A stretch of 64,000 nt of DNA from Paraphysomonas bandaiensis (Eukaryota; Protista; Chrysophyceae), in NCBI GenBank assembly GCA_965644295.1, contig CBFFRP010000212.1, forward strand, positions 51,509 to 115,508. The letters are read 5' to 3'. Each line of letters starts with the position of its first letter. Within the stretch, counting starts at the first letter, position 1. Both the position numbers and the translations under genes were made by a program. Under the pieces are notes generated by a model, which ran no database searches, had not been told where the DNA came from, and was given only the letters and a program-made list of their open reading frames with translations. Positions 1-64,000 of this stretch are shown one piece after another.

Positions 1-2990
1 GTAACGGCCATGTGTCGCTCTGTCTCGGCAGACCTCACTAGCTTATTGTATAGGCTGCAAAGTTAAGACGAATTAGAGACCCTCTCGTGCGTTGCTATTC
101 TACTGCAAACCCGAAAAAGGTGTCTGAAGTAGACCATTTGTTAAATAAGTACAAAGGAAACGAGCAGAGACTGTATGCACAGGTATCGGTGTTACTTTTT
201 TTGTAATATATATTTTGATGAATAAATTGGTAGATACGGAAAAAATATGGCGACGACTTTCCTGAATGTCGAATATTTCCCTGACGCATTGTAGTGTTTG
301 GACTACATATTAATAGAAGGCAACGGGAACTGCGGTCCACTGTGATGTTTCTTACTCATCGTTAATTCAATGAAATTAGATTTGTTTAAGGCGTATTATA
401 TTCGGTGTGCAGTGGTTTGGCTTATTGCTGAATGCGAGCACCTGTGAATTTTAAGTGTTTATATAGAGCATAAGCACTCTAAGCCGAAGATTCTAATACT
501 TACCGCATATACTACGGTACATATATATAGTTATATAGTACATAAGGTTCAGTAATACATTTCTGAGTTCATGCTACTATTAATTGATTGACATCAGTTA
601 GGCACTGGCGATTTTGTGTTGAATTATAAAGTATAGTGGACTACATATCATATCTACCGTGCAACATTTTCTTAAATTTTACAAACAATGGATAATTCTT
701 AGAAAATATAAAAACATTGTGTGCCTCATACTTTTCCCTATCCCTGGTGCATATCAGGATATTGTGTGCCTCATATCTCATATCATACATACATCATTCA
801 ATCAGGTGCACTAGCAGAGGTTAAGCGTATTGTATATAAATGAGATGATGATGAAAATTAAGGCAATAAGAAGCATTTCGTGCGACTACAACTGTTCACT
901 TTCATCATCACACTTATTTACGAATTTCAACACCTCGCAGTTTCCATTCCCTCAGTATCCTTCTGTAATAGGAGCGCATTTGTTGTAGCTATAATAGAGA
1001 TTGGGGGTTTATTGGTTGAGTTGATCTAGTGCAATTGCTAATCCTTATAAGCATACACAGTATTCATATCATTGATTCGAAACAATATTAGTCCTAATTA
1101 GTTTTAATATTAAGTTTTCAACATCATGAGGTTAAAGAGTATCGTCCCTTGTCTAAATTTTAAAACTCGGGCTCTTCGCCGTCGTTTCAAAATTTTGAGC
1201 ACGGGACGATATATTGCCCGTGGTTAAATATAGCTATAAATTATATAATATATTTTTAACTGTTTTATTTATTTATTTAACCCTACTTCCGGAGTAGCGT
1301 TTGAAGAATGGAAGAAAAATCATCGTCTTGTGCGTATAGTCCAGACAATATCAAAATCACAAAATATTATTGAAGTAGAATATTATATAGTTCGTGTTTA
1401 CTTTTATTAAAGTATTGGCAGTAATAATCGTTGCTTCAATTCAGTGTTTCTCAAGTGACTCACTAAGTGTGTAACTTTTAATCCTTTTTTGTAGTTCGAG
1501 TACAAAGTTATCATGCCCTCACTGCCAATATGTATAAACTCAATTCCATTTCTTATTAGTATAAAAACACCCCTTAAAACTCTCATTCTAACATATATAT
1601 GGAGAGTATAAATGTATAAATACTTACACTTAAGATATCAATCATCATGTGTGTTAGAATGCGTATGATTCTCTAAGATAGAACTGTAGTATACATTAAA
1701 TGCAATGTGAATAACTGTAATACGAAGCCAAAATACTGTATAGCGATATAAAAACTCTAAAACAGAAGTATCATTACGATTCAAAATACGGAATTTTATC
1801 AGCGGTTGTTATCAGAATGATGAAATCATGTTGGTGCTGAGTTTTATGCGCAATGACACAATTGTTTATGTATTAATAATAACCCATCTAGTCTGACGAC
1901 CTAACTTTTCTTTAACGACCTAAGATATAAAATGCAGAGGAGAAATAAGGAGGACAATGTTGAGACACGGATTGAGAATTTTGAGATGTTCCTTATGAGG
2001 AAATATCAGATAGAGATAGCGATAGAGCTTCCACCAAAGAAGGAGAACTTTGGGACTCCACCATTAAACTGGAGCATTCCAACAAGTGAAGAAGGAGTAC
2101 AGGGGTACTGGAAGGCAAATGCCATCGCTTTTTCATACCATATATAGTATAGAGTATAGAGAGGTAATCAAGCAATCTCCGAAGGCATTTCAGAAGTGTC
2201 ACCTGAAGCACAAAGAGTTTGAAGCAGCGGAAGGAAGAGACAGCAAGTTCAGTGTCTGCAAGAGGAAGGAGTGTTGAGTTACTACACAATAGTAAAACAT
2301 CCAATTGTGTCATATCTTGACAAGGAGGTCAGCAGAGTAAGATCGGTGATCTTCTAACTCAGTATGGAACCGGAGGATACGGCGAAGGAATAAAACCTGT
2401 GAGAACTTCAGGCCCTGGATCAGACAGTCTTTGAGGTATCAAAGATCAGCCGGCTTAAGGAGGATTACTGTAGTAAATAAAAAATATTATCTGTTACTTG
2501 ATGACATTTCGATCAAGTGTTGTCCAGGAAGATATAAGTTCAATACTAGGAGCTCCACACACGACCAGATCTCGCCTATGCTGTCTGATTGCTGTCGAGA
2601 TATCATAGAGTAAGTCCATGTATGTATCTGCAAAGTGTACATACAGCAGTAAATACCATTTATAAGACAATAATATAATCCTGTTTTACAATTTACAAAG
2701 TCCTTCAATCAGTGTACATACTGTATTTATTTTACCGTATTCTAATTTAATGCCAAAATATATAGAAAGTCAAGATATATGAAATCCAAACCATCGAGCG
2801 ACTTGCTCTCAATATTTCTTGTTGAACATAGTAAAATTTCTTCAAAAAGAAAAGTGATACAGTTTAAATATAGACGCCCTGTAGGAGTAAATGGAAGTAA
2901 AAAACTCAAATTGCTTTAACGCCATGTAGTAGATGACGTATTCAGTGCTATTTATGCGATATTTTCCCCTTGTCGCCGCCCACCCGAAAA

Positions 2991-5900
2991 CTAAAACTCA
3001 GTGTTTTTATCTGATATATACAGCATTATTTCTTTCAACGCATGAGGAAATACGTCGTAGAAGTTCAGACCAGCTCCAAGCTTTGCAGATGTTGAACTCT
3101 CTGGTGCTAGTAGTGCATTCCAAACATCTGAAAAAGCAGCAAACGTCACATAAAAACGTCAGTTCACGTGTAAAGTTACCTGGATGATTCTCCACAAAAG
3201 ATTGGCCAACGAGTTTCATATGAATCCTCGTTCCGTCATCGAGAACATTGTCTTCATCAGATAATATATCAGCCTCTTCAATTCGAACCTACAGAAAAGA
3301 GGTCATAATATTTCTATGATAAGAATCGCTGAACATACACATACCATGTGTAACAAAGCCTTCCGACAATTGACCACGCAATCGAGACCCTTCGCGTATG
3401 TGAGAGTGAGAAATCCTCTATCATGCATTTCTTCATCACGTAACCAAGTCTCCGTTAGTTTCCAACCTTGTATCTTAGGCGCGTCGTACTCCCATCTGAA
3501 CGACCCTTGTACTAAGTTATCGCCAGGCTCAGTTAATGATAACACAGTTAAAATTTTTGCCACAGCTCTTTCATCCCGTCTTGCTAAGCACAGACAATGC
3601 GTTCCCTCAGGTTTGAGTGGGTTGAAAACATTAAGTATGCCGACACGACATATAAAGTGAGCGCACTCATAGGGCTGTAATACCCGAAATACAAGGTCGA
3701 AATTGTGTATGTCTACGACTCTACTATATAGCTGCACTGCGAGCTCAATGCGATAGGTGCCAAAGTGTCGCGTCCTGTGATGCTTTCCAATGAAGAACCA
3801 CCGCAGAATCAATGCCAGGTGCCTGGATCTAATAAACACTCGGGATAGAATATTCACAACCGCCTCTACGATGCGACTTGCCTTCACGCTATATTCAACA
3901 GCATCAGCTTCGTCAAGGGTATTTTCAGCAGCCCCCGAGGCTTCTATGACGGAGGGGCTGGACTTAGTCATAGTAAGAAAGGACTCACGTATATTCACTT
4001 CCTTGGCTCTCATATTACCACGACTAGAACTTGTCCGAACTGTTCGGTCATTCCGATCAGATATACTTGCAGTTGGTGTGCAGTCGCAGCCACAATCGAT
4101 ATTTTTCGAATCAGTTTCGACAGAGGGTGCAATGCTAAAAGAAGATACAGTAGATTCTCGAAGAGTATCCACCGGTAGCTCAGTAAGATCAATTTTTGTA
4201 TCTGTGATAGCGTTTCTCCTTAACTTCATCCTCTGTTTCTTTTGAACCTCTTGATATTTATCCCGCTTCGACAGCTCCACCGTTCCATAATCAAGCACCT
4301 CGTCATCAATGCCACGTTGTCGTCCCACATGGCATTTCTCCTCTTCTTCGAATAGCAAATGACTTAAGGAGTCCGTTGAGTCGTTGTCAGAGTCGTCATC
4401 ATTCTGGTTGCGCACATCCAAACCGTCTACTCCATATTTATACTCCTCTCGTGCCCGCGCGTTGGCATGTTCCTGCGACCTCAGAGGAAGTCGTTCATAA
4501 AATTTGCACATACAAAGCTGGATCTGCTCGGCTCGCACCGAGTCATTAATGGGAACAAATGTGCCATCAAACTTGAAATCACTCTTGGCAATTTCCTCCA
4601 TGGACTCGAGTTCATGCAACATCCGGCTTCTGTGCTGTGGCAATGCCAATGACAAGTTCAATAGGACGTTCACGCACCGCGAGTCTTTGATGACACTTGC
4701 ATTCCGAGGAGCCTTATCCGAGCCACTGAAGTCAAAGTATACATGCCCACGCTTGGGTATAGGATTGAACAGCTCGGTAGATATGTGTGCTAGTTCTCCA
4801 TTCACAACAGCATTCCGAAACGCGGACCAATCGCCGTGTTGACTAAGATCCCCCGTGCGACCTTTCTCAAAAGCACACTTCGACATACAGGTGCGTCGAT
4901 ATCGTTCGTTTTGTTTGAGTAGCTTGCTGAGACATACCCGATCCATCTCCAGCGTGAGGTCGAGTTCATAGTATCCATCATACTGACCGAGTATTGGACG
5001 CAGGGCGTTGCCCATCAACTTCACCAATTGACGAAGTGCAACCTTGTCGAAGTTAATCGTGTGCATCATAAACGCTCTAGCTTCATTGGGGTCTAGCATA
5101 CGTGGTAGCAACTTCATTACTATCGTCGCTGAATCTCGTGTTTCTGAATACATGGCATTGAATATATGCCGTGCTTCCTGTTGACGCAAGAATGAGTTCT
5201 GAATACAAAACTCTAACGCTGTGGACACACTCTCCACACCCTTTCTCACGAGCTCCATTATGTTCGAGTGCTCAATTGCAGTCACTGCCCTCGCATTGCT
5301 TTGGTGTACGTAGTCATCGCACACTTGGATGTATATCTTTCCTGTGTTTGGGGGGATATACTTCTTCGATGTATTCTCTTCCAACGCCATGACAGGAAAC
5401 TCTGTCAGACAATTTATCATGTACGTGGCCTCTTCCTTCTGCATGCGCAGGAAATCCAAAAACTCTTCCTCATCCAGCTCACCTGAGTTATCCACATCAC
5501 ATATATCCATTGCCTGTAGAAAGGCGTCATCTTCGAGACGCAACCCGACTTTGGAAAGGAGGTCCTTGATCTCCTCTCGGTCCAAACAGCCGGATCCATC
5601 CTCATCATAGGCACGAAACATTTCTTGTGCAAGTTTTACATCCGTAGCCGCCTTCAAGATATTGTTCAACCTGCTGAGCGTTACCTTTTCATGCTCGTCC
5701 ATCTGGAACTCTTTCTCTCTCGACATAACCCGAACTAGACGCATACGAAGTGCTTTGGGGGGGATATTCGCAATCTGGGCAGTAAGGGTACTTTCTGCAG
5801 GACTGGTGGAACGCAGAGATGCCTCGACTGGTTGGGGGTCATATGCACATGTACTAATCGTATAACAGGAGTTGTTAGCAACTAAGCGCAAGAGCTTAAT

Positions 5901-7362
5901 ACATATCGCCCGCTCGTACGGGCGGTTCAGAGCAAGTTCGTAAAACCCCACTGGAGAAGAACTTGGGTTGAATTTGCTGTCAGCGTCCTTGATCATGAGA
6001 TTACATCCCGAGGCCGATACCTGTACCCGACACCCTACAAAAGATAATCCGTCGGTAAAACTAGGTACACATATAGAGGTTGTGCTTACCCACACTGAAA
6101 GGGATCTGCATGAGGATACGCCCGCCTCCCTCGCCAATGGGATTTCCATCCATTTTAACCTGTTTCAACGAAAAGTTCTCTTCTATTGCCACACAGATGG
6201 CAAAGCAGGCAGTAAAGTTGATGCCATTATTGGCCAGTAGCAAAGTCTTGATCGTATTGTTGTTGAGCAGGGCGTGACCAAGCTGTTCGCCTCCATCTCG
6301 CCCAAGGGTGTTGTACGACAGGTCCAAACAAACGATGTGGTTGTTAGTGGAGAGACAATCAGCAAGCGCTATACCTCCATCTAATCGTATCATATTCCAC
6401 CCCAAATGAAGCGTATGCAATGCACAAGTATTCGCCGCAAGTAGGCTAGCAATCGCCTCTCCTCCGGTGATTATGTCAGGTTGAAACACATTAAGCGTCT
6501 CTACTTGTCCTATTTTGTTGCTTGCAAGGTCAAGTTCCTCCAACACACTGTTTCCTGCTAGTGCATCCACAAACATACGGCATTCATCGTCATCTATATC
6601 ACTTTTCTGAAGAATCAGTCGGCGAAGAGAGCAAGAAGAAGTCTTCAAATATCGTGCTAGGGCAGCAGTTGACTTCCAGTCCAGGTGGTTGTTAGACAAA
6701 TCTAAATGAGTAACTTGGGGTAGTGCAATGATGGATATCAGGATCGGACCAACGGAGAGGTCACTGAGGTTGTTGTCTGCAAGGTTAATTGAGGTCACAT
6801 AAGGAAGATCTCGTAATGACTCTGCAAATAAAATTCCAAGCTCGTCGCCCATGCCTTGATGCTGAAGATTGAGTTCAGGTGATACTCGTCTTCGAATAAT
6901 AAGTGACATGCGCGGGTTCAGGCCCCTTTTCAAGCAAGATGATATGAACTTAGTTCTTGGAGAAGTCTCACACCCCCTCTGCACATCTGTCTGAACGCTC
7001 TGCGCATCAAACGAGTCATCAGATGCGCCTTCATCGTCATCGGCCTCTCTCTCATAGCTGTATTCGAACCTCGTGCGGTCCATATCTTCCCCTCTGCGAT
7101 AGAGGACTTTCCTCTGATTGGACAGCCATCGTATACGGCGACCAAACTCATGTCGAGCCTCCGCACCAAAATACTGCTCTAGTTTAACGGGAGAGGAGGA
7201 GCAGCAGGTGGGGGGAGGGTGACGGGAGGCATACACACCGCATGACTCCGCTATGCTGCTAGACAACATGGTACATGCTACCTGGTAGAGAGGTCGGCTC
7301 AGAGACTGCGATGAGGTGGACGTTACTTCACAAGTCTCGCTCTCTGTGCGCGTGATATTCAT
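2991..7362 (-). CDS. Multi-exon LRR (RNI-like) + EF-hand protein with a repeated C-terminal module, ~1400 aa
   Basis: ORF 6061-7368 has RNI-type LRRs (LNLQHQGMGD, INLADNNLSD, LDLSNNHL, LDLASNKIG, LDLSYNTLG). ORF 3303-6149 has paired EF-hands (DEDGSGCLDREE, DVDNSGELDEEE). The two are joined by a GT-AG intron at ~6037-6090. Two further short introns lead to a TAG at 2991. Confidence 0.85.
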
Positions 7363-7516
7363 GGGCACTCTATACCGTATACAGCAGTATACTGGGACCA
7401 GGACACTGTACTCCGGTACTACACCAACTCTACTGCTGTATATTCACACATATTTCTCCGCATCCCAAACATGTCAACATGGCAGAACTCCACACTTTCT
7501 CCGAGTTATCCAGATA

Positions 7517-7709
7517 CAGTCAGCTCGCGTTAAGCTGACGGACATGTACCATGGCAGAAGTCGTCATCAAAACGGAAGTCGTCGCCATAAAAAAAACTGG
7601 TTTTTGTTTCCAAAAACGGGGGTTTTGTACAAAAATCTAGTTTTTTTAAAAAAAAAACGGTTTTTAGATAGCCTAACCATATATCTGCTATCTTAACGCG
7701 AGCTGACTG
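7517..7709. mobile_element. Tc1/mariner/Pogo-type MITE, 193 bp
   Basis: Perfect 18-bp TIRs CAGTCAGCTCGCGTTAAG (7517-7534) and CTTAACGCGAGCTGACTG (7692-7709), each flanked by TA. The interior is rich in A/T tracts and non-coding. Confidence 0.85.
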
Positions 7710-7937
7710 TATACATACACGGTACAGTAGGAATTCCTACTGCTGTACATACATCAGAGTCTATGTATACCTATACGGTATACTCTGTACTGTATGTACA
7801 TGGAATATGGTACTCTAGGAATCCTGCAGCGGTACACAGCGGTATGAGTACGTGGATGCTGCTGCTGTGCGCAGTGCTATTGAGCACATTGTTATTATTC
7901 TTGTCACAATTCCATCACCCTGCCCTTGATCGCTGCA

Positions 7938-10900
7938 ATGATCAGGCTCCTTCTTTTCGTTGCACTGTGTCAGGGCTGTGTCAGTGTGAGCACAGGGAGG
8001 CGGATAGTGGAGTTGGATCCCTCGTGCTCCGTGTCTCACATGAGATCCTTCATGACGAGGTCTCTCCTACAGCCAGACACACACAGAGACAAAGACAGAG
8101 ACGGGACTGCTATAAGCCACGAGTACCGCAATGTGTTTCACGGCGTTGCTGTTGAGGGGGTGTCGTGCAGGGACCTCGTCAACTCGTCATGCGTGCGGCG
8201 CTGTGTGTCTGATTCCATAAAGAGACTAGTGACGGTCCCTTCTTGGGGGCTCGACAGAATAGATCAGAATGACCTCCCATTGGATAACAAATATAACACT
8301 GCCTTCACTGGTCAAGGAGTTGACGTGTACATATTAGATACTGGTCTTGATACTAATCATATTGAATTCTCTGCCAGTGGAAGTACAGTTCAAAGAGAGG
8401 TCAAGAATGTGTATGATGCCTTTGCAAGACACAAGAAAAGCCCATCGTCAGATACAGATAGACATGGTGAGTAAGTTTACAATTTGTAGGATTGAGTGTA
8501 TTTAGTGTTTTGCGCAGGCCACGGTACCCACGTAGCTGGCACAGTGGGGGGGAACAGGGTGGGCGTTGCAAAAGGAGCGAATATATATGGTTTACGCATT
8601 CTTGGTGATGAAGGTGAGGGAACCACCTCTGATATTCTGGCCGCCATGGATTATGTACATACTCTTGCTGCTGCTTCTGGGCGCCCCAGTATTGTGTCAA
8701 TGAGCCTTGGTGGAGACTGCGAAAACCCATCTAACTGTGAAGCGGACTCCCTGGTGCAAGGTGTGGAGAGCCTATACCAGGCAGGAATACTCTCAAGCGT
8801 TGCTTCGGGTAACTCGGGGTGTAACGGTTGTTATGGGTCGCCTAATGCTGCACCGAATGCTGTTAATGTCGGTGCCACCACCGCTGTGGACACAATTACG
8901 TACTTCTCAAATTACGGGCAGTGCATCGATGTGTTTGCTCCGGGCTTCAATATCGTATCTGCGGCTGCGAAGAAGGTGGCGGGGGATGAAAACTCATACT
9001 GGGAGTTGAGCGGTACATCTATGGCAACGCCACATGTTTCTGGGGTTCTGGCTCTGTTGATACAGAAGTACTCTCCTGGGCTGCCGGTCGGCGATATTTA
9101 CAAGGCGCTTCTTTGCGAGGCATCAATGGAGAAAGTCACTGCCAATCCATTGGACACCTTGTCACGAAGTCTGCTACTGCAAGTGCCAAGTGATATGCAG
9201 CCAAGCCTTGAGTCCTGCGCTGTGGGTGCGGGTTGTCCTGGCATGTGTTCTGGGCGCGGTGTCTGTTTACCGGAACGGCTCATACCGAGTTATACCTCTA
9301 ACAGTGACGTCAACAGAAGCGACAACATGGTGTGCTACTGTGATGCTGGGCTATATGGTGATGATTGCTCAGAATCCTCTGACCCTGCATGTAGTCAGCA
9401 ATATTCGCACCACATCACGCTGTCCATGACAGATTCTTTCGGAGATGGGTGGTCGTTCGCATCTTACGCTATCAGCGACAGTGTGGGCAAAGTGGTGGAT
9501 GGGGCAGTGGACAGCCTCTGCTATGGCTACAGTGATTCCAAAACTTACTGCTTAGTGGAAGGAAACTATATATTTCGCGCTGATATGGGACTGTTTCCTG
9601 ATGAGAACGAATGGAGTATGTGTGGGATCAGGGGTGGTACACCTTATACAGGGACCTTCATTGTAGCCCAGCAGAGCCATCATTCAGCAGTTTGTCAATT
9701 TACTTGCAACGGCCGAACCTCACTGGATGTGCTGTATATGGAAGACTCCTATGGGGACGGTTGGAATGGGGGGTACTACAGTCTCTACTCCTTAGAGGGT
9801 GTGCCGCTATTCGGAGGGTCTCTTCAGACTGGAACCAGTGGTTCACACCACATCTGCCTACCAAGTGGCTGCTCAATATTCATTTTAGGAGCATCGGGAT
9901 CCGAACCCCAGGAAGTGTCATTCGAACTGTGCGGGTATAGAGGTGGGGTCAGCGATGTCTTAATGGTATGTGTGGGCGAGTCCGGGACATGTAGTGTTAC
10001 GAACGTTCAACCTGAAAACCCCGCAGTCTGTGATCACGAAAACATCGACACGCGGGTTGATATTACACTCTTTCATTTTGGTGTGACAAATGCATTCGGA
10101 ACAGATAACTTTCAGGAGGGGTCTGTGAGTGTCATTATTACGGACCCTACTTTGGGTGATGCTGTCGTCTCAGAATTTTCCATTAACAACGAGTTCATGG
10201 GTGTGTTCGACATCTGTCTGCGAGATGGTTGCTACGACATTACCATACAGGGGAGCATGTCGGACGAGGATATACTTGACGCGATGTGGTTGGTGTGTGG
10301 TACCCGCGGAGATATACCGTGGCACTCAAGACTGTGTGTGGATCGCAGTCATGGTTTTTGCTATGGGCTGACAAACTGCCCAGTACTTATCACATATGCC
10401 CACACATCTGACAAACAGTACTATGTAGCCTTTCAAGACTCTATCGATGATTACGGTGCCCCTTCTAACGAGGTCAGCCACTTTGGTAATGCGCATGGCG
10501 TTACAGAGCTCTGTGGATTATCGGATGGTCGGCACGATATATATGTCGGTGCTGGCAAATACAGTGGGACAAATGATGACCGCAATACTGCCCAGCTTTG
10601 TGGACAGGCGATATCGATGCCATTTAGTGCATCTATGTTAATCAGTGGCAACGGTTCTGAATGTGTCTTGGAGAGTGTGCATTCTAATACATGTGCTGGT
10701 GGGAAACGTGCACATGACATAGTGATGATTGATGCTTACGGAGATGGTTGGGGTTACCACGCTGGCTTTACCATTCATGAAGGCTCTTTAGACGGGCCAA
10801 TTGTTTATTCTGGTACTCTAGTTAGTGGGCAGATTGAAACAATGTCAATGTGCCTTCAGCCAGAGAAATGCTACTATATTGATGTTGATGCACAACAGTT

Positions 10901-12437
10901 TACAGATGAGGTTAGTTTAATGTTATTTTCTTGTGTTTGCTGATTGTACTGTTGTATTTAGGTTCTATGGGTAATGTGCGGCTTTTTTGGTGACGCTCCC
11001 TCTACAAAGCATTTTTGTGTGTCAGAAGACAGCTGCGTATTTAGTGACACCGATGACGATATGTACAATAGAGAAGATGATGACGACTTTCCCAGTCTTG
11101 ACACCGAGCTGACGTTTTACCCGTCCTATTCCCCATCAACGATACCGTCTCTGAAGCCGACGGTTACTCGTAGCCCTACGAATTTACCTTCTGTGACACC
11201 TACTTCTGTGCCTACTACAATACCTACGATCATGCCGACCACTCCTGTTCCAAGTAGCCAGCCGGCTGCTGTTCATCCAAGTGGTATTCCCACCCCTGAC
11301 CCCACTCCTGCACCGTCAACGTCTTTGCCTTCCCTTACTCCGTCTGTTCCATATCGCCCAATATATAGACCTGAGTATGGGCATGAAAATATATCGTACG
11401 TACTTTTTTCGACCCTTGAATCAAGAGTGAAAGTGGGTGTTATGGATGAATACGCGGATAGAACAGTTTTCAATGCTTCCGAGCTGCAATTTCTTGGTAA
11501 AGCTGTTGCGAAAACTCTTGTTAGGGCTGAGTTATCTCTCTGGTCCGTGAATATTATTAATTGTGATGTAGTGGACTCCAAGCTTCCCTTAGACCTTGAT
11601 GTTGGACTACTTGACAGTGTATCTTATAAGCGCGCCCACCGGGGTCTCAGGAAACCTCACCTGCCCTCTCTCAGCACAAAGGATCTGACATGTGGGCTCA
11701 CTATAGGTGTACAGTCCCCACCTTATCAGTACTTAGATCCGTTGGGGTTGAAGCAGGCAGTGGATGTAGCGCTGCGAACGTCTTTGCTAACTGGATCACT
11801 ACAAAATGATCTTAATGCGGCATTATCCTTGCAGCTTAAGCATTCTCAAGCAATGACGGTTATAAAAGAGGCTGCAGTGCAAAGCCTCCTGATTATAGTA
11901 GACTCATCGGATCTAGATCCCATACAGTCCGAGAGTCCGCCAGCAGATCGGGCAGACGATGATGTGTTTGGGGACTTTACGAATGACAATGATAGCGAAG
12001 GCCAGCAAAATAAGAAAAGCACCATTGCTGTGGACGCACATTCCCATGGCATGCTTGTAGGGGTTGTGATAGCCATGTCGTGCGGCGGACTATTGGTGAT
12101 GTATGGGGGTTTCCTGTTAAGTCGTTGTAGAGTGAAGCGTAACCGACGGAGGGGAAGGGATAGTGCAGGGGCTTATGCCAAGGTTGAAGGTGGAAAAATG
12201 CGACCTTCAAGAGTCTTTCAAATTGAGGACGAGGAGGATGAGGAAGGTGGATATGAAGATGATCAGAAGGGATTGGATACTGTGTCTCACGACATTGAAG
12301 GGGAAAAGCATGAGAATGATAACAATGAGAGAGCAGAGAAGACAATGTCTACCGCAATGGTTGTATGTGATGTGATGTCGGAAGAGGAATCTGTTCTGGA
12401 CTCACCATCAGTAAAGGAACCAGAATTCACGTACTAG
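7938..12437 (+). CDS. Type I membrane-anchored subtilisin (S8, proteinase K-like) with EGF-like, DxxGDGW-repeat and Pro/Thr stalk domains
   Basis: Signal peptide [22 protein letters not shown], and the catalytic triad YILDTG / HGTHVAG / GTSMATPHV. Introns at ~8467-8517 and ~10910-10961. TM helix [22 protein letters not shown] is followed by a basic stop-transfer cluster. Confidence 0.92.
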
Positions 12438-13426
12438 CCTAAATTATACGAGATGCACATTGTAGACGTATATTTTGCGACGAGTGCATATAGTGAAGCA
12501 GGAGATATTATATTTTGATTATTTTCGTTGTTTATTTTCAACTCAACGTTGGAATAGGCAAAACTAGTACACATTTGTTTTAGTAGCTTTAGATTTCGGT
12601 GGCTCACCGATGTGTATTTACCTGTATATACTATAAAGATAATTACAACCTAATATACAACCATATAGAAACGAGGGGGAGAGGGTGAGGCTCTCCTCAA
12701 TCCCTCAAATTACTCTTCTCGTCTTGTCTATTAATTCTACTTCCCCTCGTCTTTTATATATGGAATATTGGAATTATGAAACTGCGACCACTCGGTGCAG
12801 GTGATGTAATTGCTAATTAATGAAATAGAGTACATAGTTTTTGAACTTTTTATAGAGTGTCCAGTGTCACAACATGAATTTGCATACGACACGGTACGAT
12901 CTATTGATAAGTCTGTATGATCAATACAAAGCATATCACATCCAATAGAACATCGATTCCTAAGTGTTCAGGGAGTGTTAGCAGTGGATTTAATAAATAA
13001 TAAAATAAATTGGTGTCCCACAGAAGCAGGACAAATCCTGGATGCCAATGCTTGCGTTGAGCGTTGAATACGTACAAGTTGGGGATGAGTAAAATATCAG
13101 TCCCTGTACACTGTTAAGAATAGTACTGCATTTTGAAGTAGCGCTTAATATTTAAAAGTAAATAGTATTACTTGCAGTAAAATACGTATTTTGCAGTTGG
13201 AACTAATGCGAAGTAAAACTGAAAGTAATGACATATAGTAGCCGTAAAAGAGTAATCTGACCATGACTGATATACTGATATATTGTGTCTATTCAAGACA
13301 TTCAACGATTACGTGTAACCTGAGTTACTAGCAAAAGTAAAATATACAAGACCAAGAGGTATAAAAAGTGAAATTATAAGGGAAAAAGTTAACAAACAAT
13401 TATATTACTGTCTATTATTATTTATA

Positions 13427-14065
13427 TTAAAGCTTTCGTTTCGTTTCAAAGAATTTACTAATATAAGCGATTTGCCACAACATCACACCAATTAATATAA
13501 CAGCCTCCAAAATAGTCCAACATAAAACTTTCATATTCGTACTTTCTAAAGTAGCTCTGTGGACATCTTCACGCTGATTCATAAAGCTCTGGTGGTCTTT
13601 GAGAAATGAAAGCCCTTTCTGCAGTTCCAGAAGGTCTGTTTGAAGACTAGCAAACTCATAATCCGTGTCTTGGGTGTTATCCACAGTCCTAAAATTAAAT
13701 GCAACCAGCTTCTTATGTCCGTCGTGATTGTCGGGGCTGCCGTTGCTTATGCACAGGTTGTAATCTCCCTCCACATCAGCATCAAAGGCAAACGATCCCT
13801 CCGTCTCGTCCACATCAATGGCCCCTTTGCCCTCATAACGCGACTCATGATGAAGCTTATGTGACGGAGGAGGACCAACAACAGTGATAGATATCGGCTG
13901 AGGGTCCGGAGAGAGGATCTGAAAGCTGCCGAAACAAGGAGTACCTGGAGACGCTGTTACTATGAAACACTCAACTCTACCGGGATCAACAGACACTGAT
14001 AGAGACAGGACACATGCGCTCAACACACTCAGAAGCAAGATACAGTGCAACAGAAATCGAGACAT
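13427..14065 (-). CDS. p24/emp24/gp25L (TMED) GOLD-domain cargo receptor
   Basis: Signal peptide, GOLD cysteines (VECF, YNLCISN), coiled coil REDVHRATLESTN, TM helix, and C-terminal FFETKRKL sorting tail. Intronless. Confidence 0.95.
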   Translation of the reverse strand: MSRFLLHCILLLSVLSACVLSLSVSVDPGRVECFIVTASPGTPCFGSFQILSPDPQPISITVVGPPPSHKLHHESRYEGKGAIDVDETEGSFAFDADVEGDYNLCISNGSPDNHDGHKKLVAFNFRTVDNTQDTDYEFASLQTDLLELQKGLSFLKDHQSFMNQREDVHRATLESTNMKVLCWTILEAVILIGVMLWQIAYISKFFETKRKL

Positions 14066-14581
14066 TTGTGAAAGTGTTGTGCAGCAGGAGCACTATGAGT
14101 CTGCTTCCATATACATCTACATACATACATACACATGCATATGATTCCGTACAGGCATGCTTTGTATGTTTTTGTTCCAAGGTGCCTCTAATATTGAGAC
14201 AACAATTATCTGTACTCCAGCCGTAGTTGTATTGCAGAAATATAGAGGATTTATACTTCTATTTATTTCCGAAAAATAAGGTGCTGACTGCCGATATGTC
14301 AGAGTCTCATCTGTGTACAACACCATCATTATCTAGTACTGTAGTATACCGTATACGTATACCAGGTTCAGATCAAGACATTGCAGGTGTGTGTCCGTGA
14401 GAAACATGAGCAAATATTTCTTGTGGTCATACAGCAGCGTATACCGGTATACTGGGGCAGTATACAGCACATTGAACATCATCCAACTACACACATATAC
14501 AGTGCACATGTACAGTGCAGTACTGCAACACCCGCAGAGACCAATAGACAGAAGAAGACCAGAGAGATCCCGCCTCCATGG

Positions 14582-16665
14582 ATGAGCATCACCCACTCGT
14601 TGTTAGTGTTATGTATGATTGTTTCCACTAGAGGTCTTCGCAGTGGTAGAGTATTATTAAGAGCAGCATCGATCAGATCTCTGTCGCACTCCTCACACAC
14701 ATACAGACACATTCAGAGAGACAGTCACAGAGACATAAAGAGAGACAGAGAAACATATAAAATGGCGATGACATCTGCTGCTCGCACCCACAGAGACATA
14801 ACTCTCCTGCCTGAAGAAGAGGATCTGTTCGACACTCTTCTGCAGGTCATATCTGATGAGCGTCTGGGAACGACTGTTCGAGTGGCGGGCGGGTGGGTCA
14901 GAGACCGAATGTTAGGCAAGACAGACATGCATGATATCGACCTCGCGCTTGACAACATGTCTGGAAGTAAGTTTGCGGAGGCGCTGGTCGCCTGGAACAA
15001 AAAGAAAGGCAACAGTGAGTTACATTATCATGTTGTTCAACTCAACCCAGGTATGTATATGTTCTATGCTCTTTTTTTTATTTTTGTATGTTAGAGAAAT
15101 CGAAGCACCTTGAAACTGCCACTATGCGCTTGGGAAAATTCGAGGTAGACTTCGTACAGTTGCGTAGTGAGCAGTATACTTCTTCATCTCGCATCCCGGA
15201 GATCACATTCGGCACACCGCTTGAAGATGCCCTCCGACGTGATTTGACTATCAATAGTTTGTTCTTTAATATAAATACTCGGGAGGTAGAGGACTTTACC
15301 GGAAGAGGATTAGAGGACCTGCAACAGGGTATAGTTTGCACCCCTCTTCCTGCCCTTGTCACTTTGCAGGATGATCCTCTCCGGGCTCTCAGGGCTGTGC
15401 GATTTGCAAGCCGGTACAATTTTGCTGTAGCAACTGATCTACAAGCGGCTTGTCGGGACCCCACTGTGCACTGTGCTCTCACCACCAAGGTGAGCCGAGA
15501 GCGAATTTCTAAAGAGGTCAGCGAAATGTTGGCCCACCCCTCCGCTCCTGTCCGTGCCATACCACTCCTTTATCGACTTCAGCTGCTTCCCCTTGTAATA
15601 GCCTGTCCCACCCCCCAGGCGCTATACGACACATCTGGTGTGGCTTTGACAGATGCAGGGTGCTCTGTTGACCCCTCCAATATCGGCAGTGAACCGCTGG
15701 CACGGTTGGGGCTGAACCTCGTCCTGGCATCTCACTTGGTGCAGTTACATGCCCGGCGAAGGGGAGAGCCCGTGTTAGGGGGAGATGTGGAAAACAAACT
15801 CTTCCGGTACGCGGCTTTGACCTGTGGGGCCCATGGGGTGACGTACCTCTCCGCCCCACCAGGTACGAACAAGAGGCCACGACCCGTGCCGTTGGAAAAG
15901 CATATGTGCTTGGTGAGTGCGTATGCCCTCGTTTTTGCAATCTAAATGTTTCTCACATGGCTTCACATATTTCTCAGCACGAGCTTCACACCGGTAACAA
16001 AGATGCAGATAGTGTGAGCACTATCCAACGAGGGGCAGAAGCCTTGCTTTCACTTTTGCGTTTGCTTTCTGCCGCACTGGCCAGTGAAGGATCAGATGAG
16101 CGGTTGTGGCAAGTTGTGGAGTTGGATGGTTGCCCAACATGGGGTCCCATTGGTCGAGTGCGTTTGGGAATGGTGCTTCGAGATGTCGGGGAATTTTTTG
16201 CCCCTGCACTTCTGCTGGCATGCGCCCGACTTGTTCTCGAGGCTGAAGCTGAAGGAGATACAACTGCCGAGCTGATCGACCTTGTGATTGGCTGGTCTGA
16301 TGGGGATCACAACCCATCCATTGAGCGGGAGGGCACAGGTGGGGAGGGTAAATGGGAAAAGCGCATTGATTCCAGCCTAAGACTTGCGAGGGCTTTGGAG
16401 GCCGGTGTGTTCGCCCTACAGCTAGAGGAGGAGTGGAGGAGACCTGTCCCACTCTCTGGAAAGGACATTAAACAGGTGATGAACTTCTGATCCTGTTGTT
16501 TTCTTACATTTGTTGACCTGTTTGCAGTTCCTAACCAAGATACCGGCGGGGCCTACTTTCACTGAGATACTGAATTCTCAGACGGACTATCACTTGCGCC
16601 ATCCGAACTGTACGCCTACTGATATTGCCAATTACTTGAAAGAAAAGTATGCCAGCTTCGTTTAG
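14582..16665 (+). CDS. CCA1: Class II tRNA nucleotidyltransferase (CCA-adding enzyme), 4 exons
   Basis: Motifs VRVAGGWVRD, DIDLA (DxD), EDALRRDLTIN, DDPLRALRA and SRERI. Introns near 15051-15093, 15913-15978 and 16476-16527. Stop at 16663-16665. The start codon is uncertain (14582, 14615 or 14762). Confidence 0.92.
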
Positions 16666-16994
16666 TTATAGCTTTTGTGATGTGAATACATAACATTTAT
16701 TCTGATCGTATTTAGTATATCTAGTCAGCAGGAGTTTATGTCTTGTTAGCATACATCACATCCTTAGGAGAAACAGAACCCATACGCCAGGAATATACTT
16801 GATCTTTTACAGATTGTAATTGAATACCTTTTTGGAAAATAATTTCCCAACGAATGGAGATTTCGACTGGTGTCACACGATGAAGTATTATAATGAATTA
16901 ATAGCACCGACCTATCGATTACACTGTGATATGTGATACTGTATGCCTTGTCCTAGCTTACCGAGTCCATAAACTTTTCTTATAACCCTATATT

Positions 16995-18520
16995 CATGGC
17001 CTGGTAACCGTTAAAATGGTAATGACATTAATAATTGCCGGGACATTTTTCATTAATGCCATTATAATTGCCGGGTACTGGACAACCATTAATGGACCCT
17101 TAATCGCATTCTATTAATGAAATGTATTGGTACTTGATATATGCTATATATAGAACTGAGTAAACAATGCTTATGCAACTCTACAGCTACTCTGTGGCAA
17201 CTTTATTCATTATCAGCGGCAAACTTAATGCTACAATAGTTAGAAAATAGTTTCCTGTGAGCAATGTATAGGAAAGTCTGATTATTACATGAGAACGGTT
17301 GTGTACAGAAACTAGTTTATATCTATAGACTAACTACAGTAATAACTAGATTTGCTAAGTACTACTAGTGGCGGGCATCCGTCTCGAGACTGCTTGTGCA
17401 TCGCTGCGAGCACCATGGTGCACCGTCCCTTGTATTGAGGTTAGTCGGGGGGTCTACCTTTGGGCAATGTGTCTGGCGGGCCTGTGCCATGGATTACGTG
17501 AGGGGTGAATGAGGCGAGATGTATATGAGAGTGTAAGTCGGTGGTGGGGATGGTGCTGGTTGTTGAGGTGGGGTTTCGGCCACAAGTAAGGAGGAGTTGT
17601 TTCCGGAGTGGTTGCGCTTGCCCCTGTCGGGTCTGGACTCTTGCAGAAAGTGTAGTTCTTGGGGTGGACGTCGCCTGGAGTAGTTGGAGTATTTTTCCTG
17701 TGAGCAATGAGCAAAAACATAACAACGTACTTATACCCAAAAACACTAAAACAGAATTAAAATTATGCCTATTTCATCTATAAAACATTCATAAATATTC
17801 TTTTCCCCCAAAGTTGGAAGGAGATGCAGTTACACACCTAAACAAAACAATTATACTCTGTGATTATACCATATTATATTAAGCGACGATGATGGTCAAA
17901 AATGTTGATGGCAGTGTAATTCGCAGGGCCATCGAGTCACCTTCCTTCGTTCGGGCTCTATGTTTGCTTTTTGACACTGAGCGAGCAAAGACTTCTAAGA
18001 ATGCCAGTTTGCTCTCATCCGGCAGCACTCACGACAAAAGTGCAGGAACTGATTTTTTGCACAGGGTGTTCTGAACAGCGTCGAGGTTGCCAAGAGAGCT
18101 CGACTCGGTATCTATGAGTCCAGCTACCACTGATTGCTTCATATCGAAGTATAATCTAATTTGTTGTTGAGAGTCGTTCAAAGTTAATTATGACACCTGA
18201 GCGTATAGACATGAATCCATATCGCCTAGAATGTTGCTATTCCTACGAGGCAATTACATCTTGTGGGATGCTTATGCCCTCCATGAAGCCCTCCATGAAG
18301 CCCTGCAAGAAGATTTTGATGTGCCAATGGAGAGCGAGAAGTAGATTCGGCTCGTTGTCTGTTTTTACACGAAATTAGTAATTCAGGGAGCACTATACTA
18401 TATATTTTGAGCGTTATTATCTACTTGGGTATTAATTGCCCATATAATTCCACCAATGGCCCTTATAATTTCCGGGAACTGGACTACCATTAATGAGCCG
18501 TTAATGGTTACCAGGCCCTG
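16995..18520. mobile_element. Non-autonomous hAT-type DNA transposon
   Basis: TIRs CATGGCCTGGTAACC (16995) and GGTTACCAGGCCCTG (ends 18520). 8-bp TSD CCTATATT/CTTATATT. Subterminal repeats (ATAATTGCCGGG, CCATTAATG) at both ends. No intact transposase. Confidence 0.85.
17267..17693 (-). mobile_element. 5'-truncated non-LTR (LINE) 3' fragment nested in the hAT element
   Basis: Flanked by the perfect 16-bp direct repeat TTTCCTGTGAGCAATG (17251-17266, 17694-17709). The minus strand carries an ORF end (...GTGPPDTLPKGRPPD*), then a 3' UTR hairpin and a TAATAATCAGAC tail shared with the SINE-like family. Confidence 0.75.
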
Positions 18521-19603
18521 CTTATATTGATGGGCTGTGTCTATATATTGGCTTCACTCGTCCTATTGACTAAACTAGACCTCACTACAACTGAAATTTC
18601 TTTGGTTCTCCATCATAATAACATATTAGAATGACTAAAATTGTGTAAAGTTTGAAAGTTTCGTTAATTTAGACCGCTGTTATTACGACAAAAAATTGCG
18701 ATCATTAACTCATGCATATGCTTATTCTTATCTCATGAATTCAGCGTTCTGAATTGAAGTTTGAACTTAGAACTAACTGAATCATCTTAATACAGTAATC
18801 TATATTAGTATATCAGTTCAAGCACAATTGATTAAGATGATAGTATGTTTGTGTTCTATTTGTAAGAAGCCCAAGAACCACTTCGATTGTTTCATGCACA
18901 GTGCACAAGCATAAACACGCACAAAGAGACTATATGTTATGATAGCCAGATAAAGGATTGCCACAGCACTTTAGGAAGCAACGAAGATATATTATTCATA
19001 TGTTCAAATTTCCGATATTGATTGGTGAGAAGACATCGTTTGAATTACGAATGACGTGGAACTAAAGAGATTTCATCAAGCAGTTGCCTGCTACCTTAGT
19101 AGTTCTGTACTCTAGATATCTACATTATAATCGTAGGACACTATGTCCTACGTCCAATGCTTACGGCTGTAGTATTTGGTAAGATAATAGTACTTTCCCC
19201 ATAGCGTCATTACATTTAACCCACTGCCGTGGGGAAGTTTCGATGCCGAATTAATAAGACTCAATATTTCACTAATTACATACACTCTTATTCACGACAA
19301 TAAGTAATGATCAGGGACACGTATCACACACCTGCGACAATTGACCTTGTCAATATGACTACGTGTCATAAACACATCTATGCGGCAATGCAAACACGAA
19401 AAAGACATACACACACCAGACACCAGACATCGAAATATCAGCACGACTTTAACTGCGTACTTCGAAAATATACCTACCCTGTCATTATGCTATATCAAAT
19501 TTCGAAGCAGCATAATAAAGATAGAGTAACGCTTAAAAAGAGACCAATTACAGATGTATTCACACAGAAGCTATGCACGTAGTCTATTGAGGCATCGCCA
19601 GCG

Positions 19604-20305
19604 TCAATATCTTCCGTTAGCTTTAGTATAGTCATATGCGGCGCTAGCCATGAGTTTTTGCTGCCTAAGAGCCAGCTGTTTTTCTTTCTCCTGTCGCTCT
19701 CTCTTGTGTCGTAGCTCTAACTGTTTCTGTATCCTGTCGGCTGTTTCGTATTCATCCTCTCGGGTCTGGCGCTTCAACGAAATCTCTCGCCGAAATTTGT
19801 TTGTTTCCTCCCCGGGGCAACAAATGTATACACACCACCAAATCGGAGGCACAAATACTAGTAAGTACCCTAGAACTTCGAGCCATATTAGTCGAGGTTG
19901 GCCCTGAAACGCCTAGAGCAAATATCAAAATGGTAAGAGATAGAGGCATATTTGACTAACTTCAGATTCAGCTCTTCCTAACAATATGAAGAATATACCC
20001 ACAAGAGGAAGAAGCCACGCTACCAAACACACTATAGCCCTCTTGCGCGTATAAGACTCATACTGAGCGATATCGTCCATGTGATTCTCTAGTTTATTGT
20101 GAGCGCCTGTTATGGCGGCGTACTTCTGTACGCTACTAGAAGCGATAGTCCGCTGAGCCCCGAGATGGGCCTCTGAATCATACTCCTGTCTGTGTTGAGG
20201 GTCATGGTCACGGTTATTGTGATGGTGATGGTCTGAGTTATGAGTGGGGCGCACATGAACAGGAACTACTTTCACTTGGACGGGGCGAGGGTTAGCTTTC
20301 CTCAT
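19604..20305 (-). CDS. Hypothetical two-TM protein with coiled-coil C-terminus, 2 exons
   Basis: ORFs 19925-20305 and 19604-19852 join in frame across a GT-AG intron (~19913-19960), giving ...GRAESE/AFQGQPRLIWLEVLGYLLVFVPPIWWCVYICC. Confidence 0.7.
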
Positions 20306-20899
20306 TGTGCGCTACATACAGCAGTCCAGTCATGTGATGGGAGGCACATACATGCATATAGAGGGAGGTAGGAGGCCGGGTCTCACTTCGAAGAGAAGGA
20401 AGGAAGGAAGGAAGTAGCTAACGTATGATGAGTTACGTAAGCTCTGATAGGACTCTGGTCATCTGCGGTATGGACTTGTAGTGTGGAATACGTTTCACCA
20501 CTACACTGTACCTACACTGTACATACCTACACACCACAATACTCAGTATAGGAATACCTGGAATACCATGGAATACCGGAATATTATCGCTGATGTTGAA
20601 GATGTCGTCTGATAGTGCCGTCTGATGATACGCACAGATACACTACAGATACAGTATGCGGGACTGTACCGTATACCGTATACACTGCCTCTACAGCAGC
20701 GTACGATATACAGTATATAGCACAGCGTACGTTGTCGTCTGCGGATGTGTATGTATGTAGATGTACATGTGCGTTGAGGTGAAGCAGCCTGAAGCTACTC
20801 GAACTGGCTGTTAGACATACAAAATCAGGCGAAACAGGAGAGGTTCAGATACAGCAGAGCTCAGCCTCAACGGCTGCGAGTATTGTAATCATAGGCGAC

Positions 20900-23680
20900 A
20901 TGTCGGACAGTTTGTGCTACCAGTTCGAGCTGAATAACTTTAACTTTAAGATCACAGAGTCGACTATACGAGCTCTGAATAACTTCATCGTCAAGAGCGG
21001 GTTTAGTCATACTAATGTAAGAGATGTCGCTGGAGTGATGCGGGGTCTCTCTACGGATGGATTAATAACTAAGAGCGAGTATGACAGAGGCATAGAGAGG
21101 CTGTTGGACAGGGCGGATATATCAGAGGTGGATAAGGTGGGATGCTCCATGACCCTCTCGTCTATATTCTATGCACTGGAGAAGAGTGATAGCGATGTCG
21201 TTGATGTTGTTGACCTTATATGTGGACTGGCTGTCATATGTGAAGGGTAAGTTACTTGCAATGCACATATATTTTTGGTCATGTCTGAACATGTTGGCAC
21301 ATTCAGATCCAAAAGTTCGAAACTTGCCTTTGCTTTTGATCTTATGGATGAATATAAGACTGGGGTTTTGAGTAAACGCGGCTTGTGGCGGTATTTTCGC
21401 GCATTTTTATGTGTGTTGCTGACTGTCAGCGGTGCCTCGCTGGATATGTCATCCGAAGATTTAGCATCAGTGTGCGACGATTGTGCAGTGTGGACATCCG
21501 CAAACTTGTTGCAATCTCTTCCAAAAAGTGGATCTACACGGGGCTGCTCTTTTGAAGACCTCGCAGACTGGTACACAAAGGGGGGCTACCGTTTCGCCAC
21601 ATGGCTGGAGCTCCTGGACCTTTCCAAGTGGTTGCCTTTACGGGATCTTTCCGACAACCTTCCTGGACATTCTGTGCGTCCCACCCTTTCATCCCAGACC
21701 TCATATAGCTGGACCGGAAATGGCACCGCTAGTACCTCTAACCGAGTTCCAGAGAATCCGTTTGTGGAGGATGATGGGGTGGAGATTTTCAGATCTGGTT
21801 TATCCAATGGACACACGCTTTCACTTATGGAAAGTGACTCAAACTTCGTGCTGCAGATATCCCAGCTGACAGGTTTCTACAATATGACCCCCCAAATGCT
21901 TCTCCAGCGTTTGAAGGAATACTGTGTATACGATGGAGTGATAGGAATATCTGGATATAATAACTTTGTCAGCGCATCCGTCCCCCAAGATTTGGTAAGC
22001 GGCTTACCCTGTTAACTACCATTTCGTTTCGTATTGTTGACGGTTTCTCGTATATATATTTGTACACCTATAATTTTTAATTATTTTTACTGCACTAACG
22101 TTTGTTATATTTACAGAATGATGATGAGCTTGCGAAAGTATCTTTCGCGTTGTCTTCAATATACTACTCTTACGATGATGACGGACAGAACCAAGCCCTA
22201 CTTGTCTCTCTCGTTGCAGGACTGGCGGTGTTTTGCAAAGGGTCCAAAAGCTCAAAGCTAAGTGCATGCTTTCATTTGTTTGACAGGTAATGATATATGC
22301 TGTGTCTGTTGGTGATGTATCTATTCATTTTCTGCTCTGTTGTACTTATCCATTTGCCCCGCAGCGATGACGACGGACTTCTGACTTCCGATGAGGTTGC
22401 CCTCTTTTTGGGATCTTTTCTGCGCATGCTGCTTGCGTGTTCATTTTCAACGGCTTCTTCGCGCGAGTATGGTGCAACTAGTGAGATAGTCAATAATACC
22501 TGTCAGCTGCTTGCTCACGACATATCTGACGGTCGTTGTGTTGATTTCCAGACATTTGGAGATTGGTACAATCATGGCGGGTTCAAAATTATCCCCTGGA
22601 TTGAACTAATCGATATGTCCAAGTGGGTGAAAATATCTGCTGTGAATGCATCGAACGCTACCGAGGCCAGGGCGAATGACCTTGAGAATCGTTCGCCTCC
22701 TTCTCACCACCACCTACATTCAACCATCACGAACTCATTCGAAGAGGACTGCGCGACATTCACACTTACGCTCTACCGACGCAATGCTCAGCATATGGTG
22801 TCTATCTCCGCTGCCACTGTGCATGAAGTTAGTGCACTCTCTTCCCATAGCGGGCTGAGAGCTCTCGAACCGGAGCATATCGGACAAACGATCCTGTCGG
22901 GTTGCGGTGAGGACGGCCTTCTTTCCAGAAAGGAATTTGATCGCCTCATCCAACGGATCTACCCGGAGAGACGCAAGCAGTATTATGCAGACGTAGCTGC
23001 GCGAGTCAGCCGCGGAGGGACTCCATCTTCTCCATTTACTGAAAAGAGCAGGGATGCGTTTGGATCGCTCTTTAATTCGTTTGACAGGACCGACAAGGGG
23101 ATTGTCGATGCAATCGAAGTTGCCATAGGACTTGCGGTGCTGTGTGCAGGGTATGTTTAGATCAATGTGTAGTATTTTGTACACATTATTATGGATGTGG
23201 ATTATGAGAATGACGTTAACTAGTTTAGTGTGTCTGAATATGAGGGGCGTTACATCCGCCTCACTCACAATTCCGATATTGGTTCTTGAAAATATATATG
23301 TTTATTGTAAACTCCGCCTTTGTAGGTCCAAGAGCGCCAAGCTAGCTACGGCATTCGATTTGATTGATGAAGATGCGGACGGTTTACTATCTCGGCGTGG
23401 TCTCTGGCGATTTTTCCGATCTTTTCTCTGTGCCTTGCTCACTCTCAGTGGTGCGGCCCAAGAGCTTTCTCCAGATGAACTTATCCGTGTTGCTGATGGT
23501 ACTGCTCTATTTGCTTGTGACTCGGTTCTTACTTCTCCAACCACCGCGGATAAAGATGGCCAAGTTGCGGCGAGTTTTGATGATATTGCAGACTGGTACA
23601 CCTCATCGGGTTACCGTATTGCGCCCTGGCTGGAATTGCTTGATATGTCCAAGTGGAACCAGCTTGTCTCTAATGATTGA
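20900..23680 (+). CDS. Protein with three tandem NCS/recoverin-like EF-hand modules, 5 exons
   Basis: Three copies of GLAVxCxGSKSxKLxxxFxLxDxDxxGxLSxxxL...SFxDxxDWYxxGGYxxxxWLELLDxSKW. GT-AG introns reconcile the separate ORFs. Confidence 0.85.
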
Positions 23681-24286
23681 CCGGTATATGAAGTTCAATA
23701 AATATGCACATTTCTTTCGTTATCGTAAATTTTATTGATTCTCTCATGTTGTTGCTGTACGTGTAGTGCTGTCGAGGTAATCACTGCAGTTAAGTTTGTT
23801 CTTTTCGGTTGGTAGTCGTAGCTAGCGTTCTCTTCAGTTTTTTTGAAATGCCGTTGCTAATAACGAAAAAATATTCTGTGCTTTCTCCACGTAACAGATT
23901 TTCAGCTTTTGCTCTTGCTAATAATTTACCATAGTAAGTATGGAAGTATGGTTACGAGTTACTAGCAACTTACTTCCCATTTATCTTATTCGTGGTATTC
24001 ACTTGCTCTGAATAAACCTCAAACGATATTTATATCAACTGTTTGCCTGTTGCCTGTACTGTGAACCTGTACTCAACTCTGACAGGAGTAAAGAACAACT
24101 TCTTGTAACTAAGTAGTTAATATTTATATGTGGGAGGTTCTACTGGTAGCAGGAGAAATTTAGGAATTTACAAGATGAAGATATCATCATGATGTAGCAT
24201 GTGTACATTTTTAACTATCACCTATGGAATGAATATCCCATATATATATATGTAATAGTAAGTGTTACTAAGTGTGAATAGAAGTA

Positions 24287-24473
24287 GTGAATGTCTGATT
24301 ATTTAGCAATAGGCGTTGAGACCTTGCATCAATTAGTGGCTAGAAGAATGCTAGTCATACTAGTTAGACCACTACCCGTAACTAATCAATACAAACTCTT
24401 TTATCCTACTATTTAACGCTACGAAAGCTGCTTGTGCGTCGCCGCAAGCACCAAGGTGCAACCACCTCCGTTC
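24287..24473 (-). mobile_element. SINE-like family, 5'-truncated copy (A')
   Basis: Reverse complement of the family 3' end, flanked by the perfect 12-bp TSD TGAATAGAAGTA (24275-24286, 24474-24485). Confidence 0.8.
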
Positions 24474-24526
24474 TGAATAGAAGTAAGTGTTAATAAGTCC
24501 TGATAAACATGGTACTTGCATAAATC

Positions 24527-25086
24527 CCCTCAACAAAGTCGGACTCGCACATTTTCATGGTGTCCTGGGGGATAAGTACCGGAGAGATTCTCTCTGGGAA
24601 ATAACGTGAGCCGCAATAATAGTCAGCAGATAAATTTTCTGCCGACTCATAGCCGAAAATGCTTGTGTGGTACAAGGGACACCAATATAAGTGTCACTGT
24701 GTAGACGTCTTTGGTCTTTGGGCCTTGAAGAATAAACAGGCATCCGGTATTAAGGGTATCCAAGGTATTGGACTGCCTGCTGAAGTCAAGCATCCGGACT
24801 ATTCACCTTGAGGACTCAAAAATCCTGAAGTCAGCATGATATCAGGTATATCAACATTCTGCTTGCTCGCTGCATTTGCTTTGAGTGATAAGTGAAGGTG
24901 GTTGCACCTTGGTGCTTGCGGCGACGCATAAGCAGCTTCCGTAGCGTTTAATAGTAGGATAATATAGTTCGTAATAATACTAGTTATAGTTACAAGTAGA
25001 CGTCTATCTAGCTTGACTAGTTTTCATCTAGAGACTAAGCTGGTGCTGATTCTTAACGCCTATTGCTAATAATAAGACTTTCAATA
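24527..25086 (+). mobile_element. SINE-like family, full-length copy (A), ~560 bp
   Basis: Starts CCCTCAACAAAGTCGGACTCGCAC and ends TTGCTAATAATAAGACTTTCAATA. Homologous to 25180, 38041 and 44436. Degenerate TSD around GCATAAA. Confidence 0.8.
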
Positions 25087-25179
25087 TAGCATAAAGATAC
25101 AGGACATAGATCAGGAGAAGCGTCTCGTTACCTCTGACATTTTGACGTACCGAAACATACTTCAAGGATATATGTTTCA

Positions 25180-25325
25180 CCCTCAACAAAGTCGGGCTCG
25201 CACATATTCATGGTGTTCGGGGGATAAGTACCGGATATATTTCTCTGGGAAACTAATCTGAGCGGCATATATAGTCAGCAGATAAATTTTCTGCCCACTC
25301 ATAATGCTTCTGACTCTCAAACGCA
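25180..25325 (+). mobile_element. SINE-like family, internally deleted copy (B)
   Basis: Same 5' end CCCTCAACAAAGTCGGGCTCGCAC for ~128 bp, then joins CTGACTCTCAAACGC, which matches the near-3' part of copy D. Confidence 0.7.
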
Positions 25326-25464
25326 TACGTCATCTACCGAGAGCTATAGTTAGTAAAAGTTTTCCACGATTCAAAAATAAAATACAAAAAATAAAAACTT
25401 TCTTAAACGTTCTTGTTTCTACATGAAGTCTACGCAGAGCTCAAGCATTGCATTGCATCTCTTT

Positions 25465-28397
25465 CTAAATTTCTCCATTGTTATCATCTCTTTTGAAAAG
25501 ATACATGAACCCCAAGCTCAGTGGAGTGGACTTCGACAGTGCAACCTAACAGAGAAATTACTACAACCAAAGAGCCATTTCGCGAATAGGTCACCTTATC
25601 ATCATTGAAAAATATCCACTGCCCATCCTTTTTTATGTGACAGACATAGTGTCCATGATCAGTGTTCCTGCCAATGTGACTGATTATAGCTTGAAGTGTG
25701 TATTTCCCCTCGCCATCATTTTGCTCTAACAGAGTTGACGATCCAGTACCTTCCGTATTCAGTCCCCCCGATCCATTGCCCTCTACCTGCGCACACATCA
25801 CAGTCATGATATCTCAATGCAGCTATAAAATATTTTGACATGTATACCTCCGCAACTGCGGCATCAATATTATCAGTGTGAGAGAAGAGCCAATCTGCAG
25901 CCCTGCGAGGAGTTAGATGTGATACCTACTAAAGCTGTTCACCAACCCACCTTTCAACGTTATAATCTGTAGCCTTCAAAGCAGCCATGCACTGCTTTTC
26001 AGTGTATCCAAAAGAAGTCAGCATAGCAAGAGAATTAGCATCCACTGCTGGGGAGGACGCAGAGTTGCAACGTTCGGCAGAGGCAGGGGGGTCATTGAAG
26101 TCCGGATCTTCCATATGAGCGAACACCCAACCCATAGCTGCATCTGCATCGGTATTGTGAGTAGCCAGGGCAGCTCGTTTAGATCCATTCTCGGAGAAAC
26201 CCATGGACATCAGCTGAGCAACAATTCCCTCGTCCGCTTCCACTGGGCATGCAGCTGTAGCATTAGTACTTGACGAAGATACATCTTGGGGCATCTCGAT
26301 TTCCCCATCTTGAAGTCCGCCACTGCAGCGGTACTGGGAAAGGTCGATGTGTTCAGGGACCGGAACTTCCGCGTCAATTTTACACAATTTCCAATCAGAG
26401 TCTACATAGTAACGACCGAGTTTTACCATCAAGTACCTCGGGAAATTACGAAATCTAGCTGTTCGTAACGCAGCTGAAAGTGGAGCTGGTTCAATTCCAT
26501 TTCCCAAGGCGGGGTTGCGATATTCTACTTGTTCTGATGCAAAAAAATTGTCTAGACAAGCCTCGAAAGGAACTACCAATGTCGGTTCACTTTGGTCCTC
26601 TGTATTATCAGCACTGGAAGGCGTTGATGAGTCAGCGAGCTTTCGCTTCCGTTCGCGGTGCTGAGCAACCTCGTCAGAGTTGACAGCGCAGAACAAGGGT
26701 ATCGGTAGCTCTAGAACATTCTGGGCAGTACCCTGGCCTGACACATATCGTACCATGTTCGTGATACTACACTGGTAGCGCTGCTGGAGCTCGAATAAAA
26801 AAACGGAGGGAGTGTCCATGGCACCCGGAGGGGCGGGAATACGAGTGCCCAGTGCAGTGCGTTCCGCTCGCTGAACCTGATCCAAAAGATACTGCATATA
26901 TTCCGAGGCGTCCTGTTGCCGCCCAGAAGAAAACTCTCTATGGCCTCGACCCACCAGATGCTTCAGCATGCGAGGAGCAATAACAAGACTTTCGTCCCGC
27001 ACTGCTGAGGGTTCCTCCTCAGATGACATGCGCACCATCGACTGTGGCACTTGAAGGGCATACCTATCAGAAAGTAATGCAACAGCAATCTTGCTCATCT
27101 GTACAGGAATATCATCAGTGGGATCACAGTTTTCGGGCAGTGAGGATACGATTGCATTGGAATTGTCATAGTATCTTGTCTGGAACTCAGGAATGCTAAA
27201 CAGCACTTGTAATACAGAGTTCATATAACAGGTGGAACCGATATTGGTCAGTCCGATTCTTCCAGGCCCCGTGACAGTTTCGAGATCCTCACCACTCTCC
27301 AGGATCTTGCTCCAGTCATATGTCATATTCTTGGCTACCTCTTCTTCCCCAAGGGTACGCTCAGTTTTCTCCAAACGCATAATATCTATGCCCCAGTGGG
27401 AAAGGTATTCGCCCAAACGAGGAACTTTAACGAGACAGTCCTCGTCCTCCGCATATGACCACACGTCTGCTCCATGGGGAGTAATGGTGCCTACATTTAC
27501 AAATACAACTCCTTATGAGAATTCTACATGTATGCTGTCACCGACACTAACCTAACTTGACGCAGAGCGGGTATTTTTTCCCCGTGTCGATATAGTGCTG
27601 CAGAGCTGCACCAGATCCACCAGATCCGTCCCAGTGCTTTCTCCCACCACCAATATAACCTGTTGAGAGGTTCAACCATAAATTCCCAGTGTCACCTGAG
27701 GCTTCACATGCCCAATTTTTAGGGTTGTTGGAGATAATCTTGCCATTGTCCAGCTGCTCCAAGTTAGCTGCGTACTTGCTCTCAATTACATCCTGGTCAG
27801 CTTGCCAGGTATCCACTTGCATATTAGCCCGCATCCCCTGGTGGTCAATAATCGCCTCGCATATGGTGCGTACAAACTCTGGGATATCTGTGTCAGACAG
27901 TGGCAGCTCATGTGTCTCACCATTTTCAATAACAACTAAAAAATGAGTCTTCTCAACGTCATACTTGGGGCCTGTGTTAAACCCGCCCTCAACTCCAATC
28001 GCAAGCTTAGTTGGGGCATCATCATTGGAACAATCGTCTTTCCTGTGCACTTGTCTCCAAATCTCGTGCAAGTATAGTTTGCATCCGGTTCGGAGGGCAT
28101 CTGCTCTGAAGTGGTCTTGTCCATAGCCGAGAAACGACTGCAGGTTTACATACAGACCTCCAGGAGAATAGGGGCTACATGGGAACACAACACAGAGGTG
28201 AGGGGGGCGACACACAGGCATGTAACGGCATGTAACGGCATGTAACGGCATGTATGAGTATGTATGTATGAATATGCGCACCTGTCGAATGATAAGACAC
28301 ACTCGTCATTATACACACGATCACTAGGACCAGGGACACGAAGGCTCGAGAGCTCAGAGCGAATAATGGGAAGAAGATCAGAGGCAGATCGGTTCAT
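25465..28397 (-). CDS. USP5: Ubiquitin carboxyl-terminal hydrolase 5/13 (isopeptidase T/Ubp14), multi-exon
   Basis: N-terminal [11 protein letters not shown], ZnF-UBP-like [15 protein letters not shown] and [12 protein letters not shown], Cys box [19 protein letters not shown], two UBA domains, and His box [16 protein letters not shown]...FNDDKV. Confidence 0.95.
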
Positions 28398-28668
28398 GTT
28401 AAGTGGTTTACTCGTAGCTGTTCACTGTGATAGTGCTGCACTGAGATGTCCAGCATCCTCATGACTCCTCGAGCTGTATAACATCTAGACATGTACCGGT
28501 GTACGGTGTGTAGGTGTGTATTCGTACATAGAGATACGCACAGAGGAACAATCCCGTAAACATACTGATGCAATGTATACACTACAGTACCCGTATACCG
28601 ATGTATACCAGCAGAAAAAGTACACAAAAATGAATCTTTCTGCACACAAAAACACCATAAAAAAAACA

Positions 28669-28741
28669 CGATCTACCTCGGACTCGAACCGAGAACCTCC
28701 ACATCCGAAGTGTGGCGCGCTATCCATTACGCCAGCAGACC
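28669..28741 (-). tRNA. tRNA-Arg (anticodon UCG)
   Basis: GGTCTGCTGGCGTAATGGATAGCGCGCCACACT-TCG-GATGTGGAGGTTCTCGGTTCGAGTCCGAGGTAGATCG folds as a cloverleaf with a GGTTCGA T-loop, followed by an oligo-T Pol III terminator. Confidence 0.95.
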
Positions 28742-31290
28742 CTGAGACAGACGGTGAAAATTGGGATATAGAAATACAAAGCTGCACTCAGCTTCTGGAA
28801 AAGTCCTACCACACAAGTCCAGAAAAATGAATTCTGTTTTTTTGTATGGGAGTGTGTGTAGGAGGGGGTTGAAGTGGAGATATTCTGGTCTGCAGAATTC
28901 TGCGTTTATGTACGTGATTCTGCGTTAATGTACGTCCCTCTTAACGACCATATCGAGCGTATGGCTGCGTAAAAGTACTTATATATATATATAGTCTTGT
29001 AGAGGACTCTTATTACTACTATGTGCCTTACTGACAATATCTACCGTGTGTAATCAGGTCAGTATTCCCAGTGAATATGCTAACGTCATGAAATAACAAA
29101 TATGTTCCAGTGGCCACCATAAGGCGCGATGACAACACCTAAAAACTCTTTAAGTATCGATATCAGGCAGTCTAATATGCCCTACCTCTCATTGGGTGGC
29201 TTCATACTCCACTACGGTTGCCACAAAGGTGTCTGGTATTACATTTACCAGGGTCAGTCAGAGCAGTGTAAATTGATTGATGATAATTAGAATTGTTGTA
29301 GTTTCATAGAGATGTGCACAAACAGGTGATGGGGGAGTGCTTAATGCCTGTCAGTTGTTGTTTTTGCGATCCGAGCCAGGAAATGCATTGACTGTGGCCA
29401 CTGCCTTCGAATTGATTGGCAATCGAAGCAAGCCTTTGTAGTGCTACAGTTGAGAGACGTGTTGATGCGTATGCCGAACGGCAATGTCAGTGATGCCGTC
29501 AAATTACTTTTTAATGTTTGCATGTGTTGAAACGTTAAATATCGGGATGTACCAAAACCTTCATAAGATCAATTAGAAGCATATATATCGAGAGGACAAA
29601 ACAAGAGTTATTATTGATAGTGATCCAAGTCAAGAACTATCCAGTATCAAGAATTATAGTCCAAAGCTTCATGGAATGTACAACTTGTGAAAGGTTTAAA
29701 CTTGGCACAAAGGTGTACATGAATTTCTAAATGAGAAAGCAAAGAAATTAACTTCGATTAGTTTGGATATATATATTTTTAGTAAGCCAATCTTGCCTAT
29801 GATTATTATTTTCGTAATTAAGTGTCTGAATCATCGCTTGGAGGTGTTGAAGTGCTGTCCGAGAAAGTTTCCGGTAGTTTTAATATTTATAGATTTTGTT
29901 GTGCGTATGTATTGAGTTATATCCACACATTAAACTACAACCAACTCCATAATGGGGTAATAATATAATAAAAGCATACAGGGGTACTGAGGGGAGGTTG
30001 TAAGGCAATGAGGTAGCATACATGGGTGCCTTGGCTAGTGGCTACACCTAGGCAGTACGCAGAATTAGGAGAGAGGAGTGCATAATATTCAATTGTTATA
30101 ATATATATATATATATATTTTCAAGATTATAAAAGCATTATAGACATAGCATAGAGTGTACTTTGATGCGTTGGTTTCCTCTGGGGGTGATATGGGGGCT
30201 GATGGGGTGGTGTATGTAAGTGCTTGTGATTGGGGTATAATGTACAATTAGTAGTTGGTGTGAAAAGAGTTTCCATACGTGTCAACATGTGTATAAAGCC
30301 AAAATATAGCTAAACATACAATGTTCATATTGTATACAATGTACTTGTCATGTTTTTCATCATCTGGAGGTCACCTAACAGCCTCTGGTGGTTGACATAT
30401 AGAGGAGAACTATATCTGTATTGGAATAGTAAATTACAAGCTTATTATTATTATTTCTTGGGTTACCTGCTGTCACAGTATATATACTTATGATTTATAT
30501 GTTTTTACGATGTCTATGAAGGTGCACTCGGCTCAAGGGCTCACTGTGATGAATACTGGTGATATGCATATTAAGCGTGTGAGCGTGTGTCAATGTGTTT
30601 CAACTCTGTACATATTTTCATACTCTCACTATAGAAAAGATAAAATTTGTACGCTCTATGAGTATAAATATATATAGACTCCGTACATTTAAGTCAACTT
30701 TTGGCCTTCTACTGCTCTTCTTCTTCATACTTACCAGATCGCCTGCTTGCTCAATAAGATGCTTAATAACGACTGTAATGACCCACTTAATGATGCCACG
30801 AATAAACCTCGTCTTATCTTTCCTTTAAAGGGTTGTGACATTGCTGTCTTATGTCGATATTGTCTTGTATTTGTTGCTATCTTTTAATGTGTCTATCACG
30901 TCTTTTATCTCTTCCACAGATAGAGCTCCATTATTGGGGTAAACCGTATGGAATAAATTACCTTTTTTACATCTACCCTTTTCTTAATAGAATGCTGTAT
31001 TTTTAGGGTAAAAATAGTAAAAATGGGAGAAAAAAATAAATTGCCGCCATCCTTTAATCTGAGGGTGTGGGGAATAGTGAGTGGTGATGATGAGTGAGAA
31101 CTTTTCTCGTTTTTCTGGACTTGTCTGGTAGGAAAAAGAACATTACTGCTGTATTCGGCTGTAGGACTGTACAGTATATGAGTGTACAACAGTTACAGTT
31201 CACGCACTTATCTCTCTCACATATATATGCATACAGCTACATACCTGACTCTATCACATCATTCTATTTCATAGTACGACGTCTTAGTCA

Positions 31291-31719
31291 ATGGCTGAAA
31301 CTAAAGCTACAGAGAAGAAGCAAGTCGGTGAGCACAGCTTCACTGCTGATCAGCAGAACTGGGAGCAGGTGCGTTATGTTCCCTGCGGCGCAGTTTGTCA
31401 GTTTATTTACATTTATGTAGCGAGTGAAAACTGAATTAGAAAGTAGCAAGAAGTGGAATGAGCACTGGGGAACCCTCTTTGCTGGTAATGTGCCGAATGA
31501 CTACAAAGAGCGTGTAGAGTTTCTGGAGGAAGAGCTGAAAAAGTACGAAACTTTTTCTGATAGTGTGTTCATTCTAACTCATTGTAAAACAGACAAAAAG
31601 CAAGCGGTGAGTCATTCTCTCAGTGTCGCTATGGAGTTGGCTCTGCGTTTAAAGAAGTTACCGTCGGTAATAAAGATTATCGAAGGAAGAAGTTTTTCGT
31701 CGATGACGTAGACTGTTAG
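31291..31719 (+). CDS. Small CIMIP1/C20orf85-like ciliary microtubule inner protein, 3 exons
   Basis: Spliced product MAETK...DQQNWEQ/RVKTELESSKKWNEHWGTL...CRYG resembles the family pattern DxxWxxRxxxExxxxxxWxxxWG. Two ~50-nt GT-AG introns. Confidence 0.65.
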
Positions 31720-32202
31720 GAAACTGCACGTTGTCTACTTTCATACACTTTGTCTACTTTCATGCACTTGTATATTCTCATGCATTTGTTTACGCGTGTC
31801 GTTCAATAATGCTGCTGCTGTGATAAAGATTACTAAGGTACTCATGTACATTTACTATGTGCACTTTGATTCAAAGCTTTCTCACTAATTATTATCTAAA
31901 CTCCAATTTTGGTTGGAAATATTAAGCCATCCATTGGTAGGAGAACTGAATCAACTAGTAGTTATTTATCATGCAAGATAGCAATATTTAAACACTGAAC
32001 ACACTCTCCAAACTTATGTGTGATGATCGGTACATCGCTGAAGGCTACTATGTACAGTATCTTCTCTCCTTGGTAATTATGACCACGTGAACACCACTGG
32101 TATGTCAAGTATATACATTTCGCTATCACGTGGATACCACCTTATATTATGAAAAGTCCTTTCTAAATCTTCCGTATCATAGTAAACATTATTAATACAC
32201 AG

Positions 32203-35200
32203 TTATCCCACAGAATCATTATCTACTATTCTATTATTTTGAGGACACATAACAGAATCATTATTGCTATCGTCATCAGAATCACCACTCCTCATCAATA
32301 ACTCTTTAACAACTTTCTGTCGCATCCGCTTCTCAAGACGAAAGTGATTCTCTACGGTTCCACTATCTGAATTTTGTAGCTCTATCGCTTGGTCGCAGTT
32401 TTCACCCGTGACGCACACATGTCCATTGGGAGAACCCTCCTTCGATTCACCTTGTCCCACTCTTGTAGGGGAGGCGTCTTTACATCCACCAATAGAGACC
32501 AGACTTTGGGCAGCGTCAACAACTAGTTCTGTTTCTGTATTCTCCTTTGATTGTAACTCAGTTCTATTTTCAGAGAGAACCACACTCACTTGTCCATTGT
32601 ATGCGGGCTCGGTCTCTGTGACCACCACCTGGTCAGTAGTTGTTTCTGGCGCATGTCCTACGCTATTACTTCTGCTGCGGGAGCCAGATCCAATACTACT
32701 TGCATGTTCGACAAATTCCCCCCAATGTTCATCATCTTCTTCGTGATACTGTTGTTCGTCATGCATGAATATCGTCGGATGCACAGCATTGTCATCAAAC
32801 ACGAAACCCCTTTCTCTTTCGCCCCTCCCGTTGTGAATATCTGGGGAGCTACAGGGACTGATAGAAGGAGATCGGCGACGGGGTGGAGGAATCGCACGCA
32901 CAGGGCGTGATACAACGGTTTCCAACCTAGGTAGAGGAGGAATAATTTCGTTGTCTACCTTGAAAGTGTCCATGTATTTCCTTCTATGACACCCCACAAT
33001 TACCAACATCTAATATTGATCAACTATGCCACATATATTCAGGTGATAGATATTACGCAATGTCAAAGTGCCACAAAATAGAATGTCATATATCAGTGGT
33101 ATTGACCTGTCCTTGTCGCTGCAGTCGCCTTGAGCACTTAGAGCTTTCTTGGGAAGTCTAGGGAGGTTTGCTGCTGATGTATTCACCGCCAACGAAACAA
33201 GAGGACTGATAATCTCTTCCGTCATATCATTTGCCCCCATAAAGCCTTCGTTTAACACGCGCTCCTCCTCTGTATAAAGTGAGAGAAAAGTAGTAAATTT
33301 AGGTTGGCTACCTGTGGGATGATAATTGGGTGGATGAACTTCCACGCCACGAGCTGACACCACAACACCTATACCTATAGCACAGCCAATATAAGAACAG
33401 CTACACATAATTGCAGATAAGTAATCACCATGAGTTGACATTGCTTCGCGCCTGCGACACAATATTTCCTTCTGCACAGGGTTCATAGCGTGCTCATTAC
33501 TATGACAGGAAGCACCGTACTGGGATTGCAACAGGCCATGAGAGGAATTCGGGCTAATTGTATCCATGTTCTCTCCACTGCACTCAATATCCATATCTCC
33601 CATCGTCTCTGTATGTAAACTGGAGTAATAAGTCATTCTACACGGAAAGATACTGCTCGAGGAGCTATCAGAGTGCTCGCTGCTCCCAATGTCAGACTCC
33701 TCACTGTACTCCGAGGAGGTTGTGGATGTCTGACGGCGGTGACCTTTGCGACTCCTCGGGCGGGCACGAATAGGAGTCGCCCCTCTCAGCAGAGAGTTAA
33801 ATGCCAGTCTCCTGCAATCATATCAGCACACAACACCCACACCAGCAACTCTCACTTATTTCGTCCTCTGTAACGGTGGCTCATTTCTATAGCAACACTG
33901 TCCAGGTTCCCTGACAGAGCATTTACCTTAGAAGCGCAAAATGATATATACCACGCAAAGCATACCTGCCAGGTAGGTCCTCATGCGCACAACCTCCGGC
34001 GTTTCCTTCTCAGACCGCTGCAAGGCGTAATCCTGATAGACCGGCATGAAGTTGTGGTACACATCCTGCAGAGGGAATTGGTACAAGCGGAAACTATTCC
34101 AGTAAACGAACCTGCATAACATCGTGCACCGAGAGAACACTTTTGACATTATCGATAAACCTACTATCAGGTATTCCTCCCTGGAACTCTGCACAGCATA
34201 TAACAAGAGGTATACGCCCTGGCGTGATATACATACCTGAAGTGGGGAAAGCGCACATAAGCAGAAACGAAAAAAGGACCATCTCCACACAGAGAATGAG
34301 ATCGTTCCACATATACGAGTCTTCGGGAGACATCGAGCTCGCCTTCACCGCAAGACTCTGGTAATATGTTGCGAATACGATGGCTGCACAGAATCAGGGC
34401 GGTCACTTTTCATAACATCACTACATAACACATGCCAACCTTTAACCGTCGCGAACTTCAGAACAGGTCTAAATTTCCGTATAAGTTGTTTGGTGGCAAG
34501 GTAGAAGACAAACATGCAGTACAGAGCCCATGCGTAGCTGCAATAACCAGTCATCGCAATGCTAAAACAGCGATGCAACTGACCTGATGTTATACACAAT
34601 AAACTCAAATATCTGATACGGAAGCTTATAATAGTTGTCGGTGGCAATCATAATGACATCCATGATAGCCACAATTGGTTTCACTATAATGAACTGCAGC
34701 ACACCTCGATGACATAGCCGCATCAATCTGTATGCGTCTTTACAATAAACGACTATATCAACAAGGAATATCACCAACCTTGCATCTCTAGGCCTAGGTT
34801 TCAAAAAACACAGAGGACAAGGCATACGCAGCTGTGGCTCGTTTTCGATTTGGTATATGCAATCCGTTTCGCCGCCACAGTACTCCAGAATTAAATTTAG
34901 AAAAGAGTAAATGACGAAGGCTTCGTATACATCTCTTCCAATTTCAGCATAAGCTCCTGCGTCTCCTAAGCCAAGTGCCATGGCAGAGCACACGGCATAC
35001 ACAGGACATATAAACAGAATGCGGATGACGTATATCTGTATCCCGGGCATGGTGTAGTGGGTCAAGTGCTGTATGATGTGGGCGATGCTGATGACTATTG
35101 ACACACCCGCAAACACACAGGCTACAATAGTGGCCTGCACATGATATCAGCACACGCACATCACAGGGTGGTTTATCTATCACAGGACCTGATTGGTGTG

Positions 35201-35242
35201 GATCCACTCTACCTCCCCCTCTGGTATATACCGCCCGAACAT
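32203..35242 (-). CDS. TMEM184: TMEM184/LAZ1 (OST-alpha family) transporter with a long disordered C-terminal tail
   Basis: Motifs QHLTHYTMPGIQIYVIRILFICPVYA, RDVYEAFVIYSFLNL, GVLQFIIVKP, RPVLKFATVK, LILCVEM and DVYHNF. Many short introns. The junctions into the C-terminal exons (32203-33900) are less certain. Confidence 0.88.
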
Positions 35243-35852
35243 GCCCCCAGCTCGATCTATCTATAGCTACACATGCAGACAGAGTTGTCGCTTCACTGGT
35301 TCATTAGGTGCAGCACATATGGGCCTAACAGTGCCAGTAGCTGTACCTCAGTCTGTGTCTGTGTCTGTGTGGGTGGATAGAGCTGTAGATGAGCTCTAGC
35401 TGTGAGTTGGTAGCAGGAATATGAAGAAGAACATCAACACAGCACACAGCACTGCAATGTACACCTCCACCTGCATACACAGACAGATATGTACCGCTGT
35501 ATATAGACATACAGTGCTGTGTATGCAACACTCCTCCTTATAAAGGAGTACCGCTGCACGAGTCTAGAAAGACACCAAGACGAAAAATTGGTGCAAGGTA
35601 CAAAAAGACATCAAGAACAGCAGGAGTGTACCGTATTATACCGTACCGCAGTACCTTCCCGAGTGTACCAATGCACAACATGTACTGCACGATGTACTGT
35701 GTATCAACAATGAGCTGAAACACGAGCACTGGCGCTATCAATCTACCCATACACACACACACACACCTTAACCCTCATCGTCATCAACAGGTTATGATAA
35801 GTTAACCCGTGTCTTATATTCATCCCCTGTCGCCCCTATCTGTGTCCGCATA

Positions 35853-37037
35853 ATGCCTCCACGGTTCCGAGTGAACGGGTTTCAGCCTCCCATGTCAACA
35901 GACCAGCAGATGACTGTCGTGAGCTACCCCCTCATCTCTATTGTAATATACGCTAACATATCTGCTGATGGTGATGTCCTGATGGTGACATGTATGTCAG
36001 GCATATTACTGCATAGTGATAGCAGTGGAGGAGAGAGCCGATAGACTCATAGCCACACTACTTCCACACGCTCTGCTGTGTGTGGTCTGTGTATCGAGCT
36101 GGTTCATAGTCGAGTCTTTGGATCCGATTGAAATGAATGACAAGACTGGCATTCCAGTCATATGTTTCAAGCGGTCAAAGTTAACTACTCGATATTGTGG
36201 TACTTGTCAGAAGCCGGTGTACGCTCTCGACCACCATTGCACCTGGCTGAACACCTGTATAGGAGGCCGCAACTACGTCCCCTTTCTTTTTCTCATATTT
36301 TCAGGATTTTTTCAGATGGGTCTTCAGACAGGGGTGGGTGCAGCCTACATGACGGCGTGGTTCACTGCAGAGCTGCGGGATACGATTCGGGATTCTCTTC
36401 CCGAACTGTGGGTGTACTATACACTCATGATAGCACATTGTGTGGTGGGCTTTGTATAGCGCCTGTCCTTTATTTTCTAATACTTACGTAGGTTGCGGGT
36501 GCAACGTGTGTAGCATTTGGCACCTTGCTATGTTTTCATTTGTATCTACTGTTGTGGGCTCGCATGGGCACGTACGAGTGGCTTTTGAGCGGGTGTGTTT
36601 TGTACTTTTATTATTATTTTGACTATAAATGTGTCTAACATTCTGTGAGCAGCCACGACACGTGGTCTAGTGCAGACAGTTATTCTGAGAGTAAGCTAAG
36701 AGAGGAAGAACAAAGGCGTCGTCAAGCAGAATTACGATGGGTAGAAACACAAAAGCAAAAGGTACTTACATTAGCCCCGGAGGGTGAGGACGAAATCGAA
36801 TTGGGAGAGTTAAATAGTCATGCGGAAGATAAAGTTAGTCGAACACCACCTGAGAGTGGGGTGGCAATCGTTGATATACCGGCAGAGCAAGATTTAAAAA
36901 TAAGCAAAGCACTTGAGGTACAGGAGTATCACCAGCTTCCCACGACGGAGGTGAAAGACAGCGTAGAAGACACGGAGCTACATTTATCGACAAGACAGTG
37001 CGATGAATCTACAGCGTCGAAAGATGATATTGGCTAA
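35853..37037 (+). CDS. DHHC palmitoyltransferase (ZDHHC1/11-like N-terminus)
   Basis: N-terminus RVNGFQPP, CGTCQKPVYALDHHCTWLNTCIGGRNY, a downstream GTYEW motif and TM helices. Three short introns. Confidence 0.9.
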
Positions 37038-38040
37038 CACTGTACCACTGGGAGTGGTAGATATAGTTTAGTAGTAGTATGGGCTGTTTTGTGTCGTGTT
37101 TGTGTCACCTGTAACTAATTGCGATTTATGCCGTTACATTCTCTCCTCAACTTTGATTGTCGAAATCCATGTGCGCGTATAATGTAGAACAAAAATGAAA
37201 TTTGAACACAGCGAAAGAGCTATTATTTTACTGCAAATTGTCCATATCACGGGAAAAAGTGACTGCAGACAGCCTTTTGGCGATTAGGAAATGATCGGCA
37301 TCAATGTGTCATTAAGAATTACTTTTGTATAATCAGTGGATATAAGAACGACTAGGTTGAATACCAAAATTGACTAGGTTGAGTCATTTACTACATTGTC
37401 TATGTTATTCCACCAAATTTGGCATGACTAGGATTGTCAACCAATTAGACTAGGTTGATTAGTATTTCCCATTATCTTTAGCTTATAGTCAGTTTTCATT
37501 CGAAGGGGAAGGTGGACGGTTTCCTACTAGCGCAAGTCCCTCCGGCAAAGAGTATAAGATGGATGCATGTGCTTAACGAGTGCACACAATGACAAAGCGA
37601 ACTAGTTGTTTATGGTATTCCCCTTGTCAAACGAAACTTTCCACCGAGGAAGGATAATAACATACTATAGACAATAGACAATAGACAATTGAATAGCAGA
37701 AAACGTATACATGTCGACAATGAGTCACTGGTGGTGGCACGTAGGTGTTCCTCCAGGTTTTTTACACTATTGATAGATTCATCACAAATTCGGACTCTCG
37801 CTACATTTTGTGAGGTCTGTCACCATTCAAAAAATGTGTTGAGAGAATGAAAGATCTACTGACTTTCTTGAAGGTAGAATCTTGCCCATGTCGATAATAT
37901 TAATATTATCTGGGTCGATCTTCTCTCTGTTTATGGGTATGAACTCACAGCTCTATCTGAAATAGAGCATAATTTATGACTATCTTCTTTAAAAGTTTAG
38001 CTAAAATTGACTATTTTAAATAATTCTAGTCTAATAGACG

Positions 38041-38466
38041 CCCTCAACAAAGTCGGACTCGCACCGATTCGTGATGTTCTGGGGGATAAGTACTAGAGAT
38101 ATTTCTCCGGGAAACTATCGTGGGTCGCATATAATTAGCAGAAAACTTTCTGCCTACTCATAAGCAAATGCTTGTGTGGTACAAGGGACACAAGTAAGTG
38201 TCAATGGTGCAGACATCTCTGGGCCTTGACGGATAAACAGGCACCTCAAGGGCATCCGGGGTATTGGGTTGCCTGATTATGTCAAGCATCCGGGCTAGTT
38301 TTAAGGGACAGAGAGCGAAAGTGGTTGCAACTTGATGCTTGCGGTGACGCACAAACGGCTTTCGTAGCGCTATATATAGTAGGATATCAGAGTGAAGCAG
38401 TGGTTAGTTAAATTAGCTCTTACTCTTACACGCTGATTGCTAATAATCAGATATTCACTACTACTA
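38041..38466 (+). mobile_element. SINE-like family copy (C) with both ends and internal deletions
   Basis: Same 5' start CCCTCAACAAAGTCGGACTCGCAC. 3' end TAATAATCAGATATTCACTACTACTA, a (CTA)n tail. Confidence 0.8.
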
Positions 38467-39087
38467 ACAGTCTTATGTAAATAAATAAAATTCTAGAAAT
38501 TATACTTGTCAACTGAAATACATTGACTGTATCTGATCGTGATTATTGAATTGATTATACAAGATTTGATAATATTGATTGGTAGAAGTGGCCATATAGA
38601 ATTAGCGAATAATGAAAGACAGTGAGTATAATGTGTGTGGTACTATAAGTTCAGTTACTTACTTCTAGTTTAAATATCAAGTTCTGTTACTAAGTTTCGA
38701 TTCAAGAATCCAAAGTGTCACTACTTTTACTGTTTTAACCGCATCTGGTGAATAACTGTTTTTCTTCACACCTGTTATCATATTTTTACCAGTCGTTCTC
38801 ATGTCACATTAAATATTCTAATATAGTTATATAAGAAATTCTGACTATTACATTAGAATATAGGTATATATGAATAACTCAAGTTTCGTTCCTCATTACA
38901 ATATCACCTTTTTCGATTATACGTTCTGTAGCAAAATTGGGTATGACAAGTATGGCTGATTAGGAGGTTGTTACATGGGTGATGGTATGATATGAGATGT
39001 AGATGGTAGTTATGATTAGATTAGAAGATACGAATATTTAGGCCAGATATAGGGTTGGAGTGTACCGGGACTATCCGTACATATGGA

Positions 39088-39485
39088 TGTAACGGACATT
39101 TATGGTAACCCGTACAGTATTATGATGGTATACGGTTGGTATTCTGTAGGATGATATAGGTGTAGATATAGCAAGATGTGAAGGGATTTCTATGTCCTTA
39201 TTTCTGGAAGTAGAAAACTAGCTATTTATGGCTGGGAAACCGCTTTTAGAATTAACTATGGGATATAGGTAGAAGAATATGGATTTTTAGATATATCAGA
39301 GTTGATAGTGTTGAGTTGAGTTGAAAGTTAAGAAGTAGCGAAGTTAAGAGTAAGAAGAGTAAGTTAAGTGTTGAGTGTTGTAAGAAGGCTATTCCTACCC
39401 TATATCACCTGTGTACATGGACCGGGATGATAAGACCAGCAATGTTAGTCATGATAACGAGGCTAAATCACCCGGAGTCCTTACA
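39088..39485. mobile_element. Possible solo LTR
   Basis: TG...CA ends with a short inverted repeat TGTAACGGAC / GTCCTTACA. ~400 bp with strong strand asymmetry. No matching TSD found. Confidence 0.3.
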
Positions 39486-39978
39486 GTTCGTTTCCCCTAT
39501 TGCACATCGTTAACTGTAATTGCACAATATACAATAAATCATACAGCAGAACTTAGCAGACTAGACATATATTGTACTTATCACACAAGAAATGTAGCAA
39601 TTGTAGTGGTTTGATGAATTTACAGTGTTCCAATAATTATTATAATAGCAACAATTATGCATACGCTAAGGCCAGTAATACGAACCCTTTTACAGATTTC
39701 ACTCAGTTTATTTGAGCTTGGTTCAACACAACGGAAAATGGATATGCATGTAATATTCAATTTTTTCAAACCTTAGCTAGTGTATCGCGAATAGCGAACA
39801 TAGCATTTTATCTCAGTTATATTCATAAGTAATGGTAGTTGAACTCGAAATATTAAGTTTTGACAATTAAGTCGCAGTCACTAGCGACTAATATTACCAA
39901 TTGGATGCAAGCTTTATTGCTTCAGTATTTTCCCCGAAGGTGATTATCAAGCTGCAGTGAGAGTGGTACGTATTCAGC

Positions 39979-42961
39979 TTACAGGAAGAACATTGACGAC
40001 GGTACACCACCGCGCTGAGACCAGGTCTTCGATATTTCTCTCAGCTCCTGTGACGACACTCCAGACGTATAGAGTTTCCTGGCGCGGGTAGCAGCCAAGT
40101 GTGCATAAGCAGCGGGAGTCGCCTTTGACATAGATTTATTGCATCTGGAGTATAAGTAACAGTTCCAATATGTAAAAATTGCCAGCTGCTCATTGGATAT
40201 ACCAATATCGTCGTATATAACTGAGTACCGCGCCATTTTAGCAGTTCCTTGTATGGCGACGTGAGACTGTATGTAGAATTCGTTCAGCGAGTTCATAGTA
40301 ATTCCACTTTCGTCACCAACACAAACACCAGGGCAGCAGTTGATGTAGCTGTTGTTGCCTTCATCAAAAGCAAACCTGCTACTGTGACCTTTGGAACATA
40401 TCACAAAGGTCAACTTGGTATCAAGACACCCCATACACTCCATCGCTTGTTGGATGGCCGGGACTTCAAGGAATCGCACTCGTTGAAATTGGCCATGAGA
40501 CACACCATCTCTAAAAACAAACAGATATATCAGTAAAAGCGGATAGTTCACTATCTCATAGATGGAGCACACCTGTATACAATAACTCTCTTGGGCATTT
40601 GGTTACCATTTTGCTTCTTGAAGGCCTCGAAAAGCTCAACCATTAGATCCTCCAGTTGTGTTACCTCCTCCTCCCGCGAAGCTTGTGCAGATATGCTAGC
40701 TGCATATTGCGTAGTCTCGCGATTGATAGACCCCACTACAGCAGCGATGGACTCCGACTTGCTGCCAGGTTCAGCGTGACTGACATCTATCCCAACCAGC
40801 ATACACAGTTCGTCGAACACCCATCCCGGAGGATGCTCTGGAACACTGCGTTCTCCACCAGGTCTTCGTAGAATGTGGTTGACTCCACCCAACTTTGTAT
40901 TTATCTTCAATACCAGATTGTCCATTATGCCCTTCGGCTTCCTCTTCACTGTGTCCCACAATACACATTGAGTTACTAATGGTATGGTATCGGCCAACTG
41001 TTTCACTAGCCCATAAAGACGTTTGTCACCCAGCAGTACAATCGCAATGGCACCACCGTGTTTTCGCATATCGAGAAGATTATTTAGTATGTTGTCTTCA
41101 ACGTCGTTGCTCGTCAAAATTGGCCCTCCAGGTTTCAAAGGCATGCCCATTTCGTCCATTGACATCTGTAGCTGCCTCTCAAAGTCCTCACATATTCTTT
41201 TATTTTCCATAGCAGTATTGATTATGGCTAGGATTCCGTACATGATTTTGTCCGAACGCCCATCAGTCGGGCGCGCTGGGCTAACGAAGCCAGTCTTAGG
41301 CGAGAACCATTGTCCTTTCAACTCTGGTTCCACAACTGTATCACGGTATTGCAGTACAGCATTGGGTAAAATAGTGGCAGGAACCGATAGCGGCTCGGAT
41401 GAGACACCGGTAAATCCGAATTGATTAGCAACAGGATCCCGCTGGAGTACACTGATAAGACCTACACCCTCATCATCCCCAGAAATGATGTGCTGAAACC
41501 GGTCCCGTGGACGAGCCGCCGCCGTACGGATAACCTCTGCAGTCATTTTTTCCGTGTATGCCTTCAAGCGTACGCTCTGGCCTTGAGCTACGTCCACAAG
41601 TTCAAGTGGAACCCAGACTGGCCTTTTTCTGGAGGTTACATTGATTGTAGGAAGGTAAGGATGTTTAAGACGTGAGTAAGCCGATGACTGCTCAGACATA
41701 ATGTCAAAGTATTCCGCTACTGTAACATAATTCCCTTCGAATTCAAACTTCGATTCCGGGCTATTAGCAGGAGGACCCAAGCCTTTGAACTTCCGATTAT
41801 GCCGCAAATGAGTCACAAGTATCTTTGCTCCCTTCATGACGTTTTCGATATTCTCGATCTGTCTGCGCTGAAGGCCACGCTGTGAGCACTGGCGGATGAA
41901 GTCCTCCGGACGACGACACTCTGCTGCTAGACTGATTACGCCCAGAGCTGGCCCGCCACTCAGAAAGCATGACACGGCCATGTCACTTACAAGCATAAGG
42001 CCTGCCATGCAAGCCTTGAGCGATGAGTGGTAACCTCTTTTTATGTAGTAAGGGGTCCCATCTACGAACTGGCTAGCCTGTGCCCGATAAGCATTGGACT
42101 GCACTACGAACCACTCCGGAGGATCGGCGTACTGTCCCGATCTGGCAAATGAAAGCGCAACCAAATCGAGTGCACGCAGGCAAGCTTCAGAAGATTCTGG
42201 CCGAGTTACATCATGTTTGGATAATACAGTTGCTGCAGTAAGCTTGACCATATAATTTCGAGAGGAGGTCACACCGACCACTTTTACCTCTTCTACTAAC
42301 TCTGGTACAGGAACAGTACCATCTTCTTCATCAGGGTTAGCTTCGGGAAGAGGTAGTGGAGCGGAAGTGAACACAGTGGAGCGGCTGTCGTAAGTCCATC
42401 CTATGGACTTCCAATCTGGATGGTTATCGCGGAGAATAGAGACAATAGAGTTGGTTACTCTATAGTCCTCCACAGGGGCGATATCAGACGACATGTCAAA
42501 TGACCCATCGCTCTGTCGACGGTATATCTTCAGATGATACTGATATATCGTATCAACCAACTTTGACACATCGACGGGGAAGTGGTTCGTGACGACCCGT
42601 AAACGACTCGTCGACGTCGACTGGCACCGCCATTCGGAGCGAGGAGGAAATGACGATAAGTCCTCCTCACAGCGCCCTTTGGGGGGTTGAAGGATGCACC
42701 GCCAATCAGATGATCGTGCCATGCTCTTTATGTGTCCGATATCCCCCATCTTAGTCTCTCTTCCCCCTCCTCTGCCCCCTCTGCCTCCTCTGCCCCCTCC
42801 ATCTCGACCGCGGTCTCCTCTATCACCACCACGTCTATCATCTCTCCCTCTGTCTCTGTAGTAGTCTCTGTCTCTGTCATCTGTCACATCAACACAGAGA
42901 CTCTTGTTGGATCATGTCATATCTATAGTCATACAGACATACCGTATCGTCGTCCAGACAT
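39979..42961 (-). CDS. AGO: Argonaute (eukaryotic AGO-like: RGG N-terminus, N, PAZ, MID, PIWI), 3 exons
   Basis: Exon 1 MSGRRY (ATG 42961) with an intron to 42881. Motifs VTNHF, YDSRS, PLELV, LKINTKLGGVN, GIDVSH, IVYR/DGVS (intron ~40511-40571), QSHVAIQGT, PAAYAHLAA, and C-terminal MFFL. Confidence 0.96.
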
Positions 42962-44435
42962 ATCACAGATCAGTGTGAATCAAATGATATGATCGAAAGG
43001 ATCGGAATGGGCTCTATATAAGTGTGTATGTCTGGTCACTCGCTCTATCTTCTTATGGAAGGAGCGAAGGGTTGGTTCGTGAGTGTAGCATACACATATG
43101 CCACATACATACACTGGACTGGACCTGTATACGTATACCGGTATACCACTCCAGTCCGGATCCTGCACTCCCTGCTACACACATATCCTTGCCTTATACA
43201 GCCGTGTACAGTCGGTATACAGTGTATGGATCTCTGGATCCAGATTGCATAGAGTCCAGTCCGAACCGTACACCAAATGCCTAACTATTATACCGTATAA
43301 TACAACGTAGTCAATGCGTATCACTTGTTGGAAGTACAGGATCTCTTGATTGTATAGCAGCGCATTCCAGCCGTAGAGATCACATGGTTGTGTGCAACTT
43401 CTGTGTTCCGTGGAGACCTGGATGTGGAGGTGGGGCAACTCTAATTCTGCTGTGCATGTAGTGGAGCATGAAGATACTGCACCTTTCCTCAATCTTGTTG
43501 TACTATGTAGTCAGTCATCACATCATCACTATGGAATAATGCACCAATCAAAATCAATTAAAACGGAATGGTTGGTTTCCCCACTCAACCCCTTTGAATC
43601 ATAAATTACCCAATCATAAGAACGTAAACAACATTTATTGGACATAAAGAGTTTGTATGACAACAGGTGATCAGATCATGTAGAGTGTATTGTACCCACT
43701 TATACCTGCACTCATCACATATCCACATGGATATGAGGGCCTTCACAGGGACACCTCTCAGACTGGACGAAGTGTCAAGTCATATGTGATGATCCGCAAC
43801 TGGAATATGGATCCATTAATCCGACTCGTCTGTGCACCGTTACTGATACTCGTCTCTGTTCTTATCGTTCAGACGTGTCGCTCGGTGTGCATATGTATGT
43901 ATGCATATACGCTAACATGAAAAAATATTTCGCTCTTGTAAGTGTTATTCCGGATATGCCTTCTGATACTACACAGTCTCCTTATCATTTCGATTGAGTT
44001 TTCAGTTCGACAGTAATTCGCTCTCAAAGGAATGCAGTGCGTCCATTGCTGTCGATTATGGTAACTAGATCTGATTTTTCTCCTTGAATTTGTGTTGATG
44101 CTCTGCAATAACTTGTTACCTCTACACTTGACGACACAGGTATGCTAGAAGTTAATTCAGTTCGATTTGTCGCTCATATGTGAAGAGATTCAAAATCTTC
44201 CGTGGGTGACTTATATCAGTATAAGAGTTCATCATTCGGAATACACTTCTATGCTACACACATTGTGCTTCTTTTTCCTTTGAATTAGTCGGCTTTATTT
44301 TCGGTTTCCGCTATTTTGCATGGTTACGACTTAGTAAGTTATCTAAGCTAGGGTTTATCAGTAAGTGCTGGACAGAGTTGCTGCTTTCTATTGATGTGTT
44401 AGGGCGCATGATTCGGCAGGGTTGGGCTCGAGTGT

Positions 44436-44806
44436 CCCACTCATAGCCAAATGCTTGCGTGGTACAAGGTACAAGGTACACTAATAAGTGTCACTTGTGT
44501 AGACGTCTTTGGACCTTGACGAATAAATAAGCATCCGGGAATCACCTCAAGGGCATCCTGGGTATTGGGCTGCCTGTTGAAATCAATCATCCGGGGAGTT
44601 TACATTAAGGACTCAAAAATCCTGAAGTCAGCAAATGTCAGGTATATATCACCATACTGCTTGCTCACTGCGTTTGCTTTGAGTGATAGAGCGAAAGTGG
44701 TGCTTGCGGTAAAGCACAAGCAGCTTTCGTAGCGTTAAATAGTAGGATATCATAGATAAGCACTGACTCTTAAACGCCCACTGCTAATAATAAGACATTC
44801 ACTACT
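44436..44806 (+). mobile_element. SINE-like family, 5'-truncated copy (D)
   Basis: Aligns with copy A from CACTCATAGCC to TAATAATAAGACATTCACTACT. GGTTGGGC occurs on both sides (44420, 44811) as a possible TSD. Confidence 0.75.
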
Positions 44807-45439
44807 GTATGGTTGGGCATAGTGATCGTTTATAACATACGTTGAGTTCTGCTATTTGAGAGAAATTGAAAGCTGTAGTTCAAAGACTTATGACTGCTAA
44901 TGGAAGAATACAGAAGTGGTTAACTGTATTATGAGAAATAATGTCATGATAGAAATCATAGTAGTTAAACTGAAATATATTGACCTTATAAGATCATGAT
45001 ATCTATGATTGCATAGAAATGATTGGTAGTTGAGATAACATGAATTTGGCGATTGACTGGTGATATTGATCATAAGTTTATATTATGTTAATATATCTTT
45101 CAAACTTATTATCTAAGCATAGAGGGAAAGCATTGTTCAGTTATGTCAATTTCCATCAACATAGACATAAACGGTATGGCTTAATATCTTATAATCTTTA
45201 ATACAGTTATAGTGAATTGAACAAGTTTGTAATCCCTATACATGTGAAAAACGACTTGGCTAAATAATGTTAGTCGCTATTCTTGATCAATAACTAAAGA
45301 TTTGCTTTCCTTACAATTTATCAAAAGTAAGTGGCCTACCGCAATGAACTCGCATATGCTGTATAAATTCTAGATATTTTATTTGTAATATTGGGAGTAC
45401 TATTAAGAATATATTCACCATGTGGACGATAAGACCACA

Positions 45440-48400
45440 CTACATCATGGAAGCTTTGAATCGAAAGAGAGTAAATGCCAGCAGTATGTACGCTGCAGTG
45501 ATAATGCAAAGCATTCCAATAGTAAAGCGTCTGTCTCCGTTCCCATTCTGCTCAAACGTCATCCCATAAGCTTTCACAATTTCTTCTCCTTCTGTATAAG
45601 GACAGGGCTCAACTTCGCAGTCAAACGTTTCTCCGTTGAACACGTAATTGGTGAGGAGGACACTGCCCCAACGCATTGGAGAAATATAGGAAATGTAGCG
45701 AAGAACGAGCGGCATATTGAGAGATATAAACCCCGCAAGCGTACAAAAGATAGCCAGTGTACAGCTCAACATATCAATTGCTACGCCAATATTTGAGAAA
45801 ATCGTGAAAGAAGCGATGCCTATCGCCTCGCCACATAGAATATAACAAATGACAGTAAGAACCATATGCCAGTACGTAACCTCAGTGTCCTGAAGTTCTA
45901 CAACATAGCATACAAGAGCAGAAATTATAAACCCAAGAATAACAACAAACGGGAGACCCTGAAGTATATACGTCACAAAAAATGCAAAGGCTGAGTATCC
46001 ACCCTGCTTGTATTCCCTGTAGAATACTTCGCGCTGATCAGGGAAGGTCGATATGCTGGTGAGAACACCCACAAACCCCAGAGCAGTGAGCTCATAGAGA
46101 CACCCGATCCTGTTCTGAATAGACTCTTGCGAGTGTTGTAGCGGTGCATAAAAGAGACACCAGATAAGTGTTAAACTAAGCGCATGCACAATTCGATCCG
46201 CACAAATACTTTTTTGTCTCAACATATTCTTGTACGCCCTTTGAACAAGAAGCGGTAAAGTGTAGACTATACTCTTGTCGTGAATCTCATCGAACTCATA
46301 CTCATCTATTCCCGTGTTCTCTCGGCGTCCGATCTTGTCGTCCACCGTCACTACTTTATTGTAAGCTTTGACGAGTCGCTTTAGGCGCCTCCGAGTCTTT
46401 TTTTCTTGTTTCTCATTTGTCAGGTCAATTGAGGACATCTCCAATATGAAGTCTGCTGGATTATAATATTTAGGGCATGGGTACCCAAGATCATTAAGAT
46501 GTTCCAACAAACGTCTTCGGCTTCCAGACCACACTACCTCCCCTTTCGATAAAAGTATAATATCATCGAACTTATCGTAAATATCATATCGCGGCTGGTG
46601 AATGGTAAGCGCTACTGCCTTGCCTTCTTCATGGGCCAGCCGTCGCAGAACCTTAATTATACGACTTGCTGTGAAAGAGTCTAAGCCAGTGGTCGGCTGT
46701 AGTATGAAAACAGAGAAAATGTGAGTGCAAAGTAAAAAAGATTGCGGTAAAAGAATACCTCGTCTAAGAGACACACCACGGGATCAAGAAGTAGCTCACA
46801 TCCAATAGAAACACGCTTTAGTTCACCTCCACTGATCCCTTTTACCCCATTTCCGCCTGTAGTGCTCATTAGATTCGTTACAGCAAATAAAACACAACGA
46901 GAGTTTTCACCTATATACGTATTTAAACACCCAACAAGGCCAAGACTATCAGCCACAGAGTAGATTATTGATTGTTTCTCTTCAAGAGAGAGACTGTTGT
47001 CCAAATGCATATGCGCATGAAAGAGAAAAGTCTCATACACAGTTAAGCTCGGCATATGGCGATCAAACTGCACAACGTAGCCAATTGTATGTCTTAACTT
47101 GCTTTTAGGTAACGAAACGCCGTTGAATGTTACAGTGCCAGTGCCATACACTCGGTCTTGAAAAAATGTCGAGAGCCAGTGAGTGAGTGAAACATCACTC
47201 TTAAAAGGCCGCCGAATCCGCTGACATATGACGTTCAACAACGATGTTTTCCCACTACCACTCCCCCCCATAATTGCAACTAGACGTCCGCTATGAATTT
47301 TACATGTCACATGCTTCAAAATATGCTGAAAAGTTATATTTCGCTTGCTCGCAGAGGGTGATCGCACTCGAGTTGCCTTGTACAGGCAAACATCGTTTAC
47401 TGATATATCCAGTTTGCTGTCATATAGAGAAAGTTGCGATGTGATGGACGATTGTGTTCCGGCTGTGTTAGCTAAAGCAGTAACGGTTGAATCCGTGAGA
47501 GACTTGGATTGTTGCTGTTCACTATATTTATTCGTTGTTGGACGAACGCATAAGAGCAGTGCAAACGCGAGTACGTAATACACAGTCACAATAGGCAGTA
47601 GATGTTTCCATTCCGTAAGGTGGGCGTCTTTTCGTATGCCAAGCAAATTCAGATAGTCGTTACCAGAATATTCAACATCGATGCAATCTGCACTGGGCTC
47701 TATCACAGTACATGATGTAAATCTTCTGTTCGACACCTCATTTGCCATCAGGATATCATAGGAGTATGTCAGAAAACTTATTGTACTAATCCATCGTACA
47801 TACAGTGGCATGGTCTGAGTATTGACAACAAATCCAGATGCCAGGGAAAAAAAGGTGAACTGCATGTTCGCTATAATTGAAGACACAGAAAACGAGCGGT
47901 GACAAGCGGTGGAGAACCATGCAATACCGAGCATTCCAAAGCTAACAGAAACATTTGCCGCAAAATATATCCAACCAGCTTCCCAATTGGTTCTAAGATT
48001 GCTACCCAGATACACAGGTAGGGAGTAGTGTAAAGTGTGTAGCACAAGGCCCGGAGAAGAAGCCAGAATCTGCGCAGTAAAAAAAGCCGAATGAGTGTAC
48101 ATGTGGTCTAGACGTTCGCGGTCAAAAAACTTCAGCTCTTCAGTGAGTTCCTTAATAAGCGCAATCATGTGAAGGTATGGCCCTAGAGAGAGAAGCACAT
48201 ACATCAAGCCTGCACGAGATGTCAGATCTTCATAGGAATCACCCAGCTGCCAGAATATTAAACTAATTATTACGCCCAACACCCCCGCCTGCACGCAGTT
48301 CCCTATAAGCTTCTTAAGATTGCGGCGACGGCTTATAAAGAACCTCGAGGTCAGCCAAAGCACCTGGTATAGCCAAGGGGCTATATCATTTGTATCGTCA

Positions 48401-50057
48401 AACATGTTGTCATGTCTACCAATAATTCGAGTGATATGTCGAGAGCTTATTCCATATGTGAGAGGGGCTGGTAGTTCTCGCTGTCTCGGTATAACAGGAG
48501 TCCCAGACAGCCTTGCAGCGCTGGCATTATTTACGTCGGAGTACTTTCGTATGAGTTTATTTATTCGAGCAGTGTCTGCGAAGGCCCCATCATCATCGGA
48601 TGATATAGACATCATGTCGATGAAGTAGTCTGCAGGGTTGCAGTGCCGCGGACAACAGTGCCCCATAGACTCGAAGTACGATATCATCTGCGAGGTCTTA
48701 CCACAATACGTTGGATGTCCCTTGCAAATCAGCAGGATAGAGTCGAACATATTAAATATATCCGCTCTTGGCTGGTGCAGAGTGCAAAGTGCAGCCTTAA
48801 GTCCTGTTGAGGTCACCACCTCCTTCAGAGTCTCCACTACATACTGGGCAGTGAATGAATCCAAGCCTGAAGTAAGCTCATCCGCACAGAGAATGTCGGG
48901 TTCAGATATAAGCTGAACTGCAATAGAGAGACGCCGTAGCTCACCCCCCGATGGTCCATTCTCTTTGGAACTGGAAGCTATCCTTAGATCTGCGCAATCT
49001 TTAAGCCCCAAATTCATAATTAATTCTTGTGTGAGCTTTTCGCACTCTGGCACCCCGCCACAGGGCAAATGGCAACGGAATGAACGCTGCGACCTCATAC
49101 GGGCTACGAACTGGATCGTCTCCCGAACGGTTAAATAAGGAAAGAAAACGTCGTCCTGAGGGATGTACCCAATAACGCATCGCGACATACCCTCAAACGA
49201 CAAGGACCCACTAAACTCCAAACGTTGTCTGTCGTACCGCCCTGCAATGGCATTTAGCAGAGTCGTCTTACCTGTGAAAACATATTAGTACTTCAGCTCA
49301 AGTAGAAAGACAGTTACAGTTTCTATACAAAATATATGAAGAGACCCGAGAGCTTACCACTGCCGCTTCCACCAAGTATCCCAAACATTGATTCACATGG
49401 CAGTGTTGTGGTGATTGGGTGCATCAGGACTTTCTTCGAGTTTTTCAGCTTAATGGAGAACTCATTGAACACAATTCTGCTATTCTTGGGACTGTCGAGG
49501 ATATCAATACCATCATCAGTCGCAAACCCGTCGTTTTGTGTCATGTCGCACAAATCCGCTTCATTGGAGTCATAAACATCGCTAGCATTAGCCAACCAGT
49601 GCTCAGAAGAACCAGTTTTCGTATGGCCGAATGAGCCAAACGACCCTAGACGATTCATTTCCACCTTGCTGTTGATCTTTGCCACACCAACTTTAGGAGG
49701 TGAATTAAACACAGAAGATCGCTGTGCATCTGAGGGAAAGTAGCTCGAGTATGTCTTCAAGTTTCTCTCTTTGCCACTTCGAGACCTGCTTCCAGATGAC
49801 TGCTTGCTCTCACGTGACAATTTACTTGAGGTGCTGAAGGAAGAGATGCTGCCTACAGATACACTCGATGCCTTCCTGGTAAACTCGTGAGTTCTTCCGA
49901 TCGCCTTGTTTTCTCTTCCACTGGCGTCATCAGGCAGCCTCGACATACTCGTAGATATCGTGCTCGTTGACTCCATCGACCGCGGCGAGATGCTACCATT
50001 GCTACTGACGCCCCCATTTGAACAGCTCTTATAAGAATGAGGGCCACTCGATTTCAT
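45440..50057 (-). CDS. Full-size ABCG transporter (NBD-TMD-NBD-TMD) with Ser-rich N-terminal extension
   Basis: Walker A GGSGSGK(T)T twice, signatures SGGELRR and GISGGELKR, DELTSGLDS and DEPTTGLDS, HQPR twice, NPADY/NPADF, and two TM domains. Confidence 0.95.
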
Positions 50058-50467
50058 ATTTGACGGACAAAAACTATGACTGATATCCAGCTAACTACAA
50101 CAGAAAACAGACCGCTTCCATCTATAGGACCCATATGAGTAATTCAATATGATGTCAATGTGTGTGGAGGTACGATGTGTATCAGTGAAAGTGTCATGTG
50201 TCAAGTATGACAAGGGCCTGTTAGTGTGACAGTTCTATGATCACCTGACATCAATGCAGACGAACTGTAGACTACATATTCGTCTCATATAGAATACCGG
50301 TATACCCTACACCACCACATCTACCGGAGTGCACAGCTCTACAGTATACCGTTTACATAAAGGAATTCCTTATCGTACCATACAGTGGCGTATAATATAC
50401 AGCAGTACGTCAGGGTTGGATATAGAGGTACGTAGGAAATCCTCCTTCAAAATTTCGTATTTGGCTA

Positions 50468-50584
50468 TGGAGGACTTCCAAAAATGCAACATCCGCACCG
50501 GATTTTTTGGGTTTTGTTCCACCCTTTGCTCCATTTTTTTGTTTTTTCGGATGTCCATGGATGTTGCATTTTTGGAAGTCCTTC
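50468..50584. mobile_element. Mariner-like MITE, ~117 bp
   Basis: Perfect 24-bp inverted repeat AGGACTTCCAAAAATGCAACATCC (50471-50494 / 50559-50582). TA at both outer ends, allowing one indel. Confidence 0.7.
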
Positions 50585-51448
50585 TATGGTACAGTGGCAT
50601 ACAGCAGATCCGTGTGTGTCCCATAGTCCAGTGATGAGCCAATAGGTTGGCAGTTTTTAAAGCATATCATTAAGGATCGACTATCGTAAAAAGATTGTAG
50701 CTTCTAATGCTACCGCTGCCTGTCCCCTCACTCTTTCTATATCGATAATATGATAATATTAGGACTCACTCATAGAAAGATGAAACTAGTCATCCGTATC
50801 GAATTGAAAACTCAACAGGGAGTGACATTGTGACAGTACCTTGTAACACCTGTGGTTATCATTGTTGTAGAATCTACACGAAGCAGTTTAATATTTTGAT
50901 ATGAGCTTCGATTCACAAGTAGAAGTTGTAATTCACTGCCTTTACAGTATAGAATTGTGTCAGCAGTTTTCGAAAACAACTTGTTATCCATATAGTATGA
51001 AGATATTTACGTACTTATGATCTCATGCTGGTATGTAAGTTAATAGGTGCTTTACATAGCTGATTGCATGTTAAATAGCAGTATTCATGCCGAAACATCC
51101 AATGTATTCGAGAAAATTAAGAAGACCGAAACCATATATTAAATAATAGTTTACTTCGAAAACAGTTTATTCCCTATCTTCCTATCATTCTTGTGATAAA
51201 TAATAGAATCTTGATATCGAAAGATTATCTATATCCAGAACATTGAGCAGGACAACTATCCATATCGACGGCACCTGACGCTAATAATACCTAGGCTGTA
51301 GCGTTGTCATAGATTGCTTCTCGGAGTACAAACGCTCAATTATTAGTCAGTACAACATAACCAGTGGATGAAGTAAATTAGGATTCTACAACAGCTAGCA
51401 TAACGTTTAGGCATTGCTCGCCCGACAAACATTTCGACTGCTACTCCT

Positions 51449-52381
51449 CTATGTCCTATTCCCTAACATAAATGAACTACATGCCCCACATTGCGGCCCC
51501 TCCTGAGGACCGCACATACACCCTGGTCCACACTGGCAATCCGGGTTGGCACAGCAGGTGGTGGGTTCTTTGCGAGGGTAGTCTACACCCTCTACTTGGT
51601 CGTAGAAATCCACATGGTCACCTGTCTTAAATAATTCTTCGACTACGATGCGCACACACTTCAACGCGCTCGTATATGGAGACACAAGCTGCCCTTTTTC
51701 GTGCATTCCGCGGCACATGGACTGTATACCACTGTCAACATCACTGCTACTGCGGATAATTTCTTGCATGGCAGTATCCAGTGGGCCAGGGGCGTAATTA
51801 AGAACGCGGACGTTAGAACTTCCCGATAGTTCGCCTGCGATAACTTCAAAATACATCTCTACAGCAGCTTTGGTCGCGCAGTATGCACCAAAGCTCGAAG
51901 CAGGTTCCACAGCCCATAGAGACGATACATTGACTAGTATTACTCTAGCCGCAGTTTCAGAAGCTTTGATGCGACGAAGAAATTCAGATACAAGAATACA
52001 TGGGGACGTAACGTTCAGTTGTATAGTTTTAGAAAAACAGTCTATGTCTAATTCAGAACCAACAGGCTGTACTGGAAGCAGGGTGCCTGCGTTGTTGATG
52101 TAAACGATTTTCGAATAGGAGAAAGATCTATCGAGAATACGAGATGCTACATCCTCCAGACCATCCCCACTTGCTAAATCAGCTACAATAACTTCACATT
52201 TGGTAGATTTTCCCGGTCTACAGCTTTCAATTTCTCTAGCAGTTTCCTCCAAAGCAGATGCAGATCTCCCAACCAAAACACAATCCAATGAACAGAGAAG
52301 TGTTTCAGCGAAGGCAACACATAGTGCCTTTCCGAATCCCCTAGAGGCACCAGTAACTATCAAGAGATAACTGCAGACCAT
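51449..52381 (-). CDS. SPR: Sepiapterin reductase-like SDR with a Cys-rich C-terminal tail
   Basis: TGASRGFG, NNAG, NVSS, YCATK, LNYAPGPLDTAMQ and GDHVDFYD. Intronless. Confidence 0.88.
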   Translation of the reverse strand: MVCSYLLIVTGASRGFGKALCVAFAETLLCSLDCVLVGRSASALEETAREIESCRPGKSTKCEVIVADLASGDGLEDVASRILDRSFSYSKIVYINNAGTLLPVQPVGSELDIDCFSKTIQLNVTSPCILVSEFLRRIKASETAARVILVNVSSLWAVEPASSFGAYCATKAAVEMYFEVIAGELSGSSNVRVLNYAPGPLDTAMQEIIRSSSDVDSGIQSMCRGMHEKGQLVSPYTSALKCVRIVVEELFKTGDHVDFYDQVEGVDYPRKEPTTCCANPDCQCGPGCMCGPQEGPQCGACSSFMLGNRT

Positions 52382-52848
52382 TCCTCTATATAATAATGAG
52401 TACTTCAAGACTTCAAGCCTAGTGTTGCCTTAGTTTGTTCTGTTGTTGTAAAATTATTGGAATTGCTCCCCATCCACCTCGAGACCTTCATTCCTGTTCT
52501 GTCTGTGGGGGAAGTTGTCAATCTAGCAAAAAAATCGTAAAGCAGGATGCGTATTTGGGTTTTAGACTTGAGGGACTTTGAAATACTGTACCATGGGTTT
52601 TAATATCAAAGTTGACATATTTTTGCCATGGATTTTCTAATATTTCAATTTCAAAAATTTCTAATATCTCAGAATAGGCTTTTTTGAGATTTTGGGATTT
52701 TAGGCCATTAAAAATGGCCAAATCACATATTGAAAAAGAAAACTACTGACCACTTTCACTCTTCGAATGAATACGAATGAAAGTATAATACAGTCAGCGG
52801 ATTGGAGTTTATGATTTCCTTCAACAACTTCTTCCACTTCCATGTGAT

Positions 52849-54042
52849 ATGGCTGTGACTGAATGTTCTCAGTTTAACCTCAGAGCTGTTGTCAAGTTAC
52901 ATATCATAGAGAATATAGAGGTTATTGTGTTAGATAGGATGAAAGGCAACGGGTTCACATCTACTTTCCCCCGGCTAGTGCATTCTTTGGAAGAAATGTT
53001 CCAACAAACTCGACCGGTTGACACGGGTTACGCCTCAGCAAAAGACTTGTTATCGCAGTCATCTGGTCCAGGAAAACTTATTGCTGATCAAGCTCTCAGT
53101 AGTGAAGATAGCAAGGAATGGGGCTGCTCTCGAGCTGATAGTTTCGGTAGCATATTAGGGTCCAAGCGACATAACGACATCATCGATAGGCTGGATAATA
53201 TGCTTGCAGCTCAAAATAAATTAATGGGTACTGTCACAGAGGTCTGACGATCTAACTGAAACCACAAGCTCAGCTTACATTACATAGATGTCTGTAAAGT
53301 TGTCTAGCCGCCTGGATGGTGCCCGAGTGGATGCCGAGGAAAAGCATGAAATTCTCGCTAAGCAACACACAGAAATATTGAATTCACAGAAAAAGCTATG
53401 CGAGGAACTAATAAGCATGAAGAAATCTCTGTCTAACCTCGCGAACTCACATAATCCACGCTGCGAAGAAGCCAATGATGGTCATGAACTGCTGTTCAGT
53501 CCCGATGCGTTCGGCTCTAGACTAGAAAGTAGGTCGTCCGTGTAAATCCATATTCAGTACATTATAAATGTATACAGCACAGCAAGTCATTATTCTATAG
53601 TTGCATTTGATACGTGAACTATTGTATTGTATGTACAGTTGCCACTGGGATTGGGGACACCAACATTGAGGACGAGGACGATTTTTTGTCTGTGGGTATG
53701 AGCAGTATCAAGTGTTCCATGTATTACTTGTAATTTGTAGGCGCCTACATGAGTCAGTGCATAAGTGCGCCAGAGGACAGTGAAGTTTGTGTGGACCAGG
53801 AAGGAACCGGGCTGGATGCCATATTCAACGAAGTGGGGGATTTCCTTTCAAAGTGTGCTGAAACCACGAGCGCTACAGAAGTAGAGCATTTATCACCCAT
53901 AGATAGTACTCCAGAGTATATATCTACGTTTGACAAGAAAAGAAGTCGTATGGATTCCCACTTAGAGTCCTCAGACTCTCACAGGCGTTGCCTTCTGCAG
54001 GCCAACGATACAGAAAATAGCTGGAATTATGAGATCGCTTGA
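52849..54042 (+). CDS. Hypothetical multi-exon protein with a coiled-coil segment
   Basis: Co-oriented ORFs 52849-53247, 53288-53545 and 53749-54042 are separated by intron-sized GT..AG gaps. No recognisable domain, and the start is uncertain. Confidence 0.5.
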
Positions 54043-54608
54043 TCAATACAACGCAGCATCTTTCATGTATTTATATGTCTGCAGACGAAGTAACGAGATA
54101 ATATGAAACTGTGTGTAATTGTTGCGTCTGGTTATTTCATGTTGTATAGGTAATCCGTGTAGAATAGCAAACGAAATTTCAATTGTAATCGTAACGTTAG
54201 GCTATTGCCAATGCCAAAGAGACTTGTAGTGCTACTACTGTGCATATTTTGGTATTATAACAACTTGGAGACGAGTAAATCGGAGATATATATCTATTGT
54301 AATACATTTCTAACAATCCTCGTTACATATAGCAATGAACTCAAGGTTATTTCGTTCAGCTCTGTATATCAACCAGTAAATTAACAGAAAATAGTGCTAT
54401 TCATATCCTGAGCAACTACTACAAAAAACGCTAATTATAGCAGCAGCTTCAGACTAGGACACAGCAAGTTGGTGTTTAAATTTCAATCAGCATTAACAGC
54501 ATTTCACTCACTTGATTTCGATAACTATCATTGACAATATTATATGGTAATACTAATGGTAATACTGTATAGAGCAGTGAAAACGAAATCAATAACAGAT
54601 ATAATCCT

Positions 54609-57157
54609 TTAGTACTCAGAACACAATCCGGATGACGCATCAGGTCCCATGTAGAATTCCAGTGTATTCCCATTAAGAGCATGTTGGAATAAGATATCGT
54701 GCTCAATGACGGGCGACTTGTATTCTTCATCACCAATAATGAGCCTCTGCACGTACACATTTTCATCAGTATTGTTATACGCAGTAATCTTTAATACGGC
54801 ATCAGGCCCGTCCACGGAGCGCAGTACCAAGCTGGAAGAAGAAATGGACGGGCTACCAATGAAGTAGCGGTCAGTACCGGCCTGAGGAAATAACCCAAGG
54901 GAAGTGAAGAGCAAAAAAGAGCTCATGGATCCGTAGTCGTCATTGCCCGGTAGACCCTCAGGAGTAGCCGAGAAGTGCATGGGAATAATCTTGCGGGACC
55001 AGTATTGAGATCGCGTGCAGTCCAATAAGTTGAAAAACCAAAGAGTGGCATGACACACTTCGTTGCCAGCCCAGAAGTAAGGATTAGGAAGGAAGGACCC
55101 GATATGGTCGTGGGACTCAACATGCTTCTCGAAAAATGTTTCCAGGGACGACAGAAAATGATTTTTGGTAGGGAAAAGATCAATAAGGCCTTGCATGTCA
55201 TGTGGAACAAAGTAGAGCCAGTGAAATGCATCCCCCTCCTTGTACATATTCCAGCTTTGGGGCCCGATAGGATCCAGCGGACAATGCAGCTCCCCAGCTT
55301 CCGATTTTGAACACATCAATTCACGCAAAGGAGACCATATGTTTTTGTAGTTCTTGCTTCGAGACTGCGCTTCCTCTGCTACACTGAAGTCTTCCGTATA
55401 CTTAGACACACCAGCCAATAGAAAATCATCGAAGGCATATGACAGGGTAAGTGAGGCGGCAATGTCACTGGACTCCGTAGGCACATAGCCGTGTTCTAGA
55501 TAGAACTCAACACTGTTTCGACCATTAGGTGCACCAGGAACGGTTGCCTGCTCCAACATAGCGGCCTGAATCTCGGTAACATTGAAGTAATCGTCGTAAC
55601 CCTTTAGTAGACCCTCCAGAACCGCCGCAGCCCCATGCATGCCGATCATGCACCCACTCTCAGTACTCCCTAGAACCCAGCGTGGGAATGCCCCAGTTGT
55701 TTTTACCATGTCCTCTATACTCCTAAGAATACCTGATACAAGTAACCGTTATGCCATGCAATCAGCTGGATGGGATACACATACCGATGCCAAGGTCTTT
55801 TGTGGCCAGTAGTTGCCAGGGGAGCATAGCTCTGAAGGTATCCCACAGTGAAAGGTCTGAGAAGTAGGCCGTTGTGAGATCTTTCGAATCCCATGAAATT
55901 CCTCTATCCTCACTGACACTGTGTACCTTCTTATCCATCCCGAGGTACACTCCCCCAATTTCGGAATACACAGTAGGAGACATGAGGGTTCTGTAGTGGG
56001 CGGTATGCAGCTGCGTGAGAAGGTCTTCGCGGTCAATAGTGGAAACATCGATACCAACGCGGAAACGGTCAAGAGTATCGCACCACACACTTGTTGTTCT
56101 CTCGAGAGCCGCGTCGAATAATTGGTCCGAGCTGCTGGCGGAAAATTCAGACATTGCTGCCTCGAGGTTGATGCGAGCCTGTTCCTCACTGATGAAACTA
56201 ATTCCTACTCGCATCTACTACACAGTTAGGCATACATTTCAAGTACATCCAAGTTTTACTTACTTCGACAGCATGTCCTCCAGTTAGGCTAGCTAGGGCA
56301 TAAAGCCGACCGTCTTGTGATTCAGCCTCAAGTGACGTGCTGTCACATACACTGGCGGACTTGTTTCCATTACAGATTGTCCATCCACTCAGCCCTGTCC
56401 CCTCCAATTTCCCGTATATATATACCCATATCCCATGGCTCAGAGACCCATCAATTAATACCCGCCCAGTAAAAGACGAGAGAGAGGGGTCTACCTCCAA
56501 TCCAGCGTCCAAGCACTGTGGTGCGTCTGTCTGCAACAGTGCTGCAGCGTGGCAGATGTCCACCACCACCCCAAGTTGATCCTCCCCAGGCCCGGAGCTA
56601 AAATTGTACTTATGAATACCTGCGAACTCACTCACTGCAACCATCTCTGCAGATGCAGATGGGAGGTCTAAGAACACTGAATAGTAACCGGGCCTTGCAA
56701 CTTCCGTTTCTTTTCTAAAGGTGCTCCACCAAGTTGACTCAGTGGAAGAGAGTGCATCTGTAGTTAGATTTCTAACAGGCATCACTCCAAATGTTCCAAG
56801 ATCACTCACTCCAGCTCCAACTAGTCGGGTGTGCGAAAATCCTCGGATCATTGTGTCGTAATAGTTGTAGCCACTGAAGTGACGGAACTCAATATTTGCC
56901 GGTGAACTGGTAGTGTCCGGCCCAATCCTGAGTGCGCCATACGGTACTTGCGCTGCTGGGGAGACTATGATATAATAAACATATTTAACATTGATAGCAA
57001 GAAAAAGGAGTGTGTTACCAGATCCATAACCGAAACCAGGTCCAGAGCTCCCTATGAACACATCTACCGCGTCCAGACTACCGCTGTCACAGGAGGAGGA
57101 TGCGGCTACACACAATGAAAGAATCACTGCGGTCCGTGGTAGCAAATAGGTCAACAT
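54609..57157 (-). CDS. Secreted GH92 alpha-1,2-mannosidase
   Basis: Signal peptide, PAAQVPYG, GFSHTRLVGAG, EVARPGYY, SLWDTFRA, CMIG, SLTLSYAFDD, YKEG, FVPHD, WAGNE and GNDDYGSMS. Confidence 0.95.
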
Positions 57158-57520
57158 AGTGGATATATGTATGGGTGAAGTGTTGTGACAGGATGCACTA
57201 TTGTGCTACTGAATATATACGGCAGCTTATACACACAGTACCATACCATAGAGGAGAACTATACCCTTTCAGCTTTTCTGTAAAATTTCGAAATTTATAG
57301 GCCAGTAAACCAGAGTTTCTAGGTTGGAATGTAGTGTAAAAGACAACTAATCTATCATATAAAAGGGATGTTTTCGGGAGGTAGATATCAGCCATATACT
57401 GAATATGGGGCCACAGCATGATAATGATACAAGAAGACAACAACTATATATTGCAATCCTATTGAATGAAGAGCGATAGATATGCATTAGAAAGGTATGT
57501 GGAGGATAACTGACCACTGT

Positions 57521-60500
57521 TCAGGTTTCATTGGTGGATGGTGATGTGACATATGTCGATGACCTTTCGGACAAGGTATGAGTACAGATAGTATTGTATA
57601 GGTCGAGGGCGAGTTATATGCTGTATGTAGCTGATTAGTGTTCCCTGTGATATAACATCCATGCACCACTCTGATATTGTCGATTTCTGCGGCTTTAATA
57701 TGAGGATGCTCATACACCTGTGTTTTTGAGGGAGCTTATAAGTGAATACTGTTGACGTATGAAATGTGTTTTATATGTTGTTGTATGATCTTGACTGTGT
57801 ATAATGTTAATGTGTTATCAGGTTTCATTGGTGGATGGTGATGTGACATATGTCGATGACCTTTCGGACAAGGTATGAGTACAGATAGTATTGTATAGGT
57901 CGAGGGCGAGTTATATGCTGTATGTAGCTGATTAGTGTTCCCTGTGATATAACATCCATGCACCACTCTGATATTGTCGATTTCTGCGGCTTTAATATGA
58001 GGATGCTCATACACCTGTGTTTTTGAGGGAGCTTATAAGTGAACACTGTTGACGTATGAAATGTGTTTTATATGTTGTTGTATGATCTTGACTGTGTATA
58101 ATGTTAATGTGTTATCAGGTTTCATTGGTGGATGGTGATGTGACATATGTCGATGACCTTTCGGACAAGGTATGAGTACAGATAGTATTGTATAGGTCGA
58201 GGGCGAGTTATATGCTGTATGTAGCTGATTAGTGTTCCCTGTGATATAACATCCATGCACCACTCTGATATTGTCGATTTCTGCGGCTTTAATATGAGGA
58301 TGCTCATACACCTGTGTTTTTGAGGGAGCTTATAAGTGAACACTGTTGACGTATGAAATGTGTTTTATATGTTGTTGTATGATCTTGACTGTGTATAATG
58401 TTAATGTGTTATCAGGTTTCATTGGTGGATGGTGATGTGACATATGTCGATGACCTTTCGGACAAGGTATGAGTACAGATAGTATTGTATAGGTCGAGGG
58501 CGAGTTATATGCTGTATGTAGCTGATTAGTGTTCCCTGTGATATAACATCCATGCACCACTCTGATATTGTCGATTTCTGCGGCTTTAATATGAGGATGC
58601 TCATACACCTGTGTTTTTGAGGGAGCTTATAAGTGAACACTGTTGACGTATGAAATGTGTTTTATATGTTGTTGTATGATCTTGACTGTGTATAATGTTA
58701 ATGTGTTATCAGGTTTCATTGGTGGATGGTGATGTGACATATGTCGATGACCTTTCGGACAAGGTATGAGTACAGATAGTATTGTATAGGTCGAGGGCGA
58801 GTTATATGCTGTATGTAGCTGATTAGTGTTCCCTGTGATATAACATCCATGCACCACTCTGATATTGTCGATTTCTGCGGCTTTAATATGAGGATGCTCA
58901 TACACCTGTGTTTTTGAGGGAGCTTATAAGTGAACACTGTTGACGTATGAAATGTGTTTTATATGTTGTTGTATGATCTTGACTGTGTATAATGTTAATG
59001 TGTTATCAGGTTTCATTGGTGGATGGTGATGTGACATATGTCGATGACCTTTCGGACAAGGTATGAGTACAGATAGTATTGTATAGGTCGAGGGCGAGTT
59101 ATATGCTGTATGTAGCTGATTAGTGTTCCCTGTGATATAACATCCATGCACCACTCTGATATTGTCGATTTCTGCGGCTTTAATATGAGGATGCTCATAC
59201 ACCTGTGTTTTTGAGGGAGCTTATAAGTGAACACTGTTGACGTATGAAATGTGTTTTATATGTTGTTGTATGATCTTGACTGTGTATAATGTTAATGTGT
59301 TATCAGGTTTCATTGGTGGATGGTGATGTGACATATGTCGATGACCTTTCGGACAAGGTATGAGTACAGATAGTATTGTATAGGTCGAGGGCGAGTTATA
59401 TGCTGTATGTAGCTGATTAGTGTTCCCTGTGATATAACATCCATGCACCACTCTGATATTGTCGATTTCTGTGGTGATGTGACATATGTCGATGACCTTT
59501 CGGACAAGGTATGAGTACAGATAGTATTGTATAGGTCGAGGGCGAGTTATATGCTGTATGTAGCTGATTAGTGTTCCCTGTGATATAACATCCATGCACC
59601 ACTCTGATATTGTCGATTTCTGCGGCTTTAATATGAGGATGCTCATACACCTGTGTTTTTGAGGGAGCTTATAAGTGAACACTGTTGACGTATGAAATGT
59701 GTTTTATATGTTGTTGTATGATCTTGACTGTGTATAATGTTAATGTGTTATCAGGTTTCATTGGTGGATGGTGATGTGACATATGTCGATGACCTTTCGG
59801 ACAAGGTATGAGTACAGATAGTATTGTATAGGTCGAGGGCGAGTTATATGCTGTATGTAGCTGATTAGTGTTCCCTGTGATATAACATCCATGCACCACT
59901 CTGATATTGTCGATTTCTGCGGCTTTAATATGAGGATGCTCATACACCTGTGTTTTTGAGGGAGCTTATAAGTGAACACTGTTGACGTATGAAATGTGTT
60001 TTATATGTTGTTGTATGATCTTGACTGTGTATAATGTTAATGTGTTATCAGGTTTCATTGGTGGATGGTGATGTGACATATGTCGATGACCTTTCGGACA
60101 AGGTATGAGTACAGATAGTATTGTATAGGTCGAGGGCGAGTTATATGCTGTATGTAGCTGATTAGTGTTCCCTGTGATATAACATCCATGCACCACTCTG
60201 ATATTGTCGATTTCTGCGGCTTTAATATGAGGATGCTCATACACCTGTGTTTTTGAGGGAGCTTATAAGTGAACACTGTTGACGTATGAAATGTGTTTTA
60301 TATGTTGTTGTATGATCTTGACTGTGTATAATGTTAATGTGTTATCAGGTTTCATTGGTGGATGGTGATGTGACATATGTCGATGACCTTTCGGACAAGG
60401 TATGAGTACAGATAGTATTGTATAGGTCGAGGGCGAGTTATATGCTGTATGTAGCTGATTAGTGTTCCCTGTGATATAACATCCATGCACCACTCTGATA

Positions 60501-63500
60501 TTGTCGATTTCTGCGGCTTTAATATGAGGATGCTCATACACCTGTGTTTTTGAGGGAGCTTATAAGTGAACACTGTTGACGTATGAAATGTGTTTTATAT
60601 GTTGTTGTATGATCTTGACTGTGTATAATGTTAATGTGTTATCAGGTTTCATTGGTGGATGGTGATGTGACATATGTCGATGACCTTTCGGACAAGGTAT
60701 GAGTACAGATAGTATTGTATAGGTCGAGGGCGAGTTATATGCTGTATGTAGCTGATTAGTGTTCCCTGTGATATAACATCCATGCACCACTCTGATATTG
60801 TCGATTTCTGCGGCTTTAATATGAGGATGCTCATACACCTGTGTTTTTGAGGGAGCTTATAAGTGAATACTGTTGACGTATGAAATGTGTTTTATATGTT
60901 GTTGTATGATCTTGACTGTGTATAATGTTAATGTGTTATCAGGTTTCATTGGTGGATGGTGATGTGACATATGTCGATGACCTTTCGGACAAGGTATGAG
61001 TACAGATAGTATTGTATAGGTCGAGGGCGAGTTATATGCTGTATGTAGCTGATTAGTGTTCCCTGTGATATAACATCCATGCACCACTCTGATATTGTCG
61101 ATTTCTGCGGCTTTAATATGAGGATGCTCATACACCTGTGTTTTTGAGGGAGCTTATAAGTGAACACTGTTGACGTATGAAATGTGTTTTATATGTTGTT
61201 GTATGATCTTGACTGTGTATAATGTTAATGTGTTATCAGGTTTCATTGGTGGATGGTGATGTGACATATGTCGATGACCTTTCGGACAAGGTATGAGTAC
61301 AGATAGTATTGTATAGGTCGAGGGCGAGTTATATGCTGTATGTAGCTGATTAGTGTTCCCTGTGATATAACATCCATGCACCACTCTGATATTGTCGATT
61401 TCTGCGGCTTTAATATGAGGATGCTCATACACCTGTGTTTTTGAGGGAGCTTATAAGTGAACACTGTTGACGTATGAAATGTGTTTTATATGTTGTTGTA
61501 TGATCTTGACTGTGTATAATGTTAATGTGTTATCAGGTTTCATTGGTGGATGGTGATGTGACATATGTCGATGACCTTTCGGACAAGGTATGAGTACAGA
61601 TAGTATTGTATAGGTCGAGGGCGAGTTATATGCTGTATGTAGCTGATTAGTGTTCCCTGTGATATAACATCCATGCACCACTCTGATATTGTCGATTTCT
61701 GCGGCTTTAATATGAGGATGCTCATACACCTGTGTTTTTGAGGGAGCTTATAAGTGAACACTGTTGACGTATGAAATGTGTTTTATATGTTGTTGTATGA
61801 TCTTGACAGTGTATAATGTTAATGTGTTACTATGATCTTGACAGTGTATAATGTTAATGTGTTATCAGGTTTCATTGGTGGATGGTGATGTGACATATGT
61901 CGATGACCTTTCGGACAAGGTATGAGTACAGATAGTATTGTATAGGTCGAGGGCGAGTTATATGCTGTATGTAGCTGATTAGTGTTCCCTGTGATATAAC
62001 ATCCATGCACCACTCTGATATTGTCGATTTCTGCGGCTTTAATATGAGGATGCTCATACACCTGTGTTTTTGAGGGAGCTTATAAGTGAACACTGTTGAC
62101 GTATGAAATGTGTTTTATATGTTGTTGTATGATCTTGACTGTGTATAATGTTAATGTGTTATCAGGTTTCATTGGTGGATGGTGATGTGACATATGTCGA
62201 TGACCTTTCGGACAAGGTATGAGTACAGATAGTATTGTATAGGTCGAGGGCGAGTTATATGCTGTATGTAGCTGATTAGTGTTCCCTGTGATATAACATC
62301 CATGCACCACTCTGATATTGTCGATTTCTGCGGCTTTAATATGAGGATGCTCATACACCTGTGTTTTTGAGGGAGCTTATAAGTGAACACTGTTGACGTA
62401 TGAAATGTGTTTTATATGTTGTTGTATGATCTTGACTGTGTATAATGTTAATGTGTTATCAGGTTTCATTGGTGGATGGTGATGTGACATATGTCGATGA
62501 CCTTTCGGACAAGGTATGAGTACAGATAGTATTGTATAGGTCGAGGGCGAGTTATATGCTGTATGTAGCTGATTAGTGTTCCCTGTGATATAACATCCAT
62601 GCACCACTCTGATATTGTCGATTTCTGCGGCTTTAATATGAGGATGCTCATACACCTGTGTTTTTGAGGGAGCTTATAAGTGAATACTGTTGACGTATGA
62701 AATGTGTTTTATATGTTGTTGTATGATCTTGACTGTGTATAATGTTAATGTGTTATCAGGTTTCATTGGTGGATGGTGATGTGACATATGTCGATGACCT
62801 TTCGGACAAGGTATGAGTACAGATAGTATTGTATAGGTCGAGGGCGAGTTATATGCTGTATGTAGCTGATTAGTGTTCCCTGTGATATAACATCCATGCA
62901 CCACTCTGATATTGTCGATTTCTGCGGCTTTAATATGAGGATGCTCATACACCTGTGTTTTTGAGGGAGCTTATAAGTGAACACTGTTGACGTATGAAAT
63001 GTGTTTTATATGTTGTTGTATGATCTTGACTGTGTATAATGTTAATGTGTTATCAGGTTTCATTGGTGGATGGTGATGTGACATATGTCGATGACCTTTC
63101 GGACAAGGTATGAGTACAGATAGTATTGTATAGGTCGAGGGCGAGTTATATGCTGTATGTAGCTGATTAGTGTTCCCTGTGATATAACATCCATGCACCA
63201 CTCTGATATTGTCGATTTCTGCGGCTTTAATATGAGGATGCTCATACACCTGTGTTTTTGAGGGAGCTTATAAGTGAACACTGTTGACGTATGAAATGTG
63301 TTTTATATGTTGTTGTATGATCTTGACTGTGTATAATGTTAATGTGTTATCAGGTTTCATTGGTGGATGGTGATGTGACATATGTCGATGACCTTTCGGA
63401 CAAGGTATGAGTACAGATAGTATTGTATAGGTCGAGGGCGAGTTATATGCTGTATGTAGCTGATTAGTGTTCCCTGTGATATAACATCCATGCACCACTC

Positions 63501-64000
63501 TGATATTGTCGATTTCTGCGGCTTTAATATGAGGATGCTCATACACCTGTGTTTTTGAGGGAGCTTATAAGTGAACACTGTTGACGTATGAAATGTGTTT
63601 TATATGTTGTTGTATGATCTTGACTGTGTATAATGTTAATGTGTTATCAGGTTTCATTGGTGGATGGTGATGTGACATATGTCGATGACCTTTCGGACAA
63701 GGTATGAGTACAGATAGTATTGTATAGGTCGAGGGCGAGTTATATGCTGTATGTAGCTGATTAGTGTTCCCTGTGATATAACATCCATGCACCACTCTGA
63801 TATTGTCGATTTCTGCGGCTTTAATATGAGGATGCTCATACACCTGTGTTTTTGAGGGAGCTTATAAGTGAACACTGTTGACGTATGAAATGTGTTTTAT
63901 ATGTTGTTGTATGATCTTGACTGTGTATAATGTTAATGTGTTATCAGGTTTCATTGGTGGATGGTGATGTGACATATGTCGATGACCTTTCGGACAAGGT
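57521..64000. repeat. 297-bp tandem array, ~21 full units, running off the window end
   Basis: Identical ORFs recur every 297 bp. Exceptions are one 151-bp partial unit (~59470), one 35-bp internal duplication (~61795-61865) and a recurrent C/T variant. Confidence 0.98.

Follow-up and report, generated by a model that had tools for sequence, protein, structure and literature searches.

The tandem array at the end of the 64,000-nucleotide stretch of Paraphysomonas bandaiensis DNA analyzed here (the window) probably represents a tandemly amplified snoRNA locus with a spliced, noncoding host transcript, a reading to which we assign a probability of roughly 65%, splicing included. Its 51-nt cassettes, candidate noncoding exons, alternate with 246-nt intron-like spacers, and each spacer very probably carries a box C/D snoRNA that guides modification of G1266 in 18S rRNA. 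Five things were read directly from the DNA: the array itself, the features of the snoRNA, the match between guide and target, the fact that the guide occurs nowhere else in the genome, and the lack of a usable ORF.

Structure and extent of the array

TRF reported a 297-bp period from position 57521 to position 64000 of the window, with 95 to 99% matches, and anchor positions divide this plus-strand array into 22 units of 297 bp, two of them odd. The 51-nt cassette is present in 22 identical copies spaced 297 bp apart throughout, apart from one 448-bp and one 332-bp unit, and the sole variation among the regular units is C or T at unit position 223 (units 1, 11, and 17). The 448-bp unit (59307 to 59754, plus strand) runs through unit positions 1 to 168 and then restarts at position 15; it contains a truncated snoRNA (59423 to 59485) together with one full copy. 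The 332-bp unit (61537 to 61868, plus strand) has a 35-bp duplication immediately 5' of the acceptor. Unequal crossing-over is the probable mode of amplification, the boundary between units lying at the TCAG/G acceptor microhomology (here and below, slashes mark splice junctions or splice-like boundaries), and the near identity of the copies shows that the array is either recent or kept uniform. With copies this alike, a codon or selection signature across them is unreadable.

A search of the 669-contig assembly placed the array at a single locus, on the contig that contains the window (C212). The last base of this contig is window base 64000, and the far end of the array, along with any terminal exon or poly(A) signal, lies beyond the assembly; the copy numbers, 22 cassettes and 21 full snoRNAs, are lower bounds because the array reaches the contig end. 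Strand composition within the array is strongly skewed (GC skew, +0.32). ORFs of 72, 91, and 152 amino acids on its minus strand were considered and rejected as spurious, matching no Pfam family at an E value of 0.1 or better.

A predicted box C/D snoRNA in every unit

Box C/D snoRNAs are stable RNAs of about 70 to 120 nt that are bound by fibrillarin, Nop56, Nop58, and Snu13. The first of the 21 full copies predicted in the array spans 57640 to 57735 on the plus strand (96 nt) and was recognized from subthreshold Rfam matches, a covariance model (R1), guide pairing, and a test of the terminal stem. From 5' to 3', its parts are a stem strand (GUUCCC), box C (GUGAUAU), the guide CCAUGCACCACU, box D' (CUGA), a hairpin, box C' (UGAGGA), box D (UUGA), and the closing stem strand (GGGAGC). 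All full copies retain intact boxes, guide, and terminal stem. The conserved snoRNA had been overlooked in the first-pass annotation, although one lies in every intron-like spacer.

Three Rfam families match at one spot per unit, namely, RF00533 (Me18S-Gm1358), RF00300 (Z221/R21b), and RF00133 (SNORD33/32), and all of them guide one and the same 18S site. Their scores fall below the gathering thresholds, at 25.5 versus 50 bits for RF00533 (E = 0.04), 19.6 versus 44 bits for RF00300, and 18.3 versus 44 bits for RF00133; a gathering score is reached nowhere in the array, and the three models are animal and plant derived. We also used model R1, which was built from 12 environmental (metagenomic) homologues with the P. 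bandaiensis sequence left out. R1 aligned to the full copies over its full length at 42.2 bits (E = 7e-10 for the window and 7e-7 for the genome), a score that is partly circular in the 5' half because the training homologues had been picked by a pattern also present in the array snoRNA. The truncated copy, which lacks the 3' half, scored 30.6 bits, the 3' half contributing about 11.6 bits.

The terminal 6-bp stem, GUUCCC/GGGAGC, brackets boxes C and D and was equaled in 32 of 5,000 shuffles and in 49 of 5,000 tails taken from real DNA. Boxes C and D are both off consensus (GUGAUAU for RUGAUGA and UUGA for CUGA), and both keep their G-A dinucleotides, in keeping with the capacity to form a kink-turn. 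Position 6 of box C pairs with position 1 of box D, as A-U in the array and as G-C or U-A in the homologues, which compensates for the departure from consensus. Minimum free energy (MFE) folding of the snoRNA region gave a z-score of -0.13, which is not significant; a significant value is not expected of C/D snoRNAs. Scanning the metagenome with the snoRNA pattern recovered 26 loci, mostly good C/D snoRNAs of diverse eukaryotes, and no close relative of the array locus was found among these 26.

Guide, target, and conservation

The guide next to box D' pairs with the 18S rRNA of the same genome over 12 bp (11 Watson-Crick pairs and one G-U pair) directly adjoining CUGA, and its fifth paired nucleotide is G1266 of P. 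bandaiensis 18S rRNA. The equivalents of G1266 are Gm1271 in yeast (guided by snR40), Gm1328 in human (U32A), and Gm1272 in Arabidopsis (snoR21), and the site is conserved in Dictyostelium, where the guide is CD37, as well as in yeast, human, and Arabidopsis (PMC8817022, including its table). One of these known guides, snR40, also directs modification of Um898 in 25S rRNA (PMC4344503). The predicted snoRNA is thus, by target, the orthologue of snR40, U32A, and snoR21.

The guide sequence occurs 22 times in the 62.5-Mb genome, every time inside the array. A match with one mismatch on contig C238 was rejected as a chance occurrence, there being neither a box C nor a stem around it. For the second guide, 5' of box D, no convincing rRNA target was found; its best pairings in the rDNA carry four G-U pairs in 11 to 12 bp.

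Splice-like signals and organization of the unit

Every unit has the form TTGAC...TGTTATCAG/GTTTC...GACAAG/GTATGAGT. The first candidate exon occupies 57525 to 57575 (plus strand, 51 nt, copy 1 of 22), and the candidate intron that follows it, at 57576 to 57821 (plus strand, 246 nt), opens with the donor GTATGAGT, contains the branch-like sequences TTGAC and TTAAT, and ends in the acceptor TTATCAG. In line with the first-pass annotation, which had described a stop-free, phase 0 cassette of 51 nt with a branch-like site, an acceptor, and a donor in every unit, all 22 copies have this structure. The left edge of the array was also correctly located, coinciding exactly with an acceptor, with the first cassette starting at 57525.

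The unique flank supplies a donor of its own at 57495, followed by CTGAC and CAG, as had been proposed, and together these make up a strict intron-like segment of 30 nt (57495 to 57524, plus strand; GTATGT...CTGAC...TTCAG) that directly adjoins the first cassette. Because the strict pattern GTAWGT..CTRAY..YAG occurs elsewhere in the window at only about 0.08 per kb per strand, this micro-intron is beyond chance. It is shorter than the neighboring introns of 49 and 52 nt. On its 5' side lies a putative noncoding first exon (57390 to 57494, plus strand), the 3' end of which is the donor AAAG/GTATGT and the 5' end of which was placed by guesswork about 30 nt past a TATA motif. That motif, TATAAAA (57358 to 57364, plus strand), was found by motif scanning 137 nt 5' of the flank donor, inside the 337-nt gap that follows a divergent GH92 gene, and may be a promoter element of the host RNA.

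The introns of the GH92 neighbor, verified by eye, begin with GTAAGT or GTATGT and end with TAG or CAG. The donor of the cassette had been said to match the introns of this genome; donor and acceptor are similar to those of the GH92 introns, and the donor, GTATGA, departs from GTAAGT and GTATGT at position +6. The snoRNA begins 64 nt past the donor AAG/GTATGAGT and ends 86 nt before the acceptor TTATCAG/G, the latter distance being typical of splicing-dependent intronic C/D snoRNAs in vertebrates. An exon-intron organization of the cassette is therefore plausible, since the micro-intron abuts the first cassette, the signals resemble those of GH92, and the snoRNA sits where intronic snoRNAs usually do. 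The structural half of the earlier proposal, an amplified exon-intron cassette, is in this sense retained, but its coding half, a 17-aa repeat, is not, the cassette having neither an in-frame ATG nor relatives.

Two other snoRNA arrays in the same genome bear on the question of splicing. A U24 array on contig C375 has a 300-bp period, and its final exon copy, a degenerate one, precedes AATAAA; a U14 array on contig C434 has a 255-bp period. In both, as in the array described here, the period lies between 255 and 300 bp, the copies are nearly identical and point one way, and an acceptor, an exon, and a donor follow one another between snoRNAs. Their units, in contrast, have no sequence similarity to the C212 unit and carry other snoRNAs, and the exon of the U24 unit is 93 nt long rather than 51 nt.

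Less probably, the snoRNAs are not spliced unit by unit and are instead released from one polycistronic precursor or one large intron by endonucleolytic cuts and exonucleolytic trimming, as happens in plant, yeast, Euglena, and trypanosomatid clusters, the splice motifs within the units remaining unused. Donor- and acceptor-like motifs are not very improbable by chance within a 200-nt spacer, and the deviant +6 position of the cassette donor, set against the verified GTAAGT and GTATGT donors, agrees with such a scheme. However, the strict donor, branch site, and acceptor of the flank end exactly at the first cassette, which is hard to explain unless the cassette is an exon. Acceptor and then donor also follow each other in the U24 and U14 units, which are unrelated to this one, the U24 array closes with its degenerate exon and AATAAA, and the 86-nt gap between snoRNA and acceptor likewise argues for splicing.

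Coding capacity of the cassette

The cassette had been read as coding for at least 22 identical acidic repeats of 17 aa (VSLVDGDVTYVDDLSDK), joined by splicing. On the coding side, the cassette is 51 nt long and in phase 0, one frame is free of stops in 22 of 22 copies, splice signals are present, and an upstream coding exon may be unassembled or have escaped notice. We nevertheless consider this reading, in which the repeat gene might also serve as snoRNA host, very improbable. The open frame (frame 0) contains no ATG, neither within the cassette nor on the stretch from the upstream TAG to the flank donor, and frames 1 and 2 are closed. That TAG, noted previously at about 57477, is indeed present in phase 0 at 57477 to 57479, and the flank donor follows 15 nt later. 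The sole ATG open to the flank donor (57466) enters the cassette in frame 1, which meets a TGA stop at cassette position 23. Between the array and the divergent GH92 gene there are only 337 nt. Chance alone can account for the open frame, since stop-free 51-mers arise in about 0.30 of shuffles and the unit itself has 46 such windows among its 297.

Searches for relatives gave a similar picture. The first-pass annotation had suggested looking for single-copy paralogues or a parent gene, but a six-frame search of the genome with the 17-aa peptide and a genome-wide DNA pattern search for the cassette, allowing three mismatches, returned matches only in the array, and an exact 23-nt exon pattern had 0 matches in metagenome contigs. 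With no usable start, an in-frame TAG, closed alternative frames, and no relatives, the coding reading is rejected, and the short exons almost certainly code for nothing. The snoRNA within each intron-like spacer is sufficient reason by itself for the unit to exist, and it explains alone why the unit was kept and amplified.

A host RNA with a dual function, its introns yielding the snoRNA and its spliced exons encoding an acidic protein of 17-aa repeats from a non-AUG start or an unseen upstream exon, seems to us a shade less probable again. On that reading the phase 0 cassette, with its length a multiple of three, would not be accidental, and the number of repeats would vary with array length or by exon skipping; were it true, the dosage of a ribosome modification guide would be tied to a protein of variable copy number. 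The least likely of the explanations, also put forward earlier as a fallback in the form of a gene-derived satellite or pseudogene, is an inert, nontranscribed satellite (centromeric, subtelomeric, or at an assembly end) derived from a snoRNA-bearing gene fragment, because the near-identical copies, contig-end position, and GC skew that recommend it are outweighed by a single, nondispersed locus, by boxes, guide, and stem that are intact in every full copy, by the like arrangement of the U24 and U14 snoRNAs, and by the fact that no other place in the genome carries the guide to this 18S methylation site, which is widely conserved.

Relation to known snoRNA loci

The snoRNA of the array belongs by its guide with snR40, SNORD32A/U32A, snoR21/Z221, Drosophila Me18S-Gm1358, and Dictyostelium CD37, which have the same guide core, CAUGCACCAC, immediately followed by D' CUGA and selecting in every case one G, the bracketed one in GGUG[G]UGCAUGG. 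The order of box C, guide, D', C', box D, and terminal stem is shared with them too, as is the size (96 nt). The array snoRNA differs from this group in its subthreshold Rfam scores and in its GUGAUAU and UUGA boxes with the compensating A-U pair. Whereas snR40 uses a second guide for 25S Um898 (PMC4344503), the second guide of the array snoRNA has no recognizable target, and whereas the known guide genes are present in one or a few copies, here there are at least 21 in tandem.

In its packaging, the locus resembles SNORD116 and SNORD115 of the mammalian Prader-Willi region, with their IPW-type exons, where units of a short noncoding exon and an intron carrying one box C/D snoRNA are likewise near identical and repeated in tens of copies (PMC3413130 and PMC9369261). 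The SNORD116 and SNORD115 snoRNAs are eutherian specific, imprinted, and expressed in the brain, and they have no established rRNA target. P. bandaiensis, in contrast, is a free-living stramenopile, the guide carried by the array is a housekeeping one for rRNA, and the units, of only 297 bp, are predicted to be spliced.

The snoRNA clusters of plants, Euglena, and trypanosomatids, polycistronic or reiterated in tandem, are similarly arranged head to tail in one orientation, presumably giving rise to one precursor. Clusters in these organisms usually mix different snoRNAs, which are freed by nucleases without splicing of each gene. The P. bandaiensis array differs from the plant, Euglena, and trypanosomatid clusters in repeating a single snoRNA and in bracketing each copy with donor and acceptor signals.

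Conclusions

From these features we infer transcription, a promoter, splicing at each unit, processing, and accumulation of the snoRNA. On the reading that we favor, an amplified snoRNA locus with a spliced host, a long noncoding transcript would start in the 337-nt gap, possibly at the TATAAAA motif, and would be spliced first at the flank donor (between positions 57494 and 57495) and then at each unit. Every 246-nt intron would contribute one snoRNA, freed by debranching and by exonucleolytic trimming to ends protected by the snoRNP, and splicing would link the 51-nt exons in a noncoding RNA lacking a usable start codon. The D' guide of the snoRNA would then direct fibrillarin-type 2'-O-methylation of 18S G1266.

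For annotation, the locus illustrates that an apparent "satellite" at the end of a contig in a protist assembly can turn out to be an essential RNA gene and that splice sites on either side of a short open frame do not show that it is coding. The snoRNA itself is a routine housekeeping guide, and the interest of the locus lies in its packaging as exon-plus-intron modules, at least 21 of them at a single locus, a layout known mainly from the imprinted SNORD115 and SNORD116 loci, whose guides are without known rRNA targets. These arrays offer a simple system for studying how such repeats originate and how their uniformity is maintained. Judging from the U24, U14, and G1266 guide loci, the apparently heterotrophic P. 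bandaiensis seems to keep several of its core snoRNAs as arrays, which suggests a lineage-wide setting of snoRNA dosage by tandem amplification, as with rDNA.

Structure and setting of the 297-bp array

Tandem Repeats Finder, run on the window, returned a 297-bp period with 95 to 99% matches from 57521 to the window end. The 51-nt cassette GTTTC...GACAAG (first copy, 57525-57575) occurs 22 times on the + strand, at intervals of 297 bp apart from two odd units of 448 and 332 bp. The former is an internal restart, in which the sequence runs through unit positions 1-168 and then resumes at position 15, and the latter has a 35-bp duplication directly 5' of the acceptor; the sole variation among regular units is C or T at unit position 223 (units 1, 11, and 17). 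All units read TTGAC...TGTTATCAG/GTTTC...GACAAG/GTATGAGT, and the unique left flank, AAAG/GTATGT...CTGAC...TTCAG/, terminates exactly at the first cassette. These data confirm the first-pass annotation, which had described acceptor, branch-like, and donor signals in each tandem unit, a left edge falling at an acceptor, and a flank with its own donor and CTGAC..CAG. The window (G000:C212:51509-115508, G000 being the P. bandaiensis assembly) ends at the last base of the 115,508-base contig, which therefore truncates the array. No second site for the unit was found in the 62.5-Mb, 669-contig assembly. Between 58001 and 64000 the array is strongly strand-asymmetric (GC skew, ~+0.32; AT skew, ~-0.21), G and T being abundant on its + strand, the predicted transcribed strand.

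The neighboring genes lie on the minus strand: a tRNA gene (28669-28741; at 58 bits, the sole Rfam match in the window above its gathering score) and, from Pfam matches, an Argonaute/Piwi protein (40551-42887), an ABC-2 (ABCG-type) transporter divided among ORF pieces (45440-49221), a short-chain dehydrogenase (51449-52408), and, divergent from the array, a two-intron gene of the GH92 alpha-mannosidase family (54609-57157; both introns short).

A very probable box C/D snoRNA in each unit

A permissive-threshold Rfam scan of the unit placed three families at the same + strand spot in each unit: RF00533 snoMe18S-Gm1358 (25.5 bits; E, 0.04), RF00300 snoZ221/snoR21b (19.6 bits), and RF00133 SNORD33/32 (18.3 bits). 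All three are below their gathering scores and are therefore a lead, not a result. The boxes, guide, and stem of a box C/D snoRNA can be read on the + strand (copy 1, 57640-57735): stem GUUCCC, box C GUGAUAU, a 5-nt spacer, guide CCAUGCACCACU, and D' CUGA, followed by a small hairpin, C' UGAGGA, 18 nt, box D UUGA, and stem GGGAGC. A 6-bp terminal stem beside an NUGA box was equalled in 32 of 5000 shuffles and in 49 of 5000 real-DNA substitutions. MFE folding of the region was not significant, as expected for C/D snoRNAs.

A metagenome scan with the pattern TGAT-N(5-12)-CCATGCACCACTCTGA gave 26 loci, most of them textbook C/D snoRNAs from diverse eukaryotes. Twelve were aligned, terminal stem included and window sequence left out, to train a covariance model, R1, which gave every full-length array copy a score of 42.2 bits (E, 7e-10 within the window and 7e-7 genome-wide); the copy cut short in the 448-bp unit reached 30.6 bits. 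About 11.6 bits thus come from the 3' half (C', D, and stem), for which the homologues had not been selected. Box C position 6 and box D position 1 pair in the kink-turn, and in the homologues they covary, AUGAUGA occurring with CUGA (G-C) and AUGAUUA with AUGA (U-A); the array snoRNA combines GUGAUAU with UUGA, an A-U pair, so its deviation from the consensus is compensated. Overall, each unit very probably carries a real box C/D snoRNA, an element absent from the first-pass annotation. Two metagenome scans yielded no close relative of the array locus. One metagenome locus (L079) has another, different C/D snoRNA immediately downstream of the Gm-site snoRNA, and another (L098) has two Gm-site copies ~810 nt apart.

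The array as a candidate snoRNA host gene

The GH92 gene has two introns, of 49 and 52 nt, that can be read by eye; their donors are GTAAGT or GTATGT, their branch sites are of the CTAAC type, and their acceptors are TAG or CAG. The splice-like signals of the array fit these. Over the remaining 57 kb of the window, the strict pattern GTAWGT..CTRAY..YAG has a frequency of only ~0.08 per kb per strand, yet one match in the flank exactly abuts the first base of the first cassette; this is the strongest argument for the cassette as an exon. The unit donor lies 64 nt upstream of the snoRNA and the acceptor 86 nt downstream, a usual arrangement for intron-encoded C/D snoRNAs. The same acceptor-exon-donor grammar between snoRNAs is seen in the U24 array (C375; 300-bp period, 93-nt exon) and the U14 array (C434:87990-102345; 255-bp period, about 57 copies) of this genome. 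At the end of the U24 array (G000:C375:8600-8920; positions 300-620 of fetched stretch L105), a diverged cassette-exon copy has its acceptor AG changed to AC and its donor lost, with AATAAA ~150 nt beyond, an arrangement resembling the last exon of a host gene and its poly(A) signal. In the U14 array (L103, G000:C434:101400-103400, minus strand), TTGCAG/GG acceptor-like and G/GTATG donor-like sites lie between snoRNA copies; the 5' flank of this array showed no clear donor.

We infer from these signals, with a probability of about 0.65, that the array is a spliced non-coding host gene that would be transcribed and whose snoRNA would accumulate. The closest known architecture is the SNORD116/115 host locus, the comparison taking the predicted splicing of the array as given. 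Set against the splice-like signals, an unspliced polycistronic snoRNA array is an unlikely reading, if still one of some weight.

The first-pass annotation had taken each unit for an exon-intron cassette encoding a 17-aa repeat. The unit does look like an exon-intron cassette, given the flank pattern and the GH92-like signals, but the repeat protein is very improbable. The cassette is open in frame 0 but has no ATG there, and TGA closes frames 1 and 2. The phase-0 frame of the flank has a TAG at 57477, as had been cautioned, and then five ATG-less codons up to the donor. The only flank ATG open to the donor, at 57466, leaves two bases there and hence enters cassette frame 1, reaching a TGA after eight codons. 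A stop-free 51-nt frame occurs in ~30% of shuffles and in 46 of the 297 windows of the unit itself. Searches of the 62.5-Mb assembly with exons taken singly found no paralogue or parent gene, whether as DNA (up to 3 mismatches) or as peptide; a separate metagenome scan with a 23-nt exon pattern gave no environmental match to the cassette, and the minus-strand ORFs of the array matched no family. The start and stop positions, the chance frequency, and the lack of relatives therefore leave the open frame as the sole remaining support for coding. An inert satellite, set beside a snoRNA in every unit, is hardly credible.

Predicted 18S rRNA target

The rDNA of the same genome was located, and the snoRNA guides were paired against one unit. 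The D' guide forms 12 consecutive pairs with 18S rRNA (11 Watson-Crick and 1 G-U), starting directly at D', and its fifth nucleotide falls on G1266 (GGUG[G]UGCAUGGCCG); the second guide had no convincing target in this unit. Equivalent sites are Dictyostelium Gm1266 (CD37), yeast Gm1271 (snR40), human Gm1328 (U32A), and Arabidopsis Gm1272 (snoR21) (PMC8817022), and snR40 directs Gm1271 via its D' guide (PMC4344503). The snR40/U32A/snoR21 family is thus the closest by function, and the payload of the array is, on this pairing, a predicted intronic box C/D snoRNA for 18S Gm1266. In addition to the main rDNA units (C525 and C653), the genome has partial 18S matches on C196, C551, C437, C68, C197, and C420, whose breaks share the same model positions (4-1116, 1118-1145, and 1161-1659); they may be interrupted or fragmentary rDNA copies.

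A lone one-mismatch guide match outside the array was rejected, there being no snoRNA features around it. The 16-nt guide-plus-D' string occurs 22 times genome-wide, always within the array, and R1 found no copy elsewhere in the genome. Hence no source of a guide for this widely conserved modification is visible in the genome other than the array.
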